A stretch of DNA of 48,323 nucleotides from a virus. Taxonomy: Duplodnaviria > Heunggongvirae > Uroviricota > Caudoviricetes. This document shows, in pieces, positions 1 through 48,323 of this stretch. The translations under genes and the position numbers were made by a program. Position 1 is the stretch's first letter, and the number at the start of each line of letters is the position of its first letter. Where the stretch lies: IMG/VR virus record IMGVR_UViG_3300031419_000007. One strand, given 5' to 3'. The notes beneath the pieces were generated by a model. The model saw nothing but the letters and a program-made list of their open reading frames with translations. It searched no databases and had not been told where the DNA came from.

Positions 1-1
1 T

Positions 2-268
2 GATAAGTCTGTCGTTGAAGCGACGATCATCTCTGAGCTGCTGAATGACCCGGACATGTTCGGTACCATCAACGAATATCTCCCGGACATCGGTCAAGCT
101 GTCGACCGTATCGGTCGCGTACTGTTCCTGGCCCGCGTTAACTCAAACAAGCTGTCCGACACAATGGATCCAGAGGCACTGAGTAACATGGTCACGAACC
201 TGCGTAGTTCTTACACCAATCTGGGTGAGAGCTACATCAAGCTTGAGCAGATCGCCTCCAATGTCTAA
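2..268 (+). CDS. C-terminal part of a head-cluster protein (5'-truncated by the window edge)
   Basis: Frame is open from position 2 (DKSVVEATIISELLNDPDMFGTINEYLPDIG...) to TAA at 268, which overlaps the next start. Confidence 0.75.
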   Translation, partial: DKSVVEATIISELLNDPDMFGTINEYLPDIGQAVDRIGRVLFLARVNSNKLSDTMDPEALSNMVTNLRSSYTNLGESYIKLEQIASNV

Positions 269-905
269 ATCTGTAGACTACCGTGGCAAGCTCTTGGCAA
301 GGGGCACTCGAGAGGCGGATCCGATTGTGGATCAGCTTCTTGATGGTGCGTTCCCTGAAATTGTCGAAGCTGCTACGGTGCTTTACAAAGACCGGACACA
401 GAGAATGTACGTGGAGTCTAGCCTACTGGCCACGAACGATCTCGAAGTGATCTCCAGGTTCCTTGAACTGGAGGTCGCTGTCCTCGACATGTACCGGTCG
501 CTGTACTTTGATGTGGCCCATTTCACCAAGTTACAACGCATGTCGTATCTGGATTCCGTCAAGGAAGGCCCAGATCGCAACATGAAGTCCTGGGCTCTGA
601 CCCAGGGCGTCCGCTTCCTGGAGTGGCGGTTCGGAAACGACGTCAGGATTTCCCCAGTGGAAGGCTTGTCGGCGATCTTCTCGGATTGCTACTACAAAAG
701 CAAAGAGGCGTTCTTCAACGGCAACTCGTCGGAAGCTTCGAAGGAAGCCGCCAAGTGGACTAAGCAAGCGGTGGAAGTCGCCCGTCTGCTGAAGTCGTGG
801 GTAACCGATGCGAACGAAGCCATGAAGGACATCAATATCGCACTCGAGCAGTATATGGGTGACGATATCACCTTCCCAACTGAAGAAGACCTGGAGAATA
901 CTTGA
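261..905 (+). CDS. Hypothetical phage protein (214 aa)
   Basis: ATG at 261 overlaps the upstream stop; phage-like codon usage; stop overlaps the next gene (TGATG). Confidence 0.8.
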   Translation: MSKSVDYRGKLLARGTREADPIVDQLLDGAFPEIVEAATVLYKDRTQRMYVESSLLATNDLEVISRFLELEVAVLDMYRSLYFDVAHFTKLQRMSYLDSVKEGPDRNMKSWALTQGVRFLEWRFGNDVRISPVEGLSAIFSDCYYKSKEAFFNGNSSEASKEAAKWTKQAVEVARLLKSWVTDANEAMKDINIALEQYMGDDITFPTEEDLENT

Positions 906-1834
906 TGGACATGTCTGTGGATTTTTTAAAGAACGTCGGTGCGGGAGTCGTTGCGGCTTTCCGTACCGGGGGCGTTGCCCTCAATGACGGGATCGTTAAG
1001 GCGGCGAGTGATAACCAACTCAATGCTGACCAAGTGGCCCGCCTCGTTGAGACGGTAAACCAGCTGGCGTACCTGTCGGGCCCGCACAACTCAATGGATA
1101 AGACGGCAGAGTTTGCTCTGGCTGATTACGAAACAGTGCTTACCACGATGCTGACCCCTCCTTCGATCGAGAAGGCGGCATCTGCCCGTCGTCCATCCCC
1201 GCTCTCGCTTTTAGCTGAGCCGATGGAAAAGGTTGCGAGTGAAGCGGATTACCAGTTCCAGGCGAACCCGGTTGAAGTCCGTAAGCATGCAGAACGTGAG
1301 TTCTATGCCGGTCGTGACAACCTGAAGCGTATGGATGTGGAAGAAGCGAACATCGTGGAAGGCCTGCTGAAATCGGCTGCGGCCGTGAAGAGTGACCCTG
1401 ATGCCCTGAACAAGATCGCTGCTCTGGCGGGTGGAGACAACCGTAAATACGGTGAGCTCTGCAGCCTGGTGTTCGGTCACGTGAAGGAAGCGTCCGGCCC
1501 GCGTGTTCGTTCTGCAGTGGACTTGATGAACGTGCAAGCCCTGGCGGACCAACTGGGTCTGGCCAAACAGGCGTCGACCGATCGCAAGAACCTGGAAGAG
1601 CGTCTCACCAAGATCGCCGAAGAGATCTGCCCGGCCGGCATGGACAAAGAGGCGTTCGTCGGTAGCCTGCTGCGTGCCGCGGGAACTGCTCTTCGTGGTG
1701 CCAAACCTGGTTTAGCTACTGCTGGCAACGGCATTAAACTAGGTGGTACAATCGCTGTGGCCGCTCCGGAAGTCTCTCAGATTTCGCGTTCGGCGGCACC
1801 AAAGAATGATATCTGGAGCAGTCTCCATAGCTAA
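905..1834 (+). CDS. Putative internal head protein with about 11 KxA motifs
   Basis: IVKAAS, MDKTAE, IEKAAS, MEKVAS, LLKSAA, LNKIAA, HVKEAS, LAKQAS, LTKIAE, MDKEAF; located in the head cluster. Confidence 0.7.
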   Translation: MDMSVDFLKNVGAGVVAAFRTGGVALNDGIVKAASDNQLNADQVARLVETVNQLAYLSGPHNSMDKTAEFALADYETVLTTMLTPPSIEKAASARRPSPLSLLAEPMEKVASEADYQFQANPVEVRKHAEREFYAGRDNLKRMDVEEANIVEGLLKSAAAVKSDPDALNKIAALAGGDNRKYGELCSLVFGHVKEASGPRVRSAVDLMNVQALADQLGLAKQASTDRKNLEERLTKIAEEICPAGMDKEAFVGSLLRAAGTALRGAKPGLATAGNGIKLGGTIAVAAPEVSQISRSAAPKNDIWSSLHS

Positions 1835-1843
1835 GAGGTTACC

Positions 1844-2392
1844 ATGAACGACACTACTGAATTACTGAAAGGGCTGCGTGAAGGCCTGGAAGCTGGCCTG
1901 CTGAAAGAAGCGGGCGTTTCCGAACTGAATGACGGTCAGCGTGAATTTATTGACATGACCGTGGCGGAATTCGAGAAGCAAGCGGGCTTCATGGGCGACT
2001 TCAAGAACGCTTTCTCTGGCGACGAAGTCGGTAAAGCTGCACTGAAAGCCGGTATCCCGCTGTTAGGTGGTATCGGTGTGGCTGCTGCGGCTAAAGCCGT
2101 TGGCGCTATCGCGGGTGGTATGAACCGCGGCAAGTTCGAAACGGCTCTGCGTCTGGCGATTTCTCGTAACGCCATCCTGCAGCAAGCAGATCAGGAACGC
2201 CTGAAGTCTCTGGCTGATTCTGTCTATCACGCTGCCCCAACCGTCTCCACCGATCCGAACATTCTCGGTCAGGTCCTGGTGAACGCCATCCGTGGTGAAA
2301 ACCTGGATATCCAGACTGTGAAGATGTTGGGTGACCTGGAAGCGCGTCGTACTCAAGGTCCGGCCTTGACTGCCCGTAACTTCTCGCTGTAA
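1844..2392 (+). CDS. Putative internal head protein (KxA motifs, Gly/Ala-rich hydrophobic helix)
   Basis: SD GAGG; LLKEAG, FEKQAG; GIPLLGGIGVAAAAKAVG. Confidence 0.7.
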   Translation: MNDTTELLKGLREGLEAGLLKEAGVSELNDGQREFIDMTVAEFEKQAGFMGDFKNAFSGDEVGKAALKAGIPLLGGIGVAAAAKAVGAIAGGMNRGKFETALRLAISRNAILQQADQERLKSLADSVYHAAPTVSTDPNILGQVLVNAIRGENLDIQTVKMLGDLEARRTQGPALTARNFSL

Positions 2393-2399
2393 TATAACT

Positions 2400-2417
2400 G
2401 GGTGCCGAAAGGCACCC
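2400..2417 (+). promoter_or_regulatory. GAAA-tetraloop hairpin just upstream of the protease ribosome-binding site
   Basis: gggtgcc-gaaa-ggcaccc with no U-tract, 3 nt before GAGGA; more likely a stability or processing element than a terminator. Confidence 0.45.
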
Positions 2418-2431
2418 TTAGAGGAACCCAA

Positions 2432-3907
2432 ATGGATAAACTTTTAGACAGTCGCCACGAAGGCCATCTCGAGCTGGGCCAAGCGACGTTACTGTTTGAT
2501 GACGCTGGCGGCCTGACCAAGGTTGCGGCGGCTGCAGAGATCGATAGCTTCGTGAAGGATATTCCTGTTCGCGACGGCTTCTTCTACCTGCACATCAATG
2601 CCATGGGTGCCGGCGAGTACTACGGCTCGAACAGAAACGGTGACTACTTCCCAGAGGCTCAGCTGATCCGATGGCACAAGACCTTCGAGACGTCACCTGC
2701 CCACGTATTCCGCCACCACGTCAACAAGGACCCTGCCAAGTCAATCGGCAAGGTCATTTTCTCGTATTACAACCCACGCATGCACCGCGTTGAACTCATT
2801 GCCGAGGTCAGCAAGGAATTGGGTGCGGATGAATACATGAAGATTACCCAGTTGGGTCAATACCCGGCAACCTCTATGGCTTGTAATACGCCGTTTGACG
2901 TGTGCTCCATCTGTGGCAACAAAGCTCATTCTCGCTTGCAGTACTGTACTCACCTGACTTCCCAACTGAACACCCTTTACCCGGATGGCCGTAAAGTGAT
3001 GTCCCTGAACCTCGGCCCGCTGAAGTTCTTCGACATTTCGATCGTTATCCGCCCGGCAGACATCACGTCTTCGGTTCTGGAAAAGGTTGCGAACCACCAG
3101 GGCGTTATCTCCTCGACGGAAGCCGCAGAAGCTGAAGGCTTAACGTACGAAGAAAAGATCGACGTGCCGGTTGGCATTAAGAAGGAAGCGGTTGAGAAGC
3201 TAGCGGACTTGATCAAAGAGATTGACGGAAACGTCGTAGGCGTAGATACTCGTCTCGATGCGGTACTCGATCGTATCCTCGACCCTGAGGACAGCTTGAT
3301 CACGGTACTCCAGGGCTATCCTTTCGGGGAAGTTCTTAACGCATTTGCCGAACTCGGCATGAACCCGTCCATGAGCTTCTGGTCGAAGTACTTTGCCCGT
3401 ATGTACCTCGGAAAAGAACACATGGGTGCTCTCGCAATGGCAGTGGCTGAGCATGTTGGTCCTGCAGCTCTTCCCGTCCCGGAAAGCATCCCGGAAATCG
3501 ATGAGAAAGCGGCGAGCCCCATGCTGCTTAAACTATTAGTCAGATACGTCGAAGGCTCGTCCTACCGTGCTGACATGGTAGAAAAGCGTGCAGCGGCTTA
3601 TGTTATGGGCACTCCCGGTGTGGCGTCAGGTTACACTAATTGGGAACAAGGCCGGTTGCCACCTCCAAAACTGGAGTTACCACCAGCCACAGCAGAACAG
3701 GATTCAACCCTGTTAAGTACCCTGCTGACGATTGCCGGATCCGCTTTACTCGCCAAGTACATGATTGCTGGGCTGGTAAAGAGAAAGTTGGAAAAAGCCA
3801 ACAGTTGGATTAAAATGCCAAGTGTTGAAACAATCGTGAAATCCGCAGAGGTAACTGTTAAACTAATGGAAGGTTCCATTAAACGCCATTGCAGGAGAGT
3901 AAAATGA
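2432..3907 (+). CDS. Putative prohead (capsid maturation) protease with Zn-finger insert
   Basis: NRNGDYF...HVFRHH...IGKV...TSMACNTPFDVCSICGN...YCTHL...FFDISIVIRPAD resembles the His/Ser layout of HK97/herpes-fold maturation proteases; upstream of scaffold and capsid genes; SD GAGGA before ATG 2432. Confidence 0.7.
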   Translation: MDKLLDSRHEGHLELGQATLLFDDAGGLTKVAAAAEIDSFVKDIPVRDGFFYLHINAMGAGEYYGSNRNGDYFPEAQLIRWHKTFETSPAHVFRHHVNKDPAKSIGKVIFSYYNPRMHRVELIAEVSKELGADEYMKITQLGQYPATSMACNTPFDVCSICGNKAHSRLQYCTHLTSQLNTLYPDGRKVMSLNLGPLKFFDISIVIRPADITSSVLEKVANHQGVISSTEAAEAEGLTYEEKIDVPVGIKKEAVEKLADLIKEIDGNVVGVDTRLDAVLDRILDPEDSLITVLQGYPFGEVLNAFAELGMNPSMSFWSKYFARMYLGKEHMGALAMAVAEHVGPAALPVPESIPEIDEKAASPMLLKLLVRYVEGSSYRADMVEKRAAAYVMGTPGVASGYTNWEQGRLPPPKLELPPATAEQDSTLLSTLLTIAGSALLAKYMIAGLVKRKLEKANSWIKMPSVETIVKSAEVTVKLMEGSIKRHCRRVK

Positions 3908-4665
3908 GTGATATTACGCTGGACAGTCTGATCGCTAGCATCTCTAATGAAGATGAAGTGAATCAGGAAATGACCAAACAGGCATCTGATGCCACGACTG
4001 AGCTGGAACAAGCTCTCTCAAATTCTAACGTTGGAGAAAACAACACCATGACTAAGAGTGCACACGAAGTAGCCGGTCAGTCTATCGCTGACGCTATCCT
4101 GGCTGGCCTGAACAAGCAGGCTTCCGAAAACACCGTAGCAGCTGAAACCCAGACTATGGTCAACGAAGACACTGCCAAGATCAAAGAAACTCCGGTAGCG
4201 GGCAAAACCGTTAGCGAAGTTGCTCAGGCTCTGCTGGCACGTGCCGCTTCAGAAGGTAAAACTGAGAAGCCAAAGCATGTTGACGCTGAAGTGAATGCCG
4301 AAGGTGGCGCTCAGACCGCTGGTCGTGCTCCAATCGATTCACAGCTGGACAAGCAAGCTGCTGAAGCCCTGTCAGCCCTGATCGCTGATGGCGTTGACTT
4401 CGCAGAAGCTGCCGAGCTGGTTAAAGAAGCTCAGGCTCACCTGAACTCTGACCTGGAGAAAGCTGCTGCTGTTTCATCTCTGATGGACAGCGGTATCGAC
4501 TTCGCAGAAGCGGTTGAACTGGTTAAGCAAGCTTCAGAAAGCGGTGCTAACGAAGGCGAATACAGTGACCTGGAGAAGAAAGCTGCTCTGGATCAACTGA
4601 TGGACGAAGGTTTCTCCTTCTCTGACGCCCTGTCAGCCATCGAAGCTGTAGTTGCTGGTCAGTAA
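3904..4665 (+). CDS. Scaffold-like acidic helical head protein with three C-terminal repeats
   Basis: Ala/Glu-rich, 8 KxA motifs, three copies of LxKxAA..xLxxxG(V/I/F)xFxxAxxxxx; strongly biased codon usage. Confidence 0.65.
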   Translation: MSDITLDSLIASISNEDEVNQEMTKQASDATTELEQALSNSNVGENNTMTKSAHEVAGQSIADAILAGLNKQASENTVAAETQTMVNEDTAKIKETPVAGKTVSEVAQALLARAASEGKTEKPKHVDAEVNAEGGAQTAGRAPIDSQLDKQAAEALSALIADGVDFAEAAELVKEAQAHLNSDLEKAAAVSSLMDSGIDFAEAVELVKQASESGANEGEYSDLEKKAALDQLMDEGFSFSDALSAIEAVVAGQ

Positions 4666-4674
4666 GTCCTGTAT

Positions 4675-4695
4675 GCCCCGCTCCGGCGGGGTTTT
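4675..4695 (+). terminator. Intrinsic terminator
   Basis: gccccgc-tccg-gcggggt followed by ttt. Confidence 0.6.
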
Positions 4696-4706
4696 CTGAG
4701 GTGAAT

Positions 4707-5321
4707 ATGCAAAAAGAATCTTCAATTGTCGGTGCTGCAAAGGCCGCCCTGGAGTCAGTCCGGGCGGGCAGAGCTGCTATTGGCAAGCAGGTTAATAAAG
4801 CGTATCGCCCCATCAAGTCCATTTCTCCTGCTGCTATCGGCGGGGGTCTTGTAGCCGGTCACATCGTGGGTGGTTACAGTGGGTCAGCGGCTGCACAAGC
4901 CGGCATGTACCATATCGGTTATAACGACGCAATGAAGAAGCAAGCAGGCCTGTCTCCGTTTATTCGGAACGGTGTCACTGCGGCTCGAGGCTTTGTGACG
5001 CGTAGCGGAAATGCAGTACGTGGACTCGCATCGCCGATCGGCAAGAAGATCTCTCAGAATCCTGTTAAGGCTGCAGTGGGTGTCGGCGTTGCCGGCGGCC
5101 TGGCAGCTGGATCCATGACGAAATCTTCAGGTTTGATGAACCGCAGTATTGCTCTCGCTCGTTTGTACGGCAAAAAGGCACCCACTACGACTAAAATCGT
5201 TGCAGGTACCGTGTCTGCTGGACTCGGGCTCGGAGTAACACACGTGGCCGATGAGAAATTGGATGGCGCCGCAGGGCGAGCCGCAGTGTATAATTTCCGT
5301 AAGAACAACGGAAGCATTTGA
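4707..5321 (+). CDS. Basic Gly/Ala-rich putative internal head protein with three modules
   Basis: Three segments starting MQKES, MKKQA, MTKSS, each with a cationic stretch followed by a glycine-zipper-like helix. Confidence 0.65.
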   Translation: MQKESSIVGAAKAALESVRAGRAAIGKQVNKAYRPIKSISPAAIGGGLVAGHIVGGYSGSAAAQAGMYHIGYNDAMKKQAGLSPFIRNGVTAARGFVTRSGNAVRGLASPIGKKISQNPVKAAVGVGVAGGLAAGSMTKSSGLMNRSIALARLYGKKAPTTTKIVAGTVSAGLGLGVTHVADEKLDGAAGRAAVYNFRKNNGSI

Positions 5322-5334
5322 CCAGAGAGGATCT

Positions 5335-5853
5335 ATGAATACTGAACTGATTCGTAACCGAGCTGGCGATCTGAACGCACAAGCTTCTGCTATTCGCAGC
5401 AAGTATGATTTTTCACTGGTGAAACAAGCCGCGTTAAACTCTTTAGCAGAGAACGGCGTGGATATGGCCCAGGCGGAAAGCATGCTGAATGGTTACGAGA
5501 AAGAATTTGCTCCTAGCCACACTGCTGAAATGCTGCAAGCTGCCGCGGATTTTGAGAAACAAGCGTTTGTTCTTGAAAAATGTGCTGATATTATTGATGA
5601 TCTCAGTGCTAAACTACAAAGTAGTGAAGAACAAGTTGCACAGATGACCAAAGCCGCGACCGTTAACCCACAATTAGATGCATTAAAATCTAAAGGTGGA
5701 TACAGCGAGTCTGATCTGGAAGCGTTAAAATCACTTCCGAAAAGCACGCTGGAAAAGATCGCGAGCGACCAAGGCCCGAGTGACCTTGGACGAGCAACCA
5801 ACAGAAGCAGCGCCAACTCGGTAGACCCGATGGTCGCTTTCTGTATGTCCTAA
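5335..5853 (+). CDS. Scaffold-like coiled-coil head protein
   Basis: SD GAGG before ATG 5335; LVKQAA, FEKQAF, LEKCAD, MTKAAT, LEKIAS; immediately precedes the decoration and capsid genes. Confidence 0.65.
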   Translation: MNTELIRNRAGDLNAQASAIRSKYDFSLVKQAALNSLAENGVDMAQAESMLNGYEKEFAPSHTAEMLQAAADFEKQAFVLEKCADIIDDLSAKLQSSEEQVAQMTKAATVNPQLDALKSKGGYSESDLEALKSLPKSTLEKIASDQGPSDLGRATNRSSANSVDPMVAFCMS

Positions 5854-5871
5854 GATAACCAGGAGAAATTA

Positions 5872-6351
5872 ATGAGCAGACTGCCTCAGTTAGAATACCG
5901 TGCGGAGTTCCTGAAAGGATGGCCACGTCCTAATGGGCTGCACTTGAACCTCCAGAGCGACGACGCGACTCTGACCAACGGTGACCTGGTAGTTCCAGTA
6001 GCTGGTGGTAAAGTTAAGCGTGTTGACGCGGCTGGTAAAGCCAACGGAGTTGGCATCATCGTTCGCGGCCCAGTGGACGACAAATCTGTACGCGTAGCAG
6101 GCGGAATCGCTTCAGGCAATGGCCGTGAAGTTGTTGGCGGTGGAAACACTTGCATCGTTCTGTTTGGTGGCTACATCGTTCGTACCTCTGCGTTCGACGA
6201 CACTGCAACCTACGTAGAAGGCGACGCGGTTAACACCTCCGCTGCTGGCGTGTTCGGCAAAGCTGCCGCCGCTGATCCGGTACTGGGTACAGTTCTGGAA
6301 GTTGAAACCCTGTCCGATGGCAAGAAAGCCCTCGTGATCCTGGTTCGTTAA
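5872..6351 (+). CDS. Putative head decoration (cement) protein
   Basis: 159 aa, beta-rich, with GDLV...GII...GDAV..AGVF..VLGTV pattern; directly upstream of the major capsid gene. Confidence 0.6.
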   Translation: MSRLPQLEYRAEFLKGWPRPNGLHLNLQSDDATLTNGDLVVPVAGGKVKRVDAAGKANGVGIIVRGPVDDKSVRVAGGIASGNGREVVGGGNTCIVLFGGYIVRTSAFDDTATYVEGDAVNTSAAGVFGKAAAADPVLGTVLEVETLSDGKKALVILVR

Positions 6352-6364
6352 TTAGGAGCCGATA

Positions 6365-7282
6365 ATGAACACCGAAACTGTAAACGTGCAGTTCATGAAC
6401 CAATCGTTCATCGACAAGATTGACCAGGGCCTGGTTAAAGAAGCTGGTGCTGCAATGTCAGCATTCGTTCGCCAGAAACTGCGTGAAACGGGCTTTGCTC
6501 GTAAGATCCTGACTCCGCAGATGATTACTGCGTCAGATCTGGACCGTGGCCTGGATGATCAACCTCGTGTGATCATCGAAAAGGAACCTGATTCAGTCGC
6601 GGCTTACATGAGCCTGTCTGGTCAGCCGACCGTTCGCTACTTCACCGGTAGCCGTTACGAAGTTCCGTTCTATAAGATCCAGTCTGAGCGTTTCGTTAAG
6701 TCGAAGTTCGAGCTGGCTACTTACCGCACGGACATCCGTAACATCCTGCAGGAAAACTCCGTTAAGGATCTGCAGAAACAAGAAGACATCAACTTCTTCA
6801 ATGGCCTGCGTGCTATCCAGAAGAATGCTCGTGGTGTTGAGTTCGTAGCGACCACTGGTGATCGTATCACCGACCGCGTTATGAGCCTGATCCAGACTCT
6901 GGTTAAAGACCATCAGAAACCTGGTAAGATCCTGCTTTCACACGCTCTGTACCTGCAGATGCTGCGTGAGCCAGCTACCCAGCTGGGTGATGCGATTGCA
7001 TCTAAGCACTTCGAAACCGGTTCGATGGACAGCTTCTACGGCTTCGAGATCGTTACTACCATCAAGGGTGACATCCTGTCATCTGAAGAAGGTCAGAACA
7101 AAGGCGATCTGGTAGCAGTATTCGCACCTGAAGAATACCTGGGTCAGTTCTACAGCCTGCAGGAGCCAACTGTGTTCCTGGAAGCGAAAGCTGACATGAT
7201 CGAATTCCAGACTTACGAGTCAATCGGAATCGGCATCGGTAACACCAAAGGCTTCGTGATCGGCAAGGTCGATCTGGTTTAA
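6365..7282 (+). CDS. Major capsid protein (HK97-like fold inferred)
   Basis: 305 aa; position after protease, scaffold and decoration genes; very biased codon usage; strong SD AGGAG; followed by a terminator; LVKEA at residues 23-27. Confidence 0.8.
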   Translation: MNTETVNVQFMNQSFIDKIDQGLVKEAGAAMSAFVRQKLRETGFARKILTPQMITASDLDRGLDDQPRVIIEKEPDSVAAYMSLSGQPTVRYFTGSRYEVPFYKIQSERFVKSKFELATYRTDIRNILQENSVKDLQKQEDINFFNGLRAIQKNARGVEFVATTGDRITDRVMSLIQTLVKDHQKPGKILLSHALYLQMLREPATQLGDAIASKHFETGSMDSFYGFEIVTTIKGDILSSEEGQNKGDLVAVFAPEEYLGQFYSLQEPTVFLEAKADMIEFQTYESIGIGIGNTKGFVIGKVDLV

Positions 7283-7313
7283 TCGCCACCACGGTTCTCA
7301 AGGACCTTTCTAT

Positions 7314-7336
7314 AAACCCCCGAAAGGGGGTTTTTT
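7314..7336 (+). terminator. Intrinsic terminator after the major capsid gene
   Basis: aaaccccc-gaaa-gggggtttttt. Confidence 0.85.
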
Positions 7337-7351
7337 ATTAGAGGAATCAGC

Positions 7352-8200
7352 ATGTTACAACTCAAGATTGCACAACCGGTGAACGTCATCGGTATTCAGT
7401 ACAAAGCCGGCGATGAAGTTCCGGTGAACAAGACCCTGATCCACCGTGAAGTGGCGAAGGTGGCTTCTGGCATTCAGAAGTTGCTGGATGCTGGTTCCAT
7501 TCAGGAAGTCAGTGCCGACACTTACAAGATCGTTGGTGACATCGAAGTGAATACCCTGGGTAACATCTTCGGTAAAGGCGATCAGTTCGTTGCTGCAAAG
7601 GTTTTCGATTACGAAGACGTCGTGGATTACCCATCGTGGGTCCAGGAAGGCGTGACCAAAGGTCTGTGGACGCTGGATGACGGCATCAAGCACGTGACCG
7701 GTGTGACTGTCGCCCCAACGACTTTCAACATCCAGGTTGGTGCCACTCAGGCTCTGACTGCAACTGTCGCTCCGGCTGACGCTGCGGATAAGACCGGTGC
7801 ATGGTCAACTTCAGATGCCACCGTTGCGACTGTCGACAACAAAGGCGTTGTGACGGCCGTTAAGGTTGGTACTGCGAAGATCACCTTCACGTCAACTGAC
7901 GGTGCGAAGACCGCTGTCGCCGACGTTACCGTTGCTGCCGCGACTGTTGCTGTCACCAGCGTAGCCGTTGGCCCGACCTCTCCGTCTGTAGCCGTGGGTG
8001 CGACCGTTCAGCTGAACGCTAACGTGAGCCCGGCTGGTGCCACCGACAAGTCTGGTGCGTGGAGCACTTCTGATGCAGCTATCGCAACCGTCGACCAGAA
8101 CGGTCTGGTTACCGGTGTTGCAGCAGGTACCGCTACTATCACGTTCACCACGACTGATGGCGCTAAGAAAGGCAACCGCTCAGTTACGGTTACCGCGTAA
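7352..8200 (+). CDS. Virion protein with two Big_2-type Ig-like domains
   Basis: Two copies of VTxVxVxP...VGATxQLxAxVxPAxAxDKxGxWSTSDAxxATVDxxGxVTxVxxGTAxITFTxTDG. Confidence 0.85.
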   Translation: MLQLKIAQPVNVIGIQYKAGDEVPVNKTLIHREVAKVASGIQKLLDAGSIQEVSADTYKIVGDIEVNTLGNIFGKGDQFVAAKVFDYEDVVDYPSWVQEGVTKGLWTLDDGIKHVTGVTVAPTTFNIQVGATQALTATVAPADAADKTGAWSTSDATVATVDNKGVVTAVKVGTAKITFTSTDGAKTAVADVTVAAATVAVTSVAVGPTSPSVAVGATVQLNANVSPAGATDKSGAWSTSDAAIATVDQNGLVTGVAAGTATITFTTTDGAKKGNRSVTVTA

Positions 8201-8206
8201 TCCCCT

Positions 8207-8229
8207 AAGGGCCTTCGGGCCCTTTTCTT
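8207..8229 (+). terminator. Intrinsic terminator
   Basis: aagggcc-ttcg-ggccctt followed by ttctt. Confidence 0.8.
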
Positions 8230-8237
8230 TTAAACTA
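8230..8237 (+). promoter_or_regulatory. Candidate late promoter core (YTAAAMTA)
   Basis: TTAAACTA just after a terminator and about 30 nt before ATG 8267; the motif recurs in the same position at 3858, 9470, 28102, 35397 and 37029. Confidence 0.5.
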
Positions 8238-8266
8238 ACCTCAGGACTTACTTCGCGAGGTTACCC

Positions 8267-9436
8267 ATGTCACAACTATTCAAAGTCTCATTCTTAGAAC
8301 CGATCAAGCTCGGCGACGATGTGTATTCTCCGGGATACGGCTTCACTGCACCTGCTGAACAGTTCTTCGGTTCGTATTTCACCCGTGAGTTGGCCCCACT
8401 GAACCTCTTCAAGGAAGGCCTGTTTGCGGAAATCTCCCGTGGCTACTACGGCATCTTCCGGGACATCCTGGTGGAACTCGGCAACGTCACGCTCCGTAAA
8501 GGCGATCGCTTCTACGGCCTACCTCAGGAATCGAGTTCGCTCGGTTTAATCACGTTCCAGGAAGATCCTGTTGGCGACTTCATCATGCACGTCTCTTCGG
8601 TAAGCATGACGTCAAGTCTGACCCTGATTGACCCGGGTAAAGTCACACTGGTGCCACTGACCTTCAAGGACGGCAACAAACCGGTGAAAGTGACCGGCCC
8701 GGGCTTAGTGGCGATCGACGAGGCAACTGGGGAGTACAGCTTCGAGGTATCAGCACCCCTGAAACCTGGTGTATTGACCGCAACGGTCGTCTTTAAAGCC
8801 GGTGACACGAACTACTCGTACCCGCTGCTCCTGAATGTCAAATCCCCGGACGTGACATTCACTCAGAAGACAACGAGCATGCTGGGCGGCCAAACACTCG
8901 GGATCGAGTTCACAGCGGACGTGGCGGGAACCAAACCGGATCTGACCTTGGTATCCGCATCGGCAGGTTCTGGCATCGTGAAAGAACTCGTGGCCATCGA
9001 TAAGGAGACCGGAACGTGGCAACTCTTCGTCACGGCACCCATGGTTGCAGCAACGATGAACGTTAAAGCCACCTTCGATCTCGGCGGCTGGACGTATGCC
9101 GTTGTGTTCCCGGTGAGCGTGACCACTAAGGAAGTCGTACCGGAACTTCAGGGCAGCGTTCTGGATATCAACCTGACGCAACTCGTTCGGATGAAGATCA
9201 TCCTGGAAGGTAAACCGGTCACGAGCCTGGTGACCAAATCCCTGGTGGCGAGCGGCTCCAAGTCGTTCAACACGTACACTAAGAAGCTTGTCAAAGTGGA
9301 CGATAACGGCCTATGGCAATGGTCGGTTTACACCAACTCAACCGAAGGCCCGATGTATTTCGACATCACGATCACCGTCGATGGTGTGGATTACGTGCTG
9401 CCGCAACAAACGGTCATTGTTCGCAAGGGTGGTTAA
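8267..9436 (+). CDS. Virion surface protein: shared N-terminal anchor plus about 3 beta-sandwich repeats
   Basis: N-terminus aligns with those of 7352 and 9506; repeats LVAIDEATGEY, LVAIDKETGTW, LVKVDDNGLW. Confidence 0.7.
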   Translation: MSQLFKVSFLEPIKLGDDVYSPGYGFTAPAEQFFGSYFTRELAPLNLFKEGLFAEISRGYYGIFRDILVELGNVTLRKGDRFYGLPQESSSLGLITFQEDPVGDFIMHVSSVSMTSSLTLIDPGKVTLVPLTFKDGNKPVKVTGPGLVAIDEATGEYSFEVSAPLKPGVLTATVVFKAGDTNYSYPLLLNVKSPDVTFTQKTTSMLGGQTLGIEFTADVAGTKPDLTLVSASAGSGIVKELVAIDKETGTWQLFVTAPMVAATMNVKATFDLGGWTYAVVFPVSVTTKEVVPELQGSVLDINLTQLVRMKIILEGKPVTSLVTKSLVASGSKSFNTYTKKLVKVDDNGLWQWSVYTNSTEGPMYFDITITVDGVDYVLPQQTVIVRKGG

Positions 9437-9505
9437 TGCGGAACCCTCTGGTAAACCAGGGGGATTCTGTTAAACTATCAGAGAACTTTTCAACCCGAGG
9501 TCATC

Positions 9506-12500
9506 ATGCAAATTACCAAATTAAGCTTTCTTAGCACACAATCCCTCGGAGATAGCGTCTTTGCGGTCGAGGAAGTCGTTGACATTCCTATCGACCAAGT
9601 CTTTGGTACCCACCGTGCTCGTGAAAAAGCCCTGATCAACTTGATCGGGTCTGACGGCGTGCAGAAGGTATCTCGTGACACCTGGAAAATCGTCAAGGAC
9701 ATCACCCTGGAAGCGGCCAACGCGACAATGCGTAAAGGCGATTACTTCCGTGTGAAACTGGACGAAGAAGGGGACGACTCTCCAATCCACTTTGACCTGG
9801 ACGCGACTGGCGTATTCGTACTCAGCCGTGAGGTATTTGCTTCACTCCAAACCTATGCTGTTCTGGAACCGGGTAAAGAGCAGGCGATCCGCATGCAGTT
9901 CACCTTCGGCGGTAAGCCGGTGGTTGACGCCGTGCTGACCAGTGCTTTCAGCTCCCTGAACTTGGTCCCCGTAGACGCCACCAATGGGGTCTATGAGCTG
10001 CGTTTCTTCACAGCCATGGCACCGAGTGATGACATCCTGAACATCGAAGTGACCGGCGTCTCGCTGCGTAATTCAGTGTACGAAGCCCCAGTGCACATCA
10101 CTGTACGTGAGCCCGTGCTGTCAATTGTCCCGGTTGACCTCGAGCTGCACGCTGAGCAGACCAAAGACATCACCTGGCAGTTGCTGATGGAGGGTAAACC
10201 CGCTCCAGTTTCAACTTCGCTGGGGGCAACCGCTAATCCACAATCTGTGGGTGGCGTGAAGACCGACCTGATCGCCAAGATCGGTGCGTTCAAACTGATT
10301 GATTCTGCCAACGCGATTTACTCCCTGAACGTGACGGCGACGGATGAAGTCGGTGCAGCGTCCACTATCGACACTACTTACCGCTTCTCTGCCAACTTTA
10401 TCGGTGAGATCCCTGTTCCGATCAAGCTGCTGAGCAAAGAATCGCTGTACATCACTCACAGTATTGACGTGCTGGAAGCCAACCAGACTCAGCTGATCCC
10501 GATCACGCTGAAGCTTGGCGCCACGGCTCAACGTCCAGTAACTGACGCGAAGGCGGTTCAGATCGTCATCACCGGTGCGTGCATCCAGAGCGTTGAATCT
10601 GAACTGGTTCCTGTCGATCCTGCAAAGGGCGTTTATGCGTACCGCGTAACGACGAACCATAAAGGTGGTCCAATCAGCATCCGTTCGGTGCTGTCGACCA
10701 GCGGTAACCCGTACCCAGATTTCTACAACCTGACGGCCAAAGGCACCAAGGTCATTGCCCGTGCGTTGAACACCCTGCCGGCTGCCGACACCGCAGACCT
10801 GACTTTCCAAGTCACCCAAGATCGCCTGGGCGGCACCACCAATCTCGTGGGCGCGATCGCCAGAACCTTCACTGTTGGCGGTGGCGCTATCGCTCGTGTT
10901 AACGGTTCCGTAGAGGCGGTAGGCCTGGGCGTTTACAAAGTGTCAGTCACGACGAACAACGTCGGTGGATCTGTCCCTGTGACCGCAACCCTGACGATCG
11001 AAGGTGCGGACGTGGACGTTTCGTTTTCAACGTCGGCTGCCCGTCTGTCGGACGCCGTAGTGACCCCGACCGGCCCAGCGCTGACCGGTGAAACCGTACA
11101 GAACGTACCACTGAACATCAAACTGGATGGCGTCGACTTCGACGTGACCAACGCGACCGTTCGTCTGTCAGGCTCGTCTTACGTTGCCAACGGCATCGTT
11201 CGTCGTACCGGTAAAGGCACCTACGAGATCGTGGACGTGGATGTGAACGGTAAAGGCGGTGTTCTCAACATCTCCCTGACCGCCCTGGTTAAGGGTTATT
11301 CGCAGACGATGTTCACGACGGTCCCCGTCAACCCGATTTCAAACGTTCTGGCATCGAACGTGACTCACCTGCGTCCAACGACGACGGACAACATTCAGTT
11401 CAACCTGACCCGTGACGGCTTAGTGCTGACCGGCATCAAGCTTGGCAAGGCGACCATCACTGGCGGCCAGGTCGTGTCATATGACGGCACCACGACAGCC
11501 ATCGATGCTAACACTGGTCGTTACCAGATCAAAAGTGTGACCGCGGGCGCCCCGGCGACGCAGGAATACTTCCAGATCAGCCTCCCGGTTGTGATCAAAG
11601 GTTACAGCTACACGGTTATCTTCAACAGCTACACTGAAGCTATGCCGAACTTCAACGTTGGCGGCGGTTCTTCAAGCAACCCTGGGGCCGGACAAACTGT
11701 TCCTGGAGGCGGCGGTCCGGTTGTTCCTGGACTGGTTGGTGGAAACCTCGCAGGCGGACTGACCCAAGATTACTGCATGTACTTCGAAGTGGACGGCAAA
11801 CCTGCCAACATCACGAGCGGTACCGTGACGGCGTCTGGGGTTGTTCTCGCTTCCGGCCCTGATGCACAGCTGGCGATCAAAGGTCCCGGAATTGCGTGTA
11901 TCACCGGTCTGTCAACCACCTCGGACGGCGGATACCTGACAATCAAAGGCTCTATGGTCATTGACGGCATCACCTATCCGTTGAACTTCGTGATTCGTAA
12001 CGCCCCGGCGGCGCCGACGATCAGCAACGTGACAGTCCTTGAGTGCGAAAGCATTCAGACTCTGTACTTCACGATGAAGCAAGGCGTGACTCCGGTTCCG
12101 GATGCCGTGCTGAGCAACGTTGCAGTGACTGGCGATGCGATTGAGAGCTTCAGTGATTTCGGTCTGGTTGACGCGGACAGCGGTCGTTACCGTGTGAACG
12201 TGATCACCAACGATAAGGGCGGAAACGTTCATATCACGTTGGGCGCTACGTTTGTCGGCATGCTGTATCCAGTAAGCTTTGACACGACGGCCAAAGACCT
12301 CACCACTGTCGGTGACGGTTCTGGTTGGAAAATGGTGGCAACGGCCCCGACGGCGGCGACCATTAGTCCTCAATCCTTCTTGTTCACCCGTGGAGGCGAT
12401 CCGGTCAAAAACCCAAGCGTGAAAGACGTGACGGTTACTGGTGTCAGCGTCCTGAGCTCAACGGATAACGCTGAGAAGATGAGTGAAACCACTTTCCGTG

Positions 12501-15500
12501 TTACTTCGGTATCACTGGATTCTCGTGGCGGTGCAGTCAAGCTGAAAGCCAGCGCCAGTGTTAATGGCGTCACATGGCACCCTATGGAGCAATCCTTCAC
12601 TCTGGCTCAGGCATCGGCACCGGTTGTCACCGGTCAGACCAAGATGCTGGTTGCCCGTCAGGAAGCTACCCTGCAGTTCTCTCTGACCCGTAATGGTCGT
12701 CCCGTGAAGGCGAATACCATCACGAATATCCGTGTGAGCGGAACTCCGGTTGCCAGCGCTAAGCAGGATCTGATCGTGGTCAACGCCGCAGCAGGCCAGT
12801 ATGGCACGACCGTGACGCCAAACGACCTCGGTGGCAACATCGACGTGATCTTCGACCTGAATGAAGGCGGAGTGGATTACCCGAACCTGACCTTCACCGG
12901 TACAGCGGATATCTATCACCCGTGGAAAGCGACGATGCTGAACGGTCCGGTTCCGGAGCGCCTGACAGCAATCGACTTCTCGTCACATCTGGATGATGGC
13001 ACCCCTGTTGCAATCACCAGCGGTACTGCGGTTATCACTGGCTCTTGCCTGGTGTCGCCAACAGCGGAAACCACCCTGGTTTACCAGGATGCGACCAACA
13101 AGACGTATCGCATTCCGAACGTCATGGTGAACAACACCGGTGGCAACATCCACGTTGTTCTGAAGGTCATCTACGAAGGTGCTGAAATCGTTCAGGAATT
13201 CGACTTCACCGTTAAGGCACTGCCTGTTCTGCAAGCAGCGGCGACCGGTGCAGATCTGCCATTCCAGACCACCAGCGACCTGACGTTCACCGTGGACCGT
13301 GGCCCGAGCAACCCGTCAGTCTTCAATAACTCGATGGTGAAAAACCTGACCGTTACGGGTGCAGCGGTAGCCGGCTACACTCCGACGATTATCCAGATTA
13401 GTCCGGGTAACTTCAAGCTGTCCGTACAGACCAACGGCAAAGGCGGCACCATCAACGTGGGCTTCACCGTAACGCTGGCCGGTATTGACTACCCGCTTAG
13501 CTTCACGAAACTGGCCGTTGTAGAGCCCCCGGTGACGGCGGTAAGCACCAACACGCTGGTGACCAACACGTCTGCCACCAACATGGACTTCACGTTAATG
13601 CGGGGAACCGTGCCGTGTGCCGACGCCTTCGTGGTCCAGAGCATCTTGATGAACTCGAAGTCAGTGAGCTCGTACTCGCAGTCGATCATCAACGTGAACG
13701 TGGCACTCGGCCAGTATCGCATTCAGGTTACGACTTCGGCGTATTCTGATCCGATCCCTGTCACCATCGTCGGTACCGTTCGTGGCGAGCCTGTTACGCT
13801 GACCTTTACGGCCCAGATTCAAGCCGGTGTACTGCCGACGGTGACCTTGCTGACGTCATCTCTGTTCCGTGGCCAATCGTCTAACGTCAACTTGTCCTTT
13901 AAGAATGGGACTACGGATATCAACGGTGCGGTGACGCTGGATTCCGTTGACGGTCCGCTGACTAACCCGACGTTGAACACGAATGGGGTGATCACCGGTA
14001 TTCCAACTGTGGCAGGCGCCATCGACCTGACGATTAACTTCACCTGGAAGGGTGCAAGCTACTCATCGACTGTTACGGGCATCCCTGTGACGGAAGTGTA
14101 CCCCGCGACACTGACCTCTACGTCGAAACTGACGGTAGGGAAGTTGAACACGACGACCTTCACGATGAACGGTGCGGATGGCAACGTGTACCCAGCTTCT
14201 GGTTTCACTTTCGCAATCACCGGCTCACCGTTCACTATGAACCCGACTGTGGCTCGTCAGAGTGACGGCAGCTTCAGCGTTGGGTTTACCCCAGGGAGTG
14301 AAAGACTGTCTACCACGTTGACGATCGTTGTGACGGAAACGGCGACCAAAATCGTCCGCTACCACACCATTATGCTTGAAGCGTTACTGAGCCTGGAGGC
14401 CCGCTTCGTCGGCACTACGCCGCTGGATTCGTCTTCCCTGACTAACCAAGTGGTCTTCGACGTGTACAACACTGCGACGAATGCCGTCCAGGGGATCTAC
14501 ACTAAGGTCGACATGGACAGTCTGAAGGTCGTGGGACGTGGCTCCGTTAATAACATCACCGGGTGGTCAAGCTTCTCTGTACCGGGAACTCCGACAGCGG
14601 CTCGCGGTTCTTTCTACGTGAGTGCTAACCAGGTTGACATCGTTGACGCCGACTACACTTTTGACTGGAACTCTGGTCTCCGTGTGTACAAGATCCCGGG
14701 TTCATTCCGTCTGCAGAAACCAATGACGGCCACCTGGACTGACATCGCGGGTGCTCAAGGTTCTGTTAAGAAAACGCTGAAAGTGAAGCTGCTTTCTGGC
14801 TCAACTCCAGTGGTCGACGCCCTTGATTCAGGAACGACGGTCACCAATGCCACAATCAATCAAAATCTTTATCTGATTGACGCGGCAACTGGCACCTACG
14901 GTATTGACGTGACACCCAACGGTGCAGCAACTTCAATGGTCGTGACCCTGAAGGTTAAACAGGCGGCCATGCCGTCAGTGATCAACACGTTCACCGCACA
15001 GACAGTTACCGTTACTCCGGCACCGATCACGGCTGTTGCCAACAACGTTCTGGGTCGTCAGACTCAGAATACCGGCGTGCTCATGGAAGTCTTGATCTCT
15101 CAAGGCACCGTTCCGATTACCAATGCCGTAATCAACTCGTACAGCATTACAGGTCCTGCGGTTGAAAGCGTCTATTCAGGACCAACTAACGCCGGCAGCG
15201 GCCTGTATCGTTGGGCGGTAAGAACCCGTTTCGACGGTGCGGCTAACCCACAAGTCATGATCAACGCGACGATCAACGGCGTGGGTTACGTGTTCAACAT
15301 TGATTTCCCAATCGTTCCGGTTCAAGTTCTGGCACTCTCTGTTGTTTCTAGCGATCCACTGGCTAAAAACATCAGCGGGAAAGTGACTCTTAACGCAACC
15401 CGAGACGGTGCTACTCTCGGATTTGCAAATTCCATTGGTAGCGGCGGTGGTGTCGGTGTCCAATTCGGCACTAACATTATGGGTGCATCAAGCAACTACT

Positions 15501-17575
15501 CAATGAAGAGTGCAGTGATCAACCCTCAGTCGGGGAACTACATTGATTTCGTTGCTATTCCTTTGACCAGTGGTACCGCTACGTGGACCGTTCGTCTTGT
15601 GTTGTATGGTGCGACATATGACCTGCCGTTAACTGTTACTGTGGCGGATGCAGGAACAATCACTGTTGTGGGTGGCGTGCCAATGTATGCTGAAAAGGCT
15701 AACACGTTGATCTTCAACATGACTCCCCCAGCTGGCGTGACCTATGACGGTACGGAGACGTTAACGGTAACGACTAAACCGACTCAGTGGGTTATTACGA
15801 CTCCGCCGGTGCGTAATCCAGACGGTACTTACAGCATGGTAGTCACACCAAACGCAGAGTCTAACGACGTCTTCACCGTGACCGCTGCCAAAGGTGGAAC
15901 GAACTATCGTAATGGCTGCCCGACAAACGTTGAGAACCGTTATGAGCTGCGTTTTGCTCCTAGTGGCGTGAACAGTGAGACCACCGTAGGGTTGATCTCC
16001 GTTCCGTGTAACTTGGTTACCAAACTGGGCAACACCCCCGGCGGATTTGATATGCAATCGGCAACTTTGGTTGACCGTGCGAGTGTCAAAGTGTACGCGG
16101 CGGCAGGGGTTATCAATCCAGCGGGTGCCGCACCGGATGCTGTTTATGGCAATAACTCTGCGTCATTCCGTGCGACGGTTCTTCAGAATGACTACGCGAC
16201 AATGCACTGGTCAATCATCATCACGTCTCGTAACACTGGGTTTGTTTATACCGTCTACTCCGACGAGATCAACATCCATGACAATGCGAACTTGACGATG
16301 GTTACTACCGGGGCGCTGGAGTTCGGCCGTACGTTAGACATCAAGTTCAAACTGACGTACGCCGTTTCGGGTAAACCGGTAACGAACGCCGTCCAGGCCA
16401 GCTCTCCGTCGGTAGGTTCAGGTTTAAGCAACCTGTCCAGCCTGAAAGTGATCGACGCAGCGAACGGGATCTATGCGGTGACGGCGACAGTGACGGCAAC
16501 TTCGGGTAACGTGCTCTTCACGCCTCGTTGGTCTTGGCCTCTGAGCAAAACTATCTATACTGGCGCCCAGCAGACATTTGCAACAGTCCGTGCAGTGACG
16601 GCGACGGTTCCGGCAATCGGTGCGACCACTCGTAACATCTATTTCTTGATGGTGGACGGGAACGGCCCGATCAAAGATGCGACCATTACTGCAATCTCTG
16701 CCGGGACATACGTTGACGCGGCTGCAGGTTCATTCACGGCGTATGACGCAACCAAAGGGGTTTACAAAGTCCCGATGACGGTGTCGAAAGCGATGGCAAA
16801 CGGACAGCCTAACGATAATGTGAACGTAACTTACCACCGTACAGGTGGAGAAGACATCACGGTTCCCGTTGCGTTAGTCGTTCAGAGCCCTGGCGTCAAA
16901 GTGAGTGTGGATGGGCAAGGTTGGCCGAGTACCGGAGGTGTGGTGCCTGTAACGCCAGTGAATAACTGGTTGAATGCATCCTTCACGACCTTTGCAGCAC
17001 CCCGCTTGCAAACGCTGGATGGAGTAGACCTAGGACTGATCGGTGGTAACGTGCAGAATGACTATGCAAATACCAACAAGTTGATCTATAATCCTAGCGC
17101 CTTCTTCTCGCCACAAAAGGACGTGACTCTGAAGGGTGGGACAGTTACCGCATCAGGAACCACCTACTACGTTTGGTCAGATCCGTTTGACGTTTACCGA
17201 GTGCCGTACGCAGTGATGACTCCGACGACAATTAAACTCAGGGCGACAATCCCGGGTAACTCGATCCCAGCCCAAACTCTGCCATCCTTCGAAGTGACAT
17301 TCAAGGATGACTTGGGTAACCCGTTAAGTAATGTGACTTTGACTGGAATTAACAGTAATAACAACAGTACTCACTTCTACCCAGTAGAGACAGATGCATC
17401 GTGGGCCTCAGCGATGGTGCCTAAGACTGATGGATCAGACGGTGTGTACGTGATTTCAATGAGAACCGATGGTTATGCCTTCAGCTACCAAGCGTCTTAC
17501 AGTGCGACGTTCGGGGTGGACATTCCAGGTTTAGCAACGAAATCGGTGACAGCCGGCATCCAGCTTAACTACTAA
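9506..17575 (+). CDS. Giant (2689 aa) Ig-like repeat virion fibre or adhesin
   Basis: Thr/Val/Gly-rich, with about 100-aa repeats (LxxxDAxxGxYxxxxx...GGxIxV...xxGxxYxxxF); no signal peptide or beta-barrel; shared N-terminal anchor. Confidence 0.75.
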   Translation: MQITKLSFLSTQSLGDSVFAVEEVVDIPIDQVFGTHRAREKALINLIGSDGVQKVSRDTWKIVKDITLEAANATMRKGDYFRVKLDEEGDDSPIHFDLDATGVFVLSREVFASLQTYAVLEPGKEQAIRMQFTFGGKPVVDAVLTSAFSSLNLVPVDATNGVYELRFFTAMAPSDDILNIEVTGVSLRNSVYEAPVHITVREPVLSIVPVDLELHAEQTKDITWQLLMEGKPAPVSTSLGATANPQSVGGVKTDLIAKIGAFKLIDSANAIYSLNVTATDEVGAASTIDTTYRFSANFIGEIPVPIKLLSKESLYITHSIDVLEANQTQLIPITLKLGATAQRPVTDAKAVQIVITGACIQSVESELVPVDPAKGVYAYRVTTNHKGGPISIRSVLSTSGNPYPDFYNLTAKGTKVIARALNTLPAADTADLTFQVTQDRLGGTTNLVGAIARTFTVGGGAIARVNGSVEAVGLGVYKVSVTTNNVGGSVPVTATLTIEGADVDVSFSTSAARLSDAVVTPTGPALTGETVQNVPLNIKLDGVDFDVTNATVRLSGSSYVANGIVRRTGKGTYEIVDVDVNGKGGVLNISLTALVKGYSQTMFTTVPVNPISNVLASNVTHLRPTTTDNIQFNLTRDGLVLTGIKLGKATITGGQVVSYDGTTTAIDANTGRYQIKSVTAGAPATQEYFQISLPVVIKGYSYTVIFNSYTEAMPNFNVGGGSSSNPGAGQTVPGGGGPVVPGLVGGNLAGGLTQDYCMYFEVDGKPANITSGTVTASGVVLASGPDAQLAIKGPGIACITGLSTTSDGGYLTIKGSMVIDGITYPLNFVIRNAPAAPTISNVTVLECESIQTLYFTMKQGVTPVPDAVLSNVAVTGDAIESFSDFGLVDADSGRYRVNVITNDKGGNVHITLGATFVGMLYPVSFDTTAKDLTTVGDGSGWKMVATAPTAATISPQSFLFTRGGDPVKNPSVKDVTVTGVSVLSSTDNAEKMSETTFRVTSVSLDSRGGAVKLKASASVNGVTWHPMEQSFTLAQASAPVVTGQTKMLVARQEATLQFSLTRNGRPVKANTITNIRVSGTPVASAKQDLIVVNAAAGQYGTTVTPNDLGGNIDVIFDLNEGGVDYPNLTFTGTADIYHPWKATMLNGPVPERLTAIDFSSHLDDGTPVAITSGTAVITGSCLVSPTAETTLVYQDATNKTYRIPNVMVNNTGGNIHVVLKVIYEGAEIVQEFDFTVKALPVLQAAATGADLPFQTTSDLTFTVDRGPSNPSVFNNSMVKNLTVTGAAVAGYTPTIIQISPGNFKLSVQTNGKGGTINVGFTVTLAGIDYPLSFTKLAVVEPPVTAVSTNTLVTNTSATNMDFTLMRGTVPCADAFVVQSILMNSKSVSSYSQSIINVNVALGQYRIQVTTSAYSDPIPVTIVGTVRGEPVTLTFTAQIQAGVLPTVTLLTSSLFRGQSSNVNLSFKNGTTDINGAVTLDSVDGPLTNPTLNTNGVITGIPTVAGAIDLTINFTWKGASYSSTVTGIPVTEVYPATLTSTSKLTVGKLNTTTFTMNGADGNVYPASGFTFAITGSPFTMNPTVARQSDGSFSVGFTPGSERLSTTLTIVVTETATKIVRYHTIMLEALLSLEARFVGTTPLDSSSLTNQVVFDVYNTATNAVQGIYTKVDMDSLKVVGRGSVNNITGWSSFSVPGTPTAARGSFYVSANQVDIVDADYTFDWNSGLRVYKIPGSFRLQKPMTATWTDIAGAQGSVKKTLKVKLLSGSTPVVDALDSGTTVTNATINQNLYLIDAATGTYGIDVTPNGAATSMVVTLKVKQAAMPSVINTFTAQTVTVTPAPITAVANNVLGRQTQNTGVLMEVLISQGTVPITNAVINSYSITGPAVESVYSGPTNAGSGLYRWAVRTRFDGAANPQVMINATINGVGYVFNIDFPIVPVQVLALSVVSSDPLAKNISGKVTLNATRDGATLGFANSIGSGGGVGVQFGTNIMGASSNYSMKSAVINPQSGNYIDFVAIPLTSGTATWTVRLVLYGATYDLPLTVTVADAGTITVVGGVPMYAEKANTLIFNMTPPAGVTYDGTETLTVTTKPTQWVITTPPVRNPDGTYSMVVTPNAESNDVFTVTAAKGGTNYRNGCPTNVENRYELRFAPSGVNSETTVGLISVPCNLVTKLGNTPGGFDMQSATLVDRASVKVYAAAGVINPAGAAPDAVYGNNSASFRATVLQNDYATMHWSIIITSRNTGFVYTVYSDEINIHDNANLTMVTTGALEFGRTLDIKFKLTYAVSGKPVTNAVQASSPSVGSGLSNLSSLKVIDAANGIYAVTATVTATSGNVLFTPRWSWPLSKTIYTGAQQTFATVRAVTATVPAIGATTRNIYFLMVDGNGPIKDATITAISAGTYVDAAAGSFTAYDATKGVYKVPMTVSKAMANGQPNDNVNVTYHRTGGEDITVPVALVVQSPGVKVSVDGQGWPSTGGVVPVTPVNNWLNASFTTFAAPRLQTLDGVDLGLIGGNVQNDYANTNKLIYNPSAFFSPQKDVTLKGGTVTASGTTYYVWSDPFDVYRVPYAVMTPTTIKLRATIPGNSIPAQTLPSFEVTFKDDLGNPLSNVTLTGINSNNNSTHFYPVETDASWASAMVPKTDGSDGVYVISMRTDGYAFSYQASYSATFGVDIPGLATKSVTAGIQLNY

Positions 17576-17578
17576 ACT

Positions 17579-17603
17579 AAAAGGGCCCTTCGGGGCCCTT
17601 TTT
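17579..17603 (+). terminator. Intrinsic (possibly bidirectional) terminator
   Basis: aaaagggccc-ttcg-gggcccttttt. Confidence 0.9.
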
Positions 17604-17615
17604 ATGGAGATCACT

Positions 17616-17930
17616 ATGAATAAACTCGTGTCACGAATCGCAAAGATCCCCCTCCAAGCCGCCAATATCGTGGCCGGCGGGAACGCCATCGATGTTTTAA
17701 AGAAGCACAACAACCCGCTGCTCCGCAAGGCCAAGAACACTTTGACCGCAGACAGTAAAATCATGAAACGGATGGTTGAAAGATACGGCACACAGCAAGA
17801 ACGTCATGCCTTCCACAAGGAACGTGTAAAGACGCATGCAGCCCGGGTAGCGACCATTGTAGGTGGATCGGCGGCCCTGTTGCATGAACGGAACAAGAGT
17901 AACCAGAGGCCTCAATATGTTTCTTACTAA
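17616..17930 (+). CDS. Small basic hypothetical protein
   Basis: SD GGAGA before ATG 17616; Lys/Arg/His-rich with a C-terminal hydrophobic stretch. Confidence 0.6.
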   Translation: MNKLVSRIAKIPLQAANIVAGGNAIDVLKKHNNPLLRKAKNTLTADSKIMKRMVERYGTQQERHAFHKERVKTHAARVATIVGGSAALLHERNKSNQRPQYVSY

Positions 17931-18579
17931 AATTCGGGCAATTCTTACGACTATCCTCAGAATGACGACATCCTGGAAGCGATTCCTGATGAGCGTGACT
18001 CTGATGCTGATGATCGGCGGCGGCGCCCTGGTGTACCAAGCCACGACTTTATACCTTACCGGGAACTCGGAGTATTACTCCTCTCTGGCAAAACGTCTGA
18101 AGGCGGACGACAAGATCACTCCAGTCATGGATACCTTTCGTTCAAACATTTCCGCCGACCGCTTGATTGTGGCTGAGCTGCATGACGGCAAGAAGAACAC
18201 CACCGGTGTCCGTTTTGCTTACATGAGTGGAACCTACGAATCGGATGACCGCGGTCTGACCCGCGTCCTGATGGAGTTCCAGAATATTCCGACATCGATC
18301 TTTGCCGGCATGTGGACCCCGCTGTTAAACGGCGAATGTGTCATGGTGGCGAAGGAATCGGAAGCTGGTCAACTGGCCGCCCGATCTCAGATGGAAGATT
18401 ACGGTTCACGCCGCACGTACATGTGCCCAATCCAATCTCCGGATGACAGCTCAATGATTGGCGTGCTGATCGCAACCTGGCGTGTGGATCCGGAAGATTT
18501 AGATCCGGCCAACGTCGACCGCGAGCTGAAGAAGGCATCTTACGTGATCTCAGGCCTGATCTACGAAGCGAAGGAGTAA
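17917..18579 (+). CDS. Putative holin, T4 gpT-like (one TM helix plus GAF-like domain)
   Basis: Amphipathic basic N-terminus, TM segment FLMSVTLMLMIGGGALVY, then ADRLIVAELHDG...YMCPI...MIGVLIATW (GAF-like pattern). Confidence 0.6.
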   Translation: MFLTKIRAILTTILRMTTSWKRFLMSVTLMLMIGGGALVYQATTLYLTGNSEYYSSLAKRLKADDKITPVMDTFRSNISADRLIVAELHDGKKNTTGVRFAYMSGTYESDDRGLTRVLMEFQNIPTSIFAGMWTPLLNGECVMVAKESEAGQLAARSQMEDYGSRRTYMCPIQSPDDSSMIGVLIATWRVDPEDLDPANVDRELKKASYVISGLIYEAKE

Positions 18580-18581
18580 CC

Positions 18582-19016
18582 ATGGCAACTTTAACCACCC
18601 AAATGGTCCGTGACTACCTGGCGGACTCGAAGGAAAACAACCACTTGCTGGACGACATCGAGTTCTCTGATGCTCGTATCCGTTTGGCAATCGAGCTGGC
18701 CCTGAGCGATTTCAACGCTATGCCACCAAAGTCGGTATTCCAAGCGCTGGACTTCCCATACATGGCGACGTTGCTGGACGGCACGTGCTACCACATTTTT
18801 CGTGGCCAAATGGCACTTGCAGCCCGTAACACCATGTCGTACAGTGACGGTGGGATCGACATCCCGATCGAAGAACGCTTCCCGTACTACACGCAGATGA
18901 TGCAGATGTTCGGCGAGCAGTTCAAAGCGTCGGCCGCCCGCGAAAAGATCCAGCTGAACCTGGAATCTGGATGGGACTCCGTCTCGTCAGACTACTCAAC
19001 TTTCCCAGCGTGGTAA
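18582..19016 (+). CDS. Putative head-tail adaptor (neck protein)
   Basis: 144 aa, helical, begins MATLTTQMVRDYL; lies between head and tail genes. Confidence 0.55.
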   Translation: MATLTTQMVRDYLADSKENNHLLDDIEFSDARIRLAIELALSDFNAMPPKSVFQALDFPYMATLLDGTCYHIFRGQMALAARNTMSYSDGGIDIPIEERFPYYTQMMQMFGEQFKASAAREKIQLNLESGWDSVSSDYSTFPAW

Positions 19017-19019
19017 TCT

Positions 19020-19910
19020 ATGTTCCCAGTAAACGTATCTTGGCTTAACTTTACCGGCTTCACTGAAGTCGATACAGTCGTGGGTGACGAACTGGGGTAC
19101 TTTGACGTACGTATCAACTTTTTCCCCGATTGGTTCCAATCAATCCGTATGGACTGGGAGGTTCCCGGGGAAATGTTGGATCTGAACCCGAAGTTTCGTG
19201 TCATGGTGTCCGAGTCTGAAGAAGGCCCGTTCCGCGAAACGACGGCACAATGGTCCAGTGACCCGTTCGTCACGGTGACCAACACGTTCGATTCCTCAAA
19301 GTTTGGCCGTGAATTCTACGTGCTGCAAGTCCTGCTCTCTGACGGGCGAATCCTGAAGTCGGCACCACAGGTCATCGGGAACCGCTTGCCCCGCTGGCAG
19401 TTCCTCCGCTGGAAGGAGATCACCCGCCGCGAGTGGATCATGTTGGACAAATTCTACGGGGTGGAGTGTGTGATTTTCCGCCGCAAGGAGTATGGCCAAC
19501 GGTGTTCTTACTGCTGGGACAGCAAGAATGAGAAAGTCACCCGGGATCACTGTGAGCACTGCTTCGGCACGAGCTACGAAGGTGGTTTCTACAAAGGGAT
19601 TTCTCAGCTCCTGCAATTCAACCAGTGGGCCGGCACGAAGAGCAACACGTATTTCGGCAAGTATGAGCCCAACCAGGTCATGGCATGGACGATGAACTAC
19701 CCAACGATCAAGCCGCATGATATCATCATTCGACTGACCGACTACACGGTGTTCCGGGTAGAAATGACACAAAACACGACGGTGATGACGGTACCGCAGC
19801 GCCAGATCTTCAAGTTGACGCAGCTGTCCAAGACATCGATCGAAAACCGGTTGCTCCAGCGTGGCGGATGGTCGCCGCAGCGGGAAAGACCGTTACACAT
19901 TCACCAGTGA
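19020..19910 (+). CDS. Putative head closure/neck protein with a CxxC-CxxC zinc finger
   Basis: RCSYCWD...HCEHCFGTSYEGGF and PTIKPHDIIIR; neck position. Confidence 0.55.
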   Translation: MFPVNVSWLNFTGFTEVDTVVGDELGYFDVRINFFPDWFQSIRMDWEVPGEMLDLNPKFRVMVSESEEGPFRETTAQWSSDPFVTVTNTFDSSKFGREFYVLQVLLSDGRILKSAPQVIGNRLPRWQFLRWKEITRREWIMLDKFYGVECVIFRRKEYGQRCSYCWDSKNEKVTRDHCEHCFGTSYEGGFYKGISQLLQFNQWAGTKSNTYFGKYEPNQVMAWTMNYPTIKPHDIIIRLTDYTVFRVEMTQNTTVMTVPQRQIFKLTQLSKTSIENRLLQRGGWSPQRERPLHIHQ

Positions 19911-19917
19911 GGTTAAA

Positions 19918-19998
19918 ATGCAATCATATATTGGTTACGGCGAAGGTATCTCTCAGGAAGAAGACTGGGGTGTTTTCTCAGGTTTCGGTGAGGGCTAA
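19918..19998 (+). CDS. Micropeptide 1, MQSYIGYGEGISQEEDWGVFSGFGEG (26 aa)
   Basis: SD GAGG; shares EE[DN]W[GD]V with the next two small ORFs. Confidence 0.55.
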   Translation: MQSYIGYGEGISQEEDWGVFSGFGEG

Positions 19999-20000
19999 GC

Positions 20001-20054
20001 ATGCAGGATGAACGACCGGACTTAATCACTAACGAGGAGAACTGGGATGTTTGA
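20001..20054 (+). CDS. Micropeptide 2, MQDERPDLITNEENWDV (17 aa)
   Basis: SD GAGG 7 nt upstream; shared motif. Confidence 0.5.
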   Translation: MQDERPDLITNEENWDV

Positions 20055-20118
20055 TGAATTCGATGGATTTGACGAGCACCCTGACTTCATCCGCGGTGAA
20101 GAGGATTGGGGAGTCTAA
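20047..20118 (+). CDS. Micropeptide 3, MFDEFDGFDEHPDFIRGEEDWGV (23 aa)
   Basis: SD GAGGAG; shared motif; stop abuts the ATG of the next gene. Confidence 0.55.
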   Translation: MFDEFDGFDEHPDFIRGEEDWGV

Positions 20119-20700
20119 ATGGCTATCAACTTCACGCCGCTGAAAGTCGTCAGCATGTTCCGTGATAGCCTGCGGGTCTGGTTCCGTCAGTACGGCGGGC
20201 CAGATTTCGCGTGGGATCCTGATGTGAAGAAGAATCAGATCTGGATCGGCACGGTAAACGACTATAATAGTAATGAAGCCAATCAGAAAATGCCGCGTAT
20301 TCTTTGTCAACGTGGTTCCGTCCAGCAGAACGTTCAGTTCATCAACAACAGCGAGGAAGTGGTGGAAGGTACGCCGCAAGAACCTGTTAAGAAAATGCGT
20401 ATGGACCTGAACGGATCGATCACCGTCATCGTTGAAGCCGATAATGAAGGGAGCTGTGAAGCTCTTGGTGAAGCAGTCCGCCGTTTCGTCACCCGTAACC
20501 GCCCGATGTTCGAGGAAGAGTTTGGGTTCCAACGCTTCGGATGGCAGATCATGGTTTCTGAGTGTCAAGCTGACACAGAAGACAAAGAGAAATTTAAAAT
20601 ACAGGTACAGATGCCGTACATCGTTGAGGATCGCTGGAACTATAAACCAGATGCAGTGCTCCTTAAGCAGATCGTCGGTGATGTACGTGTAACCAAATAA
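20119..20700 (+). CDS. Putative tail terminator/completion protein
   Basis: 193 aa with KMPRILCQRG; immediately before the sheath gene. Confidence 0.55.
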   Translation: MAINFTPLKVVSMFRDSLRVWFRQYGGPDFAWDPDVKKNQIWIGTVNDYNSNEANQKMPRILCQRGSVQQNVQFINNSEEVVEGTPQEPVKKMRMDLNGSITVIVEADNEGSCEALGEAVRRFVTRNRPMFEEEFGFQRFGWQIMVSECQADTEDKEKFKIQVQMPYIVEDRWNYKPDAVLLKQIVGDVRVTK

Positions 20701-20718
20701 CCAGTGAGGAAAGCATAA

Positions 20719-22839
20719 ATGGCTTACAGAAAACCCAGTACCGCTGTGTACCAAGAGTTGCAAAACTCTGGCGGAGCAGCTTCGGCTACTCCAGACCTGC
20801 AGACGGTCATTATCGGTCCGCTTTACAATGAAGTGAAGATCGACCCGACTGATGAAACCTCCCTGGCAAACGCCAAAGGGACGGACGTCGCTCATTGGCT
20901 GGAAGCGGGTGAAGCCCGTAAGATGATCGAGATCGCGATCAACGGTGGTTCTACCTACCCAGGTCAGAAAGTCGTTGATGACGAGAGCATTCGTCTGTAC
21001 CTGATGAACGTCCAAGTGAAAACCTACTCGTTCACCATGCCGTCTCTGAGCTTTGTTGAGCCAGCGACTTCAGCACAGTTCGTTGCAGACGTGTCTGCGG
21101 TTCAGTTCGGTTTTGCCGATAACAACCCGCTGGCATCTCTGGCTTTCGGTGACAAGACGGCTCACGTCAAGTCTGGCGACCTGCTGATCGCAACCAACGG
21201 CACCCTGACTGTTGAGACCACCATCTCTGCAGTAAGCCTGTCTGGTAACAAACTGACTGTCAGCGTGACTGACTCTCTGAGCGCTCTGGGTGGTTCTACG
21301 CCGGTGACTTTCGAAGTCTACCGTCTGCAGACCGGCCTGGAACTGAACATCTTCCGTGTTAACGCACAGGATGTTGACGTTTCGCAGATGCTGCTGGGCC
21401 AGGAAGTCCTGAAGATTTCCAACCAGTACCAAGTGCTGAACACGCCGGTTGCCGGCGACGGTTCGTACACCCTGCGTTCACCGGCTCAGTCTGCTGGTGG
21501 TGCTGTGACTCAGACTTACGTGGGCTACCGTGCTCTGCGTACCGACAAGTCACGTGAGATCCTGACGATCGAACAGACTCCAGGCGACCTGGTGTCAAAA
21601 CTGGGTGCAGCAACCAGCTCTAACCCGCTGGCGCTGGGCGTAAGCATCGCTCAGAAGAACACCACGACCAGCCTGCGTGCTGTGGCGATCGAAGAAGATA
21701 CCGTTGAGGCGTACCAGTCTGCTCTGCAGCTGATCCAAACCGAACGTCTGTACTCTGTGATCCCACTGACGTCGAAGATGGAAGTGCTGACCATGGTTGA
21801 AGCCCACGTTAAGCAGCTGTCTGGTCCGGAAGAAGCCATGTGGCGTATCGGTATCCTGTCATCTGACCCAAGCGACGTCCTGAACCTGGGTGTCTTCAAT
21901 GGCTCTTACGCCATCAAGAAGAGCTCAATCGGTGACTCAGCTGGCCGTCACAACATGATCCTGAGCGTTCCAGGTGCAACCTTCCTGAACGACGGTATCG
22001 AGCCGGGCGACATGTTAAGCATCGTGACCGCTGACGACGCGAGCATCCAGGGTACGTTCAAGATCGACACGATCTACTCGAACACCACCATCGGTATCAA
22101 AGCCGGCCTGGCAGGTGAAACGGGTTACATCCCGGAAGTGGAAACTAACGTGACCAAGTTCGAGATCGTTCGCAACCTGGACCACACCAGCAAGGCACGT
22201 AACATTGCGGCTATCTCAGGCACCTTCAAGAGCAACCGTGTGATTCACATCATGCCTTGCTTGGTCGGTATCACTGAGAACGGGACTGTGAAGTACCTGC
22301 CGTCGTACTACCTGGCGTGTGCTGTAGGTGGAATGGTAGCTGGTTTCCCAATCCAGCAGGGCCTGACCAACCTGACCGTTGCGGGCATCGACTCGCTGCA
22401 GGGAAGTAACTTCTACTTCTCGAAGGACGATCTGAACACCATGGCTGCGGCCGGTACGATGATCTTCGTTCAGGATACACAGTCGGCTGCACCGTACTGC
22501 CGCCACGAGCTGACCACTGACATGAGCGTGCTGGAATACCGCGAGCTCCTGAAGGTGAAAAACTGGGATTACCTGTCGTACTTCTACAAGGACATCCTGG
22601 ATCCGTTCATCGGTAACTGGAACATCGTTGATGACACGATCCGCGTGATCCGTCAGACAGTGATCTCCGCTTCCGAGAACCTGAAGGCTCAGAAGCTGCC
22701 ACGTATCGGAGCACCGCTGGTGTCATACAGCATTGATACCCTGGCTCAGGACGCGACCACGAAGGACAAGATCAACCTGATCATGAAAATCGCGATCGTC
22801 GACCCGAACAACTACACCGATGTTCACCTGGTGATCTAA
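20719..22839 (+). CDS. Tail sheath protein
   Basis: MAYRKPSTAVYQE N-terminus; YLACAVGG, GLTN, DLNTMAAAG; C-terminal DKINLIMKI...PNNYTDVHLVI typical of contractile sheaths; followed by the tube gene. Confidence 0.85.
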   Translation: MAYRKPSTAVYQELQNSGGAASATPDLQTVIIGPLYNEVKIDPTDETSLANAKGTDVAHWLEAGEARKMIEIAINGGSTYPGQKVVDDESIRLYLMNVQVKTYSFTMPSLSFVEPATSAQFVADVSAVQFGFADNNPLASLAFGDKTAHVKSGDLLIATNGTLTVETTISAVSLSGNKLTVSVTDSLSALGGSTPVTFEVYRLQTGLELNIFRVNAQDVDVSQMLLGQEVLKISNQYQVLNTPVAGDGSYTLRSPAQSAGGAVTQTYVGYRALRTDKSREILTIEQTPGDLVSKLGAATSSNPLALGVSIAQKNTTTSLRAVAIEEDTVEAYQSALQLIQTERLYSVIPLTSKMEVLTMVEAHVKQLSGPEEAMWRIGILSSDPSDVLNLGVFNGSYAIKKSSIGDSAGRHNMILSVPGATFLNDGIEPGDMLSIVTADDASIQGTFKIDTIYSNTTIGIKAGLAGETGYIPEVETNVTKFEIVRNLDHTSKARNIAAISGTFKSNRVIHIMPCLVGITENGTVKYLPSYYLACAVGGMVAGFPIQQGLTNLTVAGIDSLQGSNFYFSKDDLNTMAAAGTMIFVQDTQSAAPYCRHELTTDMSVLEYRELLKVKNWDYLSYFYKDILDPFIGNWNIVDDTIRVIRQTVISASENLKAQKLPRIGAPLVSYSIDTLAQDATTKDKINLIMKIAIVDPNNYTDVHLVI

Positions 22840-22845
22840 CGGTCT

Positions 22846-22866
22846 GGGCCCTTCGGGGCCCTTTTT
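22846..22866 (+). terminator. Intrinsic terminator
   Basis: gggccc-ttcg-gggccc-ttttt. Confidence 0.9.
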
Positions 22867-22883
22867 CAAGAAGGGTTGATACC

Positions 22884-23243
22884 ATGACGCTGAAGAAATT
22901 AGCGGAAGCTCACTTAGAGCTTCACAAAAAGCACGGCTTTAAGTCGAAAGACTACTGGCACCACGACGAAGATCAACACAATGATCAGTTATCGAAAAAG
23001 AACCTGAGTAAGGGCAGCACGCATGTCGCTATGGCGGCAATCGGGTCTATCCCAGGTATGTTGCTGAAGAAACACCGTGGTGCCGCCATAGCCGCTGGGG
23101 CTGTAGCAGGTGCACTCGCCGGCGGACCGGTGTATCGCCGAGTGCAGGCCAACCTGGATGACCGTATTAAACGCCGCAAGGCTTTAATGCATGATCTGCG
23201 TAAACGTGACAAGATCGATGTCTGGTCTCGCGGTAAACTCTAA
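22884..23243 (+). CDS. Small basic glycine-zipper protein
   Basis: Begins MTLKKLA (KxA); His/Lys-rich; AIAAGAVAGALAGG. Confidence 0.6.
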   Translation: MTLKKLAEAHLELHKKHGFKSKDYWHHDEDQHNDQLSKKNLSKGSTHVAMAAIGSIPGMLLKKHRGAAIAAGAVAGALAGGPVYRRVQANLDDRIKRRKALMHDLRKRDKIDVWSRGKL

Positions 23244-23266
23244 AGAGTTAACAAGAGGATTTAAAC

Positions 23267-23959
23267 ATGGCTACTCCAAATGACGCACTGGGCGTCGCTA
23301 CCGACAACGAAGGTCTGTCGGCTGCTTGGGACTGGAAAGGTGAATACGTTGACGGTCTTGCCAGTGGTGACGGTCTTGAGCGTTTCTCTCAAGGTTCTGC
23401 TACCCCTGATACGACCATCCTGTTCGCTGGTCCCGCTCGTTTTACCGGTATCGGTAGCAACACCAAAAAGCTGCATCCAATCGGTCTGATCGATGGTTTC
23501 AGCTTCTCGAGCTCTGCACAGCTGCAGCGTATGTTCGAGATCGGTTCTAACCGTTCGTTCTTCACCCGTGGTAAGACGATCAGTCAGATCCAGATCAGCT
23601 CTATGATCGCCGACCAACAGAACCTGCTGAAGGTCCTGACTCAGGAAGCGTACAACAGCAACTCTCTGTTGGCGGGTAAATACACGCTGGACGCACAGGG
23701 AACCAAAGCCGCTGGTGTCAGCAACCTGTATCTGAACCTGGACTCGGAAATGATGGGCGTACCGTTCGGTATGCTGATGCTGTTCAAAACCAAAGGTTCC
23801 GAGGGTGCTTCTGGCCTCCGCGGTAAAATCTTAGGTGCAGCCTACCTCGAGTACTGCATGCTGTCTGGCTGGCAGTTCAACGTCCAGTCACAGGCTCCGG
23901 TTATCCAGGAGAACGTGCAGATCGAGTTCGACCGTGCGGTCCCAGTTGACCTGCAATAA
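23267..23959 (+). CDS. Tail tube protein
   Basis: PIGLIDGFSFS...QRMFEIGS...YLEYCMLSGWQFN...VIQENVQIEFDR; near the sheath gene; highly biased codons. Confidence 0.75.
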   Translation: MATPNDALGVATDNEGLSAAWDWKGEYVDGLASGDGLERFSQGSATPDTTILFAGPARFTGIGSNTKKLHPIGLIDGFSFSSSAQLQRMFEIGSNRSFFTRGKTISQIQISSMIADQQNLLKVLTQEAYNSNSLLAGKYTLDAQGTKAAGVSNLYLNLDSEMMGVPFGMLMLFKTKGSEGASGLRGKILGAAYLEYCMLSGWQFNVQSQAPVIQENVQIEFDRAVPVDLQ

Positions 23960-23974
23960 CGGTAAGTGATCAAG

Positions 23975-23997
23975 AAAGGGCCTCCGGGCCCTTTTTT
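23975..23997 (+). terminator. Intrinsic terminator
   Basis: aaagggcc-tccg-ggcccttt-ttt. Confidence 0.85.
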
Positions 23998-24011
23998 ATT
24001 GGGAGAAGAAA

Positions 24012-25121
24012 ATGTTCAACTTAGCAAGATCCCCTGGCGGTTCCTCAGCCCTTTTCTACGAAGCGTTCGTAGCCGGCGTTGACTTGAAGCGCCACGAGTG
24101 CAAGATCCGTACGGACTACGGCCAGACGATCAACGGTGTTCGCTGGCTAAAAGAAGGCGGTGCCGACGGGTACGGTGAGAACAAAGCTCCGACTGAGCGT
24201 TCTCGCGTGTTGGTCATGCGTCTGGGTGCATCCCACATCATTATGGGCTCACTGGGCGTGATCACTAACGACAACATCCGGGCGACCGGGCCGGCGATCG
24301 GTAAGCAAGGGTCCCCGAGCATTGAGCCTGGGAACTACTCCGTTTCACAGTCATCCAGCATTGCCGGTGATCAATCCTCTCCGGCCGATCAACGAGTCGG
24401 GGACTGGACGCGTACGTCTCACGGCGGCGGTATGATTGCCCTGCTGCGTGCCGGTACCGTCATGATGAAAGCCTCACCCACCAGCATGCTGATGCTCTCC
24501 CCGTTTGACGATCTGGGCCGCTTGGTGACCCGTAACTGGGAGCATTTCACCGACGTGGACAGCACCCGCAAGGTCTCCTCCGGTGGTGCGGTGTCGATGA
24601 CCCACGAGGTCTTCCCAACGTCGGCCCGAGCACGTTCCGAGCTGCCATCTATGCGGGAAGTTCGCGGTGGGGCTGACGCCGTCGGGGATGCCGGAGGGAT
24701 CGCTCGCCGCCAGACTTTTGATGACGGTGGCACCATGACGTCACAGCAGACGGAGTACACCAACGGCCGTAAGCACCAGCTGGTTCAGACGGGCGGAAGC
24801 ATCGTTGAGACGGACACCACAATCACCGGGCATTTCACCAAGGTTCACGGTGGTGACAAGACGTACTTCAACATGGGGGAATCTTCCGTTCACCTGGACG
24901 TCGCCGGCGACATGACCGTTGATATGAACAAGGACGCGATCTCCATCAAGGCGGCCGACGGAGTTGAGATCACGTGGAACCGCGGTGGCAAGCTTCAAGT
25001 GAAGACCTCCGGGGATGCAGACTTCAACATCGGCGGGAATCTTACCTTTGGCGCCCAGAGTGTCACGTACAACGTGTCGGGTGTGTACAAAGTTAACGCG
25101 GCGGCGATTGAACTTGGGTAA
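24012..25121 (+). CDS. Baseplate central spike (gpV/gp5-like)
   Basis: N-terminal OB-fold-like segment (VAGVDLKRHECKI...VRWL...P..SRVLV...IIMG); C-terminal short beta-strand repeats ending AAAIELG; followed by a PAAR gene. Confidence 0.75.
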   Translation: MFNLARSPGGSSALFYEAFVAGVDLKRHECKIRTDYGQTINGVRWLKEGGADGYGENKAPTERSRVLVMRLGASHIIMGSLGVITNDNIRATGPAIGKQGSPSIEPGNYSVSQSSSIAGDQSSPADQRVGDWTRTSHGGGMIALLRAGTVMMKASPTSMLMLSPFDDLGRLVTRNWEHFTDVDSTRKVSSGGAVSMTHEVFPTSARARSELPSMREVRGGADAVGDAGGIARRQTFDDGGTMTSQQTEYTNGRKHQLVQTGGSIVETDTTITGHFTKVHGGDKTYFNMGESSVHLDVAGDMTVDMNKDAISIKAADGVEITWNRGGKLQVKTSGDADFNIGGNLTFGAQSVTYNVSGVYKVNAAAIELG

Positions 25122-25413
25122 GCGAGTGGCACTTCAGGGGACTTTAACGGCGGGAATCACAGGATGGTCCCGTGTCGCCCTGTACCAGAACCCGGCGGCG
25201 GCCAAAGTCACGATCAACGGGCGTCAAGCCCTGAAGGTCGGCTCCGGCGGGGAAGAACACCACAAGGATGATCGAGATCGGCCATGCTACGTGCTCGGGG
25301 CGTCGGGGAAAGTGAAGATCAACGGTGAGTACGTGGCCCGGGAAGGAGATCCGGTTTCTGACGGCGACGTGCTCTCAGGTGACGGGGCGTCGAGCAACGT
25401 GACCTTCGGGTGA
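25114..25413 (+). CDS. PAAR-like spike tip protein
   Basis: Likely TTG start; KVTINGRQALKVG, KVKINGEYVAREGD, ASSNVTFG. Confidence 0.8.
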   Translation: MGKRVALQGTLTAGITGWSRVALYQNPAAAKVTINGRQALKVGSGGEEHHKDDRDRPCYVLGASGKVKINGEYVAREGDPVSDGDVLSGDGASSNVTFG

Positions 25414-25510
25414 GCCAGCGTCATCCTCAGGCGTTTTCTGGCTAAAAACGGGCTGACCTACGTCCTACCCTGCAGAAGCGCTTACAGAGCGTCTGAGGGC
25501 GTTCTAAAAG

Positions 25511-25528
25511 AGGGGGCAATTGCCCCCT
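25511..25528. terminator. Perfect 18-bp palindrome between convergent operons (candidate bidirectional terminator)
   Basis: agggggcaa|ttgccccct flanked by A/T runs. Confidence 0.55.
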
Positions 25529-25609
25529 TAAGTTTTAGTCAAGGTGTCGGTCAGATGGGTAGTTCATCTCACTTTCTGAAGCTGTTAACATTAGCTTATC
25601 CTTATACTA

Positions 25610-25726
25610 TTAGAGGAGCCCCACACGGATTCCCATTCGGGCAATGTGTGAAGCAATCAGCCGGATTATCACAAGATAACGCGGCAGGGTCATAACTCGC
25701 ATTTTGGGCATCAGTGCACCAAACAT
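25610..25726 (-). CDS. Possible 38-aa basic hydrophobic peptide (MFGALMPKMRVMTLPRYLVIIRLIASHIARMGIRVGLL)
   Basis: SD AGGAG upstream; continues the minus-strand operon. Confidence 0.35.
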   Translation of the reverse strand: MFGALMPKMRVMTLPRYLVIIRLIASHIARMGIRVGLL

Positions 25727-25752
25727 AATCGATCTCCTATTTCCGTTACACT

Positions 25753-26187
25753 TTACTTATACCAGCTTTCCGAGCGGATTAGCATAACGGGTTTCGAGTT
25801 AGGATCGTGCAACGTGGCCAAGACCGCCAGGAGTTGAATGTAATTATCTTGGTCGAGTTCAATCTCCGGGCCACCCAACCCACGCTGCTCCAGTAGGGTT
25901 AAGACACCACCGAACCACCAGAACGTGCCCGTGCAGAAATGGGCGTACACTTGGTCCATCAAGCGAGCACAGAAGTCCACGGTCGGCTTCTGCAGGTCTT
26001 CAAGGTCGTCAATCGTGAAGCGACGGTCTTCATCGAACACGAGTGTCGTTGACTCGAAGCATTCCAGGTCATCTTGCTGGAGTAAGCGGTTAAGCATTTC
26101 ATCTCTCGAGACCGAACCGATCAGTGGCATCCTGAGGCCGAGTTCCGGGAGAGTATATAATTGGGGTTTTACGTTTTCTGGGGTCAT
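25753..26187 (-). CDS. Hypothetical protein (144 aa)
   Basis: ORF in the minus-strand operon; no recognised motif. Confidence 0.65.
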   Translation of the reverse strand: MTPENVKPQLYTLPELGLRMPLIGSVSRDEMLNRLLQQDDLECFESTTLVFDEDRRFTIDDLEDLQKPTVDFCARLMDQVYAHFCTGTFWWFGGVLTLLEQRGLGGPEIELDQDNYIQLLAVLATLHDPNSKPVMLIRSESWYK

Positions 26188-26200
26188 GATGATCTCAACT

Positions 26201-26223
26201 AAAAAGGGGCCCGGTAGAGCCCC
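26201..26223 (-). terminator. Intrinsic terminator (minus strand)
   Basis: Minus strand reads ggggctc-tacc-gggcccc-ttttt. Confidence 0.6.
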
Positions 26224-26229
26224 ATAGTA

Positions 26230-27126
26230 TTACTTCAGATTGCCAAAGAGGTCAATCTCTACTGCCGTCCGCTTGGCGTTTTCTTCCGCCAGGCAGTCTT
26301 CGTAGATACCCACGATCTCAGAAACGACCGGGGCGAACTCCACGGCGTGCGTCAGTTCACCGTGCAGGATCGCAATGGTGCTGACACCGGCATAGATAGT
26401 CTGGTTTTCGAAACGCACGTCATGCTGGAATGCATCTAGAGCCAGACGGTTACGCAGGATAACCTGGGCAATATAGGCATCTTCGTAATCCAGGCAGTAC
26501 GCCGCAAAGTACAGATCTTTCAGGTTGAACAGGATTTCACCGTTCTCTTCATCCTGCAGAACGCGGATCAGATTACCAGCGAACTTCAGCTGCGGGAGAT
26601 TGCTGCGAATACCGGTTGCGACCGCCGCTTCCTGAACACTGTCGGATTCCATCCAGCTCGGAGTATCCTTGAACAGTTCAGCTGCCGGCAGCGCCGGACG
26701 AGACGGAGTGGTAAAGCCTTGTGAAACAGGGATTTCCAGTTGGGTTTCCTGTCCGTCCTGACCGGAGGCCAGTTCTTCCACTTCTTCCTGGAAACCGTTG
26801 GATTGCAACTTCAGGACGCCGCCCTGATAGTTGTCGATCTGCTGGGCAATACGGGCAACCACTTCATCCCAGTCGTTATCGAACAGGTCGTTAAAGATCA
26901 GGACTGCAGTAGCGCCGTCGACATACAGGACGTCATCCTGGATGGTTGCGTACTTGTCGTCTGCGTCCATCAGATCAGCGTATTCGTCACCATGCTCACG
27001 CTCGATAACGTCCAGGCACTCGCTCTGGATGGTATCATCCTCTTCAGTGATCTGGCGGATCAGCTGCAGGATATCGATCTTGTTGCCAAACGTGTTGAAG
27101 AAGTTACCGCCAATAAACAGGTTCAT
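26230..27126 (-). CDS. Highly acidic hypothetical protein (298 aa)
   Basis: SD AAGGA; Asp/Glu-rich; phage-typical codon bias. Confidence 0.8.
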   Translation of the reverse strand: MNLFIGGNFFNTFGNKIDILQLIRQITEEDDTIQSECLDVIEREHGDEYADLMDADDKYATIQDDVLYVDGATAVLIFNDLFDNDWDEVVARIAQQIDNYQGGVLKLQSNGFQEEVEELASGQDGQETQLEIPVSQGFTTPSRPALPAAELFKDTPSWMESDSVQEAAVATGIRSNLPQLKFAGNLIRVLQDEENGEILFNLKDLYFAAYCLDYEDAYIAQVILRNRLALDAFQHDVRFENQTIYAGVSTIAILHGELTHAVEFAPVVSEIVGIYEDCLAEENAKRTAVEIDLFGNLK

Positions 27127-27134
27127 GATTTTCC

Positions 27135-27602
27135 TTACAGCCAGTAGGCTTGTGGGTTTGTAGTATAGGTGTAGAGATCGACTTCAGCCAGCGGATCAAC
27201 CACTGGTTCAGCCACAGGTGCTTCAACGACCATGGTAGCGTAGCGTTCGGCGAGCGTAGCGAACTCTTCTACTCGGTTGCCGAGAATGACGCGGCCACGA
27301 GACACTTCGTCAATGTTCACTTCAATGGCCTTCTTACGGGCCATCATGATGATACCGTCCGATAACAAACCGGGGAACTTGCGGAGGAACAGACGTCCGC
27401 CGATGACCTCAGTTTTGATCGGGTAGTAACAGAACGTTGGGATGGGTGGTGTCCCAGGCATACCGTTCTCATGATCAACGGTAACGAAATAGTTCACTTT
27501 GTTTTCAAGTGTCCGGCTGATAAAACTGGGCTTTTCTCCGAAGGGGTTAATCTTCAGGTTGCCCATATCTTGAAAGCTGAACACACTTCCGACTTTTTCC
27601 AC
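27135..27602 (-). CDS. Hypothetical protein (155 aa)
   Basis: GTG start after AGGGGG; first clear gene downstream of the 27775-27803 promoter. Confidence 0.7.
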   Translation of the reverse strand: MEKVGSVFSFQDMGNLKINPFGEKPSFISRTLENKVNYFVTVDHENGMPGTPPIPTFCYYPIKTEVIGGRLFLRKFPGLLSDGIIMMARKKAIEVNIDEVSRGRVILGNRVEEFATLAERYATMVVEAPVAEPVVDPLAEVDLYTYTTNPQAYWL

Positions 27603-27774
27603 AGTTCCCCCTTATAACCAATGACGTTTGATTGCTTCACGAACGATGATTGCTGAGATAGCCTGAATAGCAGCCAAAAAATGAACCAAAGTAATACGAC
27701 ACAGCATTCTTCCTCCAAGATGACACGGAATCGTCTCCTATCCACAATGATAGGGCTAGGTGCCACCCATGTTA

Positions 27775-27803
27775 GTTATACCTGAGTACGCTTAAATATT
27801 GAA
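27775..27803 (-). promoter_or_regulatory. Candidate early/middle promoter TTCAAT-N17-TATAAC
   Basis: Minus strand TTCAATATTTaagcgtactcaGGTATAAC; near-identical to the element at 35381-35409. Confidence 0.65.
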
Positions 27804-28100
27804 CACGTTCCACGACAAAGCGTGATACCATGCGGGTTAGCGGAGAGTTGGGACGTGGGAACGGGATGTACGTGAAAACCTACATGCCCCTATAGCCCTG
27901 AGAGGGTGGGTGGTAACCCTGTATATATCTTTAAAAAAGCCTTAGTAAGTAGTTTATAGTATAGGGGAACAGTTACACTATAAAGGGTGTGTTAAGTGAC
28001 GTAACAGACGTATCAACGTACCAAATGCCCGCAAACCCTTGTCCCACAAGGCTTTCACGTGGTACGTCCTTGGAACATTGGACGTATCAAAGCCGTTCTG
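27804..28100. other. Non-coding divergent region, candidate replication origin or protein-binding array
   Basis: No credible ORF; AT-rich core near 27920-27995; clustered ACGT words, GACGTATCAA twice (28007, 28081); inverted repeat at 28033-28055. Confidence 0.35.
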
Positions 28101-28140
28101 GCTAAAATATCAATAGGATTAACCACGAGGAATCTCCCTA

Positions 28141-29067
28141 ATGTCACTGACAACTGAAGAAATTATTGGAGGGATGCACCGAGCACACCGTGCCGGACAG
28201 TCCTTCGCTGCACTGATGGCGAACCCCCTCTTTGCAAACCTCCCACTGGATCAGAAACAAAAAGTCCTCGGTGGTCTGCATGCTCACATTGCCGGAGAGT
28301 CACCATCGACGGCCGGTGCCATTGCGACCTTGCTGAAAGGCATGGCCGGTGGTGCAGCCTCGGCGATCCCGGTAGGCATTGCGATCCCACTGGGGATGGA
28401 ACTGGCTGAAGACGGAACCAAGCGCTCGGTCCTCGAAGCTTTGAAGATGGCGGCTGGCAACAAGAAAGTCAAAATGCTCGTCGGTACCGGTGCAGCAATC
28501 GGTGCAGCTGGTGGCTTAGCCCGCTCGGCCTTTAACCTGTATTCTGCCCGCCAGGATTCCAACAAGTTCAAAGCCGGCCTAGCGGAAGCAGCCGAAGGCG
28601 GAGAAGGTTTAGCCGGTGCCCTGTTCGGAGCAATCGGTGGGCGTTCAGCCCCAAGCACTATCTCCACAGCATCGATCGCCAAGGAACTCGGCAACGCCGC
28701 GGCACCTAACGTGATGGCCTCCGCCCGTCTGGGCCACTTGAACTCCCTGGTGACCGACGCAGACACGGATGGCTACAACGCGGTCTACCAGCGTGCCATG
28801 TCGAAAGCTCAACAAGGTTACCCGCTGTCTCCGTCTGGCTTGAATGCCGTAGCAGAACGCTTAACCGCTGTGCACCCTCGCTTCGCCGACATGCACAATC
28901 TGGTCTTAAACTCTCAGAGTGAACTGAACATTGATCCGAGTGTTGCAACCGACGTCGCTGACGACATTGCCTCAGGACAAAATCAGAACGCACAAAACGT
29001 AAATAACCTGAACGCACTGGCTGAGCTGGCGCTTCAACTACGAGACATTAAGAGAGGAAATACGTAA
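28141..29067 (+). CDS. Gly/Ala-rich hypothetical virion protein (possible ejection or inner-head protein)
   Basis: Glycine-zipper-like hydrophobic segments; CTAAAATA motif and SD GAGG upstream. Confidence 0.6.
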   Translation: MSLTTEEIIGGMHRAHRAGQSFAALMANPLFANLPLDQKQKVLGGLHAHIAGESPSTAGAIATLLKGMAGGAASAIPVGIAIPLGMELAEDGTKRSVLEALKMAAGNKKVKMLVGTGAAIGAAGGLARSAFNLYSARQDSNKFKAGLAEAAEGGEGLAGALFGAIGGRSAPSTISTASIAKELGNAAAPNVMASARLGHLNSLVTDADTDGYNAVYQRAMSKAQQGYPLSPSGLNAVAERLTAVHPRFADMHNLVLNSQSELNIDPSVATDVADDIASGQNQNAQNVNNLNALAELALQLRDIKRGNT

Positions 29068-29930
29068 TGTCACTTCATGCCCTTAAAAATGTCCTTGAGC
29101 TGGTTCCCGAGGCTTCTGGATTCATCAAACGTGCGTACGTGGAAGAAGACTTCCCTACCAAAGATCGGGATAGTACGGTAGCCTCCGCTCTGGAAATTAA
29201 CTTCCTGACCAAAGTTGCTGGTCAGACCGTCGATTTCGACGACATGGCCCGTGTCAACAAGGCCGTCCGCTTGTACGGTGTCGGTGACGAAGTCCGCCGC
29301 CTGTCTGGCCAGATGGAAAAGGCTGCCTCACAGCGTGCAGAAGATGCCCGTGGTGTGGAATACGAACTGCGTACCGCTGAAGCGATCATCGAGTCCAAGT
29401 GCTCGGGCTTCATGGATATCGAGAAGGTTGCGAGCCAGTCTGCAGCCCTGTATGATAACTACGCCGATGAGATCCAATCACAGACCGTCCGTCTGTACGC
29501 CGGTGCAGGTAAGCTCAACAAAGAAGCTGCCCTGATGGCATTGGAAGCTCGTGCAAAAGTTACGGGTAGTCCGGAGTTTGTGAAGCTGGCGGGTGTATTC
29601 CGCGGCACCAACCCTGATGCCCTTACCGTCGAAGAAAACCGTGCATTGGCAAACGCCGTGGTTCACTTTGAGAAGAAAGCTGGGTACCTCGGTGACTTCT
29701 ACAAAGACGCTTTCTGGATCACCAAGGAAGCCATGGACCGTTCGATCACCGTTAACCTGGGTGCCAAGAGCGTCCCTGCAGTTAAGCTGCAAGGATTGCC
29801 AAAGGCTCAAATCCAGCAGATGATCGGTGACGACATTGCGGAATTGCTGTCCGGCGATCTGATGACGATGAAGCGTGGTGTGGAAGCCCTCCCGCTGCCT
29901 GAAAAACAACTACTCGCGAGAATGTGCTAA
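29067..29930 (+). CDS. Putative internal head protein with about 8 KxA motifs
   Basis: FIKRAY, LTKVAG, MEKAAS, IEKVAS, LNKEAA, FVKLAG, FEKKAG, ITKEAM. Confidence 0.65.
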   Translation: MSLHALKNVLELVPEASGFIKRAYVEEDFPTKDRDSTVASALEINFLTKVAGQTVDFDDMARVNKAVRLYGVGDEVRRLSGQMEKAASQRAEDARGVEYELRTAEAIIESKCSGFMDIEKVASQSAALYDNYADEIQSQTVRLYAGAGKLNKEAALMALEARAKVTGSPEFVKLAGVFRGTNPDALTVEENRALANAVVHFEKKAGYLGDFYKDAFWITKEAMDRSITVNLGAKSVPAVKLQGLPKAQIQQMIGDDIAELLSGDLMTMKRGVEALPLPEKQLLARMC

Positions 29931-30413
29931 ATGCTGAGCAAACTGAAAGCAACCCTGGATAAACGTTATGGCGCCGAGTGGCCACACCTGGAGCTGGAAA
30001 CCATCTCTCTGGACCTTGGTGTTGTACTGACGCCGGTGATGCTTTCACAGCTCACCATTCTGCGTGCGGTGGGTGACCATCCGCACATGTTTGAAAACGA
30101 CGCGTCTTACTTCCTGCGTTTCGTAGAAGCGGCTAACGCCCACGTGGTCGACCCGACGGTGGCTTACATGCCAAACGTGCTGGAGCTCGCGTGGGGTTTG
30201 ATCGAGCTAAAAAGAATCCTGCCAGGCCTGGAGTATTCGAACGCCATTCAGACCATCTGCCACTACATCCTGCAGGACGAAGGCTTCGGGTTTGCCCCGC
30301 CGCCGTTTGACTTCATCACCGCTCCTTTTGAAAACCAATGGGAAAGCGATGAGCAGAAAGCCGACCGGGCCAAGGCTATCCGCCTGTACGCCTTAGCGAT
30401 GGAGAGAATGTAA
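29931..30413 (+). CDS. Hypothetical protein (160 aa)
   Basis: Abuts both neighbouring genes. Confidence 0.75.
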   Translation: MLSKLKATLDKRYGAEWPHLELETISLDLGVVLTPVMLSQLTILRAVGDHPHMFENDASYFLRFVEAANAHVVDPTVAYMPNVLELAWGLIELKRILPGLEYSNAIQTICHYILQDEGFGFAPPPFDFITAPFENQWESDEQKADRAKAIRLYALAMERM

Positions 30414-30646
30414 TGCCAACTCTTGATGATGTAATGGCCAAACTGGAAGATATCCATTCCGATGTAAAAAAGGGTCTGGACTTCCTGTCCGAACTGCAAG
30501 GAGCCGCAATGGGTTCCTGGCAGTGGGACAAGAAAGCCGGCATTCTCCGCATGTACAATACTGAAGGGACAGAAATCGGGATCTTCTCCGTTTCTGACTC
30601 GCCAGATAAAGCCATGCGGGAACGCCGTACAGACCTGGAATCTTAA
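30413..30646 (+). CDS. Hypothetical protein (77 aa)
   Basis: TAATG coupling with the upstream gene; its stop overlaps the convergent E1 stop (TTAA). Confidence 0.7.
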   Translation: MPTLDDVMAKLEDIHSDVKKGLDFLSELQGAAMGSWQWDKKAGILRMYNTEGTEIGIFSVSDSPDKAMRERRTDLES

Positions 30647-31686
30647 CGGATACCCAGGATAGTAGCCATCTGCGGGGAAACTCTTTCGAGCGTACCCGCT
30701 TCAAGCATATCATTTACCGATTTCACAATCGGATCCCAGAACTCTTCCTCAGACGAATTGTAGGCCGAATTCATCGTACGCGTTGATACGGGATACGCAC
30801 GGACATCTTCATCCGGTTCCAAACGATGGCGGTTACCGGTCAGCACGCCTTCAATCCAGTCACGATCCAGACGCGTCTGGTCGTTCCCGTTATGAATATC
30901 GTAGAACCAGGTTTCCACTTTGATCGGCATCATCATGTAAATGTTCTGAAAGACAGAGAACATCGACATCGCCATGACCGCATTCACTGCTGCCGTTTGT
31001 TCCAGGTCCGCACAGGAAGCATCTGGGTCACCCTGGTAGCCAGAGGAACGCAGGTACTCCGCCATCGGACACGGAATGTAAGGCAGAGGGATGTCGGCAT
31101 TGGCCGCTTTCTGCACCAGACGGTTGAGGATATCCAGATCCGCATCGGTATCCCGACGGGACAGCACACGGGACGAATACACACGGGTTTGACCGAAGGT
31201 GTTCTCGTTACCGGCATCCACGATCAGATGCTCAATACCCGAACGCAGCGTCGACATCAGGATCGATTGGATGATCTCAAAGCGAGCCTTCATGTTATCA
31301 ACACACAGGAAAATGGTTGATGGACGGTCGGTTACCAGACGCTGGAAGTTTTGGGGAACGTGGTTGGAAAGCCAATGGGACCAGTTATCCGAATCCCGGA
31401 AGTAGTGCGGGATGCACACAATCGGGAGTTCGAATGCTGCACCGTAACGTTCAGCCAGACATTCAGCCTTGTTACGGCCCACGTCGTCCACGATGAAGTT
31501 CTGACGGGTGAGGTTTTTGACTTCCACCTCGTCGCCGTCGATGAGAGTCATGGTGGGGACCAGATCGTTCCACTGACCGCGGGACATAATCTGGCCGAGC
31601 ATTGGCAGTAGGCGGCCACCGGTGCCGCCACAGCCTACCACCACCACATTATTCATAATCTGACGGTTTTTGTAGGAAAACATCAT
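30643..31686 (-). CDS. ThiF/MoeB-family E1-like Ubl-activating enzyme (PRTRC ThiF-like)
   Basis: VVVGCGGTGG nucleotide-binding loop; IDGDEVEVKNLTRQNF; VGRNKAECLA; CVDNMKAR; DAGN; candidate catalytic Cys in ASCADL followed by QTAAVN. Confidence 0.92.
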   Translation of the reverse strand: MMFSYKNRQIMNNVVVVGCGGTGGRLLPMLGQIMSRGQWNDLVPTMTLIDGDEVEVKNLTRQNFIVDDVGRNKAECLAERYGAAFELPIVCIPHYFRDSDNWSHWLSNHVPQNFQRLVTDRPSTIFLCVDNMKARFEIIQSILMSTLRSGIEHLIVDAGNENTFGQTRVYSSRVLSRRDTDADLDILNRLVQKAANADIPLPYIPCPMAEYLRSSGYQGDPDASCADLEQTAAVNAVMAMSMFSVFQNIYMMMPIKVETWFYDIHNGNDQTRLDRDWIEGVLTGNRHRLEPDEDVRAYPVSTRTMNSAYNSSEEEFWDPIVKSVNDMLEAGTLERVSPQMATILGIR

Positions 31687-32891
31687 GCACTCCGAATGTC
31701 GTAATCTTTGTTTAAACGCTCGATAACCTTACGAGCTTCGCTTGCCGTGGTGACCACGAAGACGCCTTCCTGGAACAGGACTTCGTTATCGACGACGCTT
31801 TCAGCCAGGCGTTTTGCAACGGCAGCATTCAGTTCGTCATCTTCTTCGTTGTACACCTGGGCCACCAGCTCGTCGGCGGTCTCATCCCAGGACATGTCCG
31901 GGTCAATACCGAGGCTCAGTAAGTTGCTTCCACGGAAGTCCGGATCCAGAAAGTCTAGCGCTTGAGATCGCGCGGCCCCCGTGTCCGACGGGTGCTCTTC
32001 CGCGTCCTGTCCCTGAAATCGGGCATTCCAATCGGCGATACCCTCCTCCGCTTCTTCTTCAAACTGGCTTAACCTTCTTGAGCCAGCGCCGGCAAGTGAT
32101 CCACCACCGAACACTTTCGAGCCATTGCCTGTCGGGCTCCGGTAGTTGTAAGCTGGAATTGCTGGAGCCGTGTAGCGTTGAATCTCCACGTTTCCCATCC
32201 AGCCTTCCACTTCCGGGGATACCGACTTTTCCGGCGTTGCGAAGAAGTCCTCCAGATTCAGGTTCGGCACCTTGTCTTTGTACGCGTTGAAACGCCAGAT
32301 GACTTTCGGAGAGTTGGTATCCAGCTTTCCAGCGACACCGGAGATCCCGGCGTAGGTCTTGTCGTCATTCTCATCAGTGCCGGAGAAGAAGGCATCCATG
32401 GAGTTGTGCGAGTGGATGTCGAGGATAACCTCTTCGTCCGCCGCCACGTGCGACCAGTCGTACGCCACACGGGCCTTCGACACTTTCTGCGTTGGGATGG
32501 CCACGCGGTAAGATTCGGTGGTTTTGTTCCAGACGATGTGAGCCATGGCTTCATAATCACCGTGGCCGGTACCGTTTGGTGGAACCATCGCCATCACTTT
32601 CTTAAAGAACCCCAGGATATCCGTCAGCATCTGCACCGGAATCTTCTGGTTGTTCACCAGCGGGTTCAGGTAAGGCTTCAGCTTGGACGCACCCAGTTTG
32701 ATAGGCAGCTCACCGACTTTGACCAGTGAAGAACGACCGAGGGAGAATTCATTGTAGCGGTACACTACGCCATCTTTAGCCAGGATGTGAACAATCGGAT
32801 CTTGCAGGAAGTTGCCGCCTTCAAAGTAGGCATCTTCACTGACCAGGCAGTTCATGAAAGGGACCAGCTGCATTACGCCATTAGTGCTCAT
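31683..32891 (-). CDS. JAB/MPN metalloprotease (PRTRC protein A-like) with an acidic C-terminal extension
   Basis: Upstream Glu in YEAMAHIVWN, then DIHSHNSMDAFFSGTDENDD (HxH-x7-S-x2-D JAMM motif). Confidence 0.9.
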   Translation of the reverse strand: MSTNGVMQLVPFMNCLVSEDAYFEGGNFLQDPIVHILAKDGVVYRYNEFSLGRSSLVKVGELPIKLGASKLKPYLNPLVNNQKIPVQMLTDILGFFKKVMAMVPPNGTGHGDYEAMAHIVWNKTTESYRVAIPTQKVSKARVAYDWSHVAADEEVILDIHSHNSMDAFFSGTDENDDKTYAGISGVAGKLDTNSPKVIWRFNAYKDKVPNLNLEDFFATPEKSVSPEVEGWMGNVEIQRYTAPAIPAYNYRSPTGNGSKVFGGGSLAGAGSRRLSQFEEEAEEGIADWNARFQGQDAEEHPSDTGAARSQALDFLDPDFRGSNLLSLGIDPDMSWDETADELVAQVYNEEDDELNAAVAKRLAESVVDNEVLFQEGVFVVTTASEARKVIERLNKDYDIRSA

Positions 32892-33670
32892 TCGTTATCT
32901 TCCTCTTCATCATCGTTATCGTTGTCATCTTCGTCCAGTTCATCTGGGCTCTCGGTGACGGCAGTTGGGTAACCTGGCAGAATCCCGAACGGGAACGCCT
33001 CTTTGTCTTTCAGGTAGCTGAACAGCTGGCTTGGAGACCAGCCGTCACGGGTGCGGGTGCCCAGGTCGTCGTTGAACGGCGAGGCCAGCAGCACGTGGTG
33101 ATACACTTCGTTCAGACCACGAAGATCGGTGTCATACAGCGTGCGATAGGAGTTCGCACCGACGCACATGTTGCCGTCACCATACTGGTTCGGGAAGGGC
33201 AGTGCCCACAGACGGTTACGGTGGTTCTGAGCATTGGTCCCCCAATCGTCCAGACTTGGCACCTCATCCTCTTTGTAATCCGTGCAGAACCACTTCACCT
33301 GCTCCAGGGTCCAGCGGTTGTTGTTACTGTTGTGGTTGAGCTTGCAGAAGATCACCGTCGGCGGCACCGGGCAGCGATACGTACCTTTGCCCCCACGGGA
33401 ACGGTTCGGTGCGTACTGCAGGTCGGCGATACGCTCTGGGAAATACAGCAGCAGCTGCAGTTCCGTACGGGAGCTCTTCATGGCCACGGTTTCGCTCGGC
33501 AGACGGAACGAACGCGTAGGTTCACGTTCCTGAGCCGCTTCCCCGGAGACAACCCGATCAAGCTCAGCCTTGAAGTCACCCATCGAGATATTTTTGAAGG
33601 CACCCTGGCCGTTCGGGACGCGAACGTGGTTTTCATACAGGGTGATCTGGATTCCTGAATTGTTACTCAT
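32888..33670 (-). CDS. Prokaryotic E2-like conjugating enzyme, family D (PRTRC protein B-like)
   Basis: PVPPTVIF...LWALPFPNQYGDGNMCVG (candidate catalytic Cys)...LASPFNDDL; acidic tail; adjacent to JAB and E1. Confidence 0.82.
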   Translation of the reverse strand: MSNNSGIQITLYENHVRVPNGQGAFKNISMGDFKAELDRVVSGEAAQEREPTRSFRLPSETVAMKSSRTELQLLLYFPERIADLQYAPNRSRGGKGTYRCPVPPTVIFCKLNHNSNNNRWTLEQVKWFCTDYKEDEVPSLDDWGTNAQNHRNRLWALPFPNQYGDGNMCVGANSYRTLYDTDLRGLNEVYHHVLLASPFNDDLGTRTRDGWSPSQLFSYLKDKEAFPFGILPGYPTAVTESPDELDEDDNDNDDEEEDNE

Positions 33671-33912
33671 ACGTAGTTGATCCTCGTACGAATTGCGGTG
33701 TATGGCCCAAAGTTGAACTCCATTGGGTTACGGCGGCGGCCGCTGTCCGGTGGGTTACGGGTCGTACGGAAAGTGATGTTACGCAACATCATCATGCGTT
33801 GAAGCGGGGTGGTTTCCGGATTCAGCAATTGACGCTGCAGTTCTGCCATGACGACGGGACCGCTAGCTACGATCTCGCGGGCGTTCTGGAGCCCTTGTAA
33901 TAGATCTTGCAT
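33667..33912 (-). CDS. Hypothetical protein (81 aa) in the Ubl cassette
   Basis: SD AGGAG that can pair with the downstream CTCC; ATGA overlap with the E2 gene. Confidence 0.6.
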   Translation of the reverse strand: MQDLLQGLQNAREIVASGPVVMAELQRQLLNPETTPLQRMMMLRNITFRTTRNPPDSGRRRNPMEFNFGPYTAIRTRINYV

Positions 33913-34868
33913 ACGGAGAATGCTCCTAACTGTTTGAGAACATGAACGAAAGTGTCGAGATACTCGGTGACCACCGGTGTGTAGTTCATACTCTGAGCCT
34001 CTCTTGCACGCTGGTTCGGTTGAACCTCAGTCTCTACTCGAGTTAAGGGACTGAAAGCGTCATAGACGAAAGCTAAGGATACGACCAGAGCACGGTAGCG
34101 TGTTCCGCGGTGTTGGCGAATAACCCGGTCATCCGAAACGGACCACGTCGGTTTAGTTGCCGCAGCAATCTCTTCCAAGTGATCAAACGTTTTCGGACAA
34201 TAGACCAGACGGACACCATGACGAATGGCCATGCTGTCAATATAACGAAGGTAACGGCGGACCAATGGCGTGTCTTCTAAGTACACGCTGTAGGTTCTGA
34301 CGCGGTCGGCCGGGTGTGCAGTAGACAGAAGCGTGTGATACGTTCCGGTCTCTGCTTCGGTGTAGACCAACTCGTCATCCTGGAAGTGGTTATAGTCGGC
34401 GGAAGCGATGGTATTATCGTTCCCGTTGATATGCAGTAGCGTGCGGATCGGATGTTTGATATCCTTGTGCACGAACTGCATCATCAACTCGAGCATGCCG
34501 TTAACGCTTTCACCGCCACGACGAGAGAATGCGGCCACGACAGAACGATTATCGTGCTGGACGTACGGAACCATTTTCTCTTTGAAGAGGGCCGAGTTCA
34601 ACTGATCGGCAGCCGTGTTCAGGTAAGAGAACCAGTGGCCGAGAGTGTTCAGGTTGGAAGCCGTTTCTGCTCCCGAGATAGCCCCGAACGCGTCGTCGAC
34701 GTCGGACTGCGGGTGTACGGTGCCGCTGGGATTGACTCGCGTGCCCAGGCCCACCTGGCCCAGAGACTCGAGGACCTGTGCAGCTCGATGGTCTTCGGGA
34801 TCCATAGGTTGGATGGCCATGTTACGGAATATCGTGCCGGCGGCGGAGGTGAAGAGTAAGTGGGACAT
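33867..34868 (-). CDS. Hypothetical protein (333 aa) in the Ubl cassette, between Ubl and E2
   Basis: Strong SD GGAGG; no motif recognised. Confidence 0.75.
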   Translation of the reverse strand: MSHLLFTSAAGTIFRNMAIQPMDPEDHRAAQVLESLGQVGLGTRVNPSGTVHPQSDVDDAFGAISGAETASNLNTLGHWFSYLNTAADQLNSALFKEKMVPYVQHDNRSVVAAFSRRGGESVNGMLELMMQFVHKDIKHPIRTLLHINGNDNTIASADYNHFQDDELVYTEAETGTYHTLLSTAHPADRVRTYSVYLEDTPLVRRYLRYIDSMAIRHGVRLVYCPKTFDHLEEIAAATKPTWSVSDDRVIRQHRGTRYRALVVSLAFVYDAFSPLTRVETEVQPNQRAREAQSMNYTPVVTEYLDTFVHVLKQLGAFSVCKIYYKGSRTPARS

Positions 34869-34884
34869 AAATCCTCCAGTAACT

Positions 34885-34913
34885 AAAAAAAGAAAAGGAG
34901 CCCGAAGGCTCCT
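34885..34913 (-). terminator. Intrinsic terminator directly after the Ubl gene
   Basis: Minus strand aggagcc-ttcg-ggctcct-tttcttttttt. Confidence 0.85.
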
Positions 34914-34935
34914 CTTTTTAGACTAAGCCTTTGGC

Positions 34936-35319
34936 TTAGCCTTTAGTACCGGTACGGCGGGTAAAGTAGATGTGACGTACGCCGTCAACTTCTTCTTCAC
35001 GAGCGTCCATAGAAGCGGTCTGGAAAGCTGAGTCGAACTGACGCGCTGCGTCTTCTTTGCTCAGGTCCATACCGTCCAGAGTACGCGGATCGCGGCCCGG
35101 GATGTGAACTACAGTGGAGTTCGCGCCTTTGGTGCCGGTGCGGCGGGTAAAGTAAATGTTGCGAACGTTACCGACCACTTCTTCGCGAGCATCCATAGAT
35201 GCAGTCTGGAATGCTGAGTCGAACTGACGTGCTGCGTCATCTTTGCTGATATCCATACCGTCGAGGGTACGAGCGTCACGGCCAGGAATGTGAACAACGG
35301 TAGAAGTGATAGTCGACAT
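34936..35319 (-). CDS. Tandem di-ubiquitin-like protein (two PRTRC protein C/Prok_Ub-like units, each ending RRTGTKG)
   Basis: SD AAGGA before ATG 35319; 65 + 62 aa units; C-terminal GTKG as in PRTRC protein C; first gene of the E2-JAB-E1 operon. Confidence 0.85.
   Translation of the reverse strand: MSTITSTVVHIPGRDARTLDGMDISKDDAARQFDSAFQTASMDAREEVVGNVRNIYFTRRTGTKGANSTVVHIPGRDPRTLDGMDLSKEDAARQFDSAFQTASMDAREEEVDGVRHIYFTRRTGTKG
34939..35304 (-). repeat. Intragenic tandem duplication (186-bp period)
   Basis: The two 60-aa cores are identical at 53 of 60 positions, with many synonymous DNA differences. Confidence 0.95.
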
Positions 35320-35380
35320 CGGGTGTTTCCTTGTAGTTAAAAGTTTAGTTTTTACGGTGGTAGTATTCTTCACCACAGTT

Positions 35381-35409
35381 ATTATACCAACGTATTCTAA
35401 AATATTGAA
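35381..35409 (-). promoter_or_regulatory. Candidate promoter of the Ubl operon, TTCAAT-N17-TATAAT with extended -10 TG
   Basis: Minus strand TTCAATATTTtagaatacgtTGgTATAAT; matches the element at 27775-27803. Confidence 0.7.
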
Positions 35410-35428
35410 TACCTAATCGGAGAAATTT

Positions 35429-37027
35429 ATGAAAAAAGCTACTTCGAGTCAATTGGCGGCTGCCTTGCTCGAACTGAAGGGGAAACCCATCGATTTCGAC
35501 AACTATCGGCCGTTCCGAAAGATCTACGATATCGATCCTGACATCATGGTGTTCAAAGCTGGACGCCAGATCGGGAAGTCAGTTTCACTCGGCGGACGTT
35601 TAGTGTCGAAGAGTATCGGCCGTGCGTACTTCAACTCACTGTACATCGCTCCGTTCCAGATCCAGGCGAAGCGTTTCTCAAACGCCTACCTTGACGCCTT
35701 CCTGGAATCGCCGCTCGTGAAGAAGTACTTCCGTAAGACGAGTGACACGAGCAACGTGTTCGAGAAGACTTTCTCTAACGGCTCAAAGATTTACCTGTCG
35801 TACGCTCAGACCGAATCTGACGCCGACCGCATCCGTGGTCTGATGGCGGACCTGCTGACCGTCGACGAAGTCCAGGACGTCTCGTATGACGCACTGCCCC
35901 CAATCTTCGAAATCCTGAACGCCTCGGAATACGCCCTGAAGGTCCTGGCCGGCACGTCCAAGTCTTCGGCGAACACCTTGGAGCAGCTGTGGCTCCGTAC
36001 CAACCGTCTGGAGTGGGCCACCAAGTGCACCCACTGTAACCACTGGGTCATCCCGCGGGATTACGAGACGTGCATTGCGATCTGTAAACCTCAGGGCCCA
36101 TCCTGTGACAAGTGCGGCGGGTTGATCGACGTCGGTACCGGCCAGTGGATTGCCACGAACCCGAGCATCAAGAACCGTGTGGGCTTCCACCTTCCGCAGC
36201 TCATCGTGGGCGATAACTGCCGTCCGAAGAAATGGGCTCGTCTGGTCGACAAAGTGACTCAGGCCCAAGAAGGCGGTCTCTATACGCCGGCCACGTTGGC
36301 CAACGAAGTGTTTGGTCTGGCGACGGACCTCTCCGGTCGTTCCCTGTCGATGCAGGAAGCGATGAACTGCTGTGTTCCCGAGTGGAAAGGCTGGGCGTCC
36401 CCGACCGACTTCTCGAACAAAGTCTGGGCCGCGATTGCCCCGACGATCACCCGTACTGTTCTGGGCGTCGACTGGTCTGTTACCGGTGGCGTTAAGTCCT
36501 ATACTGTTGCCTCCGTTCTGGGGTATGATGGGTACGGTAAATGCTACCTGCTTGAATCCCGCAAGATGCAGGGTATTCACATTCTGAACCAGGTAGAGGA
36601 AGTTTGTAAGCTTGCCCTGAAGTGGAACTGTGCGATCGTCGGTTCTGACCGCGGCGTCGGTGTTCTGCAGGGACAGTTGATGCAGAAAGAATTGGGCCAC
36701 AACAAAGTCATCATGATCAACTACGTGGCGGCCAAGAAGCGTCTGCGTTGGGATGGTGAAGGTCAATACCTCGCAGCCGACCGCTCACAGGCGATCGACA
36801 ACGTGATGATGAAATGGCGTCTCGGCCAGCGTTCTTTCGTAGCGCCGTGCTGGGAAGTGACCGAAGGTATGTGGACGGATGCGTTGAACGTGTTCGAAGA
36901 AGAGACTAACGTGGGTCGCCGCGTGTACCGTCACCACCCGGATGAGCCGGATGATTGGATGCACTCTGTGGTATTCGGCAACGTTGCCTACCAATACCTG
37001 AGCGGTGATTTCTCGTATACTGAGTAA
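35429..37027 (+). CDS. terL: Terminase large subunit
   Basis: Walker A KAGRQIGKS, Walker B LTVDEVQD, coupling motif AGT, Zn ribbon (CTHC...CDKC), nuclease motifs GVDWS and PDDWMHS. Confidence 0.9.
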   Translation: MKKATSSQLAAALLELKGKPIDFDNYRPFRKIYDIDPDIMVFKAGRQIGKSVSLGGRLVSKSIGRAYFNSLYIAPFQIQAKRFSNAYLDAFLESPLVKKYFRKTSDTSNVFEKTFSNGSKIYLSYAQTESDADRIRGLMADLLTVDEVQDVSYDALPPIFEILNASEYALKVLAGTSKSSANTLEQLWLRTNRLEWATKCTHCNHWVIPRDYETCIAICKPQGPSCDKCGGLIDVGTGQWIATNPSIKNRVGFHLPQLIVGDNCRPKKWARLVDKVTQAQEGGLYTPATLANEVFGLATDLSGRSLSMQEAMNCCVPEWKGWASPTDFSNKVWAAIAPTITRTVLGVDWSVTGGVKSYTVASVLGYDGYGKCYLLESRKMQGIHILNQVEEVCKLALKWNCAIVGSDRGVGVLQGQLMQKELGHNKVIMINYVAAKKRLRWDGEGQYLAADRSQAIDNVMMKWRLGQRSFVAPCWEVTEGMWTDALNVFEEETNVGRRVYRHHPDEPDDWMHSVVFGNVAYQYLSGDFSYTE

Positions 37028-37053
37028 CCTAAAATAGCCAAGAGGAAAATGAC

Positions 37054-37623
37054 ATGGCCAAGAAGAAGCAAGATTCAATGATTGACGATGTAAACCCACT
37101 GTTTGCGGACAGTGACTTCAAACAAAGCGAAATGGCGACTCCGGACGAGATGTTCCCGGAGACTGCGGAACCGACCCCGGCTGAACCAAAACCGGAAACC
37201 CCTGCGGATCCGTCAGAAGAACCTGCTAAGCCGGAACTGACTGAAGAGCGTAAAGCCCACCTGCTGTCGATCGTCGACACGATCATGTTCGAAGGCAGCT
37301 ACAGCGAAGTTGTGCCGTTTGGCCGCAAGTACAAAGCGACCTTCCGTTCGCGTACCGCTGGTGAAGACAACGAGATTTCTCAGCGTCTGGATGGCCGTAC
37401 CTTCAACACCATGATTTCTTACCAGAACCAGAGCTCACTGCTGACCCTGGCGTACGCCCTGGTCGATCTGAACGGGGTTAACCTGCGTGAAATGAGCACC
37501 AAGGACCGCTACGCCCACGTGGCCGGCCTGCCGTCTCAGCTGGTGGTAATCCTGACCGATCTGATGTCGAAGTTTGACCAGACCGTGATGCAGGCGATGG
37601 AATTCGGTAAGGAAAATTTCTAA
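37054..37623 (+). CDS. Tail assembly chaperone (lambda G-like)
   Basis: Upstream of the tape measure gene; ends at a slippery heptamer (GKENF-stop). Confidence 0.75.
   Translation: MAKKKQDSMIDDVNPLFADSDFKQSEMATPDEMFPETAEPTPAEPKPETPADPSEEPAKPELTEERKAHLLSIVDTIMFEGSYSEVVPFGRKYKATFRSRTAGEDNEISQRLDGRTFNTMISYQNQSSLLTLAYALVDLNGVNLREMSTKDRYAHVAGLPSQLVVILTDLMSKFDQTVMQAMEFGKENF
37614..37620 (+). other. Programmed -1 frameshift heptamer A AAT TTC
   Basis: X XXY YYZ in the correct phase; the -1 frame is open from 37614 through 37982. Confidence 0.8.
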
Positions 37624-37982
37624 AACAGTCATGGGCGAAGCTCCGGATGGACCTCTATCTCAAGGGGATTCATCCGGACGTCCTGGGTTCTCCGAGGGAT
37701 GTCATCTTCAGGCAGCACGCTATGAACGAAATCGTTCAGGAATCCAGGAAGCTTATGGCTGGGGTCGCAGGCTCCCTCGGTAACAGTCAGGCCGCCAAGC
37801 AGATTCTTCAAGATTTCGCTAAGAGCTTGTTTGATACACCGCAAACTAAGCAACACCGTCATGCGGATATGCTTAAGTATTACAACCAGCACGTTAAGCA
37901 TCTGGCTCCAGAAGCCAAGTTGGTTACTGATGGTCAAAACAAGTATCTCAAAGTGTCAGGTCTGGAGGAATTGAATGGCTGA
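37614..37982 (+). CDS. Tail assembly chaperone frameshift extension (lambda T-like)
   Basis: The -1 frame reads KFLKQSWAKLRMDLYLKG...; no clear SD at ATG 37647; overlaps the tape measure start. Confidence 0.7.
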   Translation, partial: KFLKQSWAKLRMDLYLKGIHPDVLGSPRDVIFRQHAMNEIVQESRKLMAGVAGSLGNSQAAKQILQDFAKSLFDTPQTKQHRHADMLKYYNQHVKHLAPEAKLVTDGQNKYLKVSGLEELNG

Positions 37983-40900
37983 TAATATGTTCTCACAAGC
38001 ACCGATGTCCACGTATTACGGCTTCGGTATCAACCCGGCGTACACCACGCCGGCTTACATGTCCAACTTCCGTCCGGCGTACGCGTCGGACACTGATCCC
38101 TATAACCCGTACTCGCAGAACCGCTCCTACGCGGATGCCCTGCGGACCCAATACCTCTTCCAGCCTGCTGGCACCTTTGCTTCTGACCCGTCAGAGGATG
38201 AACGTGCTAACAACTGGGCCCTGAACTCAATGAACTCCGACGGATTCATGAACGGCGTCACCAAGATCGGTGTCCCGCTGGGTGCGTGGTATGCGGCCAA
38301 CAAGTTCTTCGGGCAGAAAGTCGGTGCGAATTCGCCGACCGCTGGCCTGTATAACCGTTCCTCAGCGTATGCCCGTGCGATCTACCAAGGTCAAGGCATG
38401 GGTGCGGCGGCGAACGCGTGGTCGTCAGTGGCTGCGAGACAGTCTCTGGGCGGCGCTATGGGGTCTGGCTTCGGTCGTTTCGCAGGGAGTACCTTCGGTA
38501 GGGGTATCGGCCTTGCGGGCCGTGCAGTGGGTCTGGGGGGCGCTCTCGGGGGTGCTGCAGCAGTCGGCGGGACAGCCGGTGCCGTGCTCGGTGGAGCGGT
38601 CGGTGCCTTAGCGGCTCCAATCCTCGGCGGAGCGGCCCTGGCTAAAGCGTCAAACTACTACCTGTCAGATCCGTACGTCGGGATCCGCCGGGGTGAAGAC
38701 GCGATGCTGGCCAACACGGCCAACACGTTCGTCGGTGGGCAGGCTACGCCTAACATGGGGACCTTCGGGATCTCTGCCACGCATGCCAACTCCCTGAGCC
38801 GTGCCTTCATGTCTTCAAACATCCAGGACAAAGGGTTCAAGCCGGGCGATTACGCTGCGATGGCAGACTACGGGATGCAAGCCGGCCTCTTCAATGAAGT
38901 TGGCAACATGAACGTCGACCAGATGAAGAAGAAGGTCGAAGGCATGGCAGACGCCGTCAAGATGATCATGGCGGTGGCCAACACGAACTCCGTGAAGGAA
39001 GCGATCCAGTACATGGGCCGCTTGAAGGCTGCCGGCGTGTCAACCACCGGTGGTATGAACCGTGTGATGTCCGAAATGGGTATCGCGAGCGGTGTTTCCG
39101 GTGCGTCGGCCGAGCAGATCATGAACACCGTGGGTAACCAGGGCCAGATGATCGCTCAACGTCTGGGCATCCTGCCAATCATGGGTCAGCGCCAAGCGTC
39201 CAGCATCTTTGCCGGCTTCGCAAACGCCTACAAGTCGGGCTCTCTGCATCAAGCGGACGTAGCGGCTATGGGCGGGGTCGAAGGGGCGACTCAGCTGGTC
39301 ATGGAAGGCGGCGGACGTATCATGAATAACCCGTACTTCAAAGCCGCGATCAACTCCGGTGCTGAACTCGGTACCGGCAACATGCTGAACGTGTCGCAAG
39401 CCTTCGGTGGCCGCCGTGCGAGCAACCCACTGCAGTCGTTCTCAGAAGATCAGCTGAACTTCGGGGTTAACGCATCGCAGTACCTGGGCAAACACTCGAT
39501 GGGCAGCACCGTGCTGAATTACCTGTACGACAAGTCAAAGTACACGCCAGCGGCTCAGATGAAGGACGGGTCCGGTAAGGTCAACATCATGTCTGCTGTA
39601 GGTATGGCTATCGCTCGTGGAGAACTCTCTGCGGAAGAAGGCCGTGCGGTTATCGAGCAGTACAAGATGAGCAAGGAACCTGACTACCAGCGTCGCATGG
39701 AGCAGGCCACTCGTGGGTCAGCAGACAAGCAGATGCAACAGTACACGTCTCAGCAAGGTTATGACACCCTGTCTGGTGTGCCGTTGATCGGCCGCATGTA
39801 CCAAGTCGGGCGTGATCTGAACCGTGATGGTTTAGCAGGTGGTTCGGCAATCGGCGGAGCGTTCACCAAGATGCGTGCTGGGATGGCGGACTCGTGGGAC
39901 TCCTTCGCAGCCGGTATCCAGGGCCGTACCCGTGACCAAGATCGTCCGGTTGCCCGTTACGGTATGGAAAACGGCGTACAGACGTACCAAACGACGGATT
40001 ACTACGCGGCCACCGACACCGGCCACCGCATGACCCAGTATGACGGCGTCATGAAGGCAATTGCAGCAGACTCCGCTGCAGACCCAACTTCGGAACTCGG
40101 TAAAGTCGTGACCCAGTTGAAAGCAAACTTCGGTAAGAAGGGTGCGGATAACCGTGCGTTGCTCGACAAGTACTACCGTCTGAAGAAAGGTGACGTCGGT
40201 GCCCCGGGTGGATACTCGAAGGCGGAGTACATGGACTTTGCCAACCAGGGTCTGCAGTACGGCGTGGCCAAAACGACCAAGCAGACGGCAGCAGATCTGA
40301 ACCCGAAAGTCAGTGATGACTTCCTGACGGCGTACGTCGACGGGCTCGAAGGCAAGGGTCGTGCCGCGGTGAACAGCGAGTACGTGAAGTCAGATGCGTA
40401 CAAGACGGCTGGGTTCATGGACAAGTACACGCCGTTCGGTGACGGCTTTGAGAAGTTCGCCAAAGGTCGTTTCGGTAAAGGCGACGGTGCCCGCGTGTTC
40501 AACGCAGCAATCCGTTCTCAAGCCCGCACCGGTAAGGCGGACCTCGGCGATCTGTTCGACGCCGGCGGTGACGGTAAGACGTCGTACTACTCAGCGGACT
40601 TCGGTAAGCTCCTGTCGCAGTACAAGCAGGATAAATCGAAGATGTCGGCGGAAGATCGCTCTCGTGTGGAAGAATACCTGGCGATGCAGAAGATGTCTGG
40701 CCTCGGCGGGGACAAACTCAGTGCTATCGACCAAGGAATCCTGGCTCTCGGCCGTGGTGACACGGACAAAGCCGGTATTCTCTACGGAAAAGACGGGGAC
40801 GCCCTGAGAGCCGGTGCGAGCAACGCCATCAACGCGGCCACGGAACGTATGGACGTCTCGAGTTACCGTAAGGGTGTCAAAGGGGCTCTGGTCGGAGCGA

Positions 40901-41316
40901 GTTACACCGGTGTTGACGTTGACGCCCTGGACTCACGTACCGATTCATCGCTGGGTTCACTCTCTGCTCAATCCCGTGCGGAAATGATCAAGCGGTCTGG
41001 CGAGATCTCTGCTGCTGCTCGTGACAACATCAATCAGAACGTGACGGAATCACAGAGTCTGAGCGACAAGTTCGGTGGGGAGGATGCCCTGAAATCCTTC
41101 GGTGACGTCGCAGACGGAATCGGTAAAGCGACAGAAGGCCTGTCCGGTTCGGCAGATGCCCTGACCAAGGCCGCCTCGGAACTCAGTAAAGCAGCAAAAG
41201 CCGGAGGAAATGATCCAAGATTGACGGCAGCGATCGAAAATCTAAACAGGATCCTCCCGGGTCTTAAAGGTGGACCAAGCCCGGGTGTGAACAATAACTT
41301 CGGAGGACCACGATGA
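37975..41316 (+). CDS. Tape measure protein
   Basis: 1113 aa, Ala/Gly/Met-rich and helical, with Gly-rich hydrophobic segments; follows the G/GT chaperone pair. Confidence 0.8.
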   Translation: MADNMFSQAPMSTYYGFGINPAYTTPAYMSNFRPAYASDTDPYNPYSQNRSYADALRTQYLFQPAGTFASDPSEDERANNWALNSMNSDGFMNGVTKIGVPLGAWYAANKFFGQKVGANSPTAGLYNRSSAYARAIYQGQGMGAAANAWSSVAARQSLGGAMGSGFGRFAGSTFGRGIGLAGRAVGLGGALGGAAAVGGTAGAVLGGAVGALAAPILGGAALAKASNYYLSDPYVGIRRGEDAMLANTANTFVGGQATPNMGTFGISATHANSLSRAFMSSNIQDKGFKPGDYAAMADYGMQAGLFNEVGNMNVDQMKKKVEGMADAVKMIMAVANTNSVKEAIQYMGRLKAAGVSTTGGMNRVMSEMGIASGVSGASAEQIMNTVGNQGQMIAQRLGILPIMGQRQASSIFAGFANAYKSGSLHQADVAAMGGVEGATQLVMEGGGRIMNNPYFKAAINSGAELGTGNMLNVSQAFGGRRASNPLQSFSEDQLNFGVNASQYLGKHSMGSTVLNYLYDKSKYTPAAQMKDGSGKVNIMSAVGMAIARGELSAEEGRAVIEQYKMSKEPDYQRRMEQATRGSADKQMQQYTSQQGYDTLSGVPLIGRMYQVGRDLNRDGLAGGSAIGGAFTKMRAGMADSWDSFAAGIQGRTRDQDRPVARYGMENGVQTYQTTDYYAATDTGHRMTQYDGVMKAIAADSAADPTSELGKVVTQLKANFGKKGADNRALLDKYYRLKKGDVGAPGGYSKAEYMDFANQGLQYGVAKTTKQTAADLNPKVSDDFLTAYVDGLEGKGRAAVNSEYVKSDAYKTAGFMDKYTPFGDGFEKFAKGRFGKGDGARVFNAAIRSQARTGKADLGDLFDAGGDGKTSYYSADFGKLLSQYKQDKSKMSAEDRSRVEEYLAMQKMSGLGGDKLSAIDQGILALGRGDTDKAGILYGKDGDALRAGASNAINAATERMDVSSYRKGVKGALVGASYTGVDVDALDSRTDSSLGSLSAQSRAEMIKRSGEISAAARDNINQNVTESQSLSDKFGGEDALKSFGDVADGIGKATEGLSGSADALTKAASELSKAAKAGGNDPRLTAAIENLNRILPGLKGGPSPGVNNNFGGPR

Positions 41317-41522
41317 ACATCCAAATCGTCAACATGAATGCAACTGAGTTGTTCCGTCAGCAGGTAATCGGCGCCATGGAGGGCGTCCGGTTCCAAAACT
41401 CTGGTGGAACCCAAACCTATCTCCCGCTGCAGCTCGGCGGGGTTTTTGCCCAACTGGACTTGCTGTCCGGTGGACACGCACTGCGTATCACGAGAATCGT
41501 AGAGGACTCAAATGGCGGATAA
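41313..41522 (+). CDS. Hypothetical protein (69 aa)
   Basis: ATGA overlap; SD GGAGG. Confidence 0.65.
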   Translation: MNIQIVNMNATELFRQQVIGAMEGVRFQNSGGTQTYLPLQLGGVFAQLDLLSGGHALRITRIVEDSNGG

Positions 41523-42924
41523 CAAATACGGAATTGCCCGTATCAACCAAGAAGGCGAACGCCTCTTTACCGTTCGTCCTCGCTACAACGCCACCAGCGA
41601 AGATAACCCGACGCGTGGTGAAGCTGCCACGCTCCGTCTGGTATTGAGCGAGAAGCCTGACGCCTCGACGATCAATGCATTGACAGCCGGCATGCCTTAC
41701 TTCGAAGCGATTGCGTTCAAACGCATGATGAACCAGGACGAAGGCAACGGTGGTTACAAAGACTTCATCATGACCGACTTATCGTATGACATGTCTGAGA
41801 AATATCAGGTGTTCCATACGTTCGGCGGCCATGAGGCAGTCTACTTTTACGGTCAGAACCCGCTGGCGATCCGTGTGTCGGGCGTGTTGACGGACGATCT
41901 GGATAACGACCAGTTTGCCCGCTTCGCCCAGCTGTACACGAACCACTTGCGTGGAACCAAGGCTGCCCAGAACTACGCGATAGTCGAACTGGCCTTGCCC
42001 AACGCCACGTTCTTCGGGTCGATCACCAACATCTCGTTCCAGCAGAACGCCGCTCGTGACACCGACATCGGGTTCACCATGGGCTTCCTGGTCAAAGAGA
42101 CGATCTTCCGGTCAACCGACGTGTACTTCCAGGATGATTCCGGTGAGGTTTCCGACTACCAGGACGAGAACTTCCTGGGCACGCGGCCGACGGCGACGAT
42201 CACCGCGTCTGACATCTACACCAAGATTGCGGACTTAACCGCAGAGATCGACGATCTGGGACGCTCGACCAATGCCAACAGCATGCTGGGACGTGGTGGC
42301 ACGGGATCTGGTGGCTTCAACATCTTCGGCGTGTACACACAGGCGATCAACTCGATTCCATCGATGTCAGATCTCTTGGGTATCGGTCCGGAAGACATTG
42401 CCGCGATCCTGACGACGTGGAACAACATTCTGAACGACATTCTGTCGGTGCCGAATGCCATCATCAACAAGGTGAATAGCTACGCGGACGAGGCTGTGTC
42501 ATACTTGACGACGGTCGAGCGTGGCCTCGACCAGATGATGGGCCAGATCACCGGTACCGTCGGAGCGTTCTACGGCGCTATCGACAAGGTTAAAGACACG
42601 ATCGGCACCATTGCCAACTTCCCGGAAAGCCTGGCATCCCGTGTAGGTCGCTTCCTGGATAACGGCTTCATGTCACCGAACGGAGCGGACGGTTCCTTCC
42701 TGCTCAGCTCACACGGCGGTGGCAACGGGGACAGCCCGAGCAATGCTCTGGTCGGGGGTGGAGCACTCGGGGCAGCGGCAGCGGCGAGTTTGCTGTCTGC
42801 GGGGTCGCGAGCAGATCCTGGACCACAACGTGGCGCCACGATCAAGCCTGTTCCGGTTAACGTCGGTATCGTGAAGAATTCAGATCAAACGGCAACACTG
42901 CCAGTGGGAGTAATCGATGAGTAA
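41512..42924 (+). CDS. Putative baseplate/tail tube initiator protein
   Basis: Tube-like N-terminal half (EKYQVFHTFG..YFYGQNP...VSGVL...FFGSITNISF...FTMGFLV) plus a helical region; follows the tape measure gene. Confidence 0.55.
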   Translation: MADNKYGIARINQEGERLFTVRPRYNATSEDNPTRGEAATLRLVLSEKPDASTINALTAGMPYFEAIAFKRMMNQDEGNGGYKDFIMTDLSYDMSEKYQVFHTFGGHEAVYFYGQNPLAIRVSGVLTDDLDNDQFARFAQLYTNHLRGTKAAQNYAIVELALPNATFFGSITNISFQQNAARDTDIGFTMGFLVKETIFRSTDVYFQDDSGEVSDYQDENFLGTRPTATITASDIYTKIADLTAEIDDLGRSTNANSMLGRGGTGSGGFNIFGVYTQAINSIPSMSDLLGIGPEDIAAILTTWNNILNDILSVPNAIINKVNSYADEAVSYLTTVERGLDQMMGQITGTVGAFYGAIDKVKDTIGTIANFPESLASRVGRFLDNGFMSPNGADGSFLLSSHGGGNGDSPSNALVGGGALGAAAAASLLSAGSRADPGPQRGATIKPVPVNVGIVKNSDQTATLPVGVIDE

Positions 42925-43597
42925 TTTAGGTGTTCGTTCCTACGCCAACTCGATGTTGATCGAGAACCTGTTCCGTCAGCGGGCCATGCCAGACCTGCTG
43001 CCGAACGTGAAATCCTTCACGACCCGCATCCTGATGCCGAGCGTGAAGATTGTCGAGGATGATTGTCACACGTTGATTGGCCGTAACGTCTCGGCCGACG
43101 ACTATTCCATGGTGGGCTTGCTCGCCTTGGATACCGACGAGATCATCGATGAAGCGTACGTCGTGGAACGTTACAAGAAGAACATTTTCACGATTCGCGT
43201 TCGTGACACGTGTGCATGTACCAGTACGGGTGGCATTTGCCGCAAGTGCTTGCACGGGACGTTTATCCGTTTGGGCATCAAGGATGAGGTTCCGGCGGTA
43301 GGTTCCACCATCCGCATGCCGGTGGAGTCCTCGTCGTACCTGAACGCTCTGGCCAAGACCTACAGTGGCGCCCTGCTTGGGGTTAAACCCATGGCGGCAG
43401 CGCCATTGCCGATCCGTCCTGATTTATACGGTGGGATGGTGACCCACGAGGAAATGACAATGGTTATCCGTGAGATGGCGTCTTTAAAAATCCCAACAGA
43501 TGAGGTAGACTACCTCAATGGGATTCACGACAAATTCGAACGTGCCCTAGCGATTGTTGCTTACTACGGAGTCTACGGTAATGCGTTTAGAAAATAA
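42917..43597 (+). CDS. Protein containing an RNA polymerase beta-prime-like zinc-binding module
   Basis: IVEDDCHT...IRVRDTCACTSTGGICRKCLHG compared with RpoC VTEDDCGT...[21 protein letters not shown]. Confidence 0.65.
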   Translation: MSNLGVRSYANSMLIENLFRQRAMPDLLPNVKSFTTRILMPSVKIVEDDCHTLIGRNVSADDYSMVGLLALDTDEIIDEAYVVERYKKNIFTIRVRDTCACTSTGGICRKCLHGTFIRLGIKDEVPAVGSTIRMPVESSSYLNALAKTYSGALLGVKPMAAAPLPIRPDLYGGMVTHEEMTMVIREMASLKIPTDEVDYLNGIHDKFERALAIVAYYGVYGNAFRK

Positions 43598-46500
43598 TCT
43601 TGGCGGGGATAACATTTACACCAACTTTCGGGTGTACGTGGAAGGGGTAGAAATCCCCTTCTCTTCAGCCAATATCTCCAACTCCTATGGTGGCCTCCCA
43701 ACGGCCACCGTTTACGTTGCCCCTTGGCGTGGCTTCACGGAGATCACAAAGGGATACTTCCCGAAAATCCAGATCTTCTACCGTGACTTCAACCAAGGCC
43801 TGGCACCGTACGACGTTAAACGGCTGATCAGCACCATTCCGGATATCGAAGGTGCCGAAGAACGTCTCGAAAACGCCAAAGAGACCTTCAACAAGGTCGA
43901 GCGTAACGCATACAAAGTGCTGTTCGACGGCGTTATTGCCAGCGTTCAGGACTCCAAGAGCCTTGGCGGCGACGGCGGTCAGTCTTCCATGGCGTTTAAC
44001 TGCGTCCACCCACACTATTTGCTGAACGAAATCCTCTTCAAGTTCATCGGGACCAACCCGGAGACCGAGACGGCGAAGGATTCTGCGTTCGGGATCATGG
44101 TCGATGGCGGTAACGTCGGCTCAGTCTTTGCCATTGAGCAAGCCCTGGCCGGTGTTCACGAGCCACGGGACAACGATAAGACCCTGGAGGCCGGTGGCAG
44201 CGACACGTCGGTGCTCTCGGAGGGCATGCAGGACAACTATTGGCGCCTTCAAGGCATGCCCGGTGTCATCGTGGCCATGTGGAACTCTCTGAAACGCTCG
44301 GCTTACTCCGCGGCGTCGCAGGAAGACAAGTCGATCATGACCAAAATGTACATTCCGCTGTTAGAAGACGGCTTGAAGTACTTCAACCGCATGACCGGGC
44401 ACCCGGTAATCGAAGGAGCGATCCAAAAGGACGCTCAGATCTCACCTACGCCGGCCCCGACGGTGACGCAGACAGCGGAAAGCAACACAACACCGACCGG
44501 AAAGCTTCCCGAGCCGCCAAAAGGCACCCTCGGACAGAAGTTTATGTCGGATAAAGGTAAAAAAGAGCTGATTGAGTTTGCTGAAGGCCGTCGCTACCGT
44601 CTTTATGACGATGCTACGGGCAAAGAGATCACTTTCGCTGCCGATGCAGTGGGTACGCCAACCATCGGTGTGGGTCATGCCGTGAAGAAAACGGATACCA
44701 CCTACGACAAAGTCACTCTTTCGGACCTGGACATCGATAAACTGCTGAGCCAAGACGTGGCGTCGGCGACACAGGCTGTGAACAACCTGGGATTAACCCT
44801 GTCACAGGGCCAGTTTGACGCTCTGGTAGACCTGACGTTTAACGTCGGCCCTGGCGCCAAGGGTGGTAAAGACGGAGCACTGTGGCAGGCAAGCGGTGAA
44901 CCGTCAACGATCGTCCGTTTGATCACCGAAGGGAACACTCAGGGCGCTGCTGACGGCTTCCTTGCGTGGACCAAAGCGGGTGGATCCGTATCTCAAGGTT
45001 TGGTGACCCGTCGTTCACGCGACCGTTCATTCTTCCTGGATGCCCCACTGCCCTCCTCTCAGGAGTTGGCAAACCAAGCTGCCGCGGCCAAAGGTACCAC
45101 CGAAGAGATGTCGAACAACAACGGCAAACTCGTCCCGGCCAACCTGAATGGCTTAATGCCCCGTGCTATGGCCGAACAGCTGCTGCACATCATGTCCAAC
45201 GATCTGATGTCTGGCGGCACCGGTGAAGTGACGTCGTTCGGGTCATTCATCCAGCAGTTCCTGCAGATCATCGAGTACGATCACGTCATCATGAACTCGC
45301 CGGCAGTACTGGGCATCGCGGGCCGTCGTGAAGTCATCGACCACGTGTTTAAACCGAAGATGTTCGCGTACTATTCTCCGATCTGTAACGTCATTCTGCC
45401 GCACATGTACGAATCGATGAGCGTGAACCTCGGGACAGACCAAGTGCCTTCCCGTGTGATCTACAACGCGATGCCGTTCCAAGCCGATTCGGCCATGAAT
45501 GCCACGACCGACGTGTTCGCCCACAACTTCATTGCTCCACACTCTGTCCGTAAGGCGCTGGCTAATGGCGGCAACCTGTCCAAGACGTTGCTCCCGATGC
45601 GTGCGACCCCGGGCAAATACGAGTGGGCGAGCGGTGTGCGTACGGCGGACGGTAACCTGCCATTCTGGTACAGCGTGCTGTCTCAGCAGTCTGAATCAGC
45701 GAACGTCGGTGACTTAGCGGACAAAGACACTGGTGCCCGTCTCAAAGCGGCGTGGTTGAAGCTGTATCCGGAAGACCCGAACCTGAACCCGTGGGACGTG
45801 ACGCTGGCCGGAATCAACGCGTATGAACGCTTGTTCTTCACCGGTGTTGACGTGGAATACTCGAACATCTACTCGTCTGCCCGCTCTGGCGTCGTAGATG
45901 GCGTGTTCAACCCGTTCATCATCCCAGGCTACCCAATGGACGTGGTAGATCCGTCGCCGCTCCGTGAGTCATACCACGGTTTCTGCACCAGCGTGAACCA
46001 CTCGATCGATGCATCGGGCTACTCCTCGACCAACGTCGGGATGAGCTCTGCGTACACCTTCTCGGAATTGGCCACGTGCTATATCCCGGGGACGTACCCG
46101 TGGCTGCTCGCTCAGTTGAAGATGGATGAAAACCTGAAGATGTACGGCAATACGCCTGCCTTCCAGCGTGCCTGCCAGTACTACGTTGACGTTCTCGGTG
46201 TTGGTGCGGCCGATCCGACTATCCTCGAAGCGTATTCAACCGGTAAGCCTATTCCGGTGAAACGTAACATGGGTGTCTGGGAGATTGGCGGCTCAGAGGC
46301 GGTGAATGATCCGTCACGCCCAACGCTGTACACGACGACGCTCGGTAACCTGAACCTCGTGGCCCGCAACATCTCGACGCTTCTGGATGTTCAGATGGAA
46401 CACAGCGTTCTGGCCGAAACCTTCGTGGATATCGACATGTGGAACCAAGGGTCACCGACCGTGGAAGAAGTCCGCAAGGGTCCGTGGGTGAATGACGGCA

Positions 46501-47099
46501 AGACGGCGTCGAGCAGTACGCTGCGGGGTCGCGACATGGAGTCTTCGGCCTTCATCGACTACGAGTTCGACGGCGAGACGCCAGATCCAATCGTGAACGC
46601 TGATCCGCGTAACACCAACACGTCTCCGACGCCAGGTGCTCCAATTACCAGCGATGAGAATGCGGCCAAGAGTCTGCCGGCCACGCCAACCGTTCTGCCT
46701 AAACTAGGTAAGCGGTGCTCGGTAGGCGTACTGGATTCGTCTTCACAGTCGATTCTGGCTTCCTGTCACCCGGATCTGATTAAGGTCGTGATGAAAGTCA
46801 TCGAGACCCGCCCTGTGGTCGTCACCAGCGGTTACCGCTCTGACGCCAAGCAGCAAGCCCTCGAGAATGACGCGTCGTCTTACGCTCAAGGTGCTGGCAA
46901 CGGTTCCCGTCACCGTAAGTACCCGTCATGGGCGGTGGACATGGTGCCGTGTAACGATCTGCATGCATCTTCACGTGCGGTGATGAGTAACTTCGCCCAG
47001 TACGTGCTGCAAGTCGGGAACTCACTCGGCATCAAGCTGCGTTGGGGTGGAAACTTCTCAACCTATGATCCGGTGCACTTCGACTTAGGCCTCGGTTAA
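43581..47099 (+). CDS. Baseplate hub-like protein with an inserted GH24 lysozyme and a C-terminal M15 peptidase
   Basis: Hub-like FRVYVEGVEIP...VLFDGVI and FNPFIIPGYP...VNHSI; lysozyme AEG..RLYDD...TIGVGH...QFDALVDLTFNVG...GLVTRR; M15 CHPDL...SGYRS...SRH...AVD...WGGNF..DPVHF. Confidence 0.82.
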   Translation: MRLENNLGGDNIYTNFRVYVEGVEIPFSSANISNSYGGLPTATVYVAPWRGFTEITKGYFPKIQIFYRDFNQGLAPYDVKRLISTIPDIEGAEERLENAKETFNKVERNAYKVLFDGVIASVQDSKSLGGDGGQSSMAFNCVHPHYLLNEILFKFIGTNPETETAKDSAFGIMVDGGNVGSVFAIEQALAGVHEPRDNDKTLEAGGSDTSVLSEGMQDNYWRLQGMPGVIVAMWNSLKRSAYSAASQEDKSIMTKMYIPLLEDGLKYFNRMTGHPVIEGAIQKDAQISPTPAPTVTQTAESNTTPTGKLPEPPKGTLGQKFMSDKGKKELIEFAEGRRYRLYDDATGKEITFAADAVGTPTIGVGHAVKKTDTTYDKVTLSDLDIDKLLSQDVASATQAVNNLGLTLSQGQFDALVDLTFNVGPGAKGGKDGALWQASGEPSTIVRLITEGNTQGAADGFLAWTKAGGSVSQGLVTRRSRDRSFFLDAPLPSSQELANQAAAAKGTTEEMSNNNGKLVPANLNGLMPRAMAEQLLHIMSNDLMSGGTGEVTSFGSFIQQFLQIIEYDHVIMNSPAVLGIAGRREVIDHVFKPKMFAYYSPICNVILPHMYESMSVNLGTDQVPSRVIYNAMPFQADSAMNATTDVFAHNFIAPHSVRKALANGGNLSKTLLPMRATPGKYEWASGVRTADGNLPFWYSVLSQQSESANVGDLADKDTGARLKAAWLKLYPEDPNLNPWDVTLAGINAYERLFFTGVDVEYSNIYSSARSGVVDGVFNPFIIPGYPMDVVDPSPLRESYHGFCTSVNHSIDASGYSSTNVGMSSAYTFSELATCYIPGTYPWLLAQLKMDENLKMYGNTPAFQRACQYYVDVLGVGAADPTILEAYSTGKPIPVKRNMGVWEIGGSEAVNDPSRPTLYTTTLGNLNLVARNISTLLDVQMEHSVLAETFVDIDMWNQGSPTVEEVRKGPWVNDGKTASSSTLRGRDMESSAFIDYEFDGETPDPIVNADPRNTNTSPTPGAPITSDENAAKSLPATPTVLPKLGKRCSVGVLDSSSQSILASCHPDLIKVVMKVIETRPVVVTSGYRSDAKQQALENDASSYAQGAGNGSRHRKYPSWAVDMVPCNDLHASSRAVMSNFAQYVLQVGNSLGIKLRWGGNFSTYDPVHFDLGLG

Positions 47100-47112
47100 G
47101 GGTATAAGAGAT

Positions 47113-47403
47113 ATGGCTCAATACAGTGACATTTTGACCTACCCTGAAGGACTTCCGGCCCAGCTGCCGGAGTCCCAGGTGGTGGACCCAGATGCGAATC
47201 TGGTAGAAACCGACAAGATGAACGTCGTTCGGCGTTTTAACAACATGATCCCAACGGTGCTGATCTCTGACCAGCGTCTCTCGACGACCTCGAATGCAAA
47301 GGACTGCTTCGTGTACCGTCGGAATTCGCTCAAGCTGCAGCAACTGATGGTGGATTACTCGTACAACGTCGTGCGGGCGTTCAATTTAACTCAAGAGGTG
47401 TAA
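47113..47403 (+). CDS. Hypothetical protein (96 aa)
   Basis: Fills the space between the hub and sigma genes. Confidence 0.7.
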   Translation: MAQYSDILTYPEGLPAQLPESQVVDPDANLVETDKMNVVRRFNNMIPTVLISDQRLSTTSNAKDCFVYRRNSLKLQQLMVDYSYNVVRAFNLTQEV

Positions 47404-47404
47404 C

Positions 47405-48106
47405 ATGAATGATTTAGGCGACAAGGATCTCGAGCTGTTCCACGCGTGGAAGAACACCGGGGACAAGAAGGCTCTGAAGAACCTGGTGAACAACCTGAAG
47501 CCAATCATCCAGAGTGAGACGACGAAGCTCTCTGGAAGCTTGCCTGCCTCGGCCTTGAAAGGTGAAGTCGTCTCCTGGACGATTCGTGCCATCAAGGATT
47601 ACGATCCGAGCAAGGGCACCAAGCTGTCGACCCACGTCTATAACTGGACGCGTAAGGCCAAGCGCCTGAACTACACGTACCAGAACCTGGCGAACATGGG
47701 CGAAGACAAACAGCTGCAGTACGGCAAGTACAACCTCGCGGTGACCAACCTTGAGGATGAACATGGCCGGGAACCGACCAACAAGGAAATTGGCCAACGG
47801 CTGGGCTGGTCGGAGAAAGAAGTCGAGAAGTATAAAGGCCTGATCTTCCAGGATCACTTTGAGTCCGGCAATCTGTACTCTGCCGAGCACTCACGGTTCA
47901 ACTCGGACCCGCTGAAACTAAACTACATTAGAGACAAGCTGACCCCGGACGAACTGAAGATCCTTGATGGACGAGCGAATAAGATCCCTGCGGGTGATAT
48001 CGCTCAGTCCCTCAACATGAACATCAACCAGTACAACTATGCGTCCGGTAAGCTGACAAGTAAAGTGCAGCAACTACTATCGGAGTATGGAACGTGGGAC
48101 AATTAA
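47405..48106 (+). CDS. Phage sigma-70-family factor (FliA/SigB-like; putative late sigma)
   Basis: Region 2 GDKKALKNLV...AIKDYDPSKGTKLSTHVYNW; region 3 LEDEHGREPTNKEIGQRLGWS; degenerate region 4. Confidence 0.85.
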   Translation: MNDLGDKDLELFHAWKNTGDKKALKNLVNNLKPIIQSETTKLSGSLPASALKGEVVSWTIRAIKDYDPSKGTKLSTHVYNWTRKAKRLNYTYQNLANMGEDKQLQYGKYNLAVTNLEDEHGREPTNKEIGQRLGWSEKEVEKYKGLIFQDHFESGNLYSAEHSRFNSDPLKLNYIRDKLTPDELKILDGRANKIPAGDIAQSLNMNINQYNYASGKLTSKVQQLLSEYGTWDN

Positions 48107-48323
48107 CCGACATCCCTGGACTGGTCAAACAGCATTTCGAAAAGGTTTCGGGCTACTTCGGTAGCCTTTCGGGGTTCTTTGGGGACCCCGAGTCTCCTCC
48201 GAAAGACGCCAAAGACGCTATCCAGGGTGTGGACCTCTCAGGTCTGCGAAGAGCAATCCAGAGTCGTGTAAACGGCTCTGCCTCCACCGCCAATGCCGCC
48301 CTTTTAGATTCCTTTCGTAACAT
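48094..48323 (+). CDS. Hypothetical protein, 3'-truncated by the window edge
   Basis: GTG at 48094 with GGAG 8 nt upstream; frame open to the end of the window (MGQLTDIPGLVKQHF...). Confidence 0.6.
   Translation, partial: MGQLTDIPGLVKQHFEKVSGYFGSLSGFFGDPESPPKDAKDAIQGVDLSGLRRAIQSRVNGSASTANAALLDSFRN

Follow-up and report, generated by a model that had tools for sequence, protein, structure and literature searches.

A phage gene encoding two head-to-tail ubiquitin-like units is a candidate polyubiquitin-style precursor

The locus described here raises the question of why a phage gene should encode two small, nearly identical ubiquitin-like (Ubl) units in head-to-tail fusion, both with the same glycine-terminated tail, and whether its product is cut into monomers or used whole. 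The gene lies in a 48,323-nucleotide stretch of DNA (which we call the window); the virus record to which it belongs is complete at 176,323 bp and has direct terminal repeats. Its 127-aa product consists of two 62-aa units, and its features are as follows.

35319..34936, minus strand: di-Ubl gene, 127 codons and a TAA stop, the start fixed by the N-termini of homologues
35125..35319, minus strand: unit 1, residues 1-65, ending RTGTKG
34939..35124, minus strand: unit 2, residues 66-127, RTGTKG and then the stop codon
35122..35127, minus strand: predicted processing site Gly65-Ala66, linker absent, proposed from the motif census and the unit model
34916..34893, minus strand: intrinsic-terminator-like hairpin with a 10-bp stem, UUCG loop and T-run

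Tandem Repeats Finder reports a period of 186 nt over the gene, with 1.9 copies, 81% matches and no indels, and a separate repeat search returned two 180-nt copies at 34939-35118 and 35125-35304. The 60-aa cores of the two units are identical at 53 of 60 residues and both end in IYFTRRTGTKG; translation and repeat searches thus bear out the two units, their identity and their shared tail as the first-pass annotation had read them from the letters. An AAGGA Shine-Dalgarno sequence about 8 nt 5′ of ATG 35319, together with more than 20 homologues of 65-67 aa that start at the equivalent Met, supports this ATG, and not the upstream GTG at 35376, as the true start. At the other end the gene closes with GGC TAA, so Gly127 is the last residue and the distal Gly is, as had been claimed, already exposed. 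We also note that on the minus strand the frame directly past the TAA reads A-K-G-L-V-stop (34918-34938), and that the DNA there contains a 12-nt near-duplicate of the end of the Ubl gene (AAAGGCTAAG / CCAAAGGCTTAG), which may be left over from an ancestor that was capped or longer, or from slippage.

Both units are under purifying selection. They differ at 35 bases, 28 of them at codon position 3, and the Nei-Gojobori comparison of unit 1 with unit 2 gives pS 0.61, pN 0.062 and dN/dS 0.05; this is the calculation that the first-pass annotation had proposed for its view that divergence is mostly synonymous and that both copies are constrained, and the view holds. Four of the seven amino acid differences do fall within EEVVGNVRN versus EEEVDGVRH, as it had noted, and unit 1 is the more derived copy, carrying five of the seven differences when compared with single-unit relatives. 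The same pattern recurs in other members of the family. The cores of L004, a close relative, match each other at 60 of 60 residues with about 21 synonymous differences (pS 0.48, dN 0), and dN/dS is 0.02 between the units of L012, 0.07 between units 2 and 3 of L013, and 0.03-0.13 among units 2-4 of L014. With pS at least 0.40 in every unit pair compared (window, L004, L012, L013, L014), near-identical protein units with strongly diverged synonymous sites are found in five lineages. Near-identical protein units with diverged synonymous sites are the signature described for eukaryotic polyubiquitin loci.

The unit itself is confidently predicted to adopt a minimal beta-grasp fold. Although AlphaFold2 gave an unusable model of the 127-aa protein from the single sequence (pLDDT 44.6), a 46-row alignment of single units, from which the Vibrio phage D181 units were left out, gave a unit model with pLDDT 88 and pTM 0.70. 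The model runs strand-strand-helix-strand-strand and ends in a flexible six-residue stretch, RTGTKG. Structural similarity is weak, with no Foldseek match to the PDB at E <= 0.001 and a best VIA Z of 5.4, but beta-grasp proteins make up most of the top VIA and Foldseek rows: GB1, protein L, ubiquitin-fold, UBX, Fubi, MoaD, ISG15, FAT10 and SUMO. Searches with the Ubl found no PHROGs match and no ubiquitin-family match in Pfam, where KH_DTX3L and LigB appeared as noise, both below cutoff. The sole recurring family is PRTRC_C (TIGR03738) or Prok_Ub (PF14454), matched by 3 of 46 units. The window protein itself scores 14.9 bits against PRTRC_C (E = 0.021, cutoff 45.95), a weak match at the C-terminal end of the profile; its 4-unit relative P0020 scores 71.5 bits (4.6e-20), above the cutoff, in four stretches. 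We read the unit as a minimal beta-grasp Ubl that is a distant relative of PRTRC_C, the window protein lying below the curated score for membership.

The Ubl gene is the first in a run of genes on one strand in the order Ubl, unknown, unknown, E2-like, JAB, E1, and the large terminase (35429-37027) is transcribed divergently. The genes that follow the Ubl are these.

33867..34868, minus strand: 333-aa protein with no family match
33667..33912, minus strand: 81-aa protein with no family match, overlapping the 333-aa gene
32888..33670, minus strand: E2-like protein with a weak Prok-E2_D match and invariant Cys169
31683..32891, minus strand: JAB/JAMM peptidase related to PRTRC protein A
30643..31686, minus strand: ThiF/E1-like adenylating enzyme related to PRTRC ThiF

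The matches behind these assignments are E = 0.0018 to Prok-E2_D for the E2-like protein (below the curated cutoff), 3e-7 to Prok-JAB and 1.6e-20 to PRTRC_A for the JAB (the latter below its curated cutoff), and 1e-12 to ThiF and 3.3e-15 to PRTRC_ThiF for the E1 (the latter again below its curated cutoff). In alignments of each enzyme with its counterparts from Salmonella phage Arash, Vibrio phage D181 and two contigs of metagenomic or genomic origin (four homologues per enzyme), the catalytic motifs are intact. Cys169 of the E2-like protein is invariant and lies in LPFPNxYGDGNMCxG; in the JAB, Glu114, His160, His162, Ser170 and Asp173 of the JAMM site are invariant; and in the E1, a 347-aa protein with one ThiF domain, the SCAD cysteine (Cys225) is invariant. 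The GCGGTG loop of the E1 is present in the four full-length homologues (as GAGGTG in L014), and the D181 ORF lacks the region. The hairpin lies about 20 nt past the Ubl stop codon, and a terminator at this place fits a modifier that is made in excess over the enzymes.

The same order (poly-Ubl, two further genes, E2-like, JAB, E1) is found in Arash (L001), D181 (L002), L013 and L014, and a gene at the position of the 333-aa protein, likened to it by position alone, is present in the Arash, Vibrio phage, L013 and L014 cassettes. Some side observations concern these cassettes. The annotated E1 ORF of D181 (L002:11297-12263) is without the GxGxxG region at its N-terminus, and the gap of about 230 nt before it contains a tiny opposite-strand ORF, and in L013 (12854-13378) the JAB and E1 genes are separated by a gene for an HNH endonuclease; there may be homing-element or intron activity inside the cassette. 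L014, from the Enterococcus sp. 4E1_DIV0656 assembly, carries a 4-unit cassette on a 216-kb contig together with ParA, DNA polymerase III alpha subunit and NADAR genes, and this contig probably represents a jumbo phage or a phage-plasmid that was assembled along with the bacterium.

Among known systems the gene set matches PRTRC (NCBIfam TIGR03735-03738), which corresponds to operon type 6d, described with a single small Ubl by Iyer, Burroughs and Aravind 2006 (PMC1779556). PRTRC/6d and the phage cassette have in common a small Gly-terminated Ubl, an unknown protein that evolves fast, an E2-like protein, an N-terminally extended JAB and a single-domain ThiF-type E1. They differ in that the phage cassette resides in lytic-type phage genomes of about 165-230 kb and not in plasmids or ICEs, that all the window proteins score below the curated cutoffs, and that the phage Ubl is a tandem repeat with a tail on every unit whereas 6d has one small Ubl. 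Judged from these sequences, the cassette probably works like PRTRC/6d and is distantly related to it.

The Bub (6E) and Bil systems are alike in a more general way, being prokaryotic Ubls of 1-3 beta-grasp domains with E1, E2 and JAB genes adjoining and a JAB that trims after a conserved Gly, exposing the C-terminus (PMC11601596, PMC10557695). In both, the domains form one modifier with the conserved Gly at its C-terminal end, and tails on inner domains are not reported; it is these descriptions that set them apart from the phage protein. Bub uses Ser/oxyester chemistry and has the DUF6527 protease BubE and Ubl-E2 or E2-E1 fusions (PMC11601596). The phage operon proteins gave no match to DUF6527, their genes are separate and unfused, and the invariant E2 Cys implies Cys and not Ser chemistry, so we reject an identification as Bub. 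We likewise reject Bil, whose E1 is multidomain (IAD-AAD-CYS) and whose di-beta-grasp Ubl has just one Gly, at the C-terminus, since the phage E1 is single-domain and both Ubl units carry the Gly tail. Iyer et al. 2006 described the 6e “polyUbl” proteins as reminiscent of polyubiquitin (PMC1779556), and later work treats them as single multi-domain modifiers (10.1101/2024.11.21.623966). A literature search of incomplete coverage turned up no description of a phage poly-Ubl in which every unit has a tail.

How far the repeated tail is a property of the family was judged from a census. An exhaustive HMMER search of 1.84 billion representative proteins gave 21 relatives; further single- and multi-unit clusters were added by profile searches of a 5.8-billion-protein collection, and phage records were added for Arash, three Vibrio phages and three Bacillus jumbo phages. 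A word-indexed search with one P0020 unit found no matches. The family is rare, and it was seen only on phage-sized contigs. The unit count across homologues, which the first-pass annotation had proposed to compare, runs from 1 to 5: among 75 proteins, 24 have one unit (as well as P0025, which was mis-parsed), 10 have two, 35 have three, two have four and three have five, the 5-unit protein of a Bacillus phage being read by eye beside that last count. This protein, gp211 of vB_BceM_WH1 (L015:6824-7723), has five units, each about 57 aa long and with KVQAGTKG at its end. Two candidates were not kept. P0022 (1185 aa, E = 1.6e-4), with 144-aa repeats containing RTGTAG, was rejected as a relative on the grounds that the motif is not at the unit ends and the domain scores are about 5 bits, and P0010 (93 aa) was set aside because it is Arash-like for 53 residues and unrelated after that, probably as a frameshifted or chimeric call.

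Our preferred reading, which we hold with moderate confidence, is that the gene encodes a ubiquitin-like modifier of the phage as a polyubiquitin-style precursor, cut by the JAB into monomers that are conjugated by the E1 and E2. One translation would yield two beta-grasp units, and the JAB of the operon would cut the Gly65-Ala66 peptide bond to release 65-aa and 62-aa monomers with a free C-terminal Gly. The ThiF-like E1 would then adenylate this Gly, and the modifier would be passed to the invariant Cys169 of the E2-like protein and from there to target proteins, which may belong to the phage or to the host. With its tandem units and with a terminator behind it, the gene would supply modifier at a higher dose relative to the enzymes.

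Of these steps the cut is the one on which the family-wide comparison bears most. The main competing reading, which we consider rather unlikely, is that the protein stays uncleaved as a two-domain modifier in the style of ISG15, FAT10, Type I Bil or Bub Ubl2/Ubl3, attached through Gly127 alone, its internal tail kept as an inter-domain linker or as a second E1 or JAB binding site. Bacterial Ubls with two or three beta-grasp domains are indeed common and are treated as single modifiers (10.1101/2024.11.21.623966), and with the distal Gly already free the phage protein could be activated without processing. Against this stands the conservation of the internal tails, which is at least that of the terminal ones: xGTKG is kept at 96 of 98 internal unit ends (90 of them TGTKG) and at 72 of 75 terminal ends. 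Homologues with a degenerate internal GTKG, which the first-pass annotation had named as evidence against its proposal, are thus the rare exception, which speaks for that proposal; the two wholly degenerate units, which have no tail (P0004 unit 4 and P0007 unit 3), count against it. The sole invariant columns of the unit alignment, G59, K61 and G62, also lie in the tail. Nor is there a fixed spacing, since the linkers between units vary freely from 0 to 58 residues in length, and the P1′ residue past the internal Gly is A, N, Q, S, T, H or W.

The linkers of the 3-unit relatives speak for the uncleaved protein, as they hint at a possible function of the whole polypeptide. A marine 3-unit subfamily (P0003, P0006-P0009, P0012, P0016 and P0017) has semi-conserved linkers. 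We note that its unit 1-2 linker resembles (D/N)(I/V)N(I/V)..GD(L/V)x(I/V)N and that between units 2 and 3 a stretch like an amphipathic helix leads into a long acidic tract. Such linkers may have a function of their own; after cutting they would stay on the next unit, and they do not look like a simple spacer.

A further indication of cutting comes from the C-termini. Residues past the last Gly are found in 25 of the 75 proteins, as extensions of 1-20 aa (A, K, EA, DA, ND, ALA, INYSK and one 20-mer among them), and the vB_BceM_WH1 protein has 15. Such extensions block adenylation, so a protease that cuts just after GTKG must exist in those systems, and the motif stands in the same sequence context at the internal junctions as at these tailed C-termini. 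There is precedent in bacteria, where the JAB BubCD cuts the peptide bond of a BubAB fusion right after the conserved Gly (PMC11601596) and Type II Bil Ubls have up to nine residues past the conserved Gly (PMC10557695). Against cutting, the junction in the window protein has no linker, and strand 1 of unit 2 begins only about 3 residues past Gly65 in the unit model; the peptidase is here assumed to reach the Gly65-Ala66 bond. On the present evidence, cleavage by the JAB at this bond to give two activatable monomers is the most likely mechanism.

The history of unit number also agrees better with dosage than with a fixed two-domain architecture, as the number floats between 1 and 5 even among close relatives. 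The closest relatives of the window protein, those of the Arash-like phages (about 172-183 kb), are mostly single-unit, with about 20 single-unit clusters versus four dimer clusters and L004. A single unit is thus enough for function, and the dimer of the window appears to be a variant in dosage. A maximum-likelihood tree built on 54 units places the last units of nine different multi-unit proteins in a single clade (support 97/88), which indicates that the multi-unit state is old in the marine branch and that the internal tails were nonetheless retained; in the same tree some first units group across proteins (93/92), and units cluster within the protein for the window, P0014, P0017, P0019, P0024 and P0020. 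In the dimers of the Arash-like clade (P0001, which is the window protein, P0076-P0078 and L004), both units share lineage-specific residues, which could reflect either one old duplication with co-evolution or repeated duplication. The dS values between the window and L004 slightly favour pairing of unit 1 with unit 1 and unit 2 with unit 2, over 43 synonymous sites only. Unit 1 of these dimers repeatedly differs at the turn between strands 3 and 4, where DGVRH is replaced by GNVRN, GGVRN or GGVRH, whereas elsewhere the two units co-vary from phage to phage. Unit 1 could have subfunctionalised, or both units could be co-evolving with the enzymes.

That the units are no protein modifiers at all, and instead E1-activated carriers (ThiS/MoaD-style sulfur carriers serving nucleic-acid or cofactor modification of the phage, the Gly tail thiocarboxylated or unused) or structural/decoration repeats, we regard as very improbable: a ThiF-type E1 beside a small Gly-ending beta-grasp protein is a sulfur-transfer layout too (Iyer et al. 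2006, PMC1779556), and a homologue in one Bacillus phage bears the annotation of virion structural protein, but each cassette also has a JAB and an E2-like protein with an invariant Cys, which sulfur carriers do not need, and the operon proteins scanned include no rhodanese, sulfurtransferase or biosynthetic partner. The annotated homologue is the vB_BceM_WH1 gp211 described above, and we found no basis for this label.

Returning to the precursor that we favour, its likeness to eukaryotic polyubiquitin (UBB/UBC/UBI4) is one of design. Both have spacerless head-to-tail units with an activatable Gly tail on each, a variable number of units, in some members a short cap past the last unit, and protein identity between units that is held while synonymous sites diverge. 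Unlike ubiquitin, the phage unit is a minimal 60-aa beta-grasp with no detectable sequence homology to it and a GTKG tail in place of LRGG, and unlike eukaryotic polyubiquitin its presumed processing enzyme is a JAMM metallopeptidase of the same operon.

The cultured relative Arash is informative here. In its record (OQ632216) the deposited CDS gp251c (72 aa, L001:102-320) is in the wrong frame; the true gene (L001:107-307) encodes a 66-aa single-unit Ubl that ends TGTKG-stop. The window has a 62-aa TTG ORF that overlaps the Ubl gene in another frame (35109-35297, minus strand), and it is most likely spurious, the counterpart of the mis-called Arash CDS. Because of the mis-annotation, the published virion proteomics of Arash could not have detected the Ubl, and the Arash paper does not mention a Ubl system (PMC10585845). 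Its list of structural proteins comprises 116 proteins and includes RNA polymerase and ribonucleotide reductase (PMC10585845). We considered the “structural protein” labels on the Arash E1 and E2-like proteins as evidence of a place in the virion, and rejected them as such.

More broadly, we judge the chances to be about even that large phages independently evolved the polyubiquitin design, with an array cut by a JAMM peptidase and phage E1 and E2 proteins that tag virion or host proteins during infection. To our knowledge, studies of ubiquitin-like conjugation in bacteria have until now dealt with it as a defence against phages (CBASS Cap2, Bil, Bub). Salmonella phage Arash, as a cultured single-unit relative (S. 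Typhimurium ATCC 14028), offers a tractable model for the PRTRC/6d class. If the proposal is true, ubiquitin-like machinery would be part of the equipment of the phage, with tagging done by the virus rather than against it, and there would be a genuine polyubiquitin-type precursor outside eukaryotes that bears the same evolutionary signature.

Follow-up and report, generated by a model that had tools for sequence, protein, structure and literature searches.

A homologue of the RNA polymerase beta' zinc module, lacking the catalytic trigger-loop histidine, is encoded in the tail gene block of RNAP-encoding phages

Introduction

Why would a tailed phage keep, among the genes of its tail, a small protein that resembles part of the catalytic centre of RNA polymerase (RNAP)? 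The question is raised by a 48,323-nucleotide stretch of phage DNA (IMG/VR record IMGVR_UViG_3300031419_000007), hereafter the window, which sits in a 176,323-bp genome with terminal repeats. A first-pass annotation made from the sequence alone had pointed to a 226-amino acid (aa) ORF that appeared to carry the second zinc site (Zn2) of the bacterial beta' subunit, RpoC, and had offered three explanations for it: a fragment of a phage RNAP that is split over several genes, a mimic or modulator of RNAP that cooperates with the nearby sigma factor, or an RNAP domain that now serves as a component of the virion. We found no prior description of a beta'-derived tail-block paralogue in the literature, and the passages searched of the paper on mReC, the RNAP-encoding clade of Caudovirales, mention none (PMC7481178).

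Results

The 226-aa ORF is a conserved gene

The ORF (P0001) spans positions 42917..43597 on the plus strand, with the sequence GGGAG located 7 nt 5' of its ATG. Its first 8 nt are shared with the end, including the stop codon, of the upstream 470-aa gene, and the downstream gene, which most likely starts at ATG 43581 behind its own GGAG, would overlap it by 17 nt. The motif that had drawn attention lies at nucleotides 43049-43249 and comprises IVEDDCHT at residues 45-52, IRVRD at residues 93-97, and C101-x6-C108-x2-C111. The length, zinc motif and overlaps with both neighbours were thus recovered as originally described. When clustered at 50% identity, an exhaustive profile search yielded 248 clusters of relatives at E <=1e-3, 158 of them at E <=1e-10, and named relatives include gp7 of Salmonella phage Arash (72% identity) and proteins of the Vibrio phages D181, D148 and D69 (43%). 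The ORF is a real gene, which we annotate as encoding a beta'-derived zinc/trigger-loop protein orthologous to Arash gp7.

The protein is homologous to RNA polymerase beta'

Using the single 226-aa sequence as a query against the PDB, phmmer ranked beta' first (6j9e_D, E 0.0076), aligning residues 45-115 with residues 832-903 of the chain. Profiles built from the family returned more significant matches: 77 with a 16-sequence profile (top E 3e-7) and 72 with a 50-sequence profile (top E 1.5e-10), the best 60 in each case all being beta'. BLASTP against the C-terminal beta' subunit (beta'C) of the same phage gave an E-value of 1e-8. In HHalign comparisons, the family aligned with eight phage beta'C proteins at a probability of 98.4% (E 8.7e-15; residues 39-136 on 225-322). 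The comparison with RpoC that had been proposed as a check, here against 80 bacterial beta' segments, gave 98.2% (E 6e-14) over 131 columns, spanning residues 42-175 and including the trigger loop. The proposed match to the second zinc site of RpoC therefore goes well past cysteine spacing, being significant by profiles, BLASTP and HHalign alike.

Searches of the 226-aa protein against Pfam identified no family up to an E-value of 10, including Rpb1_5 (PF04998), whose gathering score was not reached, and PHROGs likewise gave no match. The DFDGD motif and the double-psi beta-barrel are missing, and homology is limited to residues 39-175. It is the sequence profiles that carry the claim of true homology, which by this measure lies far past chance; structural evidence alone would have been insufficient. 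The opposing view, that the cysteine spacing arose by chance or that the ORF is not a gene, is exceedingly improbable: nothing other than the short length of the match speaks for it, and it would have to accommodate E-values of 1e-10 to 1e-14, beta' as the only protein among the matches listed, conservation across the 248 clusters, and peptides detected from Arash.

A zinc site followed by a degenerate trigger loop

The protein can be divided into four segments, all on the plus strand. Residues 1-38 (42917..43030) form two N-terminal helices with no beta' sequence match. Residues 39-136 (43031..43324) constitute the Zn2 module homologue, as identified by BLASTP, profiles, HHalign and the structural aligner VIA, and contain four cysteines that align with the zinc ligands of beta': C50 (43064-43066), C101 (43217-43219), C108 (43238-43240) and C111 (43247-43249). 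Residues 137-175 (43325..43441) form a degenerate trigger-loop-like segment, aligned by HMMER and HHalign, whose N-terminal edge is the insertion hot spot of the orthologues. Residues 176-226 and the stop codon (43442..43597) encompass C-terminal helices with conserved E208 and Y220, ending in a YYGVYGN tail that is kept in the subgroup of the window protein. All sequences of a 50-member family alignment have C50, C101 and C108, and at least 90% have C111; P41, G55, R96, G106, G151 and E208 are likewise invariant.

In HMMER alignments with beta' from Bacilli and Mollicutes, the family sequence AKTY-SG falls over MRTFHSGG, such that the catalytic histidine is gone and the methionine is replaced, while PLPxR (PLPIR in the window protein) falls over GLPRV of the second trigger helix. 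The histidine is missing across the whole family; the E. coli beta' counterparts of this stretch are M932, R933 and H936. The first-pass annotation had listed the DFDGD motif and the trigger loop as absent. The former is indeed absent, but the trigger loop is missing only functionally, through loss of the catalytic histidine, as a degenerate segment occupies its place.

Compared with bacterial RpoC (E. coli C814, C888, C895 and C898; PF04998), the 226-aa protein has the four cysteine ligands in the same order with the same x6 and x2 spacing, a homologous small domain between ligands 1 and 2 (G-R-x-V ... D-x-x-I-D ... V-R), and a trigger-loop-like continuation. It differs from RpoC in having no double-psi barrel, DFDGD, recognisable bridge-helix sequence or trigger-loop histidine, in the replacement of the methionine, in being encoded in a tail block with an Arash orthologue found in virions, and in going unrecognised by PF04998. 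The closest scoring relative is beta'C of the mReC phages (Arash gp216; 613 aa in the present genome), in which ligands 1 and 2 are separated by a spacer of nearly the same length (50 vs 51 residues). Unlike the 226-aa protein, beta'C is a complete and presumably active subunit with a conserved trigger-loop histidine. The fragment consists of the Zn2 module and a degenerate trigger loop, and it possibly includes the end of the bridge helix.

The predicted structure agrees weakly with this assignment. Starting from an AF2 model of the 226-aa protein (pLDDT 79.7, pTM 0.73), VIA-align superposed model residues 43-133 on E. coli beta' residues 807-916 with a Z-score of 6.3 and an rmsd of 4.2-4.3 Å over 72-74 residues, and VIA re-alignments overall gave Z-scores of 5-6.3. 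A wide VIA search placed beta' best at Z 5.0, with nothing else prominent. Foldseek against the PDB also placed beta' on top, yet with E >0.2 and poor rmsd, and every match returned by a shape search of the ESM-Atlas was an Rpb1_5 cluster, at TM 0.40-0.44 over 135-155 residues. A BFVD search gave nothing usable, and no baseplate chain appeared among the matches to the 226-aa protein in the PDB, BFVD and wide VIA searches. The helices flanking the zinc module had been called unrelated to beta'. At the sequence level this holds, since profile alignments gave no beta' match before residue 39 nor over the C-terminal ~50 residues, but these helices may nonetheless be related, given that the ~135-155 residues that superpose are those of beta' domain 5. 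Some structural alignments place residues 1-42 on the bridge helix, although weakly (rmsd 6-7 Å, TM 0.40-0.44).

The phage has its own complete beta' C-terminal subunit

A search of the rest of the genome for beta and beta' fragments, as originally suggested, identified two polymerase genes outside the window. The first encodes a 1525-aa beta-beta'N fusion in which the beta part comprises Rpb2 domains 2, 3 and 6, and the beta' part comprises Rpb1 domains 1 and 2; Rpb1_2 is found in this genome only in the fusion. The second encodes the 613-aa beta'C (Rpb1_5; G000:C1:44461-46302), which matches Thermus beta' at E 3e-46 and has both a Zn2 site of its own and a trigger loop that retains the conserved histidine. 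These genes lie 46 kb from the 226-aa gene, which is located in the tail block. A whole-genome scan with the family HMM matched the 226-aa protein and beta'C and nothing else. As beta'C is complete, the 226-aa protein is an extra copy that supplies nothing missing.

These data bear directly on the suggestion that the 226-aa protein functions as one fragment of a split phage polymerase. Its homology to beta' would suit such a role, and phage RNAPs are often split, with beta' here divided between the beta-fused N-terminal part and a separate C-terminal part. However, beta'C already provides the corresponding region, its trigger loop intact, while the 226-aa protein has no catalytic histidine, no bridge-helix sequence and no Rpb1_5 match at an E-value of 10, and its gene is in the tail block at a distance from those of the polymerase. 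We therefore rejected this candidate on the basis of the complete beta'C, with its own Zn2 site and histidine, and of the lost catalytic histidine, and consider the chance that it is correct to be very slim. The split subunits of phiKZ and AR9, as well as YonO, resemble the 226-aa protein in being phage-encoded and beta'-derived, but they are working polymerases that still have the catalytic double-psi barrel, whereas the 226-aa protein retains only the Zn2 and trigger-loop region and has lost the catalytic residues.

With respect to the origin of the fragment, the eight phage beta'C proteins reached 45-63 bits with the family HMM, compared with 20-46 bits (median 36) for the 80 bacterial beta' sequences. 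These scores favour a phage beta' gene as the source. In a tree of the Zn2/trigger-loop region that included 25 family members, 8 phage beta'C and 40 bacterial beta' sequences, the three groups formed separate clades joined by long branches, a topology that points to an old origin and does not tell a phage-own source from a cellular one. A duplication of the phage beta' gene is thus plausible. Across the eight genomes compared, pairwise identities within the family and within beta'C are correlated (r 0.79), with the family evolving faster (identities of 22-72% vs 46-84%); this correlated divergence fits long vertical co-inheritance of the two.

The gene occupies a fixed slot in the tail block of RNAP-encoding phages

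Phage beta and beta'C (~610-650 aa) are encoded in 8/8 complete genomes that carry the gene family, namely the window genome, Arash, D181, and five IMG/VR genomes of 149-193 kb. The genomes with the gene correspond to mReC, the clade described by Weinheimer and Aylward in 2020 (PMC7481178). The co-occurrence of gene and polymerase is clade-wide, and hence constitutes neither proof of functional coupling nor independent evidence for it.

The gene was found in the same slot in 17 of 18 IMG/VR loci and in five metagenome loci, with locus L019 deviating only downstream of the gene. Upstream, the order is terminase, two small genes, and genes for an 880-1116-aa Gly-rich tape-measure-like protein, a 65-84-aa protein and a 430-584-aa protein, followed by the 226-aa gene family. 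Downstream are genes encoding a 750-1171-aa protein, a 67-102-aa protein, a sigma factor, and proteins of ~130 and ~170 aa. Farther downstream in a relative, there is a weak Sheath_initiator match and an endosialidase-barrel tailspike.

Within the window, a gene on the plus strand (37975..41316) encodes a 1113-aa Gly/Ala-rich protein, the orthologue of Arash gp4, that is probably tape-measure-like; its size fits the 140-nm tail reported for Arash (PMC10585845). It is followed on the same strand by a conserved 69-aa ORF (41313..41522), whose counterparts at all related loci are 65-84 aa long, and by the 470-aa upstream neighbour (41512..42924), which is translationally coupled to the 226-aa gene. 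For the 470-aa protein there are language-model leads only, to tail-tube-initiator, DNA_circ_N or Dit-like families. The downstream neighbour, a 1172-aa protein (43581..47099, plus strand), has a VgrG/gp27-like hub N-terminus of ~150 aa, a GH24 lysozyme insert that is found in just 3 of 10 relatives, and a C-terminal M15 peptidase. Its N-terminal ~150 aa match VgrG, eCIS and T5 pb3 hubs (E 2e-3 to 1e-2; model pLDDT 54.6), lending moderate support to a predicted hub identity. The phage sigma-70-family factor, conserved in the same block, is encoded at 47405..48106 on the plus strand, 3.8 kb from the 226-aa gene.

Pfam searches of each member of both neighbour families gave Phage_lysozyme and noise (Baculo_PEP_C and one sub-threshold phiKZ_IP), and PDB sequence searches of both neighbours gave lysozyme and M15 alone; neither Pfam nor PHROGs recognises the hub and tube-initiator identities. 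A complex prediction for the 470-aa neighbour, hub residues 1-295 and the 226-aa protein scored 0.00 and, run without controls, is uninformative either way. "Baseplate/hub cluster" is a reasonable and moderately supported label for the gene block.

Some orthologues carry lectin-type insertions, and that of Arash was detected in virions

The orthologues differ from one another mainly by insertions at a single site, which lies at the foot of the first trigger helix, immediately past the zinc knuckle. The window protein has no insert (0 aa), most members have one of ~60 aa, and in some it measures from ~160 to 645 aa. Five long forms have matches to the Pfam family Laminin_G_3, of the ConA-like lectin superfamily, one such domain being appended C-terminally, and both of the long forms that we checked occupy the canonical slot. 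A scaffold that displays variable lectin-type domains resembles exposed baseplate proteins, and would be unexpected for a polymerase cofactor.

Similar decoration is known from lactococcal siphophages, where the baseplate-core proteins termed "evolved Dit" are decorated by inserted carbohydrate-binding modules. The two systems share a conserved scaffold, a single insertion site and lectin- or CBM-type domains of very variable size. They differ in that the present scaffold is derived from beta' and unrelated in fold, the context is that of a myovirus, and sugar binding is putative.

In purified Arash particles, the orthologue gp7, annotated as "structural protein" and nothing more, was represented by 202 spectra and 7 unique peptides, for a coverage of 77% (PMC10585845). 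Its spectra per residue are similar to those of its neighbours gp6 and gp8 and lower than those of sigma or beta; beta, beta' and sigma were also detected in the virions (PMC10585845). Of 272 proteins, 116 appear in the proteome, ribonucleotide reductases and kinases among them, and the authors themselves call detection alone weak evidence (PMC10585845). As the proteome is this permissive, we count the detection of gp7 as moderate evidence at most.

The presence of polymerase subunits in the same particles raises the alternative of an RNAP-linked factor, in which a packaged beta' look-alike binds beta-beta'N, beta'C, sigma or the host RNAP, and might either anchor the packaged polymerase at the ejection apparatus or modulate transcription once injection has taken place. 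In addition to the Arash data (PMC10585845), the homology to a fragment of the beta' catalytic centre, the conserved sigma gene in the same block and the RNAP encoded in all eight complete genomes are consistent with this idea. The last of these points is not independent, however, as the co-occurrence is clade-wide. Moreover, the protein has lost the trigger-loop histidine and shares few surface residues with beta', lectin insertions of up to 645 aa typify exposed virion proteins, and the spectral abundance of gp7 tracks its hub neighbours rather than sigma or beta. We consider such a factor unlikely. For the more specific suggestion of a mimic or modulator working with the sigma factor, our analysis of the 226-aa protein revealed no positive evidence.

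Alternatively, the protein could assist in assembly of the hub or tail, as a chaperone or catalyst akin to T4 gp51, and be non-stoichiometric in the finished virion. The slot of a small, translationally coupled gene beside a hub gene would suit an assembly factor, and the permissive Arash proteome allows for carry-over. T4 gp26, gp28 and gp51 are likewise proteins of ~200 aa encoded beside hub and tape-measure genes, though the analogy is positional only and we found no similarity in sequence or fold. Lectin-bearing orthologues, in contrast, speak for a protein that is displayed and retained, and the coverage and spectral count of gp7 in purified particles also argue against an assembly factor, which on balance we regard as improbable.

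Discussion

In the reading that we favour and hold to be probable, the 226-aa protein is a beta' fragment without catalytic function that the mReC phages, a clade of large myoviruses, have co-opted for a structural role in the tail tip or baseplate hub. Of the three original explanations, the strongest support goes to the last, an RNAP domain turned into a virion component, owing to the constant position of the gene between those for the tape-measure-like and VgrG-like hub proteins, the lectin-domain insertions, and the detection of Arash gp7 in virions.

In such a structural role, the four cysteines would bind one zinc ion, stapling a rigid knob onto a helical bundle, and the bundle would anchor the protein beside the flanking tube-initiator-like and VgrG-like hub proteins. 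The loop after the zinc knuckle may face outward; in most relatives it bears the ~60-aa insert, which is beta-rich, and in some an insert of up to 645 aa with ConA-like lectin domains, which probably bind host surface glycans. The window protein would then represent the minimal form without a display domain, whose role may be purely architectural.

A more speculative proposal is that RNAP and sigma packaged in the virion dock on the beta' look-alike, which would be either ejected or associated with the tail. Here the mimicked bridge-helix/Zn2/trigger-loop surface of beta'C would hold or chaperone beta-beta'N during packaging, ejection or refolding. We think this doubtful; if true, the first round of transcription from the phage genome would be physically coupled to the tail tip.

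On the structural reading, a piece of the RNAP catalytic centre, consisting of the zinc staple and trigger loop, appears to have been duplicated, decatalysed and long kept in a virion gene block. The trigger-loop region of polymerases takes SI3-type inserts, and the corresponding region of the structural protein would likewise be a hot spot for insertions. The gene family provides a recognisable marker of the RNAP-encoding phage clade, and as an ancient paralogue it might help to polarise the deep-branching phage beta' lineage. The lectin-like inserts could be host-recognition modules, and as Arash is a cultured Salmonella phage, these predictions are directly testable.

Organization of the phage RNA polymerase genes

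Outside the window, the phage genome encodes a 1525-aa ORF (G000:C1:36431-41008, equivalent to L007:2432-7009 in the polymerase locus) that joins RNA polymerase beta to the N-terminal part of beta' (beta'N), with Rpb2_2, Rpb2_3 and Rpb2_6 domains followed by Rpb1_1 and Rpb1_2. The open frame containing Rpb2_6 is likewise long in G001, another genome of this clade of polymerase-encoding large myoviruses (~1510 aa). As this frame spans just 1133-1224 aa in four other clade members, the beta-beta'N fusion appears to be subclade-specific. The fusion gene is separated from that of the beta' C-terminal subunit, beta'C, by a gap of ~3.4 kb (G000:C1:41009-44460; L007:7010-10461) containing several small ORFs, mostly on the opposite strand, one of which weakly matches the N-terminal domain of the P22 antirepressor. 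A gene for an SNF2-family helicase immediately follows beta'C.

Other matches to the family profile

Searches with the profile of the 226-aa zinc/trigger-loop protein family also identified four proteins of 1658-2728 aa (P0176, P0178, P0179 and P0181), each matched at 8-16 short repeated stretches. These stretches cover profile positions ~36-100, and the four are probably beta' proteins bearing repeated hybrid-barrel-type inserts. Separately, whether phage beta'C or the family HMM served as the query, the top-scoring 'bacterial' beta' came from L038 (MWCR01000026.1), a very short contig (4.9 kb) that is binned as Parcubacteria and could be a mis-binned phage fragment.

Genes of the tail-hub and baseplate block

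Two small ORFs to which no family was assigned lie on either side of the hub region, one of ~69 aa (window 41313-41522) and the other of ~96 aa (window about 47113-47403); the size and position of both are conserved across the clade. The VgrG-like hub protein (window 43581-47099) has two hydrolase domains, a GH24 lysozyme present as an insert and an M15 peptidase at the C-terminus. Because the lysozyme domain is found in only three of ten clade relatives, these hydrolase domains are recent additions onto a conserved core. The block also includes a sigma-70-family gene (window 47405-48106) whose position is kept in all related loci examined, and the orthologous sigma factor of Salmonella phage Arash was found in virions with 100% coverage (PMC10585845).
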